NCBI GenBank assembly: GCA_035712245.1 | Contig: DASTBC010000035.1 | Span: 1-51,717 of the forward strand | Length of the DNA stretch: 51,717 nt | Origin: Candidatus Eiseniibacteriota bacterium | GTDB taxonomy: Bacteria; Eisenbacteria; RBG-16-71-46; SZUA-252 | Reading direction: 5' to 3' | In this document: positions 1 through 51,717 of the stretch, one piece after another | How positions within the stretch are numbered: position 1 is the first letter of the stretch | Layout: every line of letters starts with the position of its first letter | Notes under the pieces: generated by a model | Told to the model about the DNA's origin: nothing | What the model saw: only the letters and a program-made list of their open reading frames with translations | Databases searched by the model: none | Program-made: the position numbers and the translations under genes

Positions 1-167
1 CGCTTATGCGGAGCGGTCTGAGTACGGTACGTAAAAAAGACGCTCCAACGTAGGCCTCGCCAAACGAATGCCCCGCATCCCTCCCATCCCTCCTCGAGTT
101 TCCGGTTTTTCCGGTCGCGGAGTCCGGGAAGGGTGCTCAACGTCCTGCAGAGTGCTTAGAAACGATC

Positions 168-213
168 AGAGCCTCCGAGCCGGTAACTCTCGGAGGCTCT
201 TTGTATTCGTTTG
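168..213 (+). terminator. Rho-independent terminator of an off-window upstream plus-strand gene
   Basis: Perfect 12-bp stem agagcctccgag (168-179) / ctcggaggctct (189-200) with a 9-nt loop, followed by the T-rich tail ttgtattcgttt. Confidence 0.6.
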
Positions 214-259
214 ACGCGCTTACGCTTGGTCGAGCGGGCGAGGTGATGCGCTCGTATTC

Positions 260-298
260 TCCGGAGGCAGACGCTCTATCCAGCTGAGCTACGGGCGC
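260..298 (-). pseudogene. 5' half of a tRNA-Arg(CCG)-like gene, truncated directly after the anticodon loop
   Basis: The reverse complement reads GCGCCCGTAGCTCAGCTGGATAGAGCGTCTGCCTCCGGA. This covers the acceptor 5' strand, the D-arm, the anticodon-stem 5' strand and a CUCCGGA loop (anticodon CCG). The following bases (GAATACGAGCGCATCACC...) cannot pair as an anticodon-stem 3' strand, T-arm or acceptor 3' strand. Confidence 0.6.
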
Positions 299-358
299 TC
301 GGGGCGCATCCTACCAAATCCGGGAATCTCGGTCGATGCGACCTCCCAAGGGTCACTT

Positions 359-369
359 CCCCCCCCCCC
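359..369. repeat. Homopolymeric C11 tract in the intergenic region upstream of the sensor kinase gene
   Basis: Direct reading gives cacttCCCCCCCCCCCggagg, with 11 consecutive C at 359-369. Confidence 0.9.
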
Positions 370-645
370 GGAGGATGGTAGCGTTTCGGTGGTTCACCAC
401 GGCCGGTCGGGCCCTCTCGACCCAAGTCTTCACCCGATGCGAGTGGAACCTCGACACGGCCCACGCCAGAGATGGAGCTTGGGCATGAAGCCGGACATGG
501 AAGAGAGTGGCAAGCCCTCGGTCTACGCCTGGGCGGCGCTCCGGTCGCTGGAGGAGAACGCGAGCCTGCGCCGCCGCCTGTCGCGGCGGACGCGCGACCT
601 GTTGACTTCCCCGAAGAACACGGTCGCCGGAACGACGGATCTCTC

Positions 646-3600
646 ATGAGCGCCCAGGCACACCCGACGCACCTTGTCGTCGTCGGATCCTCGGCCGGCG
701 GGGTCGAGGCGCTCGGCACGCTGGTCTCCGGCCTCCCCGAAGATTTCCCCGCCGCCGTCGTCCTCGCGCAGCACCTCGACCCGGGCCGCCCCAGCTTTCT
801 CCCGGGGATCCTGGAGCGCCGCTCCAAGCTGCCCGTGATCGCGATCGCCGGGGAGGCCGCGCTCGCGCCCGGGCACGTCTACGTCGTCCCGTCCAACCGG
901 CACGTGGTGATCCGGGACGGAAACGTGGTCGCGGAGGGGGACCACGCCGACCGGCCGTGCCCCTCCATCGATCTCCTCCTCTCCACGGCGGCCCGATCCT
1001 ACGGCGAGCGGCTGATCGCCGTGATCCTGACCGGTTCCGGGTCCGACGGGGCCGAGGGCGCCGTCGAGGTGAAGGAGCATGGTGGATGCGTCATCATCCA
1101 GAATCCCCGGACCGCGGCCCATCCCTCCATGCCCGCCGCCCTCCCTCCCACCGCGGTGGACCATGTCGCGGACATGGAGCAGATCGCTCCCCTGCTCCAC
1201 GACATCCTCCGCGGCGCCACCATCGAGAAGCAGATCGAGTCGGTGGACCGGAGCTCGCTGGACGGGGTGCTGCAGGTGCTGGCGCACCACGGGGGCATCG
1301 ATTTCAGTCAGTACAAGCCGGCGACCCTCCTCCGGCGGATTGGCCGCCGCATGGCGCTGACCCACACCCATCACCTCGAGGAGTACCGGGAGTACCTGAA
1401 CACGCACCCCGCGGAGGTCGACCAGCTCCTCAAGTCCTTCCTCATCAAGGTGACCGAGTTCTTCCGGGATCCCGAAGCGTTCCGCGCGCTGGAGCGCGAG
1501 ATCATGCCGCGCCTGATCGAGGTGGGACGCGAGCGCGGGCGCGTGCTCCGGCTCTGGTCCGCCGGAAGCGCCACGGGCGAGGAAGCGTACTCGATGGGGC
1601 TCCTCCTCGCGGGCATGCTGGGACGCGAGCTGCCGGAGTGGAACATCCGAATCTTCGCGACGGACGTGGACGAGGAGGCGGTGTCCTACGCGAGACGCGG
1701 CTACTACCCCCTGACGGTGCTGCGAAATCTCCCCGCGGAGTACAAGGCAAACTACTTCGAGCCCGTGGATCACGGTCTTCGCATCGTGAAATCGCTGCGG
1801 CAGATGATCATCTTCGGACAGCAGGATCTCTCGCGCGGGGTCCCGTTTCCCCGGATCGACCTCGTCTCCTGCCGGAACCTGCTCATCTACTTCAAGCCGG
1901 ACCTCCAGCAGACGGTGCTGGACCTGTTCGCGTACTCCCTCCACCAGACACGGGGATACCTGTTCCTGGGCAAGGCCGAGACCGCGAGGCCGACCAAGGC
2001 CACGTTCGAGCTGGTGAACAAGAAGTGGAAGATCTACCGCTGCACGAGCGGGCCGCTCGCCATGGCCGGCCGCGCCCAGGCGAACGGCAAACACTCGGCG
2101 GCTCCGGCCGCGAGAACGGCTGCCGGTGAGACCCCCGTGCGGCCCGCGGAAGCGAGGGCCGGCGACGAGACGGATCTGCGGCGGATCGCGGAGCTCGCCC
2201 TGCGGTCGCTGCCCGTCGGCATCTGCGTGATCGATCGGTCCTACCGGATCCAAAGCATGAACATGGCCGCACGGAGGCTCCTGGGCGTGCGGGAAGCGGG
2301 CCTGGACCACGACTTCCTCCACACGGTGCGGGGCGTGCCCTACGACGAGGTGCGCACCGCGATCGACCGGGCGTTCCGCGAGCGGACGGTCATCGTCCTT
2401 CCGCAGCTGGAGCTGAGGGACGGCATGGGCGAGGCGCGCTTCATCACGATGCGGGCCATTCCCTTCGAGCCTGCCACGATCGATCTGGCTCTCATCTGCG
2501 TGGAGAACGCGACCGAGCTCGTCGAGGTCCGCCGCCGCCTCGACGCGGTTTTAGCGGAGCAGGGCCAGTTGGCGGAGGATCTGGGCGCGGCCAACCAGCG
2601 GCTGATGGAGATGAACAAGGAGCTCCAGGACGCGAACGAGGAGCTCCAGGCGTCGAACGAGGAGATGATGCTGACCCAGGAGGAGCTCCAGGCCACGAAC
2701 GAGGAGCTCGAGACGAACAACGAGGAGCTCCAGGCCACGAACGAGGAGCTGGAAACCACGAACGACGAGCTCCAGGCTCGAACCGGAGAGCTCCACGAGC
2801 TGACCCGCATCCTGACCGGCGAGCGGGTCCGCCTCACCGAGATCGTGGCCCAGGCGCCGTTCCACGTGATGGTGCTCCGGGGGCGGGGCCTCACGGTGGA
2901 GGCCCTGGCACAGCCGCTCGAGGAGCTCTTCCAGGTGACGACCGCCTCGGGCCGCCCCTTCGAGGAAATCTCCATGGAGCCCGCCCTCGAGTTGGTGCGG
3001 ATCGGAGTCCGCCGCGCCTTCGTCGAGGGACGGGCCTGGTACTCCGAGGAGACGCGGGTCATCCGGGGTCGTGCCGAGCGCTTCTACAAGTTCTCGGCCG
3101 TTCCGACCCACGTGGCCGACGGCACGGTCGACGGCGTCGTCCTCTACGTGGAGGACGTCACGGAACGGCGGCGGCAGGAGGAGGCCGACCGGCTGGGCAA
3201 GGTGAAGCTCATGCTGGAGCACGCGAACCAGCTCGCGATGGGCCTCTTCACCTCGGAAGGAATGCTCCTTCACGCGACGGAACAGTACCTCGCCATACTG
3301 ACCCGCCTCCGGAAGATCGATCCCCGAGACGCGGCGGGACAGTCGTGGGCGCGCCTCTGGTTCGGCGGGCCGGAGACGGCCGATGCGTTCGACCGGGTGG
3401 TGCGGGACGGCCGCCCGGAGCGCTTGCACGAGGTCCGGGTTTACGCGGTCGAGGAAGACTCCATCTGGGACTGCACCCTCATCCCGATCACGCAGCACGG
3501 AGGCGGTCGGGTGGACTACGTCGTCCTCACCGCCGTGGAGGTGACCCGACCCGTGCTGGCGCGGGAGGCGCTCGAGCAGGTGGACCGGCTCAAGGACAAC

Positions 3601-4296
3601 TTCCTGTCGCTCGCGAGCCACGAGCTCCGGACTCCCCTCACGCCCCTCGCCGCGTACGTGGAGCTCCTCGCACACCTTCTCTCCGAGAAACAGCGCGATC
3701 CGGAGTGGGAGCGGCAGATGAACGACGTCGTCGGCAAGTTCCGCCGGCAGATCGGCTACCTGTCCCGTCTCACCGAGGACCTCGTCGACATCTCACGGAT
3801 CCGCTCCGGGCACCTGTCGCTCGACCTGAAGCCCGTCAGCCTGAAACGGATCGTCGAGGAGGGGCGGGATCAGGCGCTCGCTCTCGGACGCGACCCGACG
3901 ATCGATATGGAGGTGGACGCTTCGAACGACCTGCTGGTCGAGGCCGACGAGATGCGCCTGATCCAGGTCGTCTGGAATCTCCTGTCCAACACCCAGAAGC
4001 ACGCGCCGTCCGCCAAGAACGTCAAGCTCCGCGTCCGCGAGCGCACCTCGAACGGACAGAAGTGGGGCCGCGTCGAGGTCGAGGACAGCGGTTCCGGGAT
4101 CCCTGAGGCATACCGGAAGGATCTCTTCCAGCGCTTCCTCAGCCCCCAGCCCCGGGAAGCGCGCTCGGCGCGGTCCGGTCTCGGCCTGGGCCTCTTCATC
4201 TCCGCGCGGATCGTCGAGCAGCATGGGGGCAGGATCGGGGTGGAACACCTGGACCCGGGGACGCTGATCTACTTCGAGCTTCCGCTCCTGGCCTGA
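646..4296 (+). CDS. CheB methylesterase - CheR methyltransferase - PAS - histidine kinase fusion protein
   Basis: ORF 472..4296. The N-terminus HLVVVGSSAGGVEAL...VLAQHLDP is CheB-like. SAGSATGEEAYSMGLLLA is a CheR SAM-binding motif. An EELQATN heptad coiled coil follows, then PAS-like regions, the HisKA H-box SHELRTPLTP and a HATPase region (VEDSGSGIP...GLGLGLFI). Start chosen at ATG 646 (MSAQAHPTHLVVVG); ATG 472 is the alternative. Confidence 0.9.
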   Translation: MSAQAHPTHLVVVGSSAGGVEALGTLVSGLPEDFPAAVVLAQHLDPGRPSFLPGILERRSKLPVIAIAGEAALAPGHVYVVPSNRHVVIRDGNVVAEGDHADRPCPSIDLLLSTAARSYGERLIAVILTGSGSDGAEGAVEVKEHGGCVIIQNPRTAAHPSMPAALPPTAVDHVADMEQIAPLLHDILRGATIEKQIESVDRSSLDGVLQVLAHHGGIDFSQYKPATLLRRIGRRMALTHTHHLEEYREYLNTHPAEVDQLLKSFLIKVTEFFRDPEAFRALEREIMPRLIEVGRERGRVLRLWSAGSATGEEAYSMGLLLAGMLGRELPEWNIRIFATDVDEEAVSYARRGYYPLTVLRNLPAEYKANYFEPVDHGLRIVKSLRQMIIFGQQDLSRGVPFPRIDLVSCRNLLIYFKPDLQQTVLDLFAYSLHQTRGYLFLGKAETARPTKATFELVNKKWKIYRCTSGPLAMAGRAQANGKHSAAPAARTAAGETPVRPAEARAGDETDLRRIAELALRSLPVGICVIDRSYRIQSMNMAARRLLGVREAGLDHDFLHTVRGVPYDEVRTAIDRAFRERTVIVLPQLELRDGMGEARFITMRAIPFEPATIDLALICVENATELVEVRRRLDAVLAEQGQLAEDLGAANQRLMEMNKELQDANEELQASNEEMMLTQEELQATNEELETNNEELQATNEELETTNDELQARTGELHELTRILTGERVRLTEIVAQAPFHVMVLRGRGLTVEALAQPLEELFQVTTASGRPFEEISMEPALELVRIGVRRAFVEGRAWYSEETRVIRGRAERFYKFSAVPTHVADGTVDGVVLYVEDVTERRRQEEADRLGKVKLMLEHANQLAMGLFTSEGMLLHATEQYLAILTRLRKIDPRDAAGQSWARLWFGGPETADAFDRVVRDGRPERLHEVRVYAVEEDSIWDCTLIPITQHGGGRVDYVVLTAVEVTRPVLAREALEQVDRLKDNFLSLASHELRTPLTPLAAYVELLAHLLSEKQRDPEWERQMNDVVGKFRRQIGYLSRLTEDLVDISRIRSGHLSLDLKPVSLKRIVEEGRDQALALGRDPTIDMEVDASNDLLVEADEMRLIQVVWNLLSNTQKHAPSAKNVKLRVRERTSNGQKWGRVEVEDSGSGIPEAYRKDLFQRFLSPQPREARSARSGLGLGLFISARIVEQHGGRIGVEHLDPGTLIYFELPLLA
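2617..2784 (+). repeat. Eight tandem 21-bp units encoding a heptad (E-E-L-Q-A-T-N)n coiled coil inside the kinase gene
   Basis: Units begin at 2617, 2638, 2659, 2680, 2701, 2722, 2743 and 2764. 2680-2700 and 2722-2742 are identical (gaggagctccaggccacgaac), so 2680-2763 is effectively a 42-bp duplication. Confidence 0.85.
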
Positions 4297-4313
4297 CCGT
4301 CCCCGCGGACGAC

Positions 4314-4712
4314 CTACGGATGTCCGGGACTCGCGGTCCCGGTGGCGACGGGCCGGTATCGGTCCAGAATCGCCCGCATCGCCCCCCAGTCCGTGGGCTT
4401 TCGGAGGATCGTGGCCCCGCGGATGCGGCGGGCGGCCTCGGAGGCCGTCGCGGTCGAGGCGGCGGTGTGGATCACCACCGCCGGGAGGGGCGCGATCTCC
4501 GAGAGACGCTCGATCAGCGTCGCGCCGTCCATCTCGGGGAGCATGAGATCCACGAAGATCAGATCGAACTCGGGATCCCGCCGGTAGCGCGCGATCGCCT
4601 TCTCGGCGGTCGGAGCCCAGTCCACGCGGGCGTCCTCTTTCCGCAGCAGGAGGCACATGGCGTCACCGGAATCCAGGTCGTCTTCGATGAGGAGGATTCG
4701 AATGGGGCGCAT
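4314..4712 (-). CDS. Single-domain response regulator (receiver only)
   Basis: MRPIRILLIEDDLDSGDAM...DLIFVDLMLPEMDG...ILRKP shows the acidic pocket DD, a phospho-acceptor D in FVDLMLP and a conserved K. Start set at M38 of ORF 4314..4823 (M34 at 4724 is also possible). It converges on the kinase gene, with stops 17 nt apart. Confidence 0.85.
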   Translation of the reverse strand: MRPIRILLIEDDLDSGDAMCLLLRKEDARVDWAPTAEKAIARYRRDPEFDLIFVDLMLPEMDGATLIERLSEIAPLPAVVIHTAASTATASEAARRIRGATILRKPTDWGAMRAILDRYRPVATGTASPGHP

Positions 4713-4794
4713 GTCGAGGACCATCCTTGGAAGCACGAGCGGCTGCCAGCACTGGCGCTCCATGATCGTAGAGACTCCCGGGGACCGAGCGCAA

Positions 4795-5739
4795 TCAGAG
4801 GTTTTTCTCCCGCCGCGAGCCACGCTGCTCCTCGGCGACCAGCTCGCGATGAATGGCCACGGCCGCCCGAGCTCCCTCGGCCGCCGCGACGATGGCGAAC
4901 TGGACGTCGCGGGACGCGTCCCCCGCGACGAACACCCCGGGGACGCTCGCGCACTCGCGGCGGTCGGTCCAGATCGACCCTCCGGGCTTGAAGCGGCACC
5001 GGAGCATCTTCGCGAGCTCGATGCGGGCCTCGTTCGGCGTCGCGAGGAAGATCGCGTCCCGGGCCACGGCTGCCCCCCCGCGCAGGAGAACCCCGCGGAG
5101 AAAGCCGTTTTCCCCCTGGAGGCGTTCGACGCGTTCGGGCCGGATCCCCACTCCGCGGCGCCGGAGGGCGGCCAGCGCCGCCTGCGAGAGCCGCGTGGGC
5201 CCGTCCGTGAAGAGGATGAGGTCCGGGCTCCAGGCGAGGAGCGAGTGCGCGAGACCCGCTCCGCTCTCGCCCCGCCCGTACACGGCGAGCCGGCGATCCC
5301 GCCACTCCCACCCGTCGCAGAAGGGACAGTGATGCACGCTCACGCCGTAGAGTGAATCGATCCCACGGATCGAGGGGATCCGGTCCCGAACGCCGGTGGC
5401 GAGGAGGAGCTTCCGGGCGCGGAACACGCGGCCGCCGGAGACGCGCACGCGAAATCCCGCGCGCGGGTCGGGACCCGCCCCCGTGGCACGAACGCCGAGC
5501 ACGCGCACTCCGTAGCGGCGCAGCTCCGCACGCCCGCGCTTCCGGAGGTCCTCCGGGAGGATGCCGTCGCGGCTCAAGTATCCGTGAACGCCGCGCGAGC
5601 GGTCGTTCCGGTACCGGCCGTCGTCCAGGACCAGGACCGAGCGCCGGGCTCGACCCAGGACGAGCGCCGCGCTGAGTCCCGCCGGTCCCCCTCCGACGAC
5701 GATGACGTCCACGTGCTGGCCTTGCCCGCTCGTTCCCAT
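4795..5739 (-). CDS. Thioredoxin-reductase-like NAD(P)/FAD-dependent oxidoreductase
   Basis: Has an FAD dinucleotide fold (DVIVVGGGPAGLSAAL), a redox CxxC motif in HHCPFCDG, a second GxGxxG-like motif (AVYGRGESGAG) and a C-terminal GVFVAGD motif. Confidence 0.8.
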   Translation of the reverse strand: MGTSGQGQHVDVIVVGGGPAGLSAALVLGRARRSVLVLDDGRYRNDRSRGVHGYLSRDGILPEDLRKRGRAELRRYGVRVLGVRATGAGPDPRAGFRVRVSGGRVFRARKLLLATGVRDRIPSIRGIDSLYGVSVHHCPFCDGWEWRDRRLAVYGRGESGAGLAHSLLAWSPDLILFTDGPTRLSQAALAALRRRGVGIRPERVERLQGENGFLRGVLLRGGAAVARDAIFLATPNEARIELAKMLRCRFKPGGSIWTDRRECASVPGVFVAGDASRDVQFAIVAAAEGARAAVAIHRELVAEEQRGSRREKNL

Positions 5740-5826
5740 CCCCTGAGTCTAGCGTGTGACGCGACGAGGAAGCCCACGGTGTCTGCGGAGCGCATTTCGG
5801 GGCGCGTCCGCCAACGTGGCACGCGC

Positions 5827-7065
5827 TCACCGGCGACCGCGCTTCCGGGCCTCCTCGACGATCTCGATGTCCTTGTCGCCGCGGCCGGACAGATTCACGA
5901 CCACCACGGCGTCCCGCGCGATCCTTCCGGCCCGTCCTTCCCGCGCCACCCACGCGAGGGCGTGCGCCGACTCCAGGGCGGGCAGGATCCCCTCCGTGCG
6001 CGCGAGGAGATCGAACGCGAGGAGCGCTTCCTCGTCCGTCGCCGCGTCGTAGCGTGCCCGTCCGGACGCCGCGAGGAACGCGTGCTCCGGGCCGACGGCG
6101 GGATAGTCGAGGCCGGCCGAGATCGAGTGGGTCTCCCGCACCTGCCCCTCGCCGTCCTGGAGCACGAGAGTGCGCGTTCCATGGAGGACTCCGGGCGCGG
6201 GGTCCGCGAACCGGGCGGCGTGGCGCGCGGTGGAGAGCCCCTCGCCGCCGGCCTCCACCCCGACCATGTCCACCTCGGAGTCTCCGAGGAACGCGTGGAA
6301 GAGTCCGAGCGCGTTGCTGCCTCCTCCGACGCAGGCCACGAGGAGGTCCGGAAGCCGTTCCTCGGCCGCGAGGACCTGCTCCCTCGCCTCTCGACCGATG
6401 ACGCTCTGGAATTCCCGGACCATGGTCGGGTACGGATGCGGTCCGAGGACGGACCCGAGGAGGTAGTGCGTGCTCCGCACGGTGGCGGACCAGTCGCGCA
6501 TGGCTTCGTTGATGGCGTCCTTGAGCGTCCGGCTGCCGGAGGTCACGGCACGGACCTCGGCCCCCAGGAGCCGCATGCGATCCACGTTGGGCCGCTGCCG
6601 GGCCATGTCCGTCTCGCCCATGGTCACGACGCACTCGAGCCCGTAGCGCGCGCAGGCCGTGGCGGTCGCCACGCCGTGCTGCCCGGCGCCGGTCTCCGCG
6701 ATCACGCGCGTCTTCCCCATGCGGCGCGCCAGGAGCGCCTGCCCCACGGCGTTGTTGATCTTGTGCGCCCCGGTGTGGAGGAGGTCCTCGCGCTTCAGAT
6801 AGACGCGGGCGAGGCCGCAGGCCTCGGCGAAGCGGCCGGCGCGGAGGAGCGGCGTGGGGCGCCCGGCGAAGGTCGAGAGCTCGCGGTCGAGGAGTGATCG
6901 AAATCCCTCGTCGCCTCTGGCGTCCTCGTATGCGGCCGCCAGCTCGAGCACGGGTGTCAGGAGCGTCTCCGGAACGTAGATGCCGCCGTACTCACCGAAC
7001 CGGCCCGGAGCCGCCGAGGCCGCCTTCGGACTCACGCCGGGATCCGCGGGCCGCCGCCGCTCCAC
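5827..7065 (-). CDS. trpB: Tryptophan synthase beta chain
   Basis: [15 protein letters not shown]...[16 protein letters not shown]...AETGAGQHG...GGGSNA are TrpB hallmarks. Start set at GTG 7065, 4 nt after the trpF stop. The ORF-track ATG at 7221 would overlap trpF by about 150 nt. GTG 7035 is an alternative. Confidence 0.9.
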
Positions 7066-7069
7066 GGCA

Positions 7070-7702
7070 TCACGACCGCTTCGGTCGGTCCCGGTCCGCC
7101 TCACGGATGCGGTCGAGGAACGCGCGGACCTTCCGCGGGTCCTTTCGTCGGACCTCCGCTTCGAGGCCGCTCGACGCGTCCACGCCGAAGGGCCGGACGT
7201 CGCGGACCAGGGGCGCGACATTGTCGGCGTGGAGGCCCCCCGCGACGATGAGCCTTCGGCCCACCTCGACGCAGCGGCGAGCCCACGTCCAGTCGGAGCG
7301 GGCCCCGGTGCCTCCCGGCAGCTTGGCGTCGTGCGCGTCGAGGAGGTAGGTGCGAAGCGGAATCATGGGGAGCGTGACCGGATCCGGAAGCTCCGCGGCG
7401 CGGAGGACGTGCCACACCTCGCAGTCGAGGCCGTGCTCCCGATCCGCCCAGCCGGAGACCTGAACGGCGCGCAGCCGGAGATCCCTCACGAACGGCGCGA
7501 CGGTCTCGGGGTCCTCGTCGGCGAACACGCCGATCACCGCAGCGTCCTCGGGGAGCGCGGCGCGGATCGTCTTGGCCTCGCTCATCGAGACCCGGCGCGG
7601 GCTCTCGGTGAGGATGAGTCCCAGGAAGTCCGCCCCCGCCTCGCGGGCCATGAGCGCGTCCGCGGGGTTCGTGAGCCCGCACACCTTGACGCGCGTCCTC
7701 AC
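7070..7702 (-). CDS. trpF: Phosphoribosylanthranilate isomerase
   Basis: This is the C-terminal 210 codons of ORF 7070..9769 ([27 protein letters not shown]...LDAHD...GGTG...IVAGGL). GTG start at 7702 has a ggaagggagg RBS and a GTGA overlap with the trpC stop. Confidence 0.88.
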
Positions 7703-8514
7703 GTGCGGAGCCTCCCTTCCCGATCCGGCTCGACGCCGAGGAGGGCGCGCAGCGCCTCCCCGGGAGACGCGGCGCGAAGAAGGGATTCCCCCACGAGAGC
7801 CGCGTCGGCGCCGGATCGCTCGAGCGCCTCGAGATCGGCGCGCGTGCCGTATCCGCTCTCCCCCACGCGCACGCGGTCGGCGGGGATCAGGGGGAGGATC
7901 GACTCCGCGAAGCCACGGCGCATCGCGAGCGTGCGCAGGTCCCGGTTGTTGACGCCGATGACCGCCTCCTCCACCTCGAGCGCCACGTCCACTTCCCGGC
8001 GCTCCAGAATTTCGATCAGGGGCGTGAGCCCGATGTCCCTCATGAGCGAGACGTAGTCGCGGAGTTGCACCGCGCTCAGGAGGGCGACGATGAGGAGCGC
8101 CGCGTCCGCCCCGTGCGCTCGCGCCTCGAAGATCTGACGCTCGTGCACCACGAAGTCCTTGAGCAAGATGGGCACGCGCACGCGCTCCCGCACGCGCGTC
8201 ACGTCCTCCACGGCTCCCCCGAACCGGCTCGGCTCGGTCAGGACCGAGATCGCCGATGCTCCCGCTTCTTCGTACGCGGCCCCGAGCCCGGCTGGATCGT
8301 AGGGTTCCCGCAGCGCGCCGGCGCTCGGAGACGAGCGCTTCACCTCGGCGATCACGCGAAGGGGCGCGTCCGCGGGGCGCCGGACCGCGTCTCCGAACGA
8401 CCGTGGCGGCTCGGCCGCCTCGGCACGGCGGCGCAGCTCCGACGTGGAGACACGGCGCTCCCCGCCCCGCACCTCTTCGAGGCGCTCGCGCGCCATGGCC
8501 GCCAGGAAGTCCAT
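7699..8514 (-). CDS. trpC: Indole-3-glycerol phosphate synthase
   Basis: RVIAEVKRSSPSAG...SVLTEPSRFGG...PILLKDFVVHERQI...IGVNNRDL are canonical TrpC motifs. Confidence 0.93.
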   Translation of the reverse strand: MDFLAAMARERLEEVRGGERRVSTSELRRRAEAAEPPRSFGDAVRRPADAPLRVIAEVKRSSPSAGALREPYDPAGLGAAYEEAGASAISVLTEPSRFGGAVEDVTRVRERVRVPILLKDFVVHERQIFEARAHGADAALLIVALLSAVQLRDYVSLMRDIGLTPLIEILERREVDVALEVEEAVIGVNNRDLRTLAMRRGFAESILPLIPADRVRVGESGYGTRADLEALERSGADAALVGESLLRAASPGEALRALLGVEPDREGRLRT

Positions 8515-8641
8515 GTGAGCGTCGGATTCTAGGTTCCGCCCTGCCGGGGGTCAATCGCGCCGCGAAAACAATCCTCCTCTCTCCCGCCGCGTGCGGTAGA
8601 TTGAGCGGGATGCTCCGGCTCGAGCGTGGAGCGGCACGCGG

Positions 8642-9862
8642 ATGAACGTCCTCGTGTTCACCTCCCTCTACCCGAACAACGTCCAGCCCAATCACGGGAT
8701 CTTCGTGCAGGAGCGGGTCGCGCGCGTGGCACGCCTCCCGGGAATCTCCGTGCGCGTGATGGCGCCTGTTCCCTGGTACCCGCCCTTCCTCCCGGGGGCC
8801 CGGTCCCGATTTCGGCGGGTGCGCGCCGTCGAGTCGTCCGCGGGCCTCGAGGTGCTCCATCCCCGGTACGCGATGATTCCGAAAGTCGGGATGCCCCTCC
8901 ACGGTCCGATGATGTTCCGGTCGCTGCTCGCGCCGCTGCGCGCGCTTCACGAGAGCGCTCGGTTCGGCCTCATCGACGCTCACTATCTCTATCCCGACGG
9001 CTACGCCGCCGTGGAGCTGGGCCGCGCGCTCGGCCTCCCCGTGGTCGTCTCCGCGCGAGGAAGCGACGTGAACCGGTTCGCCGGCTTCCCCCGCATCCGC
9101 CCGATGCTCCGGTCCACGCTCGCCGGGGCGGCGCAGGCGATCGCCGTCTCCGCCGCCCTGCGCGACCGCATGGTGGAGCTCGGAGTCCCGGAATCCAGGA
9201 TCGAGGTGATCCCGAACGGCGTCGATCTCGGCACCTACGCGCCGCGCGACCGCGCCGCGTCGCGCGCGCGCCTCGGGCTGCCGGACCGGAACACGCTCCT
9301 CTACGTGGGAAACCTGGTGCCCGGAAAGGGAGTGGAGGCGCTGATCGAAGGGTTCGCCCTTCTGACACGCGCCGCCGGAGCGTCCGGTCCCGCGGCTTCG
9401 GGCAAGGACGCCGGGCTGGTGATCGTGGGCGCGGGGCCCCTCCGCGCGGCGCTCGAGGAGCGGGCGCACGCTCGCGGCGTCGCGGACGCGGTGCGCTTCG
9501 CGGGCGAGGTGCCGCACGCGGCGCTGGGCGACTGGTACTCGGCGGCCGACGCGCTCTGCCTCGTGAGCGAACGGGAAGGATGGCCCAACGTCCTCCTGGA
9601 AGCGCTCGCCTGCGGGACTCCGATCGTCGCGACGCGCGTGGGCGGGATCCCGGAGATCGTGACGTCGGACCAGTTCGGGATCCTCACCGGGAGCGACCCG
9701 CGCGAGATCGCGCAGGCGGCCCGGGCCTCGCTGGAACGGGACTGGGACCGCGCCGTGCTGCGGGCCCATGCGGAGCGCTTCACCTGGGAGCGCGCCGCCG
9801 CATCCGTGGGACGCGTGTTCGAGAGGGCCCTCGCGGCCGGTCCCGCGGCGGTGGCGCGATGA
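8642..9862 (+). CDS. Glycosyltransferase family 4 (GT-B fold)
   Basis: MNVLVFTSLYPN...GIFVQERV at the N-terminus and a C-terminal GT1-type core (LLYVGNLVPGKGV...SEREGWPNVLLEALACGTPIVATRVGGIPEIV, the E-x7-E region). Confidence 0.85.
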   Translation: MNVLVFTSLYPNNVQPNHGIFVQERVARVARLPGISVRVMAPVPWYPPFLPGARSRFRRVRAVESSAGLEVLHPRYAMIPKVGMPLHGPMMFRSLLAPLRALHESARFGLIDAHYLYPDGYAAVELGRALGLPVVVSARGSDVNRFAGFPRIRPMLRSTLAGAAQAIAVSAALRDRMVELGVPESRIEVIPNGVDLGTYAPRDRAASRARLGLPDRNTLLYVGNLVPGKGVEALIEGFALLTRAAGASGPAASGKDAGLVIVGAGPLRAALEERAHARGVADAVRFAGEVPHAALGDWYSAADALCLVSEREGWPNVLLEALACGTPIVATRVGGIPEIVTSDQFGILTGSDPREIAQAARASLERDWDRAVLRAHAERFTWERAAASVGRVFERALAAGPAAVAR

Positions 9863-11148
9863 GCGGAGCGGACGCCACCGCCGAGCGCGCGGCCGCGCAC
9901 CGGGCGCTCCCCGACTCGCTCCGGATCCTCCACGTGCTGGATCACAGCCTTCCGCTCCACAGCGGGTACACGTTCCGCTCGCAGCGGATCCTGGCGTCGC
10001 AGCGACGGCGTGGGTGGGAGCCGTGCGCGGTCACCTCGCCCAAGCACGAGGAGTCCTGGCGCCGCCCCACCGAGGCGGTCGAGACGGTGGAGGGGATGCG
10101 CTTCCACCGTTCCGGAGCGGTTCGCCGAGAACGCGTGCCGCTCGTCGGGGAGTGGCGCCTCATCGAGACGCTGAAGCGGCGGGTCGACGACGCGATCCGC
10201 GCGGAGCGTCCGCACGTGGTCCACGCCCACTCCCCGGTGCTGAACGCGATCGCGGCGCTCCGGGCGGCCCGGAAGCACGGCCTGCCGGTCGTCTACGAGA
10301 TCCGCGCGTTCTGGGAGGACGCGGCCGTGGACCACGGCACGTATGCCGAGGGCTCCTGGAAGTACCGTTTGGTGCGGGCGCTCGAGACGGACGCGTGCCG
10401 CCGCGTGGACGGCGTCGCGGTCATCTGCCGCGGGCTCGAGGGGGATCTCGTGGCGCGCGGGATCGATCCCGGGAAATTCGTCGTCATCTACAATGGAATC
10501 GATCCGGACGAGACCCGCATCGCGGCGCCGGACGCCGAGTACCGCGAGGCGTGGGGACTCGCCGGGAAACGCGTGATCGGGTTCATCGGCTCGTTCTACC
10601 GGTACGAGGGGCTCGATCTGCTCGTCGAGGCGGTGGCGCGGCTGCGGCGCGAGCGGGACGACGTGGTGCTCCTCCTCGTGGGCGGAGGGGAGTCGCGCGA
10701 GGATCTCCTCGAACAGGCGAAGACCCTGGGAATCGAGCGGAGCGTGGTCGTGACGGGGCGCATTCCGCACGAGCGGATCGCCTCCGTGTACGCGCTCGTG
10801 GACGTGCTGGCCTTCCCGCGGAAGTCGATGCGCCTGACGGAGCTCGTGACGCCGCTCAAGCCGCTCGAGACGATGGCGATGGGCAAGGCCTTCGTCGCGA
10901 GCGACGTGGGGGGCCACCGCGAGCTGGTGCGGGACGGCGAGACGGGGATCCTCTTCCCCGCAGGCGACGTGGACGCGCTGGTGCGCTCCCTGAACAGGCT
11001 GCTCGACGATCCCGGTTTGCGCCGCGGCATCGAGGAGCGGCAGGTGCCGTGGGTCCGCGCGCATCACTCGTGGGAGCGCACCACCGCTCCGTACGCGGAC
11101 CTCTACGCTCGTGCGCTCGCGAGGCGAACCGAACGAACGGGAGCCTAG
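9859..11148 (+). CDS. Glycosyltransferase family 4; resembles EPS/exosortase-system-associated GT4 enzymes (from memory, unverified)
   Basis: ATG 9859 overlaps the upstream stop (ATGA). Motifs read: RILHVLDHSLPLHSGYTFRSQ...VVHAHSP...IGFIGSFYRYEGLDLL...LKPLETMAMGKAFVASDVGGHRELV. The 411 codons upstream in ORF 8626..11148 are an alternative-frame artefact over the previous gene. Confidence 0.85.
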   Translation: MSGADATAERAAAHRALPDSLRILHVLDHSLPLHSGYTFRSQRILASQRRRGWEPCAVTSPKHEESWRRPTEAVETVEGMRFHRSGAVRRERVPLVGEWRLIETLKRRVDDAIRAERPHVVHAHSPVLNAIAALRAARKHGLPVVYEIRAFWEDAAVDHGTYAEGSWKYRLVRALETDACRRVDGVAVICRGLEGDLVARGIDPGKFVVIYNGIDPDETRIAAPDAEYREAWGLAGKRVIGFIGSFYRYEGLDLLVEAVARLRRERDDVVLLLVGGGESREDLLEQAKTLGIERSVVVTGRIPHERIASVYALVDVLAFPRKSMRLTELVTPLKPLETMAMGKAFVASDVGGHRELVRDGETGILFPAGDVDALVRSLNRLLDDPGLRRGIEERQVPWVRAHHSWERTTAPYADLYARALARRTERTGA

Positions 11149-11152
11149 CGCC

Positions 11153-12238
11153 CTAGCCGAGCACTCGAGCGAGCACGGCGGCGATCCTCTCGCTCGCATG
11201 GCCGTCCCAGAGGTCCGGACAGCGTCCCTCCGTCGCCCCACCGTCGAGAATCGGCGCGGCCGCCGGCAGGATCGAGGCGGGGTCCTCTCCGAGGAGGCGG
11301 TTCGTTCCCTGCGTGACCGTGATCGGCCGCTCCGTGTTGGACCGGAGGGTGAGGCACGGCACCCCCAGCGCGGTCGTCTCCTCCTGGATTCCGCCGCTGT
11401 CGGTGAGGAGGAATCGCGCGCCGTCCATGAGCGCGAGGAAGTCCAGGTAGCCAAGCGGGTCCAGGAGCTGGAGCTCGCCGTCGGCGCGGAAGCCGATCTG
11501 GCGGATCCGCTCCGCGGTTCGCGGGTGCACCGGGAAGACGACGGGAATCCGGCGGGAGAGATCCTGCAGCGCGCCGAGAATGCCGCGAAGCCCCGCCGGC
11601 TCGTCCACGTTGCGCGGCCGGTGGAGCGTCACGACCGCGTATCCACGCGCCTCGAGTCCCAGCCGCTTCACCGTTCCCCGCGACCGCGCCGCCGGCAGGT
11701 GGCGGCGCAGGGTGTCGATCATCGGGTTCCCCACGAGGTGGATCTTCTCGCGCGCGACGCCCTCCGCGACCAGGTTGTCGATCGCGTCGGGGGAGGTCGC
11801 GAAGAGAAGGTCCGAGACCGCATCCGTCACGATCCGGTTGATCTCCTCGGGCATGCCGCGGTCGCGGCTCCGGAGCCCGGCCTCGACGTGCGCGACCGGA
11901 ATGCCGCGCTTCACCGAGACGAGGCTGCACGCCATCGTGGAGTTCACGTCGCCGACGACGAGCACGAGCCGCGTGTCGCGCCCCTGGAGCAGGTCGTCGA
12001 ACGCGATCATGATCCGCCCGGTCTGCCGCCCGTGCGTGTCGCTCCCCACCTCCAGATCCCGGTCCGGCTTCGGAAGCCCCAGCTCGTCGAAGAAGACGCG
12101 CGACATCTCGGCATCGTAGTGCTGGCCGGTGTGCACGAGGTACGGCCGGATCGACGGGTGGGCCCGCAAGGCCTCGAGAATCGGAGCCATTTTCATGAAG
12201 TTGGGCCGGGCCCCCACCACACAGACCACTTCGCTCAC
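11153..12238 (-). CDS. wecB: UDP-N-acetylglucosamine 2-epimerase (non-hydrolysing)
   Basis: VVGARPNFMKMAPI...VHTGQHYD..M...FF..L...PD..L...S......Q.. and DSGGIQEETTALGVPCLTLR are typical WecB/MnaA motifs. GTG start at 12238 overlaps the trpD stop (GTGA). Confidence 0.92.
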   Translation of the reverse strand: MSEVVCVVGARPNFMKMAPILEALRAHPSIRPYLVHTGQHYDAEMSRVFFDELGLPKPDRDLEVGSDTHGRQTGRIMIAFDDLLQGRDTRLVLVVGDVNSTMACSLVSVKRGIPVAHVEAGLRSRDRGMPEEINRIVTDAVSDLLFATSPDAIDNLVAEGVAREKIHLVGNPMIDTLRRHLPAARSRGTVKRLGLEARGYAVVTLHRPRNVDEPAGLRGILGALQDLSRRIPVVFPVHPRTAERIRQIGFRADGELQLLDPLGYLDFLALMDGARFLLTDSGGIQEETTALGVPCLTLRSNTERPITVTQGTNRLLGEDPASILPAAAPILDGGATEGRCPDLWDGHASERIAAVLARVLG

Positions 12239-13266
12239 GCTTCCTCCTCTCGGGACTCCAGCGAGATCTCGATGTAGCGCGCGAGCGTCCGCGACGCCGC
12301 GCCGCAGTCGATCGCATCGGTCGCCAGCCGCAACCCTTCCTCGATCGACTCGCTCTGCTCCGCCACCCAGAGCGCCGCGGCGGCGTTCAGGAGCACGAGG
12401 TCCCGCCGGGGCCCCCGCTCTCCTTCGAGCACCGCGCGCACGATGGCCGCGTTCTCCGCGGCGTCACCGCCCCGGAGCGCGTGCGGCGAGGCCGCCGGCA
12501 GGCCGAGGTCCCCGGCCTCGACGCGCACCCGCCGCGGCTCGCGATCCCCCTCGACGAGGAGCGCCTCGTTCCCCTCCTCGAGCGAGAGCTCGTCGAGGCC
12601 GCCCGCTCCGTGCACCACCAGCGCGCGCCGCACGCCCAGCGCCCCCAGCACGCGAGCCACGCGCTCCAGGCGGTCCCGCTCGGGGATCCCGAGCAGCTGG
12701 TGACTCGCCCGGGCGGGGTTCGCGAGGGGCCCCATCCAGTTGAAGAGAGTCCGCACTCCGAGCGCCTGGCGCACCGGCGCCACGCGACGCATCGACGGAT
12801 GGTACCGCGGCGCGAAGAGAAAGCAGAACCCGGTCGCCTGGAGCGCGCGCGACGCGGCCCGCGGCCCCAGATCCACTCTCGCGCCGAGCGCCTCGAGGAC
12901 GTCGGCGCTCCCGCACCGGCTCGAGACCGAGCGGTTCCCGTGCTTCGCCACGCGCGCTCCGGCCGCCGCGGCGACGAGCGCCACGGAGGTCGAGACGTTG
13001 AACGTGTGCCGGTGGTCGCCACCCGTGCCGCACGTGTCGAGGAGGGGCCCCGGCGGGGACGGAAACGGCACCGCCTCGGACCGGAGCGCCTCGGCCCCTC
13101 CCGCCAGCTCCTCCGCCGTCTCCCCTCGCTGCGCCAGGAGCGCCAGGAACGCGCCCACGAGCGCGGGATCGCACTCGCCGCGCACGATGGCGCGGATCGC
13201 GGCCGCGGACTCGCCGCGGGTCAGCCGCTCCCCGCCGAGGAGGCGCGGGAGAAGCTCGCGCATCAT
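12235..13266 (-). CDS. trpD: Anthranilate phosphoribosyltransferase
   Basis: Starts MMRELLPRLLGG. Has LLDTCGTGGDHRHTFNVSTSVALVAAAAG, KHGNRSVSSRCGSADVLEALG and a MGPLANP-type motif. ATG 13266 overlaps the trpG stop (ATGA). Confidence 0.92.
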   Translation of the reverse strand: MMRELLPRLLGGERLTRGESAAAIRAIVRGECDPALVGAFLALLAQRGETAEELAGGAEALRSEAVPFPSPPGPLLDTCGTGGDHRHTFNVSTSVALVAAAAGARVAKHGNRSVSSRCGSADVLEALGARVDLGPRAASRALQATGFCFLFAPRYHPSMRRVAPVRQALGVRTLFNWMGPLANPARASHQLLGIPERDRLERVARVLGALGVRRALVVHGAGGLDELSLEEGNEALLVEGDREPRRVRVEAGDLGLPAASPHALRGGDAAENAAIVRAVLEGERGPRRDLVLLNAAAALWVAEQSESIEEGLRLATDAIDCGAASRTLARYIEISLESREEEA

Positions 13267-13853
13267 GGCGCCGCGATCGGCGCCCCGGGGACGAGCAGCA
13301 GGAAGTTGCGCAGGATGTCCTTCCCCGCGGTCGTGAGGATCGACTCGGGGTGGAACTGGACCCCCCAGGTCTCGTGATCCTTGTGCCGGAGCGCCATGAT
13401 CTCGTTTTCGGGCGTCCAGGCCATGACCTGGAGCGATTCCGGAAGGCTCTCCCGGGCCACCAGGAGCGAGTGGTAGCGGGTGGCGTGGAACGGATTGTCG
13501 ATCTCGAGGAAGAGCCCGCGTCCCGTGTGGATCACGGCCGAAGTCTTCCCGTGCACGAGCCGGCCGGCCCGGACCACCTCGCCTCCGAAGACCTCGGCGA
13601 TGCACTGGTGTCCAAGGCAGACCCCGAGGATCGGAACGGTCCCCGAGGCGCGCCGGATCACCTCCTTGCTGATCCCCGCGTCCGAGGGGCGCCCCGGACC
13701 CGGTGAGATCACGATGGCGCGAGGCTGGAGCGCGAGCGCCTCGTCGGCCGTGATCTCGTCGTTCCGCTTCACGACCGGCGTGTCGCCGAGCTCCCCCAGG
13801 TACTGGACGAGATTCCACGTGAAGGAATCGTAGTTGTCGATCATCAGGATCAC
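13263..13853 (-). CDS. trpG: Anthranilate synthase component II (glutamine amidotransferase)
   Basis: MIDNYDSFTWNLVQYL...ISPGPG...ILGVCLGHQ...GVQFHPES carries the class-I GATase triad. GTG 13853 overlaps the trpE stop (GTGA); ATG 13844 is the alternative start. Confidence 0.9.
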   Translation of the reverse strand: MILMIDNYDSFTWNLVQYLGELGDTPVVKRNDEITADEALALQPRAIVISPGPGRPSDAGISKEVIRRASGTVPILGVCLGHQCIAEVFGGEVVRAGRLVHGKTSAVIHTGRGLFLEIDNPFHATRYHSLLVARESLPESLQVMAWTPENEIMALRHKDHETWGVQFHPESILTTAGKDILRNFLLLVPGAPIAAP

Positions 13854-15325
13854 GCGTCCAGCCCTCCGGCCGCGAGCCGCACGGCTTCCTCGACGGCCCT
13901 CGCCTTGTCGCAGGTCTCCTTCCACTCCTCGTCCGGATCGGAATCCGCCACGATTCCCGCCCCGACGCCGCACTCCACACGGCCTCCCTGGAAGAGCGCC
14001 GTGCGGATCGTGATGCAGAAGTCCGCGTTCCCGTGGAAGTCGAAATAGCCCATCGCCCCCGCGTAGGCGCCGCGGCGGGAGGTCTCGAGCTCCTCGATCA
14101 GCTCCATGGCGCGCTTCTTCGGCGCGCCGCTCACGGTGCCTGCCGGAAAGCAGGCGCGGAGCACGTCGAAGGCGCCGAGCCCCGGGCGGAGGGTCCCCTC
14201 CACGTGGCTCACGAGGTGCATCACGTGCGAGTACCGCTCGAGCTTCTGGAACTCCGTCGTGCGGACCGTTCCGACCGCCGCGACCCGGCCCACGTCGTTC
14301 CTTCCAAGATCCACCAGCATCACGTGTTCGGCCCGATCCTTCTCGCTCGACTGGAGTTCCGACTCGAGTGCCAGATCCGCGTCCCGGCTCCGCCCTCTCG
14401 GCCTCGTCCCCGCGATCGGCCGGAGCGACACCCGTGTTCCGTTCAGCCGCACGAGGATCTCCGGCGAGGAGCCTGCGACGGCGCGGTCGCCATAGCGCAG
14501 GTAGAACATGTACGGCGACGGATTGAGCACGCGAAGCGCGCGATAGACGTCGAACGGCGCGACCGGAATCGAGCCCTCCAGCCGGTGCGCGAGCACGACC
14601 TGCACCACGTCCCCGGCGCGGATGTGCTCCTTCGCCGCGAGCACCGCCTTCTTGAAGGCGGCCTCGCCCATGTTGCTCGCGAGCCGGACGCTCCCGTTCG
14701 CGCGGGGCGCCGGCGGAGGCGCGGGCAAGGGCGCCGCGAGCCGCGCGATCATCTCCTCGATGGTCGCGCACGCCTCGCGATAGGCGCGATCGGGCTGCGA
14801 TCCCGGTCGGCTCCAGACGACGAACTGGAGCCGGTGGCGAAAGTTGTCGAAGACCAGCACGACGTCCGGGAACACGAAGTGGAGATCGGGGACGTTCCGG
14901 TCGTCCGGGTGCTTCGAAGGCAGCCGCTCCACGAAGCGCACGTAGTCGTAGCCGATCATCCCGACCGCCCCTCCGCTGAACGGAGGAAGGCCCGGCACGG
15001 ACGCGGCGCGGAACTCGCCCAGGAGCTCCCGGAGCGCGTCGAGCGGATCCTCGCGCGTCAGCCGCTCCGTGCGCTCGCCTCGCCGGATCTCCACGGTCGT
15101 GCCGCGGGAGCGGAGCTCGACCGACGGGCGGAATCCCAGGATCGAGTACCGCCCCCACGTCTCGCCGCCCTCCATGCTCTCGAGCAGGAACGAAGCGTCC
15201 CCGCGATCCAGCTTCGCGAACGCGGAGACCGGCGTGTCGAAATCGGCGAGGATCTCCCGGGTCACGGGGATCAGGTTCGACGCGCGGGCGTGGCTCCGGT
15301 ACTCCTCGAGCGTGGGAGTGATCAT
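13850..15325 (-). CDS. trpE: Anthranilate synthase component I
   Basis: 491 aa. Has FLLES, SPEILVR and GTVSGAPKKRAMELIEELE...RGAYAGAMGYF chorismate-binding motifs. ATG 15325 overlaps the recN stop (ATGA). Confidence 0.93.
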   Translation of the reverse strand: MITPTLEEYRSHARASNLIPVTREILADFDTPVSAFAKLDRGDASFLLESMEGGETWGRYSILGFRPSVELRSRGTTVEIRRGERTERLTREDPLDALRELLGEFRAASVPGLPPFSGGAVGMIGYDYVRFVERLPSKHPDDRNVPDLHFVFPDVVLVFDNFRHRLQFVVWSRPGSQPDRAYREACATIEEMIARLAAPLPAPPPAPRANGSVRLASNMGEAAFKKAVLAAKEHIRAGDVVQVVLAHRLEGSIPVAPFDVYRALRVLNPSPYMFYLRYGDRAVAGSSPEILVRLNGTRVSLRPIAGTRPRGRSRDADLALESELQSSEKDRAEHVMLVDLGRNDVGRVAAVGTVRTTEFQKLERYSHVMHLVSHVEGTLRPGLGAFDVLRACFPAGTVSGAPKKRAMELIEELETSRRGAYAGAMGYFDFHGNADFCITIRTALFQGGRVECGVGAGIVADSDPDEEWKETCDKARAVEEAVRLAAGGLDA

Positions 15326-17076
15326 GCTCCTCGTGCCGCCGCGCGCCGCCCTTGCGAGCGTCCCGATCCTCGACGCGACGCGACGGCCTCCGCCGGCTCG
15401 GCATGCGCGGCCTCGAGGAGCTCGCGGGCCTGGCGCCGCGTCGTCTCGGACGCGCGATCGCCCGCCAGGAGCCTCGCGACCTCCCGCTCGCGCTCGTCGT
15501 CGTGGATCGGGCGCACGGTGACGGAGGTGCGGCCGCCCCGCGCGGACTTGCGGACCTCGAAGTGCCGGGATCCGTACGCCGCGATGAGCGGGAGATGCGT
15601 GATGCAGAGGACCTGCCGCTTCGCCCCGAGCGTGCGCAAGAGCTTCCCGACCTCCTCTCCCACGGCGCCTCCGATCCCCTGGTCGACCTCGTCGAAGACG
15701 AGGACCGCGACCTGGTCCCGCTCCGCCATGAGCGATTTGATCGCGAGCATGATCCTCGAAAGCTCTCCGCCGGAGGCGATGCGGCGGAGCGGGCGTTCGT
15801 TCTCGCCCGGGTTCGGCTGGAACGCGAATTCTAGGGTCGGGATCGCGGCAGGGTCAACGGCGGCCCGGGCGCGCTCCGACTCCGCGGCGCGAAGGCGCAG
15901 CGAGGACGCGCCGAGATGGAGCCGCGAGAGCCTCGATCCGACCTCGCGCTCGAACGCGGCAAAGCGGTCGGTGCGGTGCTCCAGGAACGCGTCGAGCCGC
16001 CGCTCGTAGGCCTGGAGCCGGTCCTCGTGCTCCCGTTCGGCGCGGCCGAGGTCCGACCCCGACGGGTCGAGGCCGCGGACCCGCTCCGCAAGCGATTCGC
16101 GCAGAGCGACGAGGCCCGGGAAATCGGTCCGGTGCTTGCGCTTCAAACGCGACAGGCGCGCGAGTCGCTCCTCCAGCGCTTCCAGGTCGAGCGGTTCCTC
16201 GAGGAGTCGTGCTTCCTCGATCTCGAGGCGATCCTCGAGCGCGCGAAGCGACTCCTGGCAGCGCTCCATCTCCTCGAGGAGCGTTCCCGCGGAAGGGTCC
16301 AGGGCGGCCGCCGCCTTGAGCGAGCGACCGGCGCGGCGCAGGAGCTCGAGGGCGCCGCGCTCCTCCGACGCGATGCCCTCGCGCGCCTCGCCGTACCCGC
16401 GCAGGAGCCGGTCGCGATGCTGGAGTCGCTCGCGCTCGCGCTTCAGTCCCTCCTCGTCCCCATCCTCGAGGCGCGCGCCGCGGAGCTCCTCCAGGTCCTC
16501 GCGAAGAGCGTTCTCCTCCGCGCGATCCCGCTCCCACTGCTCGCGGCGTTCGCGAAGGGCGCGCCGTTCCGCGAGGAGCTCCGTGCGCGAGGCCTCGAGC
16601 GCCTGCCGCTCGGTCAAGAGGCCGGCCCACGAATCGAAGAAATCCGCTTGGTGCTCCGGGCGTAGGAGGAGCTGGTGTTCGTGCTGTCCGTGCAGGTCGA
16701 CGAGGATCTCTCCGATCGCGCGAAGCTGTGCGAGGAGCACCGCGCGGCCATTCACGAGCGCGCGCCCCTTCCCGTCGGCCTGGATCTCGCGGCGGAGGAC
16801 GACGCGCCCGTCCTCGGGCTCCACGTCCCGCTCCCGGAGCGCCTCGATCAGGTCGGGTCGCGCGCTCAGATCCAGCACGGCCTCGACCCATCCGCGGCGC
16901 TCGCCCGTCCGGAGCCACGTGCCGTCGGCGCGCTCGCCGAGGAGGAGCCCGATCGAGCCGAGGACGAGCGACTTCCCCGCCCCGGTCTCGCCGGTCAGGA
17001 CGTTGAGACCCGGATCGAGCTCCAGCTCCACCGACTCGACGAGCGCGAGTCCCTGGATGGAGAGCCAGGCGAGCAC
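15322..17076 (-). CDS. recN: DNA repair protein RecN
   Basis: Starts (M)LAWLSIQGLALVESVELELDPGLNVLTGETGAGKS (Walker A). A long coiled coil follows, then the signature ASGGELSRIMLAIK and Walker B LVFDEVDQGIGG. Start set at GTG 17076, 2 nt after the nadK stop. The N-terminal 193 codons of ORF 15322..17655 overlap nadK and are rejected. Confidence 0.9.
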   Translation of the reverse strand: MLAWLSIQGLALVESVELELDPGLNVLTGETGAGKSLVLGSIGLLLGERADGTWLRTGERRGWVEAVLDLSARPDLIEALRERDVEPEDGRVVLRREIQADGKGRALVNGRAVLLAQLRAIGEILVDLHGQHEHQLLLRPEHQADFFDSWAGLLTERQALEASRTELLAERRALRERREQWERDRAEENALREDLEELRGARLEDGDEEGLKRERERLQHRDRLLRGYGEAREGIASEERGALELLRRAGRSLKAAAALDPSAGTLLEEMERCQESLRALEDRLEIEEARLLEEPLDLEALEERLARLSRLKRKHRTDFPGLVALRESLAERVRGLDPSGSDLGRAEREHEDRLQAYERRLDAFLEHRTDRFAAFEREVGSRLSRLHLGASSLRLRAAESERARAAVDPAAIPTLEFAFQPNPGENERPLRRIASGGELSRIMLAIKSLMAERDQVAVLVFDEVDQGIGGAVGEEVGKLLRTLGAKRQVLCITHLPLIAAYGSRHFEVRKSARGGRTSVTVRPIHDDEREREVARLLAGDRASETTRRQARELLEAAHAEPAEAVASRRGSGRSQGRRAAARGA

Positions 17077-17078
17077 GG

Positions 17079-18059
17079 CTACTTCCGCGCGGCGCGGACC
17101 CGCGTCGCGCGCGTCCCGGATCGCGACCTGCCCCGCGCGCGCCCTTCGGCGCGGCGCGCCAGGTCGCCCGGAAGCCGCGGCAGCGTTCCCGCGCGGCCGT
17201 GCGGCAGCTCCGCCCACGCGAGCTTGGCGCGCAGCACCTCGTAGAACATGCCCGGCTCGAGGAGCACGACCTGCACGTGCGATTCGGAGCGGCGGAACGT
17301 GACGACGTCGTCGAACGCGAGCGGGCGCGACACCTGGCCGTCCACCGTCACCGCGGCCGGCGCGTGTCCCGGACGGACGCTCGCGGTCACGGTCTCGCCC
17401 GCGCCGATCACGAGGGGACGGAAGGCGAACGTGTGCGGGCTGATCGGGGTCGCGAGGAGCGCGTCCACGAGAGGGCTCACGATGGGACCGCCGGCGGAGA
17501 GCGAGTACGCGGTCGAGCCCGTGGGAGTGGCGACGATGAGTCCGTCCGCGACGAGCGTGCCCGCCAGGGTCCTCCCGATGCGCACGTCCATCGCCACGAC
17601 GCGCGAGCGGTCCCGCGCGTGAATGACGGCGTCGTTCAGGCCCGCCGCGGTCCACGTCCTTCCCGAGCGGGACCGGACCGTGGCCTCGACCATGAGGCGC
17701 GACTCCACGGTGAAGTCCCCTTCGAAGACCCGCCGGAGCGCCGGCTGGAGCGATTCGGCGCCCGTCTCGGTGAGGAAGCCGAGCCCTCCCAGATTCACTC
17801 CGAACACCGGAACTCCGGTGCGAGCGGCGGCGCGCGCGGCGTGGAGCATCGTGCCGTCGCCTCCGAGCACGAGGAGCAGGTCCACGTTCCCCGCGAGCGT
17901 CGAGAGAGGCGGTCCCGCCGTTCCACGGCCGAGCCCACGCGCCACCGTGGCGCGGTGGCCCTCGGAGCGGATCCAGCGAACGAGCCGCGGCAGGAGCGCG
18001 CGGACGTCCGGCTTGTCCCGGTTCCCGAAGATCCCCACGTGCCGGGGCGGGAGGGTCAT
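17079..18059 (-). CDS. nadK: NAD(+) kinase
   Basis: MTLPPRHVGIFGN...LLLVLGGDGTMLHAAR...PVFGVNLGGLGFLTE...GLIVATPTGSTAYSLSAGGPIV. ATG 18059 overlaps the dxs stop (ATGA). Confidence 0.9.
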   Translation of the reverse strand: MTLPPRHVGIFGNRDKPDVRALLPRLVRWIRSEGHRATVARGLGRGTAGPPLSTLAGNVDLLLVLGGDGTMLHAARAAARTGVPVFGVNLGGLGFLTETGAESLQPALRRVFEGDFTVESRLMVEATVRSRSGRTWTAAGLNDAVIHARDRSRVVAMDVRIGRTLAGTLVADGLIVATPTGSTAYSLSAGGPIVSPLVDALLATPISPHTFAFRPLVIGAGETVTASVRPGHAPAAVTVDGQVSRPLAFDDVVTFRRSESHVQVVLLEPGMFYEVLRAKLAWAELPHGRAGTLPRLPGDLARRAEGRARGRSRSGTRATRVRAARK

Positions 18060-19990
18060 GCGCGCGTGACGGCGGGAGCGATCGATTCCGGAGTGGCTCG
18101 GGGCTCGTCGCGAAGCCAGCGTTCCAGCTCGGCGGCGAGAGGCTCGGGGGCGAGTCCCGCGGCCCGCAGCAGCGAGTCGCGGGTGGCGTGATCGAAGAAG
18201 CGGTCCGGCACGCCGAAGCAGCGCGCGCGAAGCCCGGGTACGGGATTTCGCGAGAAGAGGTCGAGCACGCCCTCGCCGAATCCGCCGCTCAGCGCCCCCT
18301 CCTCGAGCGTGGCGACGCGCGGAACCCGCCGCGCCCAGTCGAGGATCAGCCGCTCGTCGAGAGGCTTCGCGAACCGCGCGTTGATCACCGCCACCTCCAC
18401 GCCCCGCGGCGCGAGCTGCTGGGCCACCTTCTCCGCCACCGGCACCATCGTGCCGTACGCGACGAGGAGGAGGTCGGAGCCGGACCTCACGAGCTCGCCC
18501 TCTCCGATCGGGAGCGGCGTGAGGCGCGAATCCATGGAGACGCCGAGCCCGGCCCCGCGCGGATAGCGGACCGCGATGGGCCCCTGGTCGTACGCGACCA
18601 TGGTGGCGAGCATGTGGCGGAACTCGTTCTCGTCCTTCGGAGCCATCAGCACCATGTTCGGAAGACAGCGGAGGTACGCGATGTCGAACACGCCGTGATG
18701 CGTGGCGCCGTCCTCGCCCACGAGCCCCGCGCGGTCCAGCGCGAACCGGACCGGGAGCCCCTGCACCGCGACGTCGTGCACGATCTGGTCGTAGGCGCGC
18801 TGGAGGAAGGTCGAGTAGATCGTGGCGAAGGGCTTCATGCCGGCGGCCGCGAGTCCCGCGGCGAAGCACACGCCGTGCTGCTCCGCGATGCCCACGTCGT
18901 GGAAGCGGTCCGGGAGCGTGGTCGCGAACTTCGCGAGCCCGGTCCCGTCCGTCATGGCCGCGGTGATCGCCACCACGGCGGGGTTCTCCTGTGCCAGCTC
19001 GATCAGGGTCTGTCCGTAGACTTCGGTGTAGGTCGGCGCGGGGGTGGTGCCGCCCTTCTTCGCCGCGGCGCCGGTCAGCTTGTCGAACGAGGCGACGCCA
19101 TGGTACTTCCGCGCGTCGTCCTCGGAGAACTTGTAGCCCTTCCCCTTGCGCGTGAGCGCGTGGAGGAGCACGGGACCCTTCACCTCGCGAAGCTGCTTCA
19201 GGACCTCGAGCAGCATCGGGAGATCGTGTCCGTCGATCGGGCCGTAGTACTTGAAGCCCAGCTCCTCGAAGAGGATGTTCGGAACCATCAGGTTCTTCAT
19301 CCCCTCCTTGAGCCGGCTCACGAGCTTTCGCGCCTTTCGCCCCGCGGGCAGCTTGCCGAGGAGATCCCAGACCTCACCCTCGAACTTGCGATATCCAGGC
19401 GACGAGGAGAGCTTCGTCAGGTAGCGGGCGATCGCGCCCACGTTGGGCGAGATCGACATCGAGTTGTCGTTCAGAACGACGAGGAGGTCCGCCCCCGCGG
19501 TGCCCGCCTGGTTCAGTCCCTCGTACGCGAGGCCGCCGGTGAGCGCTCCGTCTCCGACGACCGCGATCACGGAGTGCTTCTCGCCGCGCAGGTCGCGGGC
19601 GCAGGCGAACCCGAGCCCTGCCGAGATCGCGGTCGACGCGTGCGCGGTGCCGAAGGCGTCGTACGCGCTCTCGGCGCGGCGCGGGAACCCGGAGAGGCCG
19701 CCTTCCTGGCGGAGCGTGTCGAACGTGTCGTTCCGTCCGGTCAGGATCTTGTGCCCGTACGCCTGGTGTCCGACGTCCCAGATCAGGATGTCGCGCGGCG
19801 TGTCGAACGTGTAGTGAAGGGCGATCGTGAGCTCGACCGTCCCGAGGCTCGGGGCCAGGTGGCCTCCGGTCTTCGCCACGACCTGGATGATGCGCTCGCG
19901 GATCTCCGCGGCCACCTCCGGCAGCGCCTCGGGTGGAAGCCGCTTCAGGTCGCCCGGCGTCAGGATCGAGCCCAGATGGTTCGTGCTCAC
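18056..19990 (-). CDS. dxs: 1-deoxy-D-xylulose-5-phosphate synthase
   Basis: 644 aa. GGHLAPSLGTVELTIALH...DVGHQAYGHKILTGR...GDGALTGGLAYEGLN...AEQHGV are Dxs/transketolase-like TPP motifs. GTG start overlaps the upstream stop (GTGA). Confidence 0.95.
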   Translation of the reverse strand: MSTNHLGSILTPGDLKRLPPEALPEVAAEIRERIIQVVAKTGGHLAPSLGTVELTIALHYTFDTPRDILIWDVGHQAYGHKILTGRNDTFDTLRQEGGLSGFPRRAESAYDAFGTAHASTAISAGLGFACARDLRGEKHSVIAVVGDGALTGGLAYEGLNQAGTAGADLLVVLNDNSMSISPNVGAIARYLTKLSSSPGYRKFEGEVWDLLGKLPAGRKARKLVSRLKEGMKNLMVPNILFEELGFKYYGPIDGHDLPMLLEVLKQLREVKGPVLLHALTRKGKGYKFSEDDARKYHGVASFDKLTGAAAKKGGTTPAPTYTEVYGQTLIELAQENPAVVAITAAMTDGTGLAKFATTLPDRFHDVGIAEQHGVCFAAGLAAAGMKPFATIYSTFLQRAYDQIVHDVAVQGLPVRFALDRAGLVGEDGATHHGVFDIAYLRCLPNMVLMAPKDENEFRHMLATMVAYDQGPIAVRYPRGAGLGVSMDSRLTPLPIGEGELVRSGSDLLLVAYGTMVPVAEKVAQQLAPRGVEVAVINARFAKPLDERLILDWARRVPRVATLEEGALSGGFGEGVLDLFSRNPVPGLRARCFGVPDRFFDHATRDSLLRAAGLAPEPLAAELERWLRDEPRATPESIAPAVTRA

Positions 19991-20436
19991 ATGCCTCCCG
20001 GTGGACGGTAGATGGCGAGCGAGTACAGCACCCCGATGATCGCGCCCACGAGGACCTCGATCGGAGTGTGTCCGAGAAGCTCGCGGAGCCGCTCGTGGGG
20101 CGGTCCCGGAAGCTGGATGTGCTCGTGCAGGATTCGGTTCAAGAGCGTCGCCTGGCGCCCGGCCGCCCTCCGAAGTCCCGCCGCATCGTACATGACGATG
20201 AGGCTGAAGTAGAGCACGACGCCGAAGAGGACGGAGCCGGTTCCCTCGCGGAGTCCCACGCAGGTCGTCAGGGCACAGACCGAAGCCGAGTGGGAGCTGG
20301 GCATTCCGCCCGTTTCCACGATGCGCCGCACGTTGATTTTCTTCTCCCGGACGAGGAAGGTCAACACCTTGCTGAGCTGCACCAGGAACCCGCAGGTCAG
20401 CGCGTGGAACAGCGGACTGCCCGCGAGATCGGCCAT
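19987..20436 (-). CDS. Divergent PAP2 family membrane protein (DUF212 / YuiD-like)
   Basis: 149 aa. GGMPSSHSASVCAL...IVMYDAAGLRRAAGRQATLLN...LRELLGHTPIEVLVGAIIG matches the divergent PAP2 signature as I remember it. Start at ATG 20436; the rest of ORF 19987..21153 overlaps ispA in another frame. Confidence 0.8.
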   Translation of the reverse strand: MADLAGSPLFHALTCGFLVQLSKVLTFLVREKKINVRRIVETGGMPSSHSASVCALTTCVGLREGTGSVLFGVVLYFSLIVMYDAAGLRRAAGRQATLLNRILHEHIQLPGPPHERLRELLGHTPIEVLVGAIIGVLYSLAIYRPPGGM

Positions 20437-20438
20437 CC

Positions 20439-21329
20439 CTAATGAGTACGATGGAGGAGGTAATCTGTCACGGACTCGAATTCCGCGGCGCGGCGCCCGA
20501 GCCGCGGGGCGATCGCCGCCGCTTCCCGGAGGAGCCGGGCCGCTTCCCGCTCCGCCCGGATCGAGCCCGCCCGGGCCGCGGTCGCCTTGCCCCGCTTCCG
20601 GTCCGAGCCCGCCGCCTTGCCCAGCTCCTTGCGGGTGGAGCGGACGTTCAGGAGGTCGTCCACGATCTGGAACGCGAGGCCCACGCGCTCTCCGTAGGCG
20701 TCGAACGCGCGAAGCCGGGCCGTGGAGGCCCCTCCGATCTGCGCCCCGAGCCGCAGCGACCCCCGGATCAGCGCTCCCGTCTTCATGCGGTGCATGGCGT
20801 AGATGCGCGGGAGCGGGACCTTCTTCCCCTCGAAGAGGAGGTCCAGGGCCTGTCCTCCGATCATCCCCTTCGGGCCGGTCGCCTCGCATACCGTCCGCAG
20901 GAGCGCGCACGGGTTCCGTCCCTCCCCCATCGGCCGTCGCGTGAGCGTCTCGAACGCGAGCGAGAGGAGCGCGTCCCCGGCGAGGATCGCCATCCCCTCG
21001 CCGTAGACGATGTGATTCGTCGGACGGCCGCGCCGCCAGTCGTCGTCGTCCATGCCGGGAAGATCGTCGTGGATGAGGCTGAAGGCGTGGATCATCTCGA
21101 GCGACGCGGCGGCGTCGATCGCCGGCGCGCTCTTCCCGAGGACCGAGTCGCACGCGAGGAGGCAGAGCGCGGGCCGGATCCGCTTCCCTCCCGCGAGCAC
21201 GCTGTACCGCATCGCCTCGTGCAGCTTCCGGGGCTCGAGGCGGGGAGACGGCAGCAGGCGGTCGAGCGCGGCGTCGATTCGCGGACGCGCGCGCTCGAGA
21301 TACGCCTCAAAACGGGAGCTCGTCGCCAC
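20439..21329 (-). CDS. ispA: Farnesyl/geranylgeranyl diphosphate synthase (polyprenyl synthetase)
   Basis: First DDxxD motif is LIHDDLPGMDDDDWRRGRPTNH; second is FQIVDDLLN. It sits in the conserved xseB-ispA-dxs neighbourhood. Confidence 0.9.
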   Translation of the reverse strand: MATSSRFEAYLERARPRIDAALDRLLPSPRLEPRKLHEAMRYSVLAGGKRIRPALCLLACDSVLGKSAPAIDAAASLEMIHAFSLIHDDLPGMDDDDWRRGRPTNHIVYGEGMAILAGDALLSLAFETLTRRPMGEGRNPCALLRTVCEATGPKGMIGGQALDLLFEGKKVPLPRIYAMHRMKTGALIRGSLRLGAQIGGASTARLRAFDAYGERVGLAFQIVDDLLNVRSTRKELGKAAGSDRKRGKATAARAGSIRAEREAARLLREAAAIAPRLGRRAAEFESVTDYLLHRTH

Positions 21330-21606
21330 CCGTCCCCGCCTCGTCCTCGACTCCCTGGAGCGGTGTCTCCTGAGCCGTCCCGCGCGCGTCGCGCGTGAGC
21401 TTCCGGATCCGCTCCTCCGCCTGGTTCAGCACCTCCGTGCACCGGCGCACGAGATCCATCCCCTCCTCGAAGGAGCGGATCGAGTCCTCGAGCGTCAGAT
21501 TCCCCTGCTCGAGACGCCCCACGAGATCCTGGAGCCGGTCCATCATGGTCTCGAAGCTCGGCGCCTCGCCCGTCGCGTTCGGGTCGGCAGCTGCCTTCCT
21601 CGTCAT
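21307..21606 (-). CDS. xseB: Exodeoxyribonuclease VII small subunit
   Basis: MTRKAAADP...SFETMMDRLQDLVGRLEQGNLTLEDSIRSFEEGMDLVRRCTEVLNQAEERI is a typical XseB helical hairpin. ATG 21606 overlaps the xseA stop (ATGA). The 3' end overlaps the ispA start by 23 nt. Confidence 0.88.
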   Translation of the reverse strand: MTRKAAADPNATGEAPSFETMMDRLQDLVGRLEQGNLTLEDSIRSFEEGMDLVRRCTEVLNQAEERIRKLTRDARGTAQETPLQGVEDEAGTGGDELPF

Positions 21607-23003
21607 GGGCCCTCCTTCGCCTTCTCGGGACGCACACGAAGGACGCTCGCATCGGCCTTGGCATCCGCGAACTGGATCTCGATCGGATCCTCCGCGCGAA
21701 GCGCGCCGCCCCGCGGCACGAGGCGCCGCTCGCCCGAGGCGCTCCAGACGAGCGCGTATCCCCTTCGAAGGACGCCGCGGTAGTCGTAGGACGCCAGGAG
21801 CCGCTGGTCGCGAGCCGCGAGGCCGCGGCCGCGCGCGACCGCATCCAGCGCGCACCGCTCCGCGCGGTGGGCGAGCGCCAGGAGGCGCTCCCGCGTGCGC
21901 TCGAGCGAGCGTGACGGGGCGTGCGCCCGGAGGATGCCTTCGATCGATTCGAGCCGCCGCCGGCGCTGCGAGACCCACCCGGTGAGCCCGCGCACGAGGC
22001 ACTCCTTCTGGTCGTCCACCTCGCGGAGGCCGTCGTGCACGCGGCGCAGCGGCTCGCGCATCGCATGGTGGCTCCGGATGCCGGCGAGGTGGGTCGCTCG
22101 CTGGCCGAGCTCGCGCCGGAGTCGCTCGCGCGCGTGCTTCGACAGGGACTCGAGGGCGCCCAGGACCTCGTCGCGGCTCTTCGCGACGAGCTGCGCCGCG
22201 TGCGTGGGTGTCGCGGCCCTGGCGTCGGCGGCCAGATCGGCGAGCGTCACGTCGCTCTCGTGTCCCACCGCGGACACGACGGGGATCGCCGATCCCGCGA
22301 TGGCGCGCACCAGGGGCTCCTCGTTGAACGCCCAGAGATCCTCGAGGGATCCTCCGCCCCGCCCCACGATCATCACGTCCGCCCGCCCCCACTCGTTGAT
22401 GAGCCGGATCGACGCCGCCAGATCGAGCGAGGCTCCGGGTCCCTGCACGGCGGCGGGAGCGACGGTCACGCGCACGTACGGGGCGCGCTGGCGGAGGATC
22501 CGGATCATGTCGCGGATGGCCGCGCCCGTGGGCGACGTGACGATCGCGACCCGGGTCGGGTACCGCGGGAGCGGCCGCTTCCGATCCGGGCTGAAGAGCC
22601 CTTCCGCTTCGAGCGAGCGCTTCAACGCCTCGAACTTCGCCTGGAGCGCGCCCGATCCCACGGGCGCGACCTTCTCCGCGATCAGCGAGATGGAGCCGCC
22701 TTGCGCGTAGTACTCGATCGCGCCTTCGACCTGGACCACGACGCCATTGGCGAGGGACCCGTGGGACACGCGAACCCGGCTCTTGAAGAGCGCGACCCGG
22801 AGGACCGCGCCCGAGTCCTTGAGGCTGAAGTAGACGTGGGATCCGGGCGTGAACCTCCAGCCCGTGATCTCGCCCTGCACCGTGACGTACGGGAATTGCT
22901 CCGCGAGGGAGTACTGGAGGGCGCGCGCGATCTCGGATACCGAGTAGACGCGCGGCCCTTCGTCCCGCGGGGCCACGCGCGTGATGAAGGGACGCCGGCT
23001 CAC
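21603..23003 (-). CDS. xseA: Exodeoxyribonuclease VII large subunit
   Basis: VYSVSEIARALQYSLAEQFPYVTVQGEITGWRFTPGSHVYFSLKD is the OB-fold N-terminus. Also has IVTSPTGAAIRD and GRGGGSLEDLWAFNEE. GTG 23003 overlaps the folD stop (GTGA). Confidence 0.9.
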   Translation of the reverse strand: MSRRPFITRVAPRDEGPRVYSVSEIARALQYSLAEQFPYVTVQGEITGWRFTPGSHVYFSLKDSGAVLRVALFKSRVRVSHGSLANGVVVQVEGAIEYYAQGGSISLIAEKVAPVGSGALQAKFEALKRSLEAEGLFSPDRKRPLPRYPTRVAIVTSPTGAAIRDMIRILRQRAPYVRVTVAPAAVQGPGASLDLAASIRLINEWGRADVMIVGRGGGSLEDLWAFNEEPLVRAIAGSAIPVVSAVGHESDVTLADLAADARAATPTHAAQLVAKSRDEVLGALESLSKHARERLRRELGQRATHLAGIRSHHAMREPLRRVHDGLREVDDQKECLVRGLTGWVSQRRRRLESIEGILRAHAPSRSLERTRERLLALAHRAERCALDAVARGRGLAARDQRLLASYDYRGVLRRGYALVWSASGERRLVPRGGALRAEDPIEIQFADAKADASVLRVRPEKAKEGP

Positions 23004-23893
23004 GACGCGGCCTGCGCCTCCGCGGCATCGGCGAGGTTCCGGAGGAGCATCGCCACGGTGAGCGGCCCCACGCCTCCGGGCACCGGGGTGAGCGCCGAGG
23101 CGACGGCGCCGACGGACTCGGGATCGACGTCGCCCGTGTATCGGGGCGTCCCCTCGGGCGGGTTCTCGACGGCATGGATGCCCACGTCCACGACCACCGC
23201 GCCGGGCCGCACGTGCTCCGCGCGGATCGCATGCCGGGCGCCGATCGCGACGACCAGGATCTCGGCCTCGCGCGTCACCGCCGCGAGGTCTCGCGTTCCC
23301 GAGTGGCAGAGGGTCACCGTCGCGTTCATCCCCTCGCGCCGCTCGGAGAGGAGGACCGAGAGCGGACGGCCCACGATGCGGCTCCGCCCCACGACGACGA
23401 CGCGCTTCCCCGAGAGATCCCCGACGTGGCGGCGGAGCAGCTCGACGACGCCGAGGGGTGTCGCGGGACGATGGCCCGGCAGGCCGCTCACCCACCGCCC
23501 CACGTTCATGGGATGGAGCCCGTCCACGTCCTTCACCGGGGGCACGTCCTCGAGGAACCGCTCCTCGCGCAGGTGCGACGGAAGCGGCAGCTGGAGAATG
23601 ATCCCGTGCACGGAGCGATCCGCGCTCAGGGCGTGGAGCGTGGAGCGGACCGCGTTCTCGGGCGACGCGGCGGAAAGACGCTCGACCCGCGCCGTCGCGC
23701 CGAGCGACTCCGCGGCGGCGCACTTCGAGCGGACGTAGGGATTCCCCCCCGGCGGCTCGCCCACGGTCACGACCGCGAGCCCCGGCACCACGCCGCGCTC
23801 CCGCAGGCGGGCGAAGCGATCCCTCACGCCCGCCTTGATCTCGTCGGCCAGGGGCGCGCCCCGGAGGCGCAGGGCCGGCACGGCGACGCTCAC
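23000..23893 (-). CDS. folD: Bifunctional methylenetetrahydrofolate dehydrogenase/cyclohydrolase
   Basis: PGLAVVTVGE...NPYVRSK...HGIILQLPLP...VKDVDGLHP.N.G...VVVGRSRIVGRP...GGVGPLTVAML are canonical FolD motifs. GTG 23893 overlaps the ymdB stop (GTGA). Confidence 0.92.
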   Translation of the reverse strand: MSVAVPALRLRGAPLADEIKAGVRDRFARLRERGVVPGLAVVTVGEPPGGNPYVRSKCAAAESLGATARVERLSAASPENAVRSTLHALSADRSVHGIILQLPLPSHLREERFLEDVPPVKDVDGLHPMNVGRWVSGLPGHRPATPLGVVELLRRHVGDLSGKRVVVVGRSRIVGRPLSVLLSERREGMNATVTLCHSGTRDLAAVTREAEILVVAIGARHAIRAEHVRPGAVVVDVGIHAVENPPEGTPRYTGDVDPESVGAVASALTPVPGGVGPLTVAMLLRNLADAAEAQAAS

Positions 23894-24699
23894 GCCACCG
23901 GGACCCGCGGCGCCGGGCTCAGGGCCAGGGAGATTCGCTCGATGTGGCGGCAGTGTCCCGTGACCTCGTCCACGTCGAGATGGACGCCGTTCAGCCGGAT
24001 GTCCCCCGTCGCGGGCTCGAAGCGCGTGGGAAGGAGCGTGAGGAACTTCTGGATCGCGAGCTCCTTTCGCACTCCGATCACGGAATCGTACGGTCCCGTC
24101 ATGCCGGCGTCCGTGATGTATCCGGTTCCCTTGGGGAGCACCCGCTCGTCCGCGGTCTGGATGTGCGTGTGCGTGCCGAGGAGCGCGGAGATCCGCCCGT
24201 CCAGGTACCAGCCGAGCGCCACCTTCTCCGCGGTCGCCTCGGCGTGGAAGTCGAGGAGGATGATCCGGGCTCCGAGATCGCGCAGCCGCGCGACCTCCTG
24301 GTCCGCGACGCGGAAGGGGCACAGGAGCTCCCGCATGAAGACCCGGCCCATCAGGTTCAGCACCCCGATCTTCACGCCGTCCCGGCTCGTGAAGAGCTTC
24401 GACCCCGTTCCGGGAACTCCCTCCGGGTAGTTGTGCGGGCGCAGGAGGAGCGGCTCGGAGTCGAGGAGCGGCAGCGACTCGCGCCGGTCCCAGATGTGAT
24501 TGCCGCTCGTCATCGCCTCGAGGCCGAGCTCCTTCAGCTCCTCGAGGATGTCCTTCGTGACGCCGAAGCCCGCGGCGGAATTCTCCACGTTGCCCACGAC
24601 GAAGTCGATTCCCATCGACGAGACGATGTCGGGAACCAGCTCGCGCACGGCCTTGCGGCCCGGCGAGCCGTAGATGTCGGCGATGAAGAGGAGGTTCAT
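23890..24699 (-). CDS. ymdB: YmdB-family metallophosphoesterase (2',3'-cyclic-nucleotide phosphodiesterase-like)
   Basis: MNLLFIADIYGSPGR...DFVVGNVENSAAGFG...TSGNHIWD...DFHAEATAEK...GTHTH. Lies directly downstream of rny, as in Bacillus. Confidence 0.88.
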   Translation of the reverse strand: MNLLFIADIYGSPGRKAVRELVPDIVSSMGIDFVVGNVENSAAGFGVTKDILEELKELGLEAMTSGNHIWDRRESLPLLDSEPLLLRPHNYPEGVPGTGSKLFTSRDGVKIGVLNLMGRVFMRELLCPFRVADQEVARLRDLGARIILLDFHAEATAEKVALGWYLDGRISALLGTHTHIQTADERVLPKGTGYITDAGMTGPYDSVIGVRKELAIQKFLTLLPTRFEPATGDIRLNGVHLDVDEVTGHCRHIERISLALSPAPRVPVA

Positions 24700-24706
24700 C
24701 GGAACC

Positions 24707-26275
24707 CTACCGGGCGTACTCCATCGCGCGCGTCTCGCGGATCACGATCACCTTGATCTGGCCCGGATACTGGAGCTCGCGCTCCACCCGCCTCGCGACG
24801 TCCGACGCGAGCTGCACCGCGCGGGCGTCGTCGACGTTCTTCGGCTCCACCATGATGCGCACCTCGCGCCCCGCCTGGATCGCGTACGACTTCTCCACCC
24901 CGGGGAAGCTGTCGGCGATCTTCTCGAGCGCCTCGAGGCGCTTCACGTAGTTCTCGATGCTCTCGCGGCGGGCTCCCGGCCGCGCTCCCGAGACCGCGTC
25001 GGCGGCCATCACGAGCACCGCGTACAGGTTCTCGGCCGTGGGATCGTGATGATGGTAGCCCACGGCGCGAACGACCTCGTCGGGCTCGCCGTACTTCTTC
25101 GCGAAGTCCATCGAGATCTGGGCATGAGCGCCCTCGACCTCGTGCGTCACGGCCTTGCCGAGGTCGTGGAGGAGTCCGGCGCGCTTCGCGAGCTGGATGT
25201 CGAACCCGAGCTGCGCGGCCATGATCCCGCAGATCCAGGCGACCTCCTTCGAGTGCTGGAGGATGTTCTGGCCGTAGGAGGTCCGGTACTGGAGCCGGCC
25301 GAGGAGCTTCACGATCTCGGGATGCATCGAGTGGACCCCGACTTCGAGGACCGCCGACTCGCCCAGCTCGAGGATCTGCTCCTCGACTTCCTTCTGGGTC
25401 TTGGCGACGACCTCCTCGATGCGCGCGGGGTGGATGCGTCCGTCCGTGACGAGCTTCGTGAGCGCCCGCTTCGCAACCTCGCGCCGGACCGGATCGAATC
25501 CGGAGAGGATCACGGCCTCGGGCGTGTCGTCGATGATGACGTCGATCCCGGTCACGGTCTCGAAGGCGCGGATATTCCGGCCCTCGCGCCCGATGATCCG
25601 CCCCTTCATCTCGTCGTTCGGTAGATGGACGACCGAGACGGTGGACTCGGCCGAGTGGTCGGCGGCGCAGCGCTGGATCGCGAGGGTGACGATCTCGCGC
25701 GCCTCCTTCTCGGCGTTCCGCGTCGCCTCCTCGCGAATCTCCTGGAGCCGCTTCGCGGCTTCGGACTTGGCCTCGTTCTCCATGTTGGCGATGAGCATGG
25801 CCTTGGCCTCGTCCATGGTCATGCCGCTGATCCGCTGGAGGCGCGCGTTCTGCTCGTTCAGGATCCGCGCCAGGTCCTTGTCCCGCTCCGCCAGGGCCTC
25901 GCCGCGGACCTCGAGCTCCCGCTCGAGCCGCTTCTGGTCGCGCTCCTTCTTGTCGAGGACCTCGGCCCGGCGGTTCAGGTTCGACTCCAGCTCGTGCAGG
26001 CGCCGGTCCATCCCCTGGATCTCCGCCTTCTGAGACTGGACCTCGCGGTCGATCTTCGCCTTCTCGCGGAACCATTCGTCCTTGGCTTCGAGGATGGCGC
26101 TCTTCTTCTGGTTCTCCGCCTCCTTCTCGGCTTCCCGGACGATCTTCGCGGCGAGCTGCTCCGCGCCGTACACCTTTCCTTCCCCGATCCGACGGTGCGC
26201 GATCCAGCCGCCGAGAAACGCGACGGCCGCCGCCCCGAGCGCGACGAGGACGACCACCCATGGCGTGAACGTCAT
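24707..26275 (-). CDS. rny: Ribonuclease Y
   Basis: Has an N-terminal TM helix ([24 protein letters not shown]) and a coiled coil. A KH domain ([24 protein letters not shown]) and an HD domain (HS.EVA...LLHDLGKA) follow. ATG 26275 is preceded by a gggagg RBS. Confidence 0.93.
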
Positions 26276-26294
26276 GAGACCGGCCTCCCGGTAT

Positions 26295-26482
26295 AAAAAA
26301 GCGCCCCGCCGATGCCGTGGGTACGAGGCTTTTGAACCTGGAAGTTTCCAGGTGGGTGCCCTGGACCCGGGTCCGCGTCGCCCGCGTCGGGCGGGCCTCC
26401 ACTTCGCCGAGTCTTCAAGCTCCCGTCTTTCGAGTTGTGGCTCAAAAATGCCTGGCACATCACGAACATGGCAGGGTGCTAG
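26295..26482 (-). ncRNA. ssrS: Candidate 6S RNA (SsrS)
   Basis: A ~180-nt region directly downstream of zapA, matching E. coli zapA-ssrS synteny. The first ~31 nt (AGCACCCUGCCAUGUUCGUGAUGUGCCAGGC) pair imperfectly with the last ~30 nt (AGCCUCGUACCCACGGCAUCGGCGGGGCGC) to form a closing stem. The 5' bubble strand UUUUUGAGCCACAACUCGAAAG resembles E. coli CCUGAGCCGAUAUUUCAUACC. The 3' bubble strand has the hairpin ACCUGGAAACUUCCAGGU followed by UCAAAAGCC (compare E. coli CCAAGGGUUCAAGGGUUACAGCC). An apical GCCCGC/GCGGGC hairpin is present and the region ends in U6. Folded by eye only. Confidence 0.55.
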
Positions 26483-26555
26483 TCCCCAACTGCTATGTGG
26501 TACGGATACCCTCGATAGTCCTCCGGAAGCCGGGTTGTCGTCGACGGGAACTCGA

Positions 26556-26849
26556 TCATTTCTCGCTGAGGTTGTCGCTCAGGAGGCGCCCCCATTCGCG
26601 GGCGCGCTCGCGCAACTCGTTCTCACGTCGCGTGCGCTCGTCGCGCTCGCGAAAGAGCTCATCGGCGATGTTCAGCGAAGCCAGGATCGCGAGCTTGGCC
26701 GGAGTGCCTCCCGGGACGCGCTGGGTCAGCTCCCGCATCTTGCCGTCCACGTAGGCGGCGACCACCTGGATGTAATCCGGATCCGCGCCGCGGATCTTGT
26801 ACTCGCTGCCGAAGATCGTCACGCTCTGCGTGTTCGGTTCGGTCGTCAT
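26556..26849 (-). CDS. zapA: Cell division protein ZapA
   Basis: 97 aa. [34 protein letters not shown]...[15 protein letters not shown] matches the ZapA pattern. Confidence 0.88.
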
Positions 26850-26926
26850 CGCGATACCTCAATTCGATCGATCGTTTCCCGCGACGGCCCGAGCCCCCGA
26901 GGGCCTTCCCTTCGGACCGCCTTGCC

Positions 26927-27235
26927 TCAAGCGTGGACCGCCTTGTGCAGTTGGTCCAGCTTGACCAGCATGTCCTCCACCCGTTTCGCCATCACGCGCC
27001 GCTCGTCGAGGAGCGCCGTGCGCTCCGCCTCGAGGGCCTGGATCTGCGGCTTCAGGGCGTCGGCATTCTTTCCGGCGCGCGCCTCCACGTCGACGAGACG
27101 CTGCCTCAGATCTCCGTTCTCCGCCTCCAGCCGCTTCTTCTCCTCACGGAGCTTCGTGAGGATTCCCACCGCGGCCTGGATCCGGTCTTCGAGCTGATCC
27201 AGCTCAGGCACTGCCACTCGAGTCTCAACCGTCAT
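26927..27235 (-). CDS. Small coiled-coil protein, ZapB-like (function tentative)
   Basis: 102 aa and almost entirely heptad coiled coil (LDQLEDRIQAAVGILTKLREEKKRLEAENGDLRQRL...). ATG 27235 overlaps the pheT stop (ATGA). Located immediately upstream of zapA. Confidence 0.65.
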   Translation of the reverse strand: MTVETRVAVPELDQLEDRIQAAVGILTKLREEKKRLEAENGDLRQRLVDVEARAGKNADALKPQIQALEAERTALLDERRVMAKRVEDMLVKLDQLHKAVHA

Positions 27236-29658
27236 GGGCGTGTACCCGGCCCCGCGGGCGAGCCCCGCAGCGCCGCTCCGAACTTCGTCGTGAGCGCATG
27301 GACGATGGCCTCGATCGCCCCGTCCACGTCCCGATCCGACAGGGTCCGGTCCGGGGAACGGAACTCGAGAGCGTATGCCATGCTCTTCCTTCCTTCGCCG
27401 ATCGCGCGTCCCTCGAACACGTCGAAGAGACGCACTCCCGAGAGGAACGGCCCTCCCGCTTCCCGGATCGTGCGCATGAGCTCGCCATGGTGCGCCTCGC
27501 GAGGCACGACCACCGCGAGATCCCGCTTCGAGGCCGGAAAGCGCGGAATGTCCGCGTACTTCCGCACGCCGGGCGCGGCCTTCCCGATCGATGCGACATC
27601 GAGGACCGCGGCCCACGCGGGCTGATCCAATCCCAGGCGCTCCGCCAGAGACGGCGCGATCTCGCCGATCTCCGCCACGGAGTCCCCCGTCGCCAGGATC
27701 CGGGCTCCGGTGCCGTGTTTCCAGTGGGCCCCATGGTAGGTTGTGGTCCCACACGAGTCAATTCCCAAAGCCTCCAGAAGCGCTTCAACGGCGCCCTTGA
27801 GCTCGAGGAGGCGATCCGTCTCGGCACCCGGGCGGTCCCACTCGTCCGGGAGACCCGCCACGAGGAGCGCCGCCTCGTGCCGCTCGGAGCCGATCGGAGG
27901 CGGGACGGCACGGAACACCTTGCCGGCTTCCACGAGCCTCACGTCCCGCACGCCCTGATGGAGATTCCGGACCGCGCTCGCGAGGAGCCCCGGCAGGAGA
28001 CCGACACGCAGGTGTTTCAGCTCGCGGCTCATCGGATTCTGGAGCTCCCAGATCTCCCCGTCGGGAATGGCTTCCCGGGCTTCCGGAGGGATCTCGCCCA
28101 CGAGCACCGTGCTCAGGGCCTCGTGGAACCCCAGGCCGAGCGCGACCTCGACGATCCGATCGGCGACGCGCTCCGGCTGCGGCTCCAGGGAACGGGGCGG
28201 CACGGGCATGGCGCGCACCCGGAGCGGGATCGCGTCGTATCCGACGACACGCCCCACTTCCTCGATCAGGTCTTCCTCGATCTCGAGATCCTTGCGAAAG
28301 GACGGCACGCCGAACGTCGCGACCAGGTCTCCGTTCCGGGGCGACCACGAGCTCACGGCGGGGATCCCGAGCGTCGCGAGCGCGTCCGTCGCGACCGAGG
28401 GCTCCATCTCCACGCCGAGAAGGCTCGTCAGCCTGCGGTGGCGGAGCGCGACCGTTCCGGGCTCCGCGCGGCCGGGCCACTGGTCCGCGACATCGCTCAG
28501 GACCGTGCCTTCCGCAGTCTCCGCGAGGAGCCGGGCCACCGCATCGAGGGCGCGCGCGACCCCGTCGGGATCGACGCCCTGCGCGAAGCGCGCGGCCGCG
28601 TCGCTCGCGATGCCCAGCGATCGGGCCGTCTCCTGCGTGAGCTTCGCGTCGAACTGCGCGCTCTCGAGCACGACGTCCGTGGTGACGTCCGTCACGCCGG
28701 ACTCGATCCCGCCCATCACGCCCGCGAGCGCCATCGCCTTGGAGGCGTCGGCGATCACGAGGTGCGCGGGAGCGAGCGCCACGTCGCGCCCGTCGAGGAG
28801 CGTGAGCCGCTCTCCGGCGCGCGCGCGCCGGACGCGGATCTCGTACCCGCCGACCTTCGCGGCGTCGAACGCGTGGATCGGCTGGCCGTATTCGCGAAGC
28901 ACGTAGTTGGTCGCGTCCACGACGTTGTTGATGCTCCGGAACCCCGTGGCCTCGAGCCTCCGGCGGAGCCAGTCCGGCGCGGGCCCCACCTTCACGCCGC
29001 GCACGACGCGCGCCATGTACCGGGGACAATCGCGCGGATCCTCGATCGAGACCCCGGGGAGCTTCCCCGCTCCCTTGGCCTCGAGCTTCGGCGCCTCACG
29101 GAGCGCCGTCCGGCGCGCGGAGGCGATCTCCCGCGCGAGGCCGATCACGGCGTCGCAGTCGGTCCGGTTCGAGGTGACCTCGACGTCCAGGATCGTGTCC
29201 GATCCTCCGACGGCTTCCGCGAGCGGCACGCCGATCGCCGGCTCGCCGGGCAGGACCCAGATTCCCTGGGACTCCTCGCTCCGCCCGAGCTCGCGCTCGG
29301 AGCAGATCATTCCCTCGGACTCGACCCCGCGGATCTTGCTCTTCCGGAGCTTCGTCCCGTCCGGGAGCTTGCTCCCGATCTTGGCGAGCGCGATGCGCTG
29401 TCCCGCGGCCACGTTCGGGGCCCCGCACACGACCGAGAGTCGGGCCGAGCCGATGTCCACCGTGCAGAGCCGGAGCCGGTCCGCGTTCGGATGCGGCGAG
29501 ACCTCGAGGACGTGGCCGACCACGATCTCCGGATCGAAGGACGTGCCCCGCTCGAGCGACTGCACCGGGAACCCGCGCGACGCGAGGATTCCCGCCAGCT
29601 CCTCGGGCTCCGCCGGAAGCTCCACCCAGTCGCGCAACCAGCTCCACGTCACCTTCAC
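27232..29658 (-). CDS. pheT: Phenylalanine--tRNA ligase beta subunit
   Basis: 808 aa. Has the N-terminal tRNA-binding OB domain (MKVTWSWLRDWVEL...HPNADRLRLCTVD), B3/4 and B5 domains, and a C-terminal FDX-ACB domain (DLAVVV...LFDVFEG...S.AY.LEFR). Confidence 0.95.
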   Translation of the reverse strand: MKVTWSWLRDWVELPAEPEELAGILASRGFPVQSLERGTSFDPEIVVGHVLEVSPHPNADRLRLCTVDIGSARLSVVCGAPNVAAGQRIALAKIGSKLPDGTKLRKSKIRGVESEGMICSERELGRSEESQGIWVLPGEPAIGVPLAEAVGGSDTILDVEVTSNRTDCDAVIGLAREIASARRTALREAPKLEAKGAGKLPGVSIEDPRDCPRYMARVVRGVKVGPAPDWLRRRLEATGFRSINNVVDATNYVLREYGQPIHAFDAAKVGGYEIRVRRARAGERLTLLDGRDVALAPAHLVIADASKAMALAGVMGGIESGVTDVTTDVVLESAQFDAKLTQETARSLGIASDAAARFAQGVDPDGVARALDAVARLLAETAEGTVLSDVADQWPGRAEPGTVALRHRRLTSLLGVEMEPSVATDALATLGIPAVSSWSPRNGDLVATFGVPSFRKDLEIEEDLIEEVGRVVGYDAIPLRVRAMPVPPRSLEPQPERVADRIVEVALGLGFHEALSTVLVGEIPPEAREAIPDGEIWELQNPMSRELKHLRVGLLPGLLASAVRNLHQGVRDVRLVEAGKVFRAVPPPIGSERHEAALLVAGLPDEWDRPGAETDRLLELKGAVEALLEALGIDSCGTTTYHGAHWKHGTGARILATGDSVAEIGEIAPSLAERLGLDQPAWAAVLDVASIGKAAPGVRKYADIPRFPASKRDLAVVVPREAHHGELMRTIREAGGPFLSGVRLFDVFEGRAIGEGRKSMAYALEFRSPDRTLSDRDVDGAIEAIVHALTTKFGAALRGSPAGPGTRP

Positions 29659-29667
29659 GCGCGCACC

Positions 29668-30681
29668 CTAGAATTGCCTCAGGAAACGAATATCGTTCTC
29701 GTAGAAGAGCCGGAGATCCGGGACCCCGTGGCGCAGCATCACGAGGCGCTCGATTCCCGCTCCGAACGCGAACCCGCTCCAGCGCTCCGGGTCGTAGCCG
29801 ACCGTGCGGAGCACGTTGGGGTGGACCATGCCCGCGCCGAGCACCTCGAGCCATCCGCCCGAGAGCGGGCCGCACACGGAGCACCCCTTCCCACCGCAGA
29901 AGAAGCACCGGACGTCCACCACCGCTCCGGGCTCGACGAAGGGATAGTGCGAAGGGACGAACCGGAGCTCGGTCCTCGGGCCGAAGAACTCCTTCAGGAA
30001 CCGGTCGAGGGTTCCCTTGAGGTCGCCCAGGCTCACGCCCTCGTCGACGTAGAGCCCCTCGACCTGGTGGAACTCGAAGTGATGCGTCGCGTCGACGGCC
30101 TCGTTCCGGTACGCGCGTCCCGGGCAGATGATGCGCACCGGGGGCTGCGTCTTCTCCATCACGCGGATCTGGACCGAGGACGTGTGCGCGCGCAGGAGGA
30201 CGCCCGGACGCAGATAGAAGGTGTCCGTCATCGCGCGCGCCGGATGGCCCTCGGGGATGTTGAGCGCGCCGAAGTTGTGATGGTCGTCCTCGACGTCCGG
30301 TCCGGATGCCACCGAGAATCCGAGACCGTGGAAGATCTCCTGGATCTCGAGGATGACCGAGTGGAGCAGGTGCCGGTGCCCGACCGGAGGGCGCCGGCCG
30401 GGAAGCGTGACGTCACGCGCCTCGGAGGGCGCCGACGCCGCCTTGAGGCGCGACTCCGCGTCGACGAGCAGGGACTCGAGCCGGCGCCGCGTCTCGTTCG
30501 CTCGCGCGCCCACGCGCGTACGCTCCTCCGGCGAGAGGTCCTTGAGCCCGCGCAGGATTCCGGTGAGCTCGCTCTTCCGGCCGAGGAAGCGGACGCGCGC
30601 CGCTTCCAGGTCCGCGGGAGTGGCGGCGCCGGAAAGCGCGCGCTCCCCCTCGGCGCGGAGGGCGTCGAGTCGTTCGATCAC
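29668..30681 (-). CDS. pheS: Phenylalanine--tRNA ligase alpha subunit
   Basis: 337 aa with class II motifs (GHPARAMTDTFYL, RAHTSSVQIR, PGRAYRNE...THHFEFHQVEG, GAGMVHPNV...GFAFGAGIERL). Confidence 0.95.
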   Translation of the reverse strand: MIERLDALRAEGERALSGAATPADLEAARVRFLGRKSELTGILRGLKDLSPEERTRVGARANETRRRLESLLVDAESRLKAASAPSEARDVTLPGRRPPVGHRHLLHSVILEIQEIFHGLGFSVASGPDVEDDHHNFGALNIPEGHPARAMTDTFYLRPGVLLRAHTSSVQIRVMEKTQPPVRIICPGRAYRNEAVDATHHFEFHQVEGLYVDEGVSLGDLKGTLDRFLKEFFGPRTELRFVPSHYPFVEPGAVVDVRCFFCGGKGCSVCGPLSGGWLEVLGAGMVHPNVLRTVGYDPERWSGFAFGAGIERLVMLRHGVPDLRLFYENDIRFLRQF

Positions 30682-30694
30682 GATCGGATCGCCG

Positions 30695-31057
30695 CTACGC
30701 GGCGACGGCTGCTTGTTTGGCCACCTCGGCCAGGCGGGCGAACGCGTCCGCGTCCCGGACCGCGAGATCGGCGAGGATCTTCCGGTCGATGTCGACCTGG
30801 GCGGCCTTGAGACCGCGGATGAACGCGTTGTACGACAGTCCGTGCAGGCGGGCCGCCGCGTTGATGCGGACGATCCAGAGCTTCCGGAACTCGCGCTTCT
30901 TCGCGCGGCGGTCCCGGTAGGCGAACTGCATGCTGCGCATCAGGGTCTCTTTGGCGGTCTGATAGAGCTTGCGGCGGCCGCCTCGGTTCCCCTTGGCGGC
31001 GGTCATCACCTTCTTGCGCCGCTTCAGACCCGGTACGACGGTTTTGGTGCGTGGCAT
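30695..31057 (-). CDS. rplT: 50S ribosomal protein L20
   Basis: [37 protein letters not shown]...[25 protein letters not shown]. Confidence 0.96.
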
Positions 31058-31101
31058 GGCTGGTCCCCTTCCCTCCTCTTAGGCGGGAGCCCGTGCGGGC
31101 T

Positions 31102-31302
31102 CTAGCCGCCGTACGGCAAGAGCTTCTGGATGTGGCGCCGCTCGGTCGGCTCCGTGATGGCGGACTGGTGGAGCTTGCGCTTGCGTTTCCGGCTCTTCAG
31201 TCCCAGGTGATGCCGCGCGAACGCGTGCGCGCGCTTCACCTTTCCGCTTCCCGTGCGCTTGAAGCGCTTCGCGGCCGCACGGTTGGTCTTCATCTTGGGC
31301 AT
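31102..31302 (-). CDS. rpmI: 50S ribosomal protein L35
   Basis: MPKMKTNRAAAKRFKRTGSGKVKRAHAFARHHL..K...KRKL. Confidence 0.95.
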   Translation of the reverse strand: MPKMKTNRAAAKRFKRTGSGKVKRAHAFARHHLGLKSRKRKRKLHQSAITEPTERRHIQKLLPYGG

Positions 31303-31310
31303 CGTGACTC

Positions 31311-31934
31311 CTACGGTTGAGGCGACTCGGCCTTCGGTGCCTTGCTCGAAGCGGTCGGGGCCGCCGAGGCGGCCGCGCCCGGCGACGCCGGCGGCTTCTT
31401 CTCGACGGGACGCGTCGTGACGGGCTTCGGCACCATCAGGAGCACCATGCTCCGGCCTTCCATGCGCGCCGGGATCTCGACCTGCCCCACCCCCTCGAGA
31501 TCCTTCACGACCTTCTGGAGGAGACGGGTGCCGGCCTCGGGATGCGCCATCTCCCGGCCGCGAAACACCACCGTGAACTTCACCTTGTCATGCAGCTCGA
31601 GGAACTTGCGGCCATGCTCGACCTTGAATCGGTAGTCGTGCTCCTCGATCTTGGGCCTGAGCTTGACTTCCTTGAGATGCGTGATGTGCTGCTTCTTGCG
31701 CGCCTTCTGCTGCTTCTTGTTCTGCTCGTACTTGAACTTCCCGAAGTCCATCACCCGGCAGACCGGCGGCTTGGCCGTGGGCGAGACCTCGACGAGATCC
31801 AGGCCCCGCTCCTGCGCGAACGTCAGCGCTTCACGGATGCCCAGGATTCCGACCTGCTCCCCGTCGGGTCCGATGACACGGACCTGCGGGATGCGGATGC
31901 GGTCGTTCACGCGAATTTCCTTGGTGCTAGCGAT
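31311..31934 (-). CDS. infC: Translation initiation factor IF-3, probably with a non-AUG (AUC) start
   Basis: IRVNDRIRIPQVRVIGPDGEQVGILGIREALTFAQERGLDLVEVSP...KEVKLRP.IEEHDY..K. In-frame upstream codons read I-A-S-T-K-E-I-R before the track's GTG (31910), with an in-frame stop at 31947-31949. A ggaggg RBS (31941-31946) lies 6 nt before ATC 31934. ATT 31916 and GTG 31910 are alternatives. Confidence 0.9.
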   Translation of the reverse strand: MASTKEIRVNDRIRIPQVRVIGPDGEQVGILGIREALTFAQERGLDLVEVSPTAKPPVCRVMDFGKFKYEQNKKQQKARKKQHITHLKEVKLRPKIEEHDYRFKVEHGRKFLELHDKVKFTVVFRGREMAHPEAGTRLLQKVVKDLEGVGQVEIPARMEGRSMVLLMVPKPVTTRPVEKKPPASPGAAASAAPTASSKAPKAESPQP

Positions 31935-32146
31935 CGGTAGTCCCTCCTACGGTCGGGGAAACGGTTTCAAGCGGCAGGAAGCGCGGCTCGATCGGGGAGA
32001 TCGTGTCGGATCGCGACGCGGGTTCGCGTCAGCCCCGAAACCGGCTCGCGCCCTGGTGGCGGTGCCGGGAGAACCCCGGTAGCGTTGCGCCTCGGGGTGA
32101 GAAGCCGGCGGCTCCTGCTTGGCCTAACAACAAGCGAATGGAGAGT

Positions 32147-34063
32147 CTACGTTCTGCCCCGGATCTCCGCAACGAGTTTTTCGACGAAGGCGTCCAGGGG
32201 CAGGGACCCTTCGTTCCCCTTCTTCCGGCTCCGGACCGAGACCGCGCGGTTCTCGACCTCCTGGCGGCCCAGAACCAGCATGTACGGGATCTTGAGAAGC
32301 TCCGCGTCCCGGATCTTGGCTCCCATCTTCTCCTCGCGGAGGTCCGCCTCGACCCGGATCCCCTGGTTCAGGAGCAAGGTCCGGATCTCCTCGGCGTAGG
32401 GGATCTGGGCGTCCGCGATGGTGATGAGCTGCACCTGGACGGGGGCGATCCAGACCGGGAAGTCGCCGCCGTAGTGCTCGATCAGGGTCGCGAAGAACCG
32501 CTCCATCGAACCCAGGAGCGCCCGGTGGATCATGAAGACCTGGTGCTCCTGCCCATCCGAGCCGACGTAGTTCACCTCGAACCGCCGCGGCAGGTTGAAG
32601 TCGAACTGGACGGTCGAGCACTGCCACGCGCGTCCGAGCGCATCGCTGATCTTGATGTCGATCTTGGGCCCGTAGAAGACCGCCTCGCCCTCGGCGCGGT
32701 GGTAGACGATCCCAGCCCGCTTCACGACGCGCTCGAGCGCGCCTTCGGCCAGCTCCCAATCCTCGTCCGTGCCCATGTAGTCCTGCTTCCGGTCCGGGTC
32801 CCGGACCGAGAGCTCGACCCTGTAGTCCTTGAAGCCGAACGTGTCGAGCATGAACCGGGCGAACTCGAGCACCTTCTCGAGCTCGGGCTCGACCTGCTCC
32901 CGGGTGCAGAAGAGGTGGGCGTCGTCCTGGGTGAATCCGCGCACGCGCGCGAGCCCGTGCAGCACGCCGGACTTCTCGTACCGGTACACGGTTCCCAGCT
33001 CGGCGATCCGGATCGGGAGCTCCCGGTACGAGTGCTTCTTCCCCTGGTAGATCAGGATGTGGAAGGGGCAGTTCATCGGCTTGAGCACGTATTCCCGCTC
33101 GTCGATCTCCAGGAAGTACATGTTCTCGCGATAGAAGTTGGTGTGCCCCGACCGCTCCCAGAGGTCCGCCTGCGCGATGTGCGGCGTGTTCACGATCGTG
33201 TAGCCGCGCCGCAGGTGCTCCTCCTTCCAGAAGTCCTCGATCACGCGGCGCATCGCCGCGCCGTGCGGATGCCAGAAGATGAGCCCGCCGCCGGCGATCT
33301 CCTGCACGCTGTAGAGGTCGAGCGAGTGCCCCACCTTGCGGTGGTCGCGGAGCTTGGCCTGCTCCAGCCGCTCGAGGTGCTCCTTCAGCCGATCCTTGGA
33401 CGGGAACGCGGTGCCGTAGATGCGCTGGAGCATCGGGCGGTTCGAGTCGCCCCGCCAGTACGCCCCCGCGACGGAGAGGAGCTTGAAGTGCTTCAGCATC
33501 TTGGTGCGCGGCACGTGCGGTCCGCGGCAGAGATCGGTGAAGAAGGAGTGCGTGTAGGTGCTCACGGTGGGATCCGGGAGTCCCTCGATCAGCTCGACCT
33601 TGAAGGTCTCGCCCTCGGAGCGGAATTTCTCGAGCGCCTTGTCGCGCGGAAGCTCCCCGCGCTGGAAGAGGTGGTTCTCTTCCGCGATCTCGTGCATGGA
33701 GGTCTCGATCTTCGCGAGATCCTCGGGCTGGAACGGCCGCTCCACCTGGAAGTCGTAGTAGAACCCCTCCTCGATGGCGGGCCCGATCGCGAGCTTGGTC
33801 CCCGGGAAGAGCTTCACGACTGCGGACGCCATGAGGTGCGCGGTCGAGTGGCGGAGCACGGCGAGCCCTTCCGGGTCCTCGACCGGGATGAGCTCGATCT
33901 TCCCCGATTCCTGGATCGGAGTGTGGAAGTCCACGACGCGCCCGTTCAGGCGCGCGGCGACGCCCTTGCGGAACGCCTCCTGGTACTGCTCGTGGAAGAT
34001 GGCGCCGAGGGTAGACCCGGGCGCCGCCTCGAGCCGTTTTCCGTCGACCTCGAGCTGGATCAT
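32147..34063 (-). CDS. thrS: Threonine--tRNA ligase
   Basis: Has TGS (MIQLEVDGKRLEAAPGSTLGAIF), SAD (HSTAHLMA), a class II core (RGFTQDDAH, FYGPKID) and an anticodon-binding domain. Start set at ATG 34063 because the track start (34147) would overlap tRNA-Val. Confidence 0.94.
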   Translation of the reverse strand: MIQLEVDGKRLEAAPGSTLGAIFHEQYQEAFRKGVAARLNGRVVDFHTPIQESGKIELIPVEDPEGLAVLRHSTAHLMASAVVKLFPGTKLAIGPAIEEGFYYDFQVERPFQPEDLAKIETSMHEIAEENHLFQRGELPRDKALEKFRSEGETFKVELIEGLPDPTVSTYTHSFFTDLCRGPHVPRTKMLKHFKLLSVAGAYWRGDSNRPMLQRIYGTAFPSKDRLKEHLERLEQAKLRDHRKVGHSLDLYSVQEIAGGGLIFWHPHGAAMRRVIEDFWKEEHLRRGYTIVNTPHIAQADLWERSGHTNFYRENMYFLEIDEREYVLKPMNCPFHILIYQGKKHSYRELPIRIAELGTVYRYEKSGVLHGLARVRGFTQDDAHLFCTREQVEPELEKVLEFARFMLDTFGFKDYRVELSVRDPDRKQDYMGTDEDWELAEGALERVVKRAGIVYHRAEGEAVFYGPKIDIKISDALGRAWQCSTVQFDFNLPRRFEVNYVGSDGQEHQVFMIHRALLGSMERFFATLIEHYGGDFPVWIAPVQVQLITIADAQIPYAEEIRTLLLNQGIRVEADLREEKMGAKIRDAELLKIPYMLVLGRQEVENRAVSVRSRKKGNEGSLPLDAFVEKLVAEIRGRT

Positions 34064-34107
34064 GACCTGTGTTGTCCGTTCGGGTGTCGGTTCGATCTCG
34101 GAAAAGA

Positions 34108-34184
34108 TGGTGGGCGATAGTGGACTTGAACCACTGACCCCCTGCATGTCAAGCAGGTACTCTAACCAGCTGAGCTAATCGCCC
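34108..34184 (-). tRNA. tRNA-Val(GAC), CCA encoded
   Basis: The reverse complement is GGGCGATTAGCTCAGCTGGTTAGAGTACCTGCTTGACATGCAGGGGGTCAGTGGTTCAAGTCCACTATCGCCCACCA. Acceptor GGGCGAT/ATCGCCC, anticodon stem CCTGC/GCAGG with loop TTGACAT, and T-arm CAGTGGTTCAAGTCCACTA. Confidence 0.93.
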
Positions 34185-34314
34185 ATCGTTTGTGGCGCAG
34201 GAGTTTAACAACTTCCCGCGGGTCCTGCCACCCCCTGATTTGCCTGGTCGGAGCCGCGTTTGCCATGCGTCGGCCTGGGCTGCTCACTCGTTCCGGGCGA
34301 GGCGGAGTCGAGAA

Positions 34315-34686
34315 CTAGAACGGGTGGATGTCGTCCGTGATCGTGCCGAGGACGATCGTTCCCGGGGGCACGGCGGTGCCGATCGGATCCGGCTCGTCGA
34401 GGATGGCCGTGGGAGCGACGCTTCCCTCGGGAAACTCGAGCGTGAATTCGTGAACCCCCGGCGCGATTCCCTCGAACGACTTCTCGTCCGGGTACGTTCC
34501 GTTCCCATTGTTGAAGTAGCCGAGGCAACGGCCATCCACCAGCGCGTCGGTCGTGTTCTCCACCTTGAGGACCACGCTCGTCCCCTCGATCGTCGCGTCG
34601 ACGATCTGAAGCTCCTTGCTGCTTCCCTGGGCCCCCGTGGACAGAGCCAGTCCCAGCGCGACGATTGCGTACCCTGCGAGCCTCAT
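34315..34686 (-). CDS. Small secreted protein of unknown function
   Basis: aaggaggg RBS then ATG 34686. Signal peptide MRLAGYAIVALGLALSTGAQG, followed by a beta-rich ~100-aa domain. High GC3. Sits 25 nt downstream of the outer-membrane barrel gene. Confidence 0.6.
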   Translation of the reverse strand: MRLAGYAIVALGLALSTGAQGSSKELQIVDATIEGTSVVLKVENTTDALVDGRCLGYFNNGNGTYPDEKSFEGIAPGVHEFTLEFPEGSVAPTAILDEPDPIGTAVPPGTIVLGTITDDIHPF

Positions 34687-34711
34687 CGGTAGTTCCCTCC
34701 TTGCCGGCGCG

Positions 34712-35641
34712 TCACAGCCCCCCGCCCCAACGGTACTGCCAGGCGAGTCCGAACGCATCGTAGTTGTTCCCCGTGCGTGCGTACACCCCGCTGTTGTAGT
34801 GCGCCTTCACCGAGTGTCGGAGATCGATGGGGAACGACAGCGTTCCTCCCAGACGCCAGTTCTGCTGGAGATTCCGGTCCAGCTGTCCGTCGACGGTCGT
34901 CCGCCCGCCGTTCCAGTACATGGCGCTGACGGAGCCCCAGATGCCGGATCGAAACGCGTGGATCACGCTCCCCTGGACGGAGGCGAGCGGAGCCTGTTCC
35001 CGGACGCTTCCGCCGTAGAAGCTCTCGTTGTCGGAAAAGAACGTCGTGCCTCCCGCCACCTCGAAGATCCAGCGCCGAACGGCGCGGGACGCGCCGATCT
35101 CGCCCTTCACGGTCCACCGGTTGGCGCCAATGTTGACCAGCCGGCTCGGATCGTACTGTCCGATCGGAATCCACGCGATCACGCTGGCGCCGACGAGCAG
35201 CTTCTGGCGGTACGCGCGATACTCGGGCAACCGGAGCGACGGAGCGCCCAGGAGATTGACCGAGAGCCGGACCCGGGCGTCGGCGAGCCCGTCGACGACG
35301 CGGTCCACCCGCTCCTCCCGGTAATCCGCGGAGCCCGAGAGAAACGTGTACGGCAGGATCACGTCCACCTTTCCGGACGTGCCCCACAGGTCGATCACGC
35401 GGCCGTATCCCAGGAGGGCGCTCTGGGTCCGGAGGTCGGGATTCCTGATCGGCAGGGCGGGGTCGAACGACAGACCGTCCTCGGTACGAACGTACCCGGC
35501 GACGAGGAAGTTCACGCCGATGGGGGCGTTCGAGTACGCGCGCGGCTCGATGTCCTGCGCGAGAGCTCCGGCAGCCGGAAGGAGTGCGACGAGCGAGAGA
35601 AGCGAGAGCGCGAACGCTCCCGGACTCCGGCTAGTGACCAC
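34712..35641 (-). CDS. Outer-membrane beta-barrel, transporter family ('MetA-pathway of phenol degradation'-like)
   Basis: Signal peptide ...LLPAAGALAQD, then IEPRAYSNAPIGVNFLVAGY. Alternating beta-strand pattern, with a C-terminal aromatic-rich terminal strand (AFGLAWQYRWGGGL, not ending in a terminal Phe). Family assignment is from memory of the motif. Confidence 0.65.
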   Translation of the reverse strand: MVTSRSPGAFALSLLSLVALLPAAGALAQDIEPRAYSNAPIGVNFLVAGYVRTEDGLSFDPALPIRNPDLRTQSALLGYGRVIDLWGTSGKVDVILPYTFLSGSADYREERVDRVVDGLADARVRLSVNLLGAPSLRLPEYRAYRQKLLVGASVIAWIPIGQYDPSRLVNIGANRWTVKGEIGASRAVRRWIFEVAGGTTFFSDNESFYGGSVREQAPLASVQGSVIHAFRSGIWGSVSAMYWNGGRTTVDGQLDRNLQQNWRLGGTLSFPIDLRHSVKAHYNSGVYARTGNNYDAFGLAWQYRWGGGL

Positions 35642-37223
35642 CCGGCACGTTCTCCGGCGCTCCCGGGATCCTTCCCGCCGAAGGCATCGGCCGCACCTCG
35701 AACACGAGCGCGCCCGGGCTGTCGTACGCGAGCGCGAAACCGGGAATTTCCGCTCCCGTGGCGAACACGCGCATCGCGGCCCGCATGCCCATCTCCGCGC
35801 TGGAAACGAGGACGTACTTCGCGCGCTCCTTCACCGCGACCTCGTGGAGCGCCGCCGGCGAATCGACGGCCGGGATCGGAATGAAGCGCATCTGCGCGAG
35901 ATACGCCGCGTGAGGCTTTCGCGCGAGAAGCCCTTCTCCCTTCCCGTTCTCCAGGAGGAAGTCCGTCGCCGGGAGGATCTCGTACGGGCCGTGCGCCACG
36001 CTCTCGGGATTCCGCGGATCCTCGACGGCGCGATGGGCGGCCATCGTGGGGCCGATCCACAACGCGAGGAACAGGACCGCGCGAACCGGGAAGGACCTCT
36101 CGACTCCCGCGAGCATCCGGCCCAGAGCAGGCGACACGAACGGCCAGGCGCCGAGGAGCGCGTACGCGGCCAGGAGCGGCATGGAGAACCTCGTGCCGTA
36201 GAAGACCGGCACGAGGGTGAGGAAATAGAGCGCCCAGAAGACGGCGTAGCCCGCCGTCCGCCGGCCGGGACGGTCCCGGATCATGAGGAGCCCGCCGGCA
36301 ACCACGAGGACGCCCCACAGGACGGGCAGGAGATCGGAGAGATCCTGCCGCAGGTGGCCCCACACGTTCCGGGCCATCACCGTCGCGAACTTCCCCGGAT
36401 CGAGCATCACGACGTCGGCGAACGAGTCGATCTTCCGGTCGCCTCCATAGAAGAACTGCTCCCAGTTCCCCTGACCGTGGACTTCGTATCCCACGTTCAG
36501 GTAGTTCGTGTTGGAGAGCGGATTCCCCGTGTGGATCGCGTTCACGACGAGCCAGGGCAGCGCGGCGAGCGCGAACGCCGCGGTCCATCCGCCGGCGCGG
36601 GCCAGGCGCTCGCGCCACGGAGACCGCGACGGGTCGAGCAACAGGAGCGCGGCGAGGGCTCCGGGAAGGAGGAAGAGCCCGTTGTACCGGGTCGAGAACG
36701 CCCAGCCCGCGAGGAGGCCGGATCCGACGATCGCGGCCCACGCGGGGCGCTCTCGCGCCAAGAGCAGCGCGATCGACCCCATCGCGATCGCGAAGAAGAA
36801 CATGTCGGTCCCGACCTCGTACGTGTTCACGAGGAAGGTCTCGTTCCCCAGGAGCAGGAGGAGGCTCCCGAGCGCGGCTCCCGCGCCCGCCAGCTTCCGA
36901 TGCGTGTGGAAGACGAGCCACGCGGCGACGACCGCGGAGAGGAGCGCAAGGATCTGCGCGGCGCGGAAGGGGTCGATCCCCGGCACCGAGACGAGCGCGA
37001 CGACGGCCGGATATCCCCAGCCCTTCGAATCGTAGTTCGCGATGTCGACCTTGCCCTGGAGCAGGTCGCGCGCCGCGGGGCCGTACTTCCAGTAGAAGTC
37101 GGTCTCGACCGCGTAGTTCCCGATCCGGTGCTCGGTGAAGGCCTTCACGCCCCAGTAGGATGCGTAGAGGGCGAGGAGGGCGAACGCGACCGCGGGAGCC
37201 TGCCGCCGGAAGCGCTCGGCCAT
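35631..37223 (-). CDS. Polytopic membrane protein, GT-C-type (ArnT/PMT, GT39-like) glycosyltransferase candidate
   Basis: Start at ATG 37223 (MAERFRRQAPAVAFALLALY...). About 11-13 hydrophobic helices and a soluble C-terminal domain. The N-terminal 160 codons of ORF 35631..37703 overlap aroF in another frame and are rejected. Family call is tentative. Confidence 0.5.
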   Translation of the reverse strand: MAERFRRQAPAVAFALLALYASYWGVKAFTEHRIGNYAVETDFYWKYGPAARDLLQGKVDIANYDSKGWGYPAVVALVSVPGIDPFRAAQILALLSAVVAAWLVFHTHRKLAGAGAALGSLLLLLGNETFLVNTYEVGTDMFFFAIAMGSIALLLARERPAWAAIVGSGLLAGWAFSTRYNGLFLLPGALAALLLLDPSRSPWRERLARAGGWTAAFALAALPWLVVNAIHTGNPLSNTNYLNVGYEVHGQGNWEQFFYGGDRKIDSFADVVMLDPGKFATVMARNVWGHLRQDLSDLLPVLWGVLVVAGGLLMIRDRPGRRTAGYAVFWALYFLTLVPVFYGTRFSMPLLAAYALLGAWPFVSPALGRMLAGVERSFPVRAVLFLALWIGPTMAAHRAVEDPRNPESVAHGPYEILPATDFLLENGKGEGLLARKPHAAYLAQMRFIPIPAVDSPAALHEVAVKERAKYVLVSSAEMGMRAAMRVFATGAEIPGFALAYDSPGALVFEVRPMPSAGRIPGAPENVPGGH

Positions 37224-37336
37224 GGCCGGAGCGGCGCCTCCCGTGCCGGCGCGCGGGCTCGTGCGCGCGGCGCCGCCGGGGCCTCCCGGGCGGCGCTTCG
37301 ATCCGGCGGCTCCCCGCCCCGGGCGGGACGGAGCCA

Positions 37337-38350
37337 TCAGAGCGTCCGGCCGACCGCCTCGGCGATCAGTCGAATCTGCGCCGCGAGCGCGGCGAACTGG
37401 TCCGGGAAGAGGGACTGCGGCCCATCGCAGATGGCGCGCTCGGGGTCGTAGTGCACCTCGACGAGCAGCCCGTCCGCTCCCGTCGCGATCGCGGCGCGCG
37501 CGAGCGGAACCACCTTGTCGCGCACGCCCGCCGCATGGCTGGGATCCACGATCACGGGAAGGTGGCTGATCGACTTCGCGACGGCAACGGCGTTCAGATC
37601 GAGCGTGTTGCGGGTGTAGGTCTCGTACGCGCGCACGCCGCGCTCGCACACGATGACGCGGTCGTTCCCGCCCGAGATCACGTACTCGGCGGACATGAGC
37701 CACTCGTCCACGGTCGCCGCGAGCCCGCGCTTCACGAGCACCGGGCGCTCCACCTTTCCCAGCTCCCGGAGCAAGGGATAGTTCTGCATGTTCCGCGCGC
37801 CCACCTGGAAGATGTCGACGTAGCGGTCCATGAGCGCGATCTGGCTCTTGTCCATGACCTCGGAGATCACGAGGAGCCCCTCCGCGTCCGCGACGCGGCG
37901 CATGAGCTTGAGGCCCTCCTCGCCGAGCCCCTGGAAGGAGTACGGCGAGGTCCGCGGCTTGAACGCGCCGCCGCGCATGACGCGCGCGCCCGCCGCGCGC
38001 ACGGCGGCCGCGGTGCGGACCATCTGTTCCTCGGATTCGATCGTGCAGGGCCCGGCCATGAGGACCACGCTCGGGCCGCCGATCTCCACGCCTCCGACCT
38101 TGATGACGGTCGTCTCCTGGCGGAACGTCCGGCTCGCGAGCTTGAACGGCTCCGGAATCCGCTGCGCGGCCTCCACGCCGGGAAGCTTCCGGATTTCATC
38201 GAGCGATGGCATGGCTCCCTCTCCTACCGCGGCCATGACGACGGGCGGTCCCAATGGCGAGACGACGATCTGGAATCCACGCTCGCGCAGACGCGCTTCG
38301 ACGGCGCGGCGCTCTTCGGGTGTGGCGTCGGCGCGTAGGACGATGACCAT
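37337..38350 (-). CDS. aroF: 3-deoxy-7-phosphoheptulonate (DAHP) synthase, type I-beta with an N-terminal regulatory domain
   Basis: GGPSVVLMAGPCTIESEEQ...RGGAFKPRTSPYSFQGLGEEGL...DIFQVGARNMQN...VLVKRG...ICERG.R......RNTLD...VIVDPSH. The N-terminal ~70-aa ferredoxin-like domain begins MVIVLRADATPEE. gaggag RBS before ATG 38350. Confidence 0.9.
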   Translation of the reverse strand: MVIVLRADATPEERRAVEARLRERGFQIVVSPLGPPVVMAAVGEGAMPSLDEIRKLPGVEAAQRIPEPFKLASRTFRQETTVIKVGGVEIGGPSVVLMAGPCTIESEEQMVRTAAAVRAAGARVMRGGAFKPRTSPYSFQGLGEEGLKLMRRVADAEGLLVISEVMDKSQIALMDRYVDIFQVGARNMQNYPLLRELGKVERPVLVKRGLAATVDEWLMSAEYVISGGNDRVIVCERGVRAYETYTRNTLDLNAVAVAKSISHLPVIVDPSHAAGVRDKVVPLARAAIATGADGLLVEVHYDPERAICDGPQSLFPDQFAALAAQIRLIAEAVGRTL

Positions 38351-38447
38351 GGACTCCTCAGACGCACGAAAGCCCACTGCCGATCCTTCGGCAATGGGCA
38401 GTGGTCCCGCGACACGGCCGGTAGGCTACCACCCGCGGGGGATCGGG

Positions 38448-39077
38448 TCAAACGCCGTCCGGCCGAGGGTCCTCGTCCGCCGTGAAGAAGGAGAAGGCGA
38501 TCCACTTGCCCGAGGGGGCTCGCACCAGGCGGAGGACCTGCTCCGTGTCGGCGGGCTTCTTCCCGACGGGCGCGCCCGAGTAGCGGACCCGCATGCGTAC
38601 GGCGCGGGTCTCGATCCTCGTGTCCGAGACCAGGAGGGTGTCGGGGTTCGACTTCTGAAGGGCGCGGATCGCGTTGTGGTACAGGGTATGGAGCCGCGCC
38701 ACGGCCAGGGCTTCCTGGTGGGCGGCCTCGGTCCGGCTGGCGTCCGCGACCACGAAGGCGGAGTCGGCGGAGCGGTGCCGTACGGCTGCGGCGTCGCGCA
38801 GCGAGTCGAGCGAGCGCATCGTGAGCTGCCGCCCCTCCTCGATCCGCAGCACGTTCCCGCCCCGGACCCACTGATAGGACACGGCGCACGTGGAGCGGGC
38901 GCGCATCTCCTCGACGTCCTTCCGCGCCACCGCGTTCATGTAGCGCTGCGCGGCGAGCCGCACTTCCTTGACCTCGGGCGCCTCGCGAGAGCAGCCTCCT
39001 CCGATCGCGACGAGGAGCGCCAGGGCAACGGCGGCGGCGCCTGCGTGGAGCGGGCGTGCGTTCCCGCGGGTGCGCAC
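38448..39077 (-). CDS. Lipoprotein of unknown function
   Basis: Signal peptide with a lipobox-like LLVAIGGGC. High GC3. No recognisable catalytic motifs. Confidence 0.6.
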   Translation of the reverse strand: MRTRGNARPLHAGAAAVALALLVAIGGGCSREAPEVKEVRLAAQRYMNAVARKDVEEMRARSTCAVSYQWVRGGNVLRIEEGRQLTMRSLDSLRDAAAVRHRSADSAFVVADASRTEAAHQEALAVARLHTLYHNAIRALQKSNPDTLLVSDTRIETRAVRMRVRYSGAPVGKKPADTEQVLRLVRAPSGKWIAFSFFTADEDPRPDGV

Positions 39078-39081
39078 GCGC

Positions 39082-40095
39082 CTACTGCTTGATGGCCCGC
39101 GTTCGCGGCCGCCCCGGAGTCTTCATCCCCTTCGCCTCGTTGTAGAGCCGGCGGAGATTCATGAAGTGCACCTCCTGGTAGAACTCGCTGTCCTCGTAGG
39201 CTCCGAGCTGCCCCCATCCCTTGATGGAGGCCACGTGCGTTCCCCAGGCCGCGACCTCGACCGCCTTTTCGTTGGCGTCATTGAGGTAGCCGCGCGTGTA
39301 CTTGAGGCCGACGTGGGGCGCCGCGAAGACTCCGTGCCCGGGAACGAGCGTGTCGATGCGGTAGCGGTGCACGAGCGAATCCAGAGTCGCGATCCACCCC
39401 GTCCGGCTCATGTCGGGGTCGAGGAGCCACGGAACGGCTCGGTTCGAGACGAGATCCCCGGTGAAGCAGATCTTGTGCTTCGGCACCCACACGACCAGGT
39501 CACCCCCCGTGTGGGCCTGCTTCCCGAGCCAGACGATCTCCACCTTCCGGTCGCCGGACCCGAGTACCTTGATCCGGTCCACACCCTCGGTCGGCTTCAC
39601 GATCCGCGAGCCTCCGCCCTCCGCCGGGGGGGCATGCGCCATGATCGAGTCGATCTTCGCGGCGGCGCCCTTCTGCGCGATGAGGGTCGCTCCCTTCGCG
39701 AGGAAGACCTGATTTCCCCCGTAGTGATCCTCGTGGGCGTGCGTGTTCACGAGATACCGGATCGGTTTCCTGCCGGAACGGGCCGCGATCGTGTCCGCGA
39801 GGGCCATGGCCGACGTGTCGTCCATGGCGCTGTCGATGACCAGGATCCCGTCGGCCAGCTCGATCCAGCCGGTCCAGACGTACCGTACCTTGGCCGCGTA
39901 CACCCACGGGGCGAGCTGCTTGACCTCGATCGAGAGGGTGTCCGGGGCATCGTGATGGTGGGGACCGGCGCCGGGCATGTACTGCAGCTGTTGCGCGACG
40001 GCCGGAGAGGAGGTCGCGCTCAGGAGAGCGAGAACGGCCCCGAAGGCGACTCCGGCAGCCGGGTGGATACGATGACGGAACGTGGTGCGATCCAT
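39082..40095 (-). CDS. Secreted MBL-fold metallo-hydrolase
   Basis: Start at ATG 40095 (MDRTTFRHRIHPAAGVAFGAVLALLSATSSPAVA, a signal peptide). Has the HxHxDH motif VNTHAHEDHYGGN and a later TLVPGHG. Confidence 0.8.
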   Translation of the reverse strand: MDRTTFRHRIHPAAGVAFGAVLALLSATSSPAVAQQLQYMPGAGPHHHDAPDTLSIEVKQLAPWVYAAKVRYVWTGWIELADGILVIDSAMDDTSAMALADTIAARSGRKPIRYLVNTHAHEDHYGGNQVFLAKGATLIAQKGAAAKIDSIMAHAPPAEGGGSRIVKPTEGVDRIKVLGSGDRKVEIVWLGKQAHTGGDLVVWVPKHKICFTGDLVSNRAVPWLLDPDMSRTGWIATLDSLVHRYRIDTLVPGHGVFAAPHVGLKYTRGYLNDANEKAVEVAAWGTHVASIKGWGQLGAYEDSEFYQEVHFMNLRRLYNEAKGMKTPGRPRTRAIKQ

Positions 40096-40141
40096 GGCAC
40101 TCCCTTGGGGTCTGGGGATCACGCGGAGGGTCCGGAACGCA

Positions 40142-41761
40142 TTACCCCGCAGAGGCGTTCGCGGGTCCACGGCCGGAAGTGTACCAGAGGGACCTCTCGA
40201 GAGGGCCCAGGCGGTCGGCCAGGAACCGGGACAGCCGGTTCGCGGCCTCCTCGCCAAGCTCCCCGCGCCCCGTATAGAGGATGACCACGGCGCCGTCATC
40301 GCCCTTCCCCAGGAGCTTGCTGCGAAGCTGTTCCAGCTTCACCTCGCTCTCGGCGCCCACGAAGCGTCCCCCGATCCAGTAGGTCCTCCAGACCCGGAGG
40401 TGCGTTCCCGGCCCGTCGAGGTCGATCTGGGCCGTGGGAACCGGCCCGTCCGCGGCGGGAACCATCCGCTGCACGAGCGCGGAGCGCTTCCACCCCTTGA
40501 TCTCCGGGTCCAGGAATCCATTCGCGGACTGGACGAGCTCGGCGCCCGGCTTCTGATCCCGGTAGTACGCCACGTAGAGTCCGACGATCTCGCCGTCGCG
40601 CTCGTAGCTCCTCGAGAATTCCGCGGCCGCTCCCACGTAGAAGGGCTTCCAGTCCCAGGGCGGAACGGCAAGCTCCTGCCAGGAGGCGTCGGCGGCCGGG
40701 CCGGCGTAGCGCACCTCCCCGGCGATCGGACGGTTGAACGCGCGCGCCACCGCCGTCCACGTCCCGCCGAGGACGATCACGGCGAGCGCGGCGGCCCAGA
40801 AGGCGGTGGCGGGAGCGGCCGGACGCGCGGCCGCGCCATCCGGCTCCGCCGAATCGGCGGCGGGATCCGGATCCGCCGCGCGCCGTCCGATCTGGAAGAT
40901 CACGACCAGCATGATCGCGAAGAGCACCCACCCGAGCCACTCGTGCTCATGGACCAGAGGGGATTTCATGTCCGTGAGCGCGCCGATCATCACGAGGATC
41001 CAGACGCGGACCCCGTTCATGAGGATGGCGGAGGCGACGCAGAACGCGAGGAAGAGGGCTCGCTTCACCGGTCTCCGGAAGTTCACGTACGCGAACACGG
41101 CGCCGACGGTGAGGATGGCGAGTAGGTACCGGAGCCCGCTGCACGCCTCCGTGATCGCCCACTCCCCGCCCGGCACCCGGAGGAAACGTCCGTCGAACGT
41201 GACGGGCATGCCGGTCCCATCGAGCACGGCCACGGCGAGCCTCCCCGCGACCGTGATCAGGATCGGGAAGAGCCCTTCCCCGAAGGGAACCATGAGCGCG
41301 AGGAAGGCGAGCGGATACGCGATGCGGCGGCACACGTCGGTGCCGAGGAGCGCCCACGCCGATCCGAGGATCATTCCCACGAGGCTCACCTGCTCCCCCG
41401 TGCCCAGCTGCGCCAGGTGGGAGAGGAACCACAGGGCACCCGAGACGAGGGCGAGGAGGACGCCCCAGACGGAAGGCCGGGGCGCGACCGTCCGGAGGAC
41501 GTCGCGGCGCGTCCAGACCATGTAGGCCGCGAGCGGCAGGACGAACCAGCAATGCGAGAAGCTCTCGTTGTCGGTCCAGACGCGGGCCATCGAACGGACC
41601 GTCTGAGGATGGAGCAGGACGAGCGCGAGGATCGTGATGCCGAGGAGGATCAGCGCGGAGCGCCACGGCATGGCCCGCGAGGCGTCCGTGGAGAGGCCGC
41701 CCAGGCGAGGAACGGGCGTGGCGCCGGGAGCGCCTTGGGTCGTGACGGGGGGTGTCGCCAA
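40142..41761 (-). CDS. Exosortase (EpsH/Xrt family) fused to a C-terminal EpsI-like domain
   Basis: Multi-pass membrane N-terminal half with exosortase signatures: NESFSHCWFVLPLAAYMVW, the catalytic-Cys motif ITEACSGLRYL and ILMNGVRVWILV. The C-terminal ~200-aa periplasmic domain after a final TM helix is consistent with EpsI. The start is uncertain (ATG 41761 or 41671). Confidence 0.75.
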   Translation of the reverse strand: MATPPVTTQGAPGATPVPRLGGLSTDASRAMPWRSALILLGITILALVLLHPQTVRSMARVWTDNESFSHCWFVLPLAAYMVWTRRDVLRTVAPRPSVWGVLLALVSGALWFLSHLAQLGTGEQVSLVGMILGSAWALLGTDVCRRIAYPLAFLALMVPFGEGLFPILITVAGRLAVAVLDGTGMPVTFDGRFLRVPGGEWAITEACSGLRYLLAILTVGAVFAYVNFRRPVKRALFLAFCVASAILMNGVRVWILVMIGALTDMKSPLVHEHEWLGWVLFAIMLVVIFQIGRRAADPDPAADSAEPDGAAARPAAPATAFWAAALAVIVLGGTWTAVARAFNRPIAGEVRYAGPAADASWQELAVPPWDWKPFYVGAAAEFSRSYERDGEIVGLYVAYYRDQKPGAELVQSANGFLDPEIKGWKRSALVQRMVPAADGPVPTAQIDLDGPGTHLRVWRTYWIGGRFVGAESEVKLEQLRSKLLGKGDDGAVVILYTGRGELGEEAANRLSRFLADRLGPLERSLWYTSGRGPANASAG

Positions 41762-41901
41762 TGGACCTCTATTTTCCCACAGGCGAACGGGTTCGCGCCA
41801 GGGGCCCCGAGTGCGGTCGAGGCGCGCTCGTCCCCCGAGCCCCCGTGCCGCGATCGGACGTGGGGGCTCGACCGAGGAGGCGCGGGACGACGCCGGCTCG
41901 A

Positions 41902-42642
41902 CTACTCCTTCGAGACCTCGTCTCCCACGATCGACTCGACCAGGCTCCGATCCAGGAGCTGGATCTCGATCCGGCGGTTCTTCTGACGCCCCTCGGACGT
42001 CGCATTGGTCGCGACGGGCTGGAACTCGCCGCGGCCGGACGCGATGAGCCGGCGCGGATCGATCTGGCTCGTGTCCTGGAGGAAGCGCACGACCGTCGTC
42101 GCGCGCATCGTGGAGAGCTCCCAGTTCGTCATCCGGAGGCTCTTCCCGACGGGAATGCTGTCCGTGTGTCCGACGACGCGGATGAACTTCTCCGGGTACT
42201 GCCCCAGCGCTTCACCGACCTTCGCCAGCACCTCCTGCCCCGTCTTCTTGATCGTCGCGCTCCCCGAATCGAAGAAGATCTGCTCGGCCACGTCCACCGA
42301 GAGCATGTTCTTGTACTGGCGGACCTGGAGATTGCCCTTGTCCACTTCCTGCGCGAGCTGCTGGACGACCGCGTCGTACGAGCTCACGGTCTGCTGGTGC
42401 GTCGTGGCGAGTGAATCGCGCTCCGCGGCGAGGGCCGCGCTCTCCGTCCTGAGGCGCTCGATGTCGGCCTTCAGGGCCGCGTTGTCCTTGGTGAGCTGAT
42501 CGTACTGGCCCTGGAGCGCCGTCTTCTCGTTCTGCAGGACCGCCTGCTCGGCCTCGAGCTTCTTGAACTTCCCGCTCGAAACGCACCCGGCGAGCAGCCC
42601 CGCCGAGAGGATCACGAACCCCGTTCGCAGGACACGATTCAT
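41902..42642 (-). CDS. OmpA/MotB-family lipoprotein with a coiled-coil spacer
   Basis: aaggaggg RBS then ATG 42642. Has the lipobox LSAGLLAGC and a ~90-aa coiled coil. The C-terminal OmpA-like peptidoglycan-binding domain reads FFDSGSATI...VVGHTDS.P......NWELS..RA..V...L......GRGE..P...N.....QNRR.EI. Confidence 0.85.
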   Translation of the reverse strand: MNRVLRTGFVILSAGLLAGCVSSGKFKKLEAEQAVLQNEKTALQGQYDQLTKDNAALKADIERLRTESAALAAERDSLATTHQQTVSSYDAVVQQLAQEVDKGNLQVRQYKNMLSVDVAEQIFFDSGSATIKKTGQEVLAKVGEALGQYPEKFIRVVGHTDSIPVGKSLRMTNWELSTMRATTVVRFLQDTSQIDPRRLIASGRGEFQPVATNATSEGRQKNRRIEIQLLDRSLVESIVGDEVSKE

Positions 42643-42794
42643 GGAGCCCTCCTTGGTTCCTGGGGAGCCTTGCACCTCCGCGCCCGTCGTGCGCCGGATG
42701 CCATGCCATCGGAGCGTGCGTTCGTTCCCGAGTCAGTGCGCGCAACCTAGCACAGGCCCGGCAACGCGGCCAGAGAGGCGAACGGCGCCGGGGG

Positions 42795-43928
42795 CTACCC
42801 CACCACCCAGGCCAGCACGATCTCCAGGACGATCAGGATGACGATCGCCAGCTCGAGCACCTCGGCGCGCCGGGCCTGCGACTCCGCGTTCAGCATGGTG
42901 TAGGCGTCGCGCACGATCGCGACCTTCTGGTCGATGCCGCGGCGCCAGGACGGCCCTCGGAAGATCTCCAGCGCGGCCGCGTAGATGCGCGCGAGGTATA
43001 CGTCGTCCGTCACCTTGAGGGCGTTCTCCGCGCGCTCCACGGCTTCGGTCGCGTCGGCCACGCGCGTCTGGAGCACGGCCAGGAGGCGGCTGTACCTGCG
43101 GCCCAGGAGATGGAAGCCGCGCCTCGCGGTCGCGATCTCGTCGTAGGTCCGCGGCAGCTCCTCGTCGAGGATCGCGTCGTAGTAGCGAAGCTCCAGGAGC
43201 TGGGCGTTCGCGAACTCGAGGACGTACTGGACGTCCGCGTCCTTCGGGTCGGGCTCGACGACCAGGGCCGCGCTCCACGTGAGCAGGGTCAGATCGTCCT
43301 CGAAGTAGGAGAACCGCTCCGAGAGGAGATGGGCCCGCGCCGGGGCCGTGACGGGGCGGCGCTCTCCGAGGAGGAGCCGCGCGACTCCCTCGTCCGGAAG
43401 GGCGGAGGGCGGGACCGGATCGCCACCCGGGCCTCGCAGCCCGCCGACGCGAAACACGGTGTACTCCTCCGTCACGGCCGAGCGGTTGGGTCGAACGATG
43501 GCGGGCCCGATGCGATCGAGGAGACGGTCCCGCCACTCCCCGAAGCACCCCCACACTCCGCTCCCGGCGATCGCGGAGCCCAGGGCCACGAACTCGTCCC
43601 ACGCGAGCCACTCGGGGCGCCCGATCCGCGCGCGCAGGGAGATCACCCCGAAATCGTAGAGACAGACGGTGATCTCGAAGTCTCGAGGGCTCCCGCCGAG
43701 GTCGGCGCGCTCCGTTCCCAGATGCACGATCACCGGAGGATTGGGGATCAGGATCGCGTGCGCCTCCCCGCGGACCGGCTTGCGGCGCTCGGGCGCGCTC
43801 GAGGCGAGGAGGTCGAAGGCCCGGTCGAGACGGATCTCGTATCCGACGTCGAACTGCTTGTAGAGGATCGTCTCGAACTGGACCGCCAGCTCGACGCGGT
43901 TCGCCGCGACTCCCTCGGACCGGGTCAT
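42795..43928 (-). CDS. Membrane-anchored protein, possibly DUF155/RMD1 (YagE)-like
   Basis: 377 aa. Large soluble domain (VCLYDFGVISLRA..., VLEFANAQLLELRYYD...) and a single C-terminal TM helix (LELAIVILIVLEIVLAWVVG). Family assignment is tentative. Confidence 0.45.
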   Translation of the reverse strand: MTRSEGVAANRVELAVQFETILYKQFDVGYEIRLDRAFDLLASSAPERRKPVRGEAHAILIPNPPVIVHLGTERADLGGSPRDFEITVCLYDFGVISLRARIGRPEWLAWDEFVALGSAIAGSGVWGCFGEWRDRLLDRIGPAIVRPNRSAVTEEYTVFRVGGLRGPGGDPVPPSALPDEGVARLLLGERRPVTAPARAHLLSERFSYFEDDLTLLTWSAALVVEPDPKDADVQYVLEFANAQLLELRYYDAILDEELPRTYDEIATARRGFHLLGRRYSRLLAVLQTRVADATEAVERAENALKVTDDVYLARIYAAALEIFRGPSWRRGIDQKVAIVRDAYTMLNAESQARRAEVLELAIVILIVLEIVLAWVVG

Positions 43929-43986
43929 GCAGGCGGACGAAGGTGCGGGATCTCGCTCATCGCGCGTTCGAGTCTAGCACCTGGCA

Positions 43987-44928
43987 TTGACCTCCGCTCG
44001 GCGCGTGACGCATCCTGTCGCGGTGCATCCACTCGTGCTGCGCGCGCGGCGGGTCTACCGCAAGCTCCGCTGGGCGACGCTCCGCGGCGGTCCCGGCCGC
44101 ACGCCCCGGATCCTCACCGTTCCGACCGCGAACGGGATTCTCTCCTTCACGAACATGGACCTCCACAACGCGAGAGCGCTCTACGTGCAGCGCTCGTGGG
44201 AGCTGGACCTGCTCGAGGGCACGGCCGATCATCTGAAGCGTGAGGCCGGGGTGGCAGGTGCCGACGTGCTGGTGGAAGCCGGTGCCAACATCGGAATGAT
44301 CGTGATCGCGATGCTGCGACGAGGGTATTTCCGCGAGGCCATCGCCATCGAGCCCGACCCGCTGAACTTCGATCTCCTGCAGCGAAACATCCGCCAGAAC
44401 GGACTCGAGGGCCGGATTCGAGCCATCCGATGCGCGCTCGCCGAGTCTTCCGGAGAGGCCGAGCTGGAGCTATCGGAGTCGAACTATGGAGATCACCGGG
44501 TTCGCGTCACGACCGGACGAGTGTCCCTGATGGGTGAGGACGCACGCGCCACCCTGCGTGTCCCGATGCGAAGCCTGGATGACGTGCTGGCGTCCGAGGG
44601 CATCCCGCCGGAGCGGGTCGGGCTCGTGTGGGTCGACGTGCAGGGATACGAGGGGCATCTCTTCCTTGGCGCCCGACGCACGCTGACGGGAGGATCCCCC
44701 GTGCTCTCCGAGTTCTGGCCGTACGGGATCCTTCGATCGGGAATGGATCGGACGACGTACGCCGGGCTCATTCGTTCGCTGTTCGACCGGATGGCGGTCT
44801 TCGACGCCTCGAGCCGGCGCTTCGAGCCGCGTGATCTGTCGGAGATCGAGGAGCTGTTCGGCAGGACGTCGGGGCCGGAGCAGTACCTCGAGATCCTCTT
44901 CTACCCCCGCTCGGCGGGTCGCGCCTAG
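43987..44928 (+). CDS. FkbM-family SAM-dependent methyltransferase
   Basis: VLVEAGANIGMIVIAMLRRG...IAIEPDPLNFDLLQRNIRQNGL...RCALAESSGEAELELSESNYGDHRV. Start uncertain. Confidence 0.75.
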   Translation: MTSARRVTHPVAVHPLVLRARRVYRKLRWATLRGGPGRTPRILTVPTANGILSFTNMDLHNARALYVQRSWELDLLEGTADHLKREAGVAGADVLVEAGANIGMIVIAMLRRGYFREAIAIEPDPLNFDLLQRNIRQNGLEGRIRAIRCALAESSGEAELELSESNYGDHRVRVTTGRVSLMGEDARATLRVPMRSLDDVLASEGIPPERVGLVWVDVQGYEGHLFLGARRTLTGGSPVLSEFWPYGILRSGMDRTTYAGLIRSLFDRMAVFDASSRRFEPRDLSEIEELFGRTSGPEQYLEILFYPRSAGRA

Positions 44929-44935
44929 AACCCGC

Positions 44936-45121
44936 TCAGCCCTTCCCTCTCCGGGACGGCTTGTACTTCTGGATCCACTCCGCGGCGGCACGCCGGAGGA
45001 GCTCCGTGACGACGGCCCCCGTCTCGATGCTCGCGAGCTTGTAGCGCTTGTGCAGCGCCTCGGGCAAGGCGATGGACGTGCGGACCATCCCGGCGCTCGA
45101 GTTCGCGCGAATTCGCTTCAT
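44936..45121 (-). CDS. Ribbon-helix-helix (CopG/Arc/MetJ-type) DNA-binding protein
   Basis: 61 aa. The beta-strand MVRTSIALPEALHKRYK is followed by two helices (ASIETGAVVTELLRRAAAEWIQKY). ggggga RBS before ATG 45121. The remaining 160 codons of ORF 44936..45601 are rejected. Confidence 0.65.
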   Translation of the reverse strand: MKRIRANSSAGMVRTSIALPEALHKRYKLASIETGAVVTELLRRAAAEWIQKYKPSRRGKG

Positions 45122-45150
45122 GACGTTCCCCCTGGGGTGCGCCGGCGCGC

Positions 45151-45426
45151 TCAGGAGCCGGCGTTTCGCGACGTGTTCGGACGCTGCACCACGGAGAGCC
45201 TCGGGCCCGTCTGCCGGCCGCTTCGGGCGGCGGCGATCTTCGCCTCGTTCCCCCCCGAGCGGGCTCCGAGCTTCCAGAGCCCCGAATGGAGCACGTGGAG
45301 CGCGCCGCACTGGGCACAGACGCGTTCCAGGGGGGCGATGCGCAGGCTGAAACCGTGGTTGCAGGAGAGACAGGGGGCCAGCATGAAGGTGCTCCGCCAG
45401 GCGCGTCCGTGGCCGAATCGAGACAT
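45151..45426 (-). CDS. Small zinc-ribbon protein (CxxC...CxxC), hypothetical
   Basis: MSRFGHGRAWRSTFMLAPCLSCNHGFSLRIAPLERVCAQCGALH... GC3 is high along the frame. The stop lies 27 nt upstream of the RHH gene start. Start uncertain. Confidence 0.4.
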   Translation of the reverse strand: MSRFGHGRAWRSTFMLAPCLSCNHGFSLRIAPLERVCAQCGALHVLHSGLWKLGARSGGNEAKIAAARSGRQTGPRLSVVQRPNTSRNAGS

Positions 45427-45549
45427 CCGTGTAGCGCGAACGTGGTGTCCTGGCCGGCGCTGGCGGGAGACTTCCCCACGATGGAGCGCCGGTCGGCCAC
45501 CGGGCCGTTGACGAGACGACCTCTGTGCCAATCCCCGTGCGTCTATAGT

Positions 45550-45565
45550 GCAATAGAGCTATTGC
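45550..45565. promoter_or_regulatory. 7-2-7 inverted repeat (candidate operator) in an AT-rich patch
   Basis: gcaatag-ag-ctattgc lies next to TATAGT/TATAGA-like hexamers, about 125 nt upstream of the zinc-ribbon/RHH pair and about 240 nt upstream of gltA. Confidence 0.3.
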
Positions 45566-45804
45566 GAAGTCAAGCACAATCTCCGGATGCACCGGATCCA
45601 CGGCCTGCGTTCCTGTGATCGCCGACCACGTGGCGCCCGACGCGGCAAGGCATGGTTCCTGCCCTGTGACGGATCGCGCAGCCCTCCCCCGAAGGAGGGC
45701 GCCCGGACAACGTGCGGCGGCGCTTCAGGATGGCGCGTCGAGCCGCGATCGGAGGCTGACACTTCTGACAGGTCCCACTGACGATCTGTCAGGAAGGGGG
45801 AACG

Positions 45805-47112
<1,308 letters not shown>

Positions 47113-47170
47113 ACCGGGCGGCGCAAACGCCGCTTGAATCCCGGAGCGCAGTACAGCCAACGCTCGCTAC

Positions 47171-47199
47171 GAGACCGCAGTGCTCCTGACTGCGGTCTC
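47171..47199. terminator. Perfect 10-bp hairpin between the convergent gltA and a small minus-strand ORF
   Basis: gagaccgcag (47171-47180), a 9-nt loop, then ctgcggtctc (47190-47199). There is no clear U-tract on either strand. Confidence 0.35.
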
Positions 47200-47226
47200 G
47201 TCCGGCGACGTGCCGTTGGAATTCGC

Positions 47227-47487
47227 TTACCGTGGACCGGCCTTTGGATGCTGTTCGATCCGGTCGGCAAGCTTGGTCATCACCGCGCGGAAGTGCTCGT
47301 CGGGCTCCTCGGTTCCGAACTCCACTTCCTGGTCCAAGAGATCGCGCGCGCTCCAGAACGCTGGAGGTACGTCGTCCTCGTCATCGACGGACGGTATTCT
47401 CCTCAGCGCTTCCGCGGGAGAGGCCTCGCCGGATGCGACGGACCTCAAAACCCCTACCCAGACCTTGCAGGCTTCAGACGATTTCAA
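47227..47487 (-). CDS. Small acidic hypothetical protein (86 aa)
   Basis: TTG 47487 is preceded by a ggaggc RBS with a 6-nt spacer. Sequence: (M)KSSEACKVWVGVLRSV...DDEDDVPPAFWSARDLLDQEVEFGTEEPDEHFRAVMTKLADRIEQH. Sits at the onset of the lower-GC region. The N-terminal 57 codons of ORF 47227..47658 are R-rich and rejected. Confidence 0.4.
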   Translation of the reverse strand: MKSSEACKVWVGVLRSVASGEASPAEALRRIPSVDDEDDVPPAFWSARDLLDQEVEFGTEEPDEHFRAVMTKLADRIEQHPKAGPR

Positions 47488-47786
47488 TCCTGAGCCTCCG
47501 CTCCTGTAACCCAGGGGTAACACGGCTCCCGGGCCGGCGTACAAAGGAACTGGCCGTACCGCCAGTTGCTTTCTTGACACGTGTCGGTATCGTCGACGCT
47601 CCGCACGCCCAACAATACTGGATGGGCATTGCCGCGAGACCCCACCGTCAACGCGCACTCCAAACAGGGCGCCCTAGCGGTTGCAGTGTTGCTGTTGTCA
47701 CAAAGGGTAATGACGCCGACCTACACATGCGGGACGGTACGTTCGCGGATCGGACAAGGCGAGAGAGTTCGACGAGTGCAGGTGTG

Positions 47787-47828
47787 TGCCCCCGGAGTGA
47801 TCCGAACACCCAGCCCACGATTTAGGAG
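47787..47828 (-). pseudogene. Diverged 3' half-copy of tRNA-Arg(CCT), from anticodon loop to discriminator (att-like repeat)
   Basis: tgcccccggAgtgatCcgaacacccAgcccacgAtttaggag aligns with 48386-48427 of the intact tRNA, with 4 mismatches in 42 nt. The mismatches fall in the T-stem (giving G-U), T-loop, variable loop and anticodon stem. No matching acceptor 5' strand or D-arm follows. Confidence 0.7.
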
Positions 47829-47925
47829 ATCAATCGGTCTCTTGTCCCGCTGTAATCCCGCCGAGTCTCGCAGTGTCCCGTTTCACCTGTACCAGAGCGA
47901 GCCGATAGGCTACTTCTAGGGTACA

Positions 47926-48153
47926 GTGTCTTCAGAGATGCCGCTTCCTGGGTGCCTATCTGTACGAATGCCGGATCACGAGAAGCGCTTCATTCGGGAG
48001 CGTGCGGAGTGCTACGGGCTTACCATGAGTGAATACTTGGTGCTGGCGGTGCCGCATTTCGACTGTTCTGGACTACCACTCCAGGTGATCCCGCCTCTCC
48101 CCGTCGATCCCTGGGGGCCGCCAAGCCAAAGGGCAAAGAAATGCCCCCTATGA
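47926..48153 (+). CDS. MobC-like ribbon-helix-helix protein (mobilisation/relaxosome accessory-like)
   Basis: LSVRMPDHEKRFIRERAECYGLTMSEYLVLAV fits the MobC/RHH pattern (beta-strand, then E..l...A...G.s.SeYl). Start uncertain (GTG 47926, ATG 47937 or ATG 47965). Low-GC context. Confidence 0.5.
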   Translation: MSSEMPLPGCLSVRMPDHEKRFIRERAECYGLTMSEYLVLAVPHFDCSGLPLQVIPPLPVDPWGPPSQRAKKCPL

Positions 48154-48317
48154 GCGTCTGGGAGGGCATCGGCTTAACAGTCCTCATTTTCATTGCCTAT
48201 ATCTTTCACCCCATCACCGGCCTCAAGAGACTCATCGATCGCACCAAAGAGCAGGAGAAAACAGAGCAGGAGGAGAGGGAAGAAAAAAGTAAGCCCCTGG
48301 AGCCACGATCTCCCTAG
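48150..48317 (+). CDS. 55-aa single-pass membrane micro-protein (hypothetical)
   Basis: ATG 48150 overlaps the upstream stop (ATGA). Sequence: MSVWEGIGLTVLIFIAYIFHPITGLKRLIDRTKEQEKTEQEEREEKSKPLEPRSP, one TM helix plus a charged tail. It is too short for the ORF track and competes with the frame of ORF 48193..48384. Confidence 0.3.
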   Translation: MSVWEGIGLTVLIFIAYIFHPITGLKRLIDRTKEQEKTEQEEREEKSKPLEPRSP

Positions 48318-48385
48318 GGGCCGATGTTTCTTTGCGGGAGTCTACAGGGGGAACTACAAGCGGAAGCCCGACGAAGCTAAGTAAG

Positions 48386-48459
48386 TGCCCCCGGGGTGAT
48401 TCGAACACCCGGCCCACGGTTTAGGAAACCGCTGCTCTGTCCACCTGAGCTACGGGGGC
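48386..48459 (-). tRNA. tRNA-Arg(CCT)
   Basis: The reverse complement is GCCCCCGTAGCTCAGGTGGACAGAGCAGCGGTTTCCTAAACCGTGGGCCGGGTGTTCGAATCACCCCGGGGGCA. Acceptor GCCCCCG/CGGGGGC, D-arm GCTC..GAGC, anticodon stem GCGGT/ACCGT with loop TTCCTAA, and T-arm GGGTG-TTCGAAT-CACCC. CCA is not encoded. Confidence 0.9.
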
Positions 48460-48482
48460 GCAAGGACTTAGCGCGTAGTGTA

Positions 48483-48521
48483 GCGCATCGATGCGCGCTG
48501 TGTACCCTTCTGTGTACCCTT
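48483..48521. repeat. 14-bp palindrome plus a perfect 12-bp tandem direct repeat immediately upstream of tRNA-Arg(CCT)
   Basis: gcgcatcgatgcgc lies at 48483-48496. ctgtgtaccctt occurs at 48498-48509 and again at 48510-48521. Confidence 0.85.
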
Positions 48522-48597
48522 CGAATTGACTGCGAGAACGCACTCGAAACCACGGACGAATCCTCACGGAACACGTGCAGGAGGCGCACAGAGAAGA

Positions 48598-48626
48598 GCC
48601 CCCAGCGAGGCGATCTCGCGGGGGGC
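48598..48626 (-). terminator. Hairpin with a T-rich tail on the minus strand, downstream of the frameshifted peptide gene
   Basis: Stem gcccccagcgag / ctcgcggggggc (11 of 12 pairs) with loop gcgat. On the minus strand it is followed by tcttctctgtg. Confidence 0.4.
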
Positions 48627-48686
48627 TTCTGAGTGCGATCACCTCGCGTTCCAGCTAGGACCATCCTCCAGCGCCGCGTCCGGAGT

Positions 48687-48817
48687 TTAGCGAGGGGGGA
48701 GACAGGGGTAGTTCGTGTCGCAGCCCTGGTTTGGGCACGTCGGGGCAAAAGACAGGCAATAGGGACAGTTCGTATATGCCCTGGTCTGGTTCTGTGGAGG
48801 CGGTTCATCGGGTTCAT
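48687..48817 (-). pseudogene. Frameshifted paralogue of the Cys-rich GG-leader peptide gene
   Basis: An aaggag RBS, a 6-nt spacer and ATG 48817 open MNPMNRLHRTRPGHIRT... (compare MNPRDRKLRLRKSTIRDLT in the intact gene). The Cys-rich tail ...YTNCPYCLSFAPTCPNQGCDTNYPCLPPR* (stop 48687-48689) is in a different frame and has no start codon of its own. TCPNQGC parallels TCPTRNC of the intact gene. Confidence 0.4.
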
Positions 48818-48855
48818 CGCGATCTCCTTGGTGAATGGCCGTCTCCGAAACCTGG

Positions 48856-48900
48856 CACCTGAGCTACGGGGGCGCAAAGGGTTACGCGTGCAGTGTACTG
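48856..48900 (-). pseudogene. Partial copy of the tRNA-Arg(CCT) 5' end (22 nt) plus its upstream flank
   Basis: cacctgagctacgggggcgcaa (48856-48877) is identical to 48442-48463. The next ~25 nt (agggttacgcgtgcagtgtactgc) resemble the flank of the intact gene (ggacttagcgcgtagtgtagcgc). Confidence 0.65.
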
Positions 48901-49265
48901 CTTCCCGCCGTACGAGGGCATCGGTCGGCTTCGCGGGTGAGGTCATTGGTGCTGTCGCAACCGCTCGAAGCTGTCTCCCGGCCGGGACCTGCCAGTCTCG
49001 ATCGCACTCGCGGCACGTTCTCGAATTGTCTCGACCGCGACGGCGTCTGGGCGTTCGACGCTGTGCCAAGGTCAGGCTCGAGGCGGGATACCGCTTCATC
49101 CCCTGCCGCGCGGTTGACTAAGGAGCCACAGAACAGGGCGGGAATCCGTTCCCGACAGAAAGTGGTGCTCGGCCATCGTTGTGGTACTTTTTGCCTCCGT
49201 GATCCGCCATGTGGATGGGGGGATTCGCAGCTCCATCGGATTTCCACCAAAGGAAGGAGTTCTCG

Positions 49266-49562
49266 TTGAATCCTCGTGACAGAAAGTTACGCCTACGGAA
49301 GTCCACCATTCGAGATCTCACGATGAGGGACGCGAGCAGAGCTCGAGGTGGCGTCCTCCTCGACACTAAGGCTGACACACAAAATCCCTGTATCACCCCA
49401 GCCACACACATATGGAATGGCTGCGACGAACTGACCTTCGGTCACACCGAATGCGACGCAACAGAATGCCTCACTGAATGCCTTGATACGTACGCGATTA
49501 GCTGCGGAGTCTCCTGCTGGGACTGTGACTCCATGGCCACGTGCCCCACTAGGAACTGTTGA
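49266..49562 (+). CDS. Cysteine-rich peptide precursor with a double-glycine-type leader (RiPP/bacteriocin-like), 98 aa
   Basis: An aggaaggag RBS, a 6-nt spacer and TTG 49266. The leader (M)NPRDRKLRLRKSTIRDLTMRDASRARGG has Leu at -12 and Asp at -8 relative to GG. The core VLLDTKADTQNPCITPATHIWNGCDELTFGHTECDATECLTECLDTYAISCGVSCWDCDSMATCPTRNC has 10 Cys and 14 Ser/Thr. A strong hairpin lies 24 nt downstream. The 19 upstream codons of ORF 49209..49562 are not needed. Confidence 0.6.
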   Translation: MNPRDRKLRLRKSTIRDLTMRDASRARGGVLLDTKADTQNPCITPATHIWNGCDELTFGHTECDATECLTECLDTYAISCGVSCWDCDSMATCPTRNC

Positions 49563-49585
49563 TCTTCCCCACCGTGCAGAAGAAG

Positions 49586-49621
49586 ACTCGGGGTGTCTGC
49601 GATGCTGCAGACACCCCGAGT
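49586..49621 (+). terminator. Strong hairpin terminator after the peptide gene
   Basis: Perfect 15-bp stem actcggggtgtctgc / gcagacaccccgagt with loop gatgct, followed by tgcattcct (weak U-tract). Confidence 0.6.
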
Positions 49622-49766
49622 TGCATTCCTATCTGCGAGACAGCCGCCGTGGCGGTACGGGGCGAGACTCCCCTCCCCCGAGATCCACGCGCGAGCGTTC
49701 GAGATACCCGGACGCGGAGGGATTCAGCGGGACGTGGCGTACTCGGCGGGAATGACCTTGGACTAG

Positions 49767-49806
49767 TTAGGAAACCGCTGCTCTGTCCACCTGAGCTACG
49801 GGGCGC
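49767..49806 (-). pseudogene. 5' half-copy of tRNA-Arg(CCT), from anticodon loop to the 5' end, with a 1-nt deletion in the acceptor
   Basis: ttaggaaaccgctgctctgtccacctgagctacgggg (49767-49803) is identical to 48421-48457. The G-run is one base shorter than in the intact gene. No 3' half is adjacent. Confidence 0.75.
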
Positions 49807-49962
49807 GTCTCGTTAAGTGCGTCAGTAGCAGCTTTATGCTGGCCCGTTCTCTTCCCTTCCTGCGTTGGATAGGCCGCTAACCCTTGGCTACCAGGATTCC
49901 CCTCCCATGACGACGCGGGGGGTGTAGACTCGTCGCGTTGCCGGGCTGCTAGGGAGGTCACC

Positions 49963-50394
49963 ATGATCAGGGTCCTTCGTGCGTCCGCCATCGCGGCGCT
50001 GCTCCTGGCGGCGATGGGAGCACAATGCCACACCCAGCCCAACGCGCCGGTCGAGAAGAGGTTCGTCCAGACGGTACGCCTCGACCCCGCCGAGCCCCAG
50101 AGTGGCGAGCAGGTCACGGTTTGGTCGAAGGTGACGAACGTTGGTGGGAGTCCCGAGTGGGGCACGTTCATGATCTGCGGCCTCGGCCTGGGCGGCGATC
50201 TCGCCCTCTCCGAAGTGCCAGGGACCGCACGATGCGCTGCCGTTTCCTTCGAGAGGCAGCTCGCGCCCGGGGAGAGCGTCGAGATGACGGACACTAAGGT
50301 GGTGGATTCACAGGCCGGCACCTACGAGCTCGAGGTCCGGCACATGGTCGATCCCAGAGCGACGCAGAAGATCACCGTCCACGTTTCCGACTGA
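49963..50394 (+). CDS. Secreted single-domain protein, CARDB/Ig-like fold candidate
   Basis: gggagg RBS. Signal peptide MIRVLRASAIAALLLAAMGAQC. PQSGEQVTVWSKVTNVGGSP and GTYELEVRH are typical CARDB-type strands. Confidence 0.6.
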   Translation: MIRVLRASAIAALLLAAMGAQCHTQPNAPVEKRFVQTVRLDPAEPQSGEQVTVWSKVTNVGGSPEWGTFMICGLGLGGDLALSEVPGTARCAAVSFERQLAPGESVEMTDTKVVDSQAGTYELEVRHMVDPRATQKITVHVSD

Positions 50395-50428
50395 CTCCCG
50401 CCCGGCACTCGGCGGTTCCACGTTCAGG

Positions 50429-50908
50429 CTAGGTCCACTCCGCCGGTGGGCGCTTCGCCAGCCATAGGATGAAGTCCATCGGAGGCGCCACGCCTCCGTG
50501 CCGCCCGAGCAGCTTCGCCGCCTGGGCTCGATGGCCGTGCGAGTGCATACAGACTTGGACGAGGGCTTCCGCAATCGAGCACGTGCCGTTCGGGATGAGC
50601 GGGCTCTCCAGCCTTCGAGCAAGGTCGCCCTCCGTGGAGATCTCGAGCCATGCGGTCTCCTGCGCCTGAGTGTCGGCGTAGCGCTGGATGAGTGCGGCGA
50701 ACGATGAAGAGACGCGAGCCTCTTCGTCGTGAACGAACGGCAGACCCAGGATGGTCAGCAACCAGAAACGATTCGCGACCAGGATGTGGTGGAGCAGCTC
50801 CACCAGCTCGGGGTCGGATACGGCCGCGCGGTTCCGCTGAGCCGCGTTCAGGAGCGCCGCGTTGGCGTATCCCTTGTGAGCGACCAGGTCGCGAAGTAGA
50901 TCGATCAT
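50429..50908 (-). CDS. DinB-family (DinB_2/YfiT-like) four-helix-bundle metalloprotein
   Basis: LLRDLVAHKGYANAALL...LLHHILVANRFWL...CMHSHGHRAQ shows the His-triad pattern characteristic of DinB-like proteins. Confidence 0.7.
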   Translation of the reverse strand: MIDLLRDLVAHKGYANAALLNAAQRNRAAVSDPELVELLHHILVANRFWLLTILGLPFVHDEEARVSSSFAALIQRYADTQAQETAWLEISTEGDLARRLESPLIPNGTCSIAEALVQVCMHSHGHRAQAAKLLGRHGGVAPPMDFILWLAKRPPAEWT

Positions 50909-51060
50909 GGCCGCATCCTACCAGAGGCCATCTCCACGGAGATTGCGGCGGGAATCACCGCGGCGCTGTCGTGCCGTCACGCGCCCGGGCTTGCAGGCAG
51001 TTGCACGGTGTTCTATGGTGTCGCCGGCCTGTGGCTTGCTTTCGTCGACGGAGCAACTCC

Positions 51061-51717
51061 ATGTCGCGCTCGGTACGCTGGACACTGCTACTCGTCCTCG
51101 CCGGATTGGCTCTCCTATCCCTCACGGAACCACGGTCCGCCCACGCCGCCTCCGTAGGCGCCGTCCTCGGCCTGAACCGCGCCGCGATCTCGGGCGACGC
51201 CCCGCCGAACACGGCCTACGGCGCGGGAGCCGGCCTCATGGCGGGAATCCAGGGAGAGCTCGCGCTGACTCGCGACCTTTCGCTGAGTCTCCAGCCGATG
51301 TACGTCCAGCGGCGCACGGAGCTACGGGCCGCGGATGCCGCGGAGTCGGGTGACGAGCGCGTTCTGAATCTCGACCTCGACTACGTCTCGGTGCCGGTCT
51401 TGGTGAAGTTCCGCGCGGGGGGAGGCCGGACCTACTTCGCGGGAGGCGTGGACGTCGCGTTCCTCAGCTCCGCTCGTGCCTCCGGCGAAGGTGTCGACGA
51501 GGACCTCGAGCCGCTCCTCCACTCCGTGGACGTCGGTGCGCTGTTCGGATTCGGCGTCGTGTTCCCGGTGGGACGTCCCCGCCTCGCGACGGAGCTCCGG
51601 TACGTGCAGGGTCTCGTGAATCTCCGCGAGGCGGAACAAGGGATCGTCCAGGAGCTGCCCGACCGCTTCCACTCCAGCGGCCTCCAGCTCATGGCCGGCA
51701 TCCTCTTCCCGATCGGA
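51061..51717 (+). CDS. Outer-membrane beta-barrel protein (OmpA-N/PorT-like small barrel), 3'-truncated by the window end
   Basis: Open frame from ATG 51061 to the window end, absent from the track because no stop is reached. Signal peptide MSRSVRWTLLLVLAGLALLSLTEPRSAHA, then alternating amphipathic strands (SVGAVLGLN, AGLMAGIQGELAL, YVSVPVLVKF, DVGALFGFGVVFPV, LQLMAGILFPIG). Confidence 0.7.
   Translation, partial: MSRSVRWTLLLVLAGLALLSLTEPRSAHAASVGAVLGLNRAAISGDAPPNTAYGAGAGLMAGIQGELALTRDLSLSLQPMYVQRRTELRAADAAESGDERVLNLDLDYVSVPVLVKFRAGGGRTYFAGGVDVAFLSSARASGEGVDEDLEPLLHSVDVGALFGFGVVFPVGRPRLATELRYVQGLVNLREAEQGIVQELPDRFHSSGLQLMAGILFPIG

What the first reader, a model, noticed from the sequence alone, without database searches (positions are those of the whole stretch)
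47787..49806. tRNA-Arg(CCT) flanked on both sides by partial tRNA copies, the anticodon-spanning ones breaking at the anticodon loop: a recombination hotspot with 5'-half duplication
In tRNA orientation (the minus strand) the order is as follows. First is a 5' half-copy at 49806->49767, which is 37 of 37 nt identical and ends at the anticodon loop TTCCTAA. Then comes 0.9 kb, then a copy of the 5' 22 nt plus a promoter-like flank (48900->48856). Then comes 0.4 kb, then the intact gene (48459->48386). Then comes 0.56 kb, then a 3' half-copy (47828->47787, about 90% identical, starting at the anticodon loop). Classical tRNA-targeting integrases leave only a displaced 3' fragment. Here 5' fragments with upstream flank are duplicated as well, and the left edge of the window (260-298) shows the same 5'-half pattern at a different Arg tRNA. 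No integrase, excisionase or transposase survives in the 2 kb between the repeats. The region has lower GC than the core and carries only small, unusual ORFs. Possible explanations are serial integration and decay of elements using the anticodon loop as crossover, with attP carrying either half. Another is an element that carried its own replacement tRNA into a now-split ancestral gene, since the outer halves at 47787-47828 and 49767-49806 would together reconstitute a full Arg tRNA. Either would be an atypical integration module worth characterising.
Basis: partly seen in the sequence, partly recalled or inferred. Interest (0 to 1): 0.8.

Follow-up and report, generated by a model that had tools for sequence, protein, structure and literature searches.

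The report
Decayed integration scars flanking tRNA-Arg
A working arginine tRNA gene sits between leftover half-copies of itself, most likely the scars of several mobile elements that inserted on either side of the gene at its anticodon loop and then decayed; this is an uncommon but already described variant of an ordinary process.

Summary
An intact tRNA-Arg(CCT) gene (48385-48459, minus strand) has three partial copies around it. Upstream is a 37/37-identical 5' half that ends exactly at the anticodon loop. Also upstream is a copy of the first 18 nt plus a promoter-like flank. Downstream is a 38/42-identical 3' half that starts in the loop. A 5' half of tRNA-Arg(CCG) at the window's left edge breaks at the same place. 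The intervening 2 kb has 55-63% GC against about 70% elsewhere and holds no recombinase.

Related sequences point to a mechanism. Two viral contigs, one circular, carry only the tRNA-Arg(CCT) 5' half, 20-40 nt downstream of an integrase gene. One soil contig holds a whole integrated element: orphan 5' half, 4.6 kb, integrase, promoter, intact tRNA-Pro. A 460-500-residue integrase family sits next to orphan 5' halves in at least five independent contexts. Ordinary 3'-half elements use the same loop.

The locus is most likely a fossil array with two upstream "5'-half" remnants and one downstream "3'-half" remnant. I could not exclude a single element that split the host gene and brought its own tRNA. 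5'-fragment islands are about 4% of catalogued tRNA islands, so novelty is modest.

The parts
48385..48459 (-). Intact tRNA-Arg(CCT) gene. It has no encoded CCA. On either model it is probably wholly element-derived.
   Evidence: ARAGORN. Rfam tRNA 64.5 bits. Cloverleaf minimum-free-energy fold, -35.2 kcal/mol.
49767..49805 (-). Orphan 5' half of tRNA-Arg(CCT) with its own upstream flank. It ends at the last base of the anticodon loop. Interpreted as the displaced host 5' half.
   Evidence: 37/37 identity, E 1e-15. One C missing from the 5' C-run. The same breakpoint occurs in L133/L138, L139, L141, L142, L146-150, L155, L156 and L157. L145 extends five bases further, through the 3' side of the anticodon stem.
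48856..48900 (-). Truncated 5' copy: tRNA nt 1-18 plus a promoter-like flank (TACACT at 48897->48892). Interpreted as the 5' part supplied by an earlier element, displaced by a later one and then cut by a deletion.
   Evidence: 22/22 identity, E 1e-6. 26/29 including the flank. The flank aligns better with the intact gene's flank than with the orphan's flank.
47786..47827 (-). Orphan 3' half of tRNA-Arg(CCT), nt 33 to the discriminator plus one base. It starts in the anticodon loop. Interpreted as the displaced 3' half left by a classical integration.
   Evidence: 38/42 identity, E 4e-9, four transitions. Ten of the 17 downstream flank bases also match. The same type of 3' orphan is seen in provirus L152.
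47828..48384 (.). Remnant of the downstream (3'-type) element, 557 bp, 55-58% GC. It holds a ribbon-helix-helix ORF (47926-48153, +) and a 58-aa membrane-like ORF (48141-48317, +).
   Evidence: GC profile. Sub-threshold matches to NikA-like, MobA and RelB. No recombinase.
48460..48855 (.). Remnant of the proximal upstream (5'-type) element. It includes the promoter-like region of the intact gene, the palindrome GCGCATCGATGCGC (48483-48496) and a 2 x 12-nt tandem repeat (48498-48521).
   Evidence: Sequence. Palindrome hit. Repeat search. No protein domain.
48901..49766 (.). Remnant of the distal upstream (5'-type) element. It carries a small cargo gene at 49266-49562 (+) and a 15-bp hairpin at 49586-49621.
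   Evidence: GC 55-57% at 49.1-49.6 kb. The peptide family has a conserved GG leader. Hairpin.
260..298 (-). Orphan 5' half of tRNA-Arg(CCG), ending at the anticodon loop CTCCGGA. This is a second instance of the same scar. The element side runs off the window's left edge.
   Evidence: Sequence. No tRNA called there. 21/23 match to the Arg(CCT) D-arm region.

Best explanation
The locus is a fossil tandem array of integrative elements at a tRNA-Arg(CCT) hot spot. Tyrosine integrases use the 7-nt anticodon loop as the strand-exchange region. Two kinds of element have used it.

- **Classical elements.** Their attP carries the loop-to-3'-end part of the tRNA. They insert downstream and push the resident 3' half away. 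That half is now at 47786-47827.
- **Reverse-polarity elements.** Their attP carries a promoter plus the 5' half up to the end of the loop. They insert upstream and push the resident 5' half, with its promoter, away. That half is now at 49767-49805.

The 18-nt copy with a promoter-like flank (48856-48900) would be the 5' part supplied by a first reverse-polarity element. A second, related element then displaced it, and a deletion later truncated it.

All three element bodies have shrunk to 0.4-0.9 kb. They keep only small cargo ORFs and no recombinase, so the array is probably immobile now. One consequence is that the working tRNA gene, including its promoter, is now entirely of mobile-element origin.

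**Shown:** the repeats, their exact breakpoints, the low GC, the lack of recombinases, and the existence of both attP polarities in related sequences.

**Inferred:** that these events produced this particular locus, their order, and the deletions.
For: 1. **Breakpoints.** The 5' half ends at A38 and the 3' half starts at U33. These are the edges of the loop that tyrosine integrases cut at (PMC8371274).
2. **attP carrying only the 5' half exists.** IMGVR_UViG_3300044854_000085 is 84,756 nt with a 127-nt exact terminal overlap, so it is circular. It has one tRNA-Arg(CCT) 5' half ending at TTCCTAA. This lies about 20 nt downstream of a 405-aa Phage_integrase ORF, with an HTH_17 ORF on the other side. 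L155 has the same layout, with the integrase ending 38 nt upstream of the half.
3. **A complete integrated example.** L120 carries a tRNA-Arg(CCT) that is 73/74 identical to the window's. At its tRNA-Pro(GGG) it has, in order: an orphan 5' half of nt 1-39 (39/39) ending at the loop, a 4.57-kb element, an integrase in the tRNA's direction, a TTGACA-17-TAGATT promoter, and the intact tRNA.
4. **A recurrent integrase family.** A family of 461-503-aa integrases (P0125-P0131) usually has an HTH_17-like partner gene. It lies next to an orphan tRNA-Arg(CCT) 5' half in every locus where the flank is available: L142, L145, L146-150, L156 and L157. In L138, L139 and L141 the orphan's upstream side is housekeeping DNA (apt, surE), so those copies are integrated.
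5. **Classical elements use the same loop.** L152 has an intact tRNA plus a 43-nt 3' orphan starting at TTCCTAA, with integrase, D5 primase and capsid genes. L110 and L125 have an integrase on the 3' side of the tRNA.
6. **The truncated copy.** Its flank resembles the intact gene's flank (26/29, shared TACACT). This is expected if both came from related elements that carry a promoter plus a 5' half.
7. **Precedent.** Islander lists 159 islands with 5' fragments and 125 tandem arrays (PMC4383910).
Against: - No integrase, excisionase or attP arm sites survive in the window, so nothing ties a particular enzyme to this locus.
- No empty or differently filled site was found. The closest relative shares only the citrate synthase gene, at 93% nt identity.
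- The model needs at least three integrations plus several deletions, whereas the single-element rival needs one integration.
- The truncated copy stops at nt 18, not at the loop, so an extra deletion has to be assumed.
- The two orphans should be the two halves of the original host gene. As they stand they do not fold into a cloverleaf: a C is missing, A58 is G, and the z-score is -1.4 even with the C restored.
- The 3' orphan lacks an encoded CCA, although tRNA-Val in the window and almost all related tRNA-Arg(CCT) genes have one.
- For the P0125 integrase family, the far end of the element was never seen.
Confidence: 0.58

Rival explanations
1. A single element split the host tRNA-Arg(CCT) gene at a short common core (TCCTAA) without rebuilding it, and carried its own complete tRNA-Arg(CCT) that complements the loss. 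This is 'tRNA-dependent lysogeny'. The element then decayed to 1.9 kb, but its tRNA was kept because it had become essential.
For: - The outer halves overlap by only 6 nt, and an intact gene of the same isotype lies between them.
- Both flanks of the intact gene are low-GC foreign DNA.
- The intact gene lacks the encoded CCA that the window's tRNA-Val and related tRNA-Arg(CCT) genes have.
- Only one integration is needed.
- The mechanism is demonstrated in actinobacteriophages with 8-17-bp cores (PMC10865867).
- Retention of an essential tRNA would explain why the remnant was not deleted completely.
Against: - It does not predict the third copy at 48856-48900, whose promoter-like flank is related to that of the intact gene.
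- No element carrying a full tRNA-Arg(CCT) was found. L142, L145, L146 and L151 hold 4.8-13 kb of element DNA next to the integrase with no tRNA.
- The attP sites actually seen in viral contigs carry the whole 5' half, not a short core.
- The complete example, L120, has no internal tRNA and no 3' orphan.
Confidence: 0.22
2. The partial copies arose without site-specific recombination. They would be local partial duplications, slippage products or tRNA pseudogenes in a variable intergenic region.
For: - No recombinase is present.
- The 18-nt copy breaks in the D-loop, not at a known crossover site.
- Promoter-proximal flanks are similar among the copies.
Against: - Both long copies break exactly at the edges of the anticodon loop.
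- The identical breakpoint occurs in more than ten independent contigs, in most of which an integrase gene lies next to the orphan half.
- The DNA between the copies is unrelated, low in GC, and carries cargo-type ORFs.
Confidence: 0.08
3. The arrangement is an assembly chimera. Strain variants, with and without elements, were joined through the shared tRNA sequence.
For: - The window comes from an uncultured organism.
- The only independent contig matching this region (L001, a Logan contig, 100% identical) starts at 49886, 80 nt from the 5' orphan. Junction coverage by a second assembly is therefore lacking.
Against: - The shared stretches are only 22-42 nt, shorter than typical final assembly k-mers.
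- The same orphan architecture appears in many independent assemblies, including 30-kb and 121-kb contigs.
- Each junction has a coherent structure, with the breakpoint at a loop edge.
Confidence: 0.05

Closest known systems
Genomic islands with a displaced 5' tDNA fragment (Islander catalogue, Hudson et al. 2015, PMC4383910)
   Same: An intact tRNA gene has a cognate 5' fragment upstream in the same orientation, with foreign DNA between them. The crossover is centred on the anticodon. Tandem arrays are also described.
   Different: The window's islands are 0.4-0.9 kb with no integrase, so they fail Islander's integrase and 2-kb filters. The same gene also has a 3' fragment downstream.
pTN3-like integrases of Thermococcales (Cossu et al. 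2017, as reviewed in PMC8371274)
   Same: attB/attP corresponds to the 5' half of a tRNA gene. The rebuilt tRNA lies just downstream of the integrase gene and is expressed from the element. L120, L153 and L155 show this layout.
   Different: Those are archaeal plasmids or viruses with a different integrase family. Here the hosts are bacteria. The P0125 family has the opposite gene order, with the integrase converging on the orphan half.
Classical anticodon-loop tRNA integration, 'sublocation A' of Williams 2002 (cited through PMC8371274 and PMC4383910)
   Same: The 7-nt anticodon loop is the overlap region, flanked by the stem. attP carries the loop-to-3'-end part, and a 3' orphan is left downstream (47786-47827; also L152).
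   Different: This accounts for only one of the three partial copies in the window.
tRNA-dependent lysogeny (Guerrero-Bustamante and Hatfull 2024, PMC10865867)
   Same: A host tRNA is split at a short core and an element-borne tRNA of the same isotype lies inside. The outer halves here overlap by 6 nt around an intact gene.
   Different: It is known only from actinobacteriophages with intact integrases. Here there is no integrase, there is an extra promoter-bearing 5' copy, and related attP sites carry a full 5' half rather than a short core.
CIMEs and tandem accretion of integrative elements (own knowledge: Pavlovic et al. 2004, Streptococcus thermophilus ICESt1/ICESt3)
   Same: Short att-flanked remnants lack recombination genes and lie in tandem at a tRNA-type hot spot.
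   Different: Mobilisation in trans is not shown here, and the att sites are partly degraded.

Membership tests
tRNA-targeting tyrosine-integrase island (Islander criteria) | An intact tDNA plus a cognate end fragment on the same strand, with the 5' fragment upstream or the 3' fragment downstream | tested here: met
   The 5' half lies upstream (49767-49805) and the 3' half downstream (47786-47827). All copies are on the minus strand.
tRNA-targeting tyrosine-integrase island (Islander criteria) | A tyrosine integrase gene inside the interval | tested here: not met
   No Phage_integrase domain appears in any ORF of 47.1-49.9 kb. tblastn with 10 integrases gives only a motif-level hit, E 0.3-0.8.
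tRNA-targeting tyrosine-integrase island (Islander criteria) | Island length of 2-200 kb | tested here: not met
   The intervals are 557, 396 and about 870 bp. They are remnants.
tRNA-targeting tyrosine-integrase island (Islander criteria) | Crossover at a recognised sublocation (anticodon loop, T-loop or 3' end) | tested here: met
   The 5' half ends at A38 and the 3' half starts at U33, so the overlap TCCTAA lies in the anticodon loop. The 18-nt copy breaks in the D-loop and does not meet this criterion.
Reverse-polarity (5'-half attP) integrative elements | attP of the free element contains the 5' half of the target tRNA | tested here: inconclusive
   Met in related sequences: the circular viral contig L153/L154 and L155. 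No free element corresponding to the window's remnants was found.
Reverse-polarity (5'-half attP) integrative elements | The integrated form is orphan 5' half, then element, then intact tRNA, with no 3' orphan required | tested here: met
   The window has this order on its upstream side. The complete analogue is in L120.
Reverse-polarity (5'-half attP) integrative elements | The rebuilt tRNA is transcribed from an element-supplied promoter | tested here: inconclusive
   TACACT lies about 19-25 nt upstream of both the intact gene and the truncated copy. The consensus promoter scan found no site. L120 has TTGACA-17-TAGATT. There are no expression data.
tRNA-dependent lysogeny | [quoted passage not shown] | tested here: inconclusive
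   The outer halves overlap by 6 nt. This is compatible with the family, but two independent integrations would give the same pattern.
tRNA-dependent lysogeny | [quoted passage not shown] | tested here: inconclusive
   An intact tRNA-Arg(CCT) lies between the halves. No related element with an internal tRNA was found in 4.8-13 kb of element DNA.
tRNA-dependent lysogeny | The two split halves reconstitute one functional host tRNA | tested here: inconclusive
   The joined halves do not give a cloverleaf minimum-free-energy fold (z 0.06, or -1.36 with the C restored). Decay after the split could explain this.
CIME-like non-autonomous remnant | Flanked by att-type repeats and lacking recombination or transfer genes | tested here: met
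CIME-like non-autonomous remnant | Excision or mobilisation by an integrase supplied in trans | not testable with these tools
   This needs read-level evidence of excised circles or empty sites, or an experiment.

The most novel reading that the evidence does not exclude
The locus is a fossil of tRNA-dependent lysogeny in an uncultured soil bacterium close to Candidatus Eisenbacteria. An element broke the only tRNA-Arg(CCT) gene at a 6-bp core and supplied its own copy. It thereby became impossible to lose, and was whittled down to a 1.9-kb stub built around that tRNA. This would extend a mechanism known only from actinobacteriophages to a distant phylum. It would also show its long-term outcome: permanent replacement of a host tRNA gene by a parasite's copy.
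Probability: 0.2. Interest if true: 0.55.

Novelty: new member of a known kind. Interest (0 to 1): 0.3.

Why it matters
On both leading models, the functional tRNA-Arg(CCT) gene of this organism, promoter included, is no longer the ancestral gene. It is mobile-element DNA, and the ancestral halves survive as flanking scars. That is a clear small example of how integration hot spots overwrite host genes.

The comparative work also shows that reverse-polarity integration is recurrent in a group of high-GC soil bacteria and their viruses. In this mode attP carries a promoter plus the 5' half, and the crossover is at the 3' edge of the anticodon loop. It affects at least tRNA-Arg(CCT) and tRNA-Pro(GGG), and probably tRNA-Arg(CCG), for which only an orphan half without a recombinase was seen. 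It involves at least two integrase families.

This matters in practice for island-finding software and tRNA annotation. Orphan 5' halves still carry host promoters, and pipelines that expect only 3' fragments will miss them. It does not reveal a new kind of system.

Tried and rejected
**Synteny and empty sites.**
- I searched for an empty site using citrate synthase. The 80 genome loci reached at most 76% identity and had no tRNA nearby.
- Proteins at 85-98% identity gave contigs with different neighbours and no tRNA.
- L082 matches the window only across the citrate synthase gene itself.
- Exact look-up of the window's citrate synthase failed. The 143-aa flank protein exists only on a 1.3-kb Logan contig.

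**Searches that found nothing.**
- The 37-mer and 30-mer of the 5' half had no match in viral contigs. Only the degenerate pattern did.
- The Arg(CCG) 5' half had no viral match.
- The Xis-like and integrase proteins had no relatives in IMG/VR.
- Rfam at permissive thresholds reports only the intact tRNA.

**Weak signals set aside.**
- tblastn of integrases against the island gave only an HS[V/L]RH motif-level hit at 49451-49505 (minus strand), E 0.3-0.8. I treat this as chance because it lies antisense to a well-supported small gene.
- The 12-nt tandem repeat upstream of the tRNA has no further copies in the window.
- The consensus promoter scan found no site in the region.

**Not obtained.**
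- Williams 2002 (PMC100330) is not held in the library, so it is cited only through other papers.
- I could not extend the window to the left. All 12 contig look-ups are used, and the source assembly is not in the collection.


Full report
**1.
- ARAGORN finds two tRNAs in the window. One is tRNA-Arg(CCT) at 48385-48459 on the minus strand. Rfam scores it 64.5 bits, and it folds as a cloverleaf.
- I searched the gene plus 150-nt flanks against the whole window. This gave three further pieces on the same strand.
  - nt 3-39 at 49803->49767: 37/37 identical, E 1e-15.
  - nt 33-74 plus one flank base at 47827->47786: 38/42 identical, E 4e-9, four transitions.
  - Four flank bases plus nt 1-18 at 48877->48856: 22/22 identical, E 1e-6.
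- The long 5' piece ends at the last base of the anticodon loop (TTCCTAA). The 3' piece begins at the second base of the loop. They overlap by TCCTAA.
- The 5' piece has one C fewer in the acceptor C-run.
- The short piece's upstream flank resembles that of the intact gene: 26/29 identical, with TACACT at nearly the same distance (one base different). The long 5' piece's flank is only loosely similar.
- At the left edge, 298->260 is the 5' half of a tRNA-Arg(CCG), ending at its loop CTCCGGA. No tRNA is called there.
- GC falls to 55-63% across most of 47.7-49.8 kb, rising to 66% in one 200-nt window near 49.0 kb, against about 70% in most of the window.
- No ORF in 47.1-49.9 kb has a recombinase, excisionase or transposase domain. 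tblastn with ten integrases gives nothing significant.

**2. Where the window comes from.**
- The best citrate synthase matches that carry a source name are mostly labelled Candidatus Eisenbacteria.
- No close syntenic relative was found. The species-level genome collection reaches 76% identity with no nearby tRNA.
- Contigs encoding 85-98% identical proteins have other neighbours. The 93%-identical L082 matches only across the gene itself.
- I therefore could not compare filled and empty sites directly.

**3. The same scar is common elsewhere.**
- One metagenome scan with a 30-mer of the 5' half returned 48 loci. Of these, 47 are intact tRNA-Arg(CCT) genes. One, L133, is an orphan 5' half ending at TTCCTAA.
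- In L133 the orphan has housekeeping genes (apt, surE) upstream and an HTH_17-like small ORF on the element side.
- Homologues of that ORF are followed by 461-503-aa tyrosine integrases, P0125-P0131.
- In every locus where the DNA past the integrase is available, an orphan 5' half follows. These loci are L142, L146-150, L156 and L157, plus L145 in another gene order. The homology stops at the end of the anticodon loop, or in L145 at the end of the anticodon stem.
- None of these loci contains a complete tRNA in 4.8-13 kb of element DNA.
- Strain variants L138, L139 and L141 are about 99% identical in their flanks, yet differ at 2 of 39 orphan positions. This suggests relaxed constraint on the orphan.

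**4. Direct evidence for attP carrying the 5' half.**
- A degenerate pattern found four viral stretches.
- L153 and L154 are the two ends of an 84,756-nt IMG/VR contig with an exact 127-nt terminal overlap, so it is a circular assembly.
  - It carries a single 5' half of tRNA-Arg(CCT) ending at TTCCTAA.
  - The half lies about 20 nt downstream of a 405-aa Phage_integrase ORF in the same direction, with an HTH_17 ORF on the other side.
- L155, from a 124-kb viral contig, has an integrase ending 38 nt upstream of such a half.
- L120 is a 121-kb contig whose tRNA-Arg(CCT) is 73/74 identical to the window's. It holds a complete integrated element of this polarity at tRNA-Pro(GGG). In order it has:
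  - an orphan of nt 1-39 (39/39) ending at the loop;
  - 4.57 kb of element DNA;
  - an integrase 34% identical to that of L153, possibly interrupted;
  - a near-consensus promoter;
  - the intact tRNA.
- Classical elements use the same loop.
  - L152 is a 9.9-kb provirus with integrase, D5-type primase and capsid genes. It lies between an intact tRNA-Arg(CCT) and a 43-nt 3' orphan that starts at TTCCTAA.
  - L110 and L125 have integrases on the 3' side of the tRNA.
  - L091 has 3'-end fragments downstream.

**5. Interpretation.** The most economical reading that uses only mechanisms seen in relatives is a tandem array of decayed elements.
- One classical integration downstream left the 3' orphan and a 557-bp remnant.
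- Two successive reverse-polarity integrations upstream left the host 5' half at the far end and, in the middle, a displaced element-supplied 5' part that was later truncated.
- This explains why the truncated copy's flank resembles the intact gene's flank.
- It implies that the working gene and its promoter are now entirely element-derived.

Weak points:
- The model needs several events.
- No recombinase is present in the window.
- The truncated copy breaks at nt 18, not at the loop.
- The two orphans no longer fit together.
- The 3' orphan lacks an encoded CCA, unlike tRNA-Val in the window and nearly all related tRNA-Arg(CCT) genes.

**6. Main rival.** A single element could have split the host gene at a 6-bp core and brought its own tRNA.
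- This is tRNA-dependent lysogeny, shown for actinobacteriophages with 8-17-bp cores (PMC10865867).
- It fits the outer halves and the retained internal tRNA.
- It does not predict the third copy.
- No element with an internal tRNA-Arg turned up.
- I put it at about 0.2. Plain duplication and assembly chimera are less likely for the reasons given under the rival explanations.

**7. Comparison with what is known.**
- Islander reports 3760 islands with 3' fragments, 159 with 5' fragments, and 125 tandem arrays (PMC4383910).
- The archaeal pTN3-like integrases use the 5' half, with the tRNA expressed from the element. The review describes this as seldom seen in bacteria (PMC8371274).
- The finding is therefore a new, decayed member of a known minority class, not a new kind of system.
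- It fails Islander's own membership filters for integrase and length, because it is a remnant.

**8. Verdict.**
- Novelty is modest. Interest is 0.3.

Noticed in passing
window 49266-49562 (+), hairpin 49586-49621: A small gene with a TTG start and a strong AAGGAAGGAG ribosome-binding site encodes a 98-aa peptide. It has a conserved leader, MNPRDRKLRLRKxTVRxL..A..A.GG, followed by a variable Cys-rich core. Seventeen representative homologues of 60-110 aa share the leader (best 65% identity, E 4e-23). It looks like a double-glycine-leader bacteriocin or RiPP precursor carried as island cargo. No modification or export genes lie next to it.
   Followed up: partly
window 47926-48153 (+) and 48141-48317 (+): A ribbon-helix-helix ORF has sub-threshold matches to NikA-like, MobA and RelB antitoxin families. 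It overlaps a 58-aa ORF with one hydrophobic helix and a Glu/Lys-rich tail. These may be a mobilisation or toxin-antitoxin remnant of the downstream element.
   Followed up: partly
window 260-298 (-), element side 1-259: A second orphan 5' half, of tRNA-Arg(CCG), breaks at the loop edge and keeps a TAGGAT -10-like box upstream. The element side runs off the window, so its integrase and partner tRNA could not be seen. No viral contig matched its 30-mer.
   Followed up: partly
window 48483-48521: Just upstream of the intact tRNA lie a perfect 14-nt palindrome, GCGCATCGATGCGC, and a 2 x 12-nt tandem repeat, AAGGGTACACAG (read on the minus strand). The window has no other copies. They could be arm-type integrase sites or promoter elements.
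   Followed up: partly
window 48385-48459 and 47786-47827, compared with 34108-34184: Neither the intact tRNA-Arg(CCT) nor its 3' orphan encodes CCA. tRNA-Val in the same window does, and so do almost all related tRNA-Arg(CCT) genes. Neither model fully explains this for the orphan.
   Followed up: no
window 45648-47113: The citrate synthase gene is 93% identical at nucleotide level to contig L082, but homology stops at both ends of the gene. Contigs at 85% protein identity have a conserved but different neighbourhood. The gene sits in a rearranged or variable region.
   Followed up: no
L120 9335-14016: A complete reverse-polarity island lies at tRNA-Pro(GGG). It consists of a 39/39 orphan 5' half, a 4.57-kb element, an integrase that is possibly interrupted near 9800, a TTGACA-17-TAGATT promoter and the intact tRNA. 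The sister contig L131 ends exactly at the 5' end of that tRNA, which hints at presence/absence variation.
   Followed up: yes
L122 1733-2856: A 1.1-kb insertion, relative to L097 and L116, ends in a decayed copy of tRNA-Arg(CCT) nt 1-59 plus 7 nt of flank. It sits just upstream of the promoter of a tRNA-Arg(ACG)-tRNA-Arg(CCT) pair. This is a 5' fragment that breaks in the T-loop.
   Followed up: partly
L146-L150 (Logan contigs): Five contigs from different sequencing runs all end exactly 30 nt into the orphan 5' half. This is the expected break for a k=31 graph when the half is repeated elsewhere in the sample. It is consistent with a second copy, but does not say which model applies.
   Followed up: no
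window 49451-49505 (-): The translation HSVRHSVAS resembles the HxLRH box of the P0125-family integrases (E 0.3-0.8). It lies antisense to the peptide gene. I judged it not significant.
   Followed up: yes

What the first reader, a model, noticed from the sequence alone, without database searches (positions are those of the whole stretch)
49266..49562. Orphan 98-aa peptide with a double-glycine-type leader and a 10-Cys, Thr-rich core: a candidate RiPP or bacteriocin precursor without a nearby maturase
The strong RBS with TTG start, the 15-bp terminator hairpin and the island location argue for a real stand-alone gene. The leader K-L-R-L-R-K-S-T-I-R-D-L-T...A-R-G-G matches the K-L-x-L-x-K-x-T-I-x-x-L...GG pattern. 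I recall that pattern from GG-type natural-product precursors of Bacteroidota/FCB bacteria and myxobacteria, and here Leu is at -12 and Asp at -8 from the GG. The 69-aa core has 10 Cys, 11 Thr and 3 Ser, including a thrice-repeated TEC motif (HTECDATECLTEC) and a C-terminal CPTRNC. That composition is compatible with thioether (lanthipeptide, sacti/ranthipeptide) or multi-disulfide chemistry. No LanB/C/M/KC, radical-SAM/SPASM enzyme or C39-peptidase ABC exporter is encoded in the window. Processing would need trans-acting genes, or the peptide belongs to an uncharacterised class.
Basis: partly seen in the sequence, partly recalled or inferred. Interest (0 to 1): 0.75.

Follow-up and report, generated by a model that had tools for sequence, protein, structure and literature searches.

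The report
Orphan lanthipeptide-type precursor in tRNA islet
A small unannotated gene in an uncultured soil bacterium (Candidatus Eisenbacteria) encodes a conserved precursor peptide of the lanthipeptide type; it sits alone in a tiny tRNA-flanked DNA insert, so the enzymes that would mature it must be encoded elsewhere.

Summary
A 98-codon ORF (TTG 49266 to stop 49562) has a strong RBS, a 15-bp hairpin, a 29-aa basic leader ending in GG, and a 69-aa acidic core with 10 Cys, 11 Thr and 3 Ser. It is a real gene: dN/dS is 0.18 against its nearest homolog, and more than 50 sequence clusters of 61-114-aa peptides share the leader MNPRDRKLRLRKsTVRnL..A...RGG with hypervariable Cys/Thr-rich cores. 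All are unnamed and nearly all metagenomic.

The leader fits the LxLxKx5L...GG motif described for class I lanthipeptide precursors of Bacteroidetes. It scores below threshold against NCBIfam NF038153, the class I lanthipeptide leader model (window 12.7 bits, family best 21.5, cut-off 22).

In 3 of 12 homolog loci a stand-alone LanC cyclase lies directly next to the peptide. In 2 loci a TPR-CHAT protein and an S8 protease lie upstream. No LanB was seen in any locus.

The window is an entire Eisenbacteria MAG contig and encodes no maturase or exporter. The gene lies in a low-GC insert bracketed by an exact 37-nt repeat of the 5' half of tRNA-Arg(CCT). Five of 12 family loci abut tRNA genes.

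Verdict: a new, divergent member of a known kind, most likely a trans-matured lanthipeptide precursor carried as mobile cargo. Thioether chemistry is unproven.

The parts
49252..49259 (+). Shine-Dalgarno sequence GGAAGGAG, 6 nt upstream of the TTG start
   Evidence: Read directly. GGAG-type sites sit at the same distance before every homolog gene examined.
49266..49352 (+). Leader peptide, 29 codons: M(TTG)NPRDRKLRLRKSTIRDLTMRDASRARGG. It carries the LxLxKx5L motif (L8, L10, K12, L18) and ends in GG. Leu is at -12, Asp at -8, Ala at -7 and Ala at -4.
   Evidence: The relaxed motif is present in 57 of 58 family members, and GG follows 9 residues later in 49 of 58. The NF038153 alignment runs from residues 5-29 to model positions 8-32 of 32.
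49353..49559 (+). Core peptide, 69 codons. It is acidic (11 D+E against 2 K+R) with 10 Cys, 11 Thr and 3 Ser. It includes the VLLDTK box, HTECDATECLTEC and CPTRNC.
   Evidence: Core dN/dS is 0.12 against P0001. The Cys scaffold is shared with P0001 and P0002.
49560..49562 (+). Stop codon TGA
49586..49621 (.). 15-bp G+C-rich hairpin 24 nt after the stop. It is a putative terminator with no U-tract on the + strand.
   Evidence: z = -6.8.
49767..49803 (-). Displaced fragment of the 5' half of tRNA-Arg(CCT). It is 37 nt, 100% identical to 48421-48457, and ends in the anticodon loop. This is the att-like boundary of the insert on the side away from the intact tRNA.
   Evidence: There is no tRNA 3' half next to it.
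48856..48884 (-). Second, shorter copy of the tRNA-Arg 5' end plus its upstream flank (29 nt, 90%; the first 22 nt are exact). It splits the insert into segments of 398 bp and 882 bp. The peptide gene lies in the 882-bp segment.
48385..48459 (-). Intact tRNA-Arg(CCT) gene, the integration target (tDNA)
   Evidence: ARAGORN. Rfam RF00005, 64.5 bits.
47786..47827 (-). Copy of the tRNA-Arg 3' half (42 nt, 90%), downstream of the tRNA. It marks an older 3'-side islet holding a NikA-like ribbon-helix-helix ORF (47926-48153) and a 58-aa membrane ORF (48141-48317).

Best explanation
The gene encodes a precursor of a class I lanthipeptide-type RiPP that is matured in trans.

Proposed pathway (only the sequence features in step 1 are shown here; the other steps rest on the homolog loci or on inference):
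1. The ribosome makes a 98-aa peptide. Its 29-aa basic leader (LxLxKx5L...GG) is the handle for the modifying enzymes and the exporter.
2. Thr and Ser residues of the acidic core are dehydrated, and a LanC-type zinc cyclase adds the ten Cys thiols to them, giving a polycyclic thioether peptide. Both enzymes would be encoded elsewhere in the genome.
3. The leader is removed after Gly29, either by a C39-peptidase ABC exporter or by an S8 protease of the kind found beside two relatives. The conserved h-D-T-K box just after GG may be a second processing site.

The gene is horizontally acquired cargo. It lies in a roughly 1.3-kb, integrase-less, low-GC insert between an intact tRNA-Arg(CCT) gene and an exact 37-nt copy of that tRNA's 5' half. 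Many relatives with the same leader but different cores sit the same way next to tRNA genes. In that respect the family resembles the prochlorosins: one conserved leader, many dispersed and diversified cores, and shared enzymes.
For: Real gene: homologs exist; dN/dS is 0.18 with dS > 1 while the flanks are unrelated.

Family: 53 profile hits at E <= 1e-3, of which about 50 are peptides of 61-114 aa that start at residue 1 with the same leader and have hypervariable cores.

Leader type: the LxLxKx5L...GG motif is published for class I LanAs (PMC7268733). It is present strictly in 42 of 58 members and in relaxed form in 57 of 58. NF038153 lant_leader_L1a hits 26 of 54 members, always aligned so that the model ends at the GG. 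Leu-12, an acidic residue at -8 and small hydrophobic residues at -7 and -4 fit the PCAT recognition rule (PMC6363468).

Enzyme association:
- A LanC-like gene (PF05147, E 3e-31 to 3e-42, with the WCYG and CHG zinc motifs visible) lies directly next to family peptides in L001, in L007-L010 (four samples) and in L015.
- A LanC 40% identical to these sits in a full cluster with LanB, two LanC genes, a C39-ABC exporter and HlyD.
- An S8 protease plus a TPR-CHAT protein lie upstream of two members.

Chemistry proxies: S+T >= Cys in 56 of 57 cores, and Cys number shows no even bias (31 even, 26 odd), which argues against all-disulfide peptides.

Mobility:
- GC3 is 0.61 against about 0.90 in host genes.
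- In eight further loci where neighbours could be compared, peptide GC3 is lower than that of every neighbouring host gene, and the adjacent LanC and S8 genes are lower than most neighbours.
- tRNA genes lie within 400 nt in 5 of 12 loci. My rough binomial estimate is P about 2e-7, assuming a 1.2% chance per locus.
- In L006 a 47-nt copy of the tRNA-Ser 5' half brackets an 885-bp insert holding the peptide gene. In the window the corresponding segment is 882 bp.
- An integrase fragment lies beside the L003 member.
Against: - No dehydratase (LanB, LanM, LanKC or LanL) is seen next to any family member. L015 has 10 kb downstream of its LanC with none.
- The window, which is a complete contig, has no LanC, LanB, PCAT or S8 gene.
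- The window peptide scores only 12.7 bits against NF038153 (cut-off 22), and as a full-length sequence it does not hit at all.
- The core is strongly acidic, whereas most known lantibiotics are cationic.
- The three closest relatives all keep exactly 10 Cys. The window peptide lacks their first Cys and has an extra C-terminal one, which would also suit a disulfide scaffold.
- The precursors in the full LanBC cluster could not be read, because no DNA was available.
- There is no chemical or expression evidence.
Confidence: 0.6

Rival explanations
1. It is an unmodified or only disulfide-bonded GG-leader bacteriocin or signal peptide. The leader serves only for export and cleavage by a C39-peptidase ABC transporter encoded elsewhere, and the ten Cys form five disulfides.
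For: - No modifying enzyme is present in the window.
- 7 of 12 family loci lack a LanC or S8 gene within the sequence available.
- The GG leader has Leu-12, Asp-8, Ala-7 and Ala-4.
- Exactly 10 Cys are kept in the window peptide, P0001, P0002 and L014, although the window peptide has lost one Cys position and gained another.
Against: - Across the family, Cys number is odd as often as even (26 against 31).
- LanC genes flanked by family precursors in three independent loci are hard to explain without thioether chemistry.
- The leader aligns to a lanthipeptide-specific leader model.
- AlphaFold2 gives no confident fold (pLDDT 44). This is weak evidence.
Confidence: 0.15
2. It is a precursor of another RiPP chemistry on Cys and Thr that uses the same kind of leader. 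Candidates are radical-SAM thioethers (sacti- or ranthipeptide; the TIGR04149 family is SPASM-associated) or YcaO-made azol(in)es.
For: - Cys/Thr-rich cores in relatives carry runs such as TCTCTCTC and CTCTCDTC.
- A few members give weak hits to Cys-repeat rSAM target models (TIGR04114 and TIGR04117, E 0.09-0.24).
- KLxLxKxT-type leaders were first tied to SPASM maturases (PMC8939145).
Against: - No rSAM, SPASM or YcaO gene appears in any of the 12 contexts or in the window.
- TIGR04149 and Pfam PF14406 do not hit at E <= 10.
- The enzymes actually found next to family members are LanC and S8 proteases.
Confidence: 0.12
3. It is a stranded relic. The gene is intact, but it arrived on a now-decayed integrative element, and this genome lacks cognate enzymes, so no mature product is made.
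For: - The insert has no integrase and is only about 1.3 kb.
- Decayed tRNA fragments lie around it.
- The gene is not annotated in the source record, whereas its neighbours are.
Against: - The ORF, RBS and hairpin are intact.
- Purifying selection is evident against the nearest homolog (dN/dS 0.18).
- The 37-nt att-like repeat is still 100% identical, which points to a recent event.
Confidence: 0.1

Closest known systems
Class I lanthipeptide precursors of Bacteroidota with LxLxKx5L...GG leaders (the pinensin group; Walker et al. 2020, PMC7268733; NCBIfam NF038153 lant_leader_L1a)
   Same: - The leader motif L-x-L-x-K-x5-L is followed by GG.
- The core is rich in Cys and Ser/Thr.
- Relatives lie next to stand-alone LanC genes.
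- The host belongs to the FCB group of phyla, as Bacteroidota does (my own knowledge of taxonomy, not tested here).
   Different: - All members score below the NF038153 cut-off (window 12.7 bits, best 21.5, cut-off 22).
- The leader is Arg-rich and starts with a conserved MNPRDR.
- No LanB or C39 exporter was seen next to any member.
- The core is long (69 aa), very acidic and has ten Cys.
- The window gene is a solitary ORF in a tRNA islet.
Prochlorosins (ProcA precursors with ProcM) of marine cyanobacteria
   Same: One conserved leader is combined with many hypervariable cores. Many precursor genes lie far from the single synthetase (noted in PMC7268733).
   Different: Prochlorosins use a Nif11-type leader and a class II LanM. 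Here the leader is of the class I type and the associated enzyme is a stand-alone LanC. Trans-maturation is inferred here, not shown.
Double-glycine leader peptides exported by PCAT/AMS transporters (class II bacteriocins, ComC; LahT150 study, PMC6363468)
   Same: GG cleavage motif with Leu at -12, an acidic residue at -8 and hydrophobic residues at -7 and -4.
   Different: There is no transporter in the window. Positions -7 and -4 are Ala rather than Leu and Val. The N-terminal half of the leader is strongly basic.
tDNA-integrated genomic islands with a displaced 5' tDNA fragment (Islander database, PMC4383910) and integrase-less CIME-type remnants
   Same: - An intact tRNA gene plus a same-orientation 5' fragment upstream of it.
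- The crossover is centred on the anticodon loop.
- The composition is foreign.
   Different: The insert has no integrase and is only 1.3 kb, so it fails Islander's integrase filter and its 2-kb length filter. The 5'-fragment configuration is itself rare (159 of 3919 islands). The CIME comparison rests on my own knowledge.

Membership tests
NCBIfam NF038153 lant_leader_L1a (class I lanthipeptide leader domain) | HMM score at or above the curated cut-off of 22 bits | tested here: not met
   The full-length peptide gives no hit at E <= 10. The leader alone scores 12.7 bits, E 0.11, residues 5-29 against model positions 8-32 of 32. Twenty-six of 54 family members hit, all below the cut-off (best 21.5 bits, E 1.9e-4).
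Class I lanthipeptide precursor (LanA) with LxLxKx5L...GG leader (Walker et al. 2020) | LxLxKx5L motif in the leader | tested here: met
   L8-R-L10-R-K12-STIRD-L18. The strict motif is in 42 of 58 family members and the relaxed form in 57 of 58. Motif definition from PMC7268733.
Class I lanthipeptide precursor (LanA) with LxLxKx5L...GG leader (Walker et al. 2020) | Leader ends in Gly-Gly, and the core holds Cys plus at least as many Ser/Thr | tested here: met
   G28-G29. The core has 10 Cys and 14 Ser+Thr.
Class I lanthipeptide precursor (LanA) with LxLxKx5L...GG leader (Walker et al. 2020) | Encoded with LanB dehydratase and LanC cyclase | tested here: not met
   Neither is in the 51.7-kb contig. 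LanC lies next to homologs in 3 of 12 loci. LanB was seen next to none. The rest of the genome is not available.
Class I lanthipeptide precursor (LanA) with LxLxKx5L...GG leader (Walker et al. 2020) | (Methyl)lanthionine crosslinks in the mature product | not testable with these tools
   Needs mass spectrometry or NMR of the peptide.
TIGR04149 GG-Bacteroidales natural-product precursor (SPASM/rSAM-associated) | HMM match and a neighbouring radical-SAM/SPASM maturase | tested here: not met
   No NCBIfam hit at E <= 10. No Pfam PF14406 hit. No rSAM gene in the window or in the 12 homolog contexts.
Double-glycine (PCAT/C39) leader peptides | GG, GA or GS cleavage site with Leu(-12), acidic(-8) and hydrophobic(-7, -4) residues | tested here: met
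   L18 is at -12, D22 at -8, A23 at -7 and A26 at -4, followed by G28-G29. Rule from PMC6363468. L18, A23, G28 and G29 are at least 90% conserved in the family.
Double-glycine (PCAT/C39) leader peptides | Cognate C39-peptidase ABC transporter | tested here: not met
   None in the window. One is present in the cluster of a LanC 40% identical to the family-associated LanC, but the precursors there could not be read.
tDNA-integrated genomic island (Islander criteria) | Intact tDNA plus a displaced end fragment, same orientation, 5' fragment upstream | tested here: met
   tRNA-Arg(CCT) is at 48385-48459 (-). The 37-nt exact 5'-half copy is at 49767-49803, upstream in tRNA orientation. Criteria from PMC4383910.
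tDNA-integrated genomic island (Islander criteria) | Tyrosine integrase gene inside the island, and length of at least 2 kb | tested here: not met
   The insert is 1309 bp and no integrase ORF was found: none of the ORFs scanned in the tRNA-Arg region or beside the insert hits an integrase, although the other ORFs inside the insert, which overlap one another, were not scanned against any library. An integrase C-terminal fragment is seen only beside the L003 relative.

The most novel reading that the evidence does not exclude
The family may be a mobile library of core peptides. Precursor-only cassettes of about 0.9 kb, or cassettes of LanC plus precursors, would be inserted at tRNA genes by an integrase of the rare type that displaces the 5' fragment. 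They would be matured by host enzymes that recognise the invariant leader. Because LanC-plus-precursor mini-clusters recur without any LanB, LanM, LanKC or LanL, dehydration may be carried out by an undescribed enzyme. That would make this a new lanthipeptide class in the uncultured phylum Eisenbacteria.
Probability: 0.15. Interest if true: 0.75.

Novelty: new member of a known kind. Interest (0 to 1): 0.42.

Why it matters
- It defines an unannotated peptide family of more than 50 sequence clusters, so far seen in soil, rhizosphere and farmland metagenomes and one Candidatus Eisenbacteria MAG. Gene callers and the curated leader models both miss it.
- It links the family to lanthipeptide machinery. 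This extends the LxLxKx5L...GG type of class I leader beyond Bacteroidota.
- It gives natural-product miners a leader profile for finding dispersed, orphan precursors.
- The repeated placement beside tRNA genes, twice with the rare 5'-fragment signature, suggests that precursor genes move on their own between genomes that share maturation enzymes. If confirmed, that would be a simple route to combinatorial diversification of peptide natural products.
- The acidic, ten-Cys cores are unlike typical cationic lantibiotics, so their activity is worth testing.

Tried and rejected
- NCBIfam and Pfam scans of the full peptide gave no family. The only Pfam line was HIRAN at E = 0.12, which I take as chance.
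- Two scans of the GTDB species-representative genomes were run. The first found nothing. The second, with a leader alignment, found one Eisenbacteria MAG.
- The IMG/VR viral contigs hold no family member. PHROGs give nothing for the islet ORFs. The element is therefore not recognisably phage.
- Exact look-ups of the window peptide (98-aa and 117-aa forms) show it is not on record.
- The upstream regions of 11 loci share no promoter. The sigma-54-like strings I noticed by eye have the wrong spacing, and the regex found none.
- No DNA similarity exists between flanks of different loci, so I rejected the idea of a conserved element backbone.
- P0004 (3048 aa, 56 matched stretches) is the translation of a tandem repeat and a false positive.
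- The AlphaFold2 model has pLDDT 44 and is uninformative. I ran no fold search on it.
- A PDB profile search gave no hit.
- Rfam finds only the tRNA in 47-50.1 kb.
- Spacing of Ser/Thr relative to Cys in the core is not different from shuffles, so no ring pattern can be inferred.
- Literature searches for Eisenbacteria or Gemmatimonadota lanthipeptides found nothing specific.
- I rejected functional coupling to the neighbouring tRNAs (LanB uses Glu-tRNA), because the tRNAs differ between loci (Arg, Ser, Cys, Leu) and none is Glu.

Full report
**1. The observation**

The TTG start is at 49266, preceded by GGAAGGAG at 49252-49259. The stop is at 49560-49562. A 15-bp hairpin (10 G-C pairs) lies at 49586-49621. 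Its 81-nt context folds at -42.3 kcal/mol with z = -6.8 against shuffles. The hairpin has no U-run on the + strand, so its role as a terminator is inferred.

The product is MNPRDRKLRLRKSTIRDLTMRDASRARGG followed by a 69-aa core. The core has 10 Cys, 11 Thr, 3 Ser, 11 Asp+Glu and only 2 Lys+Arg.

An open frame of this length is not remarkable in this DNA, since many overlapping ORFs exist. The case for a gene therefore rests on comparison:
- Two homologs share 57-62% identity over the full length, and a third shares only the leader.
- Against the homolog gene in L005, dN/dS is 0.18 (core 0.12) with dS > 1.
- DNA similarity stops at the ends of the coding region.
- Homologs begin M-N-P-R-D, which fits the TTG start and not the ATG at 49209.

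**2. Where it sits**

The window is an entire 51,717-bp contig of an NCBI MAG. Proteins at least 90% identical to its DXS, L20 and L35 are labelled Candidatus Eisenbacteria bacterium. The peptide is not in the protein collection although its neighbours are, so it appears to be unannotated.

The translated coding regions of the contig read as housekeeping genes. They include the trp operon, RecN, DXS, PheST, ThrRS, an exosortase and citrate synthase, with Pfam run on the uncertain genes between 34 and 45 kb and on the ORFs beside the peptide and at the contig end.

Host genes have GC by codon position of about 0.72/0.48/0.90. The peptide gene has 0.48/0.56/0.61. GC falls from 0.70 to 0.60 between 47 and 50 kb.

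The low-GC stretch is built around tRNA-Arg(CCT) at 48385-48459 on the minus strand. It contains these tRNA-derived repeats:
- An exact 37-nt copy of the tRNA's 5' half, ending in the anticodon loop, at 49767-49803.
- A shorter copy of the 5' end at 48856-48884.
- A 42-nt, 90% copy of the 3' half at 47786-47827.

The peptide gene therefore lies in a 1309-bp insert upstream of the tRNA, in its 882-bp distal segment. I found no integrase ORF in it, although its other overlapping ORFs were not scanned against any library.

The arrangement of tDNA, same-orientation 5' fragment upstream and anticodon-centred crossover is the island signature used by Islander. There the 5'-fragment form is rare, at 159 of 3919 islands (PMC4383910). 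The insert fails Islander's integrase and length criteria, so I treat it as a remnant or a non-autonomous islet.

**3. The family**

A profile of the four first sequences, run against 1.84 billion representative proteins, gave 53 hits at E <= 1e-3. One of them (P0004) is a translated satellite repeat and a false positive.

The rest are peptides of 61-114 aa that match from residue 1. Their consensus is MNPRDRKLRLRKxTVRxLxPxxAxxARGG, followed by unrelated Cys/Thr-rich acidic cores. The cores fall into several subgroups:
- an h-D-T-K box just after GG (17 of 58, including the window);
- GFFCTE;
- IICP[KR];
- ETRAFTNCxxC.

Every member whose sources were shown comes from a metagenome and is unnamed or 'hypothetical'. 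The only hit in the GTDB representative genomes is one Eisenbacteria MAG, locus L014.

**4. What kind of leader it is**

Walker et al. 2020 report that class I lanthipeptide precursors of Bacteroidetes carry an LxLxKx5L leader motif instead of FxLD. These leaders often end in GG, and a C39 protease is often encoded in the cluster (PMC7268733).

The window leader is L8-R-L10-R-K12-S-T-I-R-D-L18, and GG follows 9 residues later. The strict motif occurs in 42 of 58 members and the relaxed form in 57 of 58.

NCBIfam NF038153 (lant_leader_L1a, 'class I lanthipeptide') is hit by 26 of 54 members. The alignment is always residues 5-29 to model positions 8-32 of 32, and the score is always under the 22-bit cut-off, with a best of 21.5. 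The window leader alone scores 12.7 bits at E = 0.11.

The leader also fits the PCAT recognition rule of Leu-12, Glu-8, Leu-7 and Val-4, with L, D, A and A at those positions (PMC6363468).

**5. Enzymes next to relatives**

I examined twelve distinct loci.

| Context | Loci |
|---|---|
| Stand-alone LanC directly adjacent | L001 (upstream) |
| | L007-L010, four samples: tRNA-Cys, peptide, 408-aa LanC, then a second precursor with a variant leader |
| | L015: LanC followed by two precursors |
| TPR-CHAT protein plus S8 protease upstream | L011 and L016 |
| Sigma-54 activator upstream | L013 |
| No recognisable partner | the remaining loci, including a 29-kb contig (L006) |

The LanCs keep the WCYG and CHG zinc motifs. 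No LanB, LanM, LanKC or LanL appears in any locus. L015 has 10 kb downstream of its LanC without one.

A LanC 40% identical to the family-associated LanC lies in a classical cluster with LanB, two LanC genes, a C39-ABC exporter, HlyD and a sigma-54 activator, along with many small ORFs. No DNA could be read for that contig.

**6. tRNA association**

A tRNA gene lies within 400 nt of the peptide gene in 5 of 12 loci:
- window: Arg-CCT;
- L004 and L006: Ser-TGA;
- L007-L010: Cys-GCA;
- L014: Leu-CAA.

With an assumed 1.2% chance per locus, my rough binomial P is about 2e-7.

In L006 a 47-nt, 98% copy of the tRNA-Ser 5' half brackets an 885-bp insert that holds the peptide gene. This is the same rare configuration, and nearly the same size, as the 882-bp segment in the window. 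The gene is in the opposite orientation relative to the tRNA, and the flanks are unrelated.

An integrase C-terminal fragment lies 220 nt from the L003 peptide.

In eight further loci where neighbours could be compared, peptide GC3 is lower than that of every neighbouring host gene, and the adjacent LanC and S8 genes are lower than most neighbours.

**7. Interpretation**

The best-supported reading is a class I lanthipeptide-type precursor that has been acquired horizontally and would be matured in trans.
- Shown: the gene is real and under selection; the leader family exists; the published motif is matched; the curated class I leader model is hit below threshold; LanC is adjacent in three loci; the gene sits in a tDNA islet.
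- Inferred: dehydration, cyclisation, cleavage after G29, export and any bioactivity.

Cys parity (31 even, 26 odd) and S+T >= Cys in 56 of 57 cores favour thioethers over an all-disulfide scaffold. However, the window's own subgroup keeps exactly ten Cys, so a disulfide-bonded GG-leader bacteriocin remains a live rival.

Radical-SAM or YcaO chemistry has no support from gene neighbourhoods. A stranded relic cannot be excluded without the rest of the genome.

AlphaFold2 gave no confident fold (pLDDT 44). PDB, Rfam, PHROGs and IMG/VR added nothing.

**8. Novelty and score**

The finding is a new, divergent and so far unannotated branch of a known kind of system, in an uncultured phylum. It has two unusual features. 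Precursor genes ride in tiny tRNA-flanked inserts, and LanC-plus-precursor mini-clusters lack any known dehydratase. These features justify moderate interest (0.42).

Noticed in passing
window 262-300 (- strand): This is another fragment of a tRNA 5' half. Its reverse complement reads GCGCCCGTAGCTCAGCTGGATAGAGCGTCTGCCTCCGGA, which looks like tRNA-Arg(CCG). No 3' half follows and ARAGORN makes no tRNA call. It lies at the very start of the contig, which suggests a second 5'-fragment-type island boundary where the assembly breaks.
   Followed up: partly
window 47786-48384: This is an older islet on the 3' side of tRNA-Arg. It is bounded by a 42-nt, 90% copy of the tRNA 3' half. It holds a 75-aa ORF (47926-48153) with sub-threshold Pfam matches to the NikA-like (E 2.9e-5) and DUF6290 families (both below the curated cut-offs), and an overlapping 58-aa membrane/charged-tail ORF (48141-48317). 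The pair could be a toxin-antitoxin or mobilisation remnant.
   Followed up: partly
L007-L010 (tRNA-Cys at L007 1947-2021; peptide 2177-2515; LanC 2567-3793) and L015 593-2694: These are mini-clusters of a stand-alone LanC flanked by two precursors. One precursor has a variant leader, MSATP[RK]KL[RK]LNIQTLR.L...GG or AG. No LanB or other dehydratase lies within the sequence available, which is 10 kb downstream in L015.
   Followed up: partly
L011 1-1703 and L016 429-4693: The same gene pair, a TPR-CHAT (caspase-like) protein followed by a 454-aa S8 subtilase, lies directly upstream of two different family precursors. The pair could be a leader-processing or regulatory module. In L016, two proteins of 320 and 175 aa with no Pfam or NCBIfam match follow the peptide.
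   Followed up: partly
window 49353-49370 (VLLDTK) and the same position in 16 relatives: A conserved hydrophobic-D-T-K box lies immediately after the GG in 17 of 58 family members. It may mean that the recognition region extends past GG, or that a second cleavage removes a short N-terminal stub, as in the two-step processing of mersacidin. The mersacidin comparison is from my own knowledge and the abstract of PMC9127955.
   Followed up: no
family members P0013, P0015, P0018, P0026, P0036, P0041, P0042, P0052, P0053: The core motif (E/Q)TRAFTNCxxC recurs in otherwise unrelated cores. It may be a shared ring or target-binding module.
   Followed up: no
window 49266-49562 versus the source record: The peptide gene appears not to be annotated in the deposited MAG. 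Neighbouring proteins of the same contig are in the protein collection with NCBI as source, but neither the 98-aa nor the 117-aa product is.
   Followed up: yes
L013 1-498 and the cluster around P0061: A sigma-54-dependent activator (AAA lid plus HTH_8) lies directly upstream of family member P0052, and one also lies inside the LanB/LanC/PCAT cluster of a related LanC. No sigma-54 promoter with correct spacing was found upstream of the window peptide.
   Followed up: partly
window 40145-41767 (- strand): An exosortase EpsH fused to an EpsI-like DUF3485 domain lies in the housekeeping part of the contig. It is unrelated to the peptide, which has no PEP-CTERM motif.
   Followed up: no
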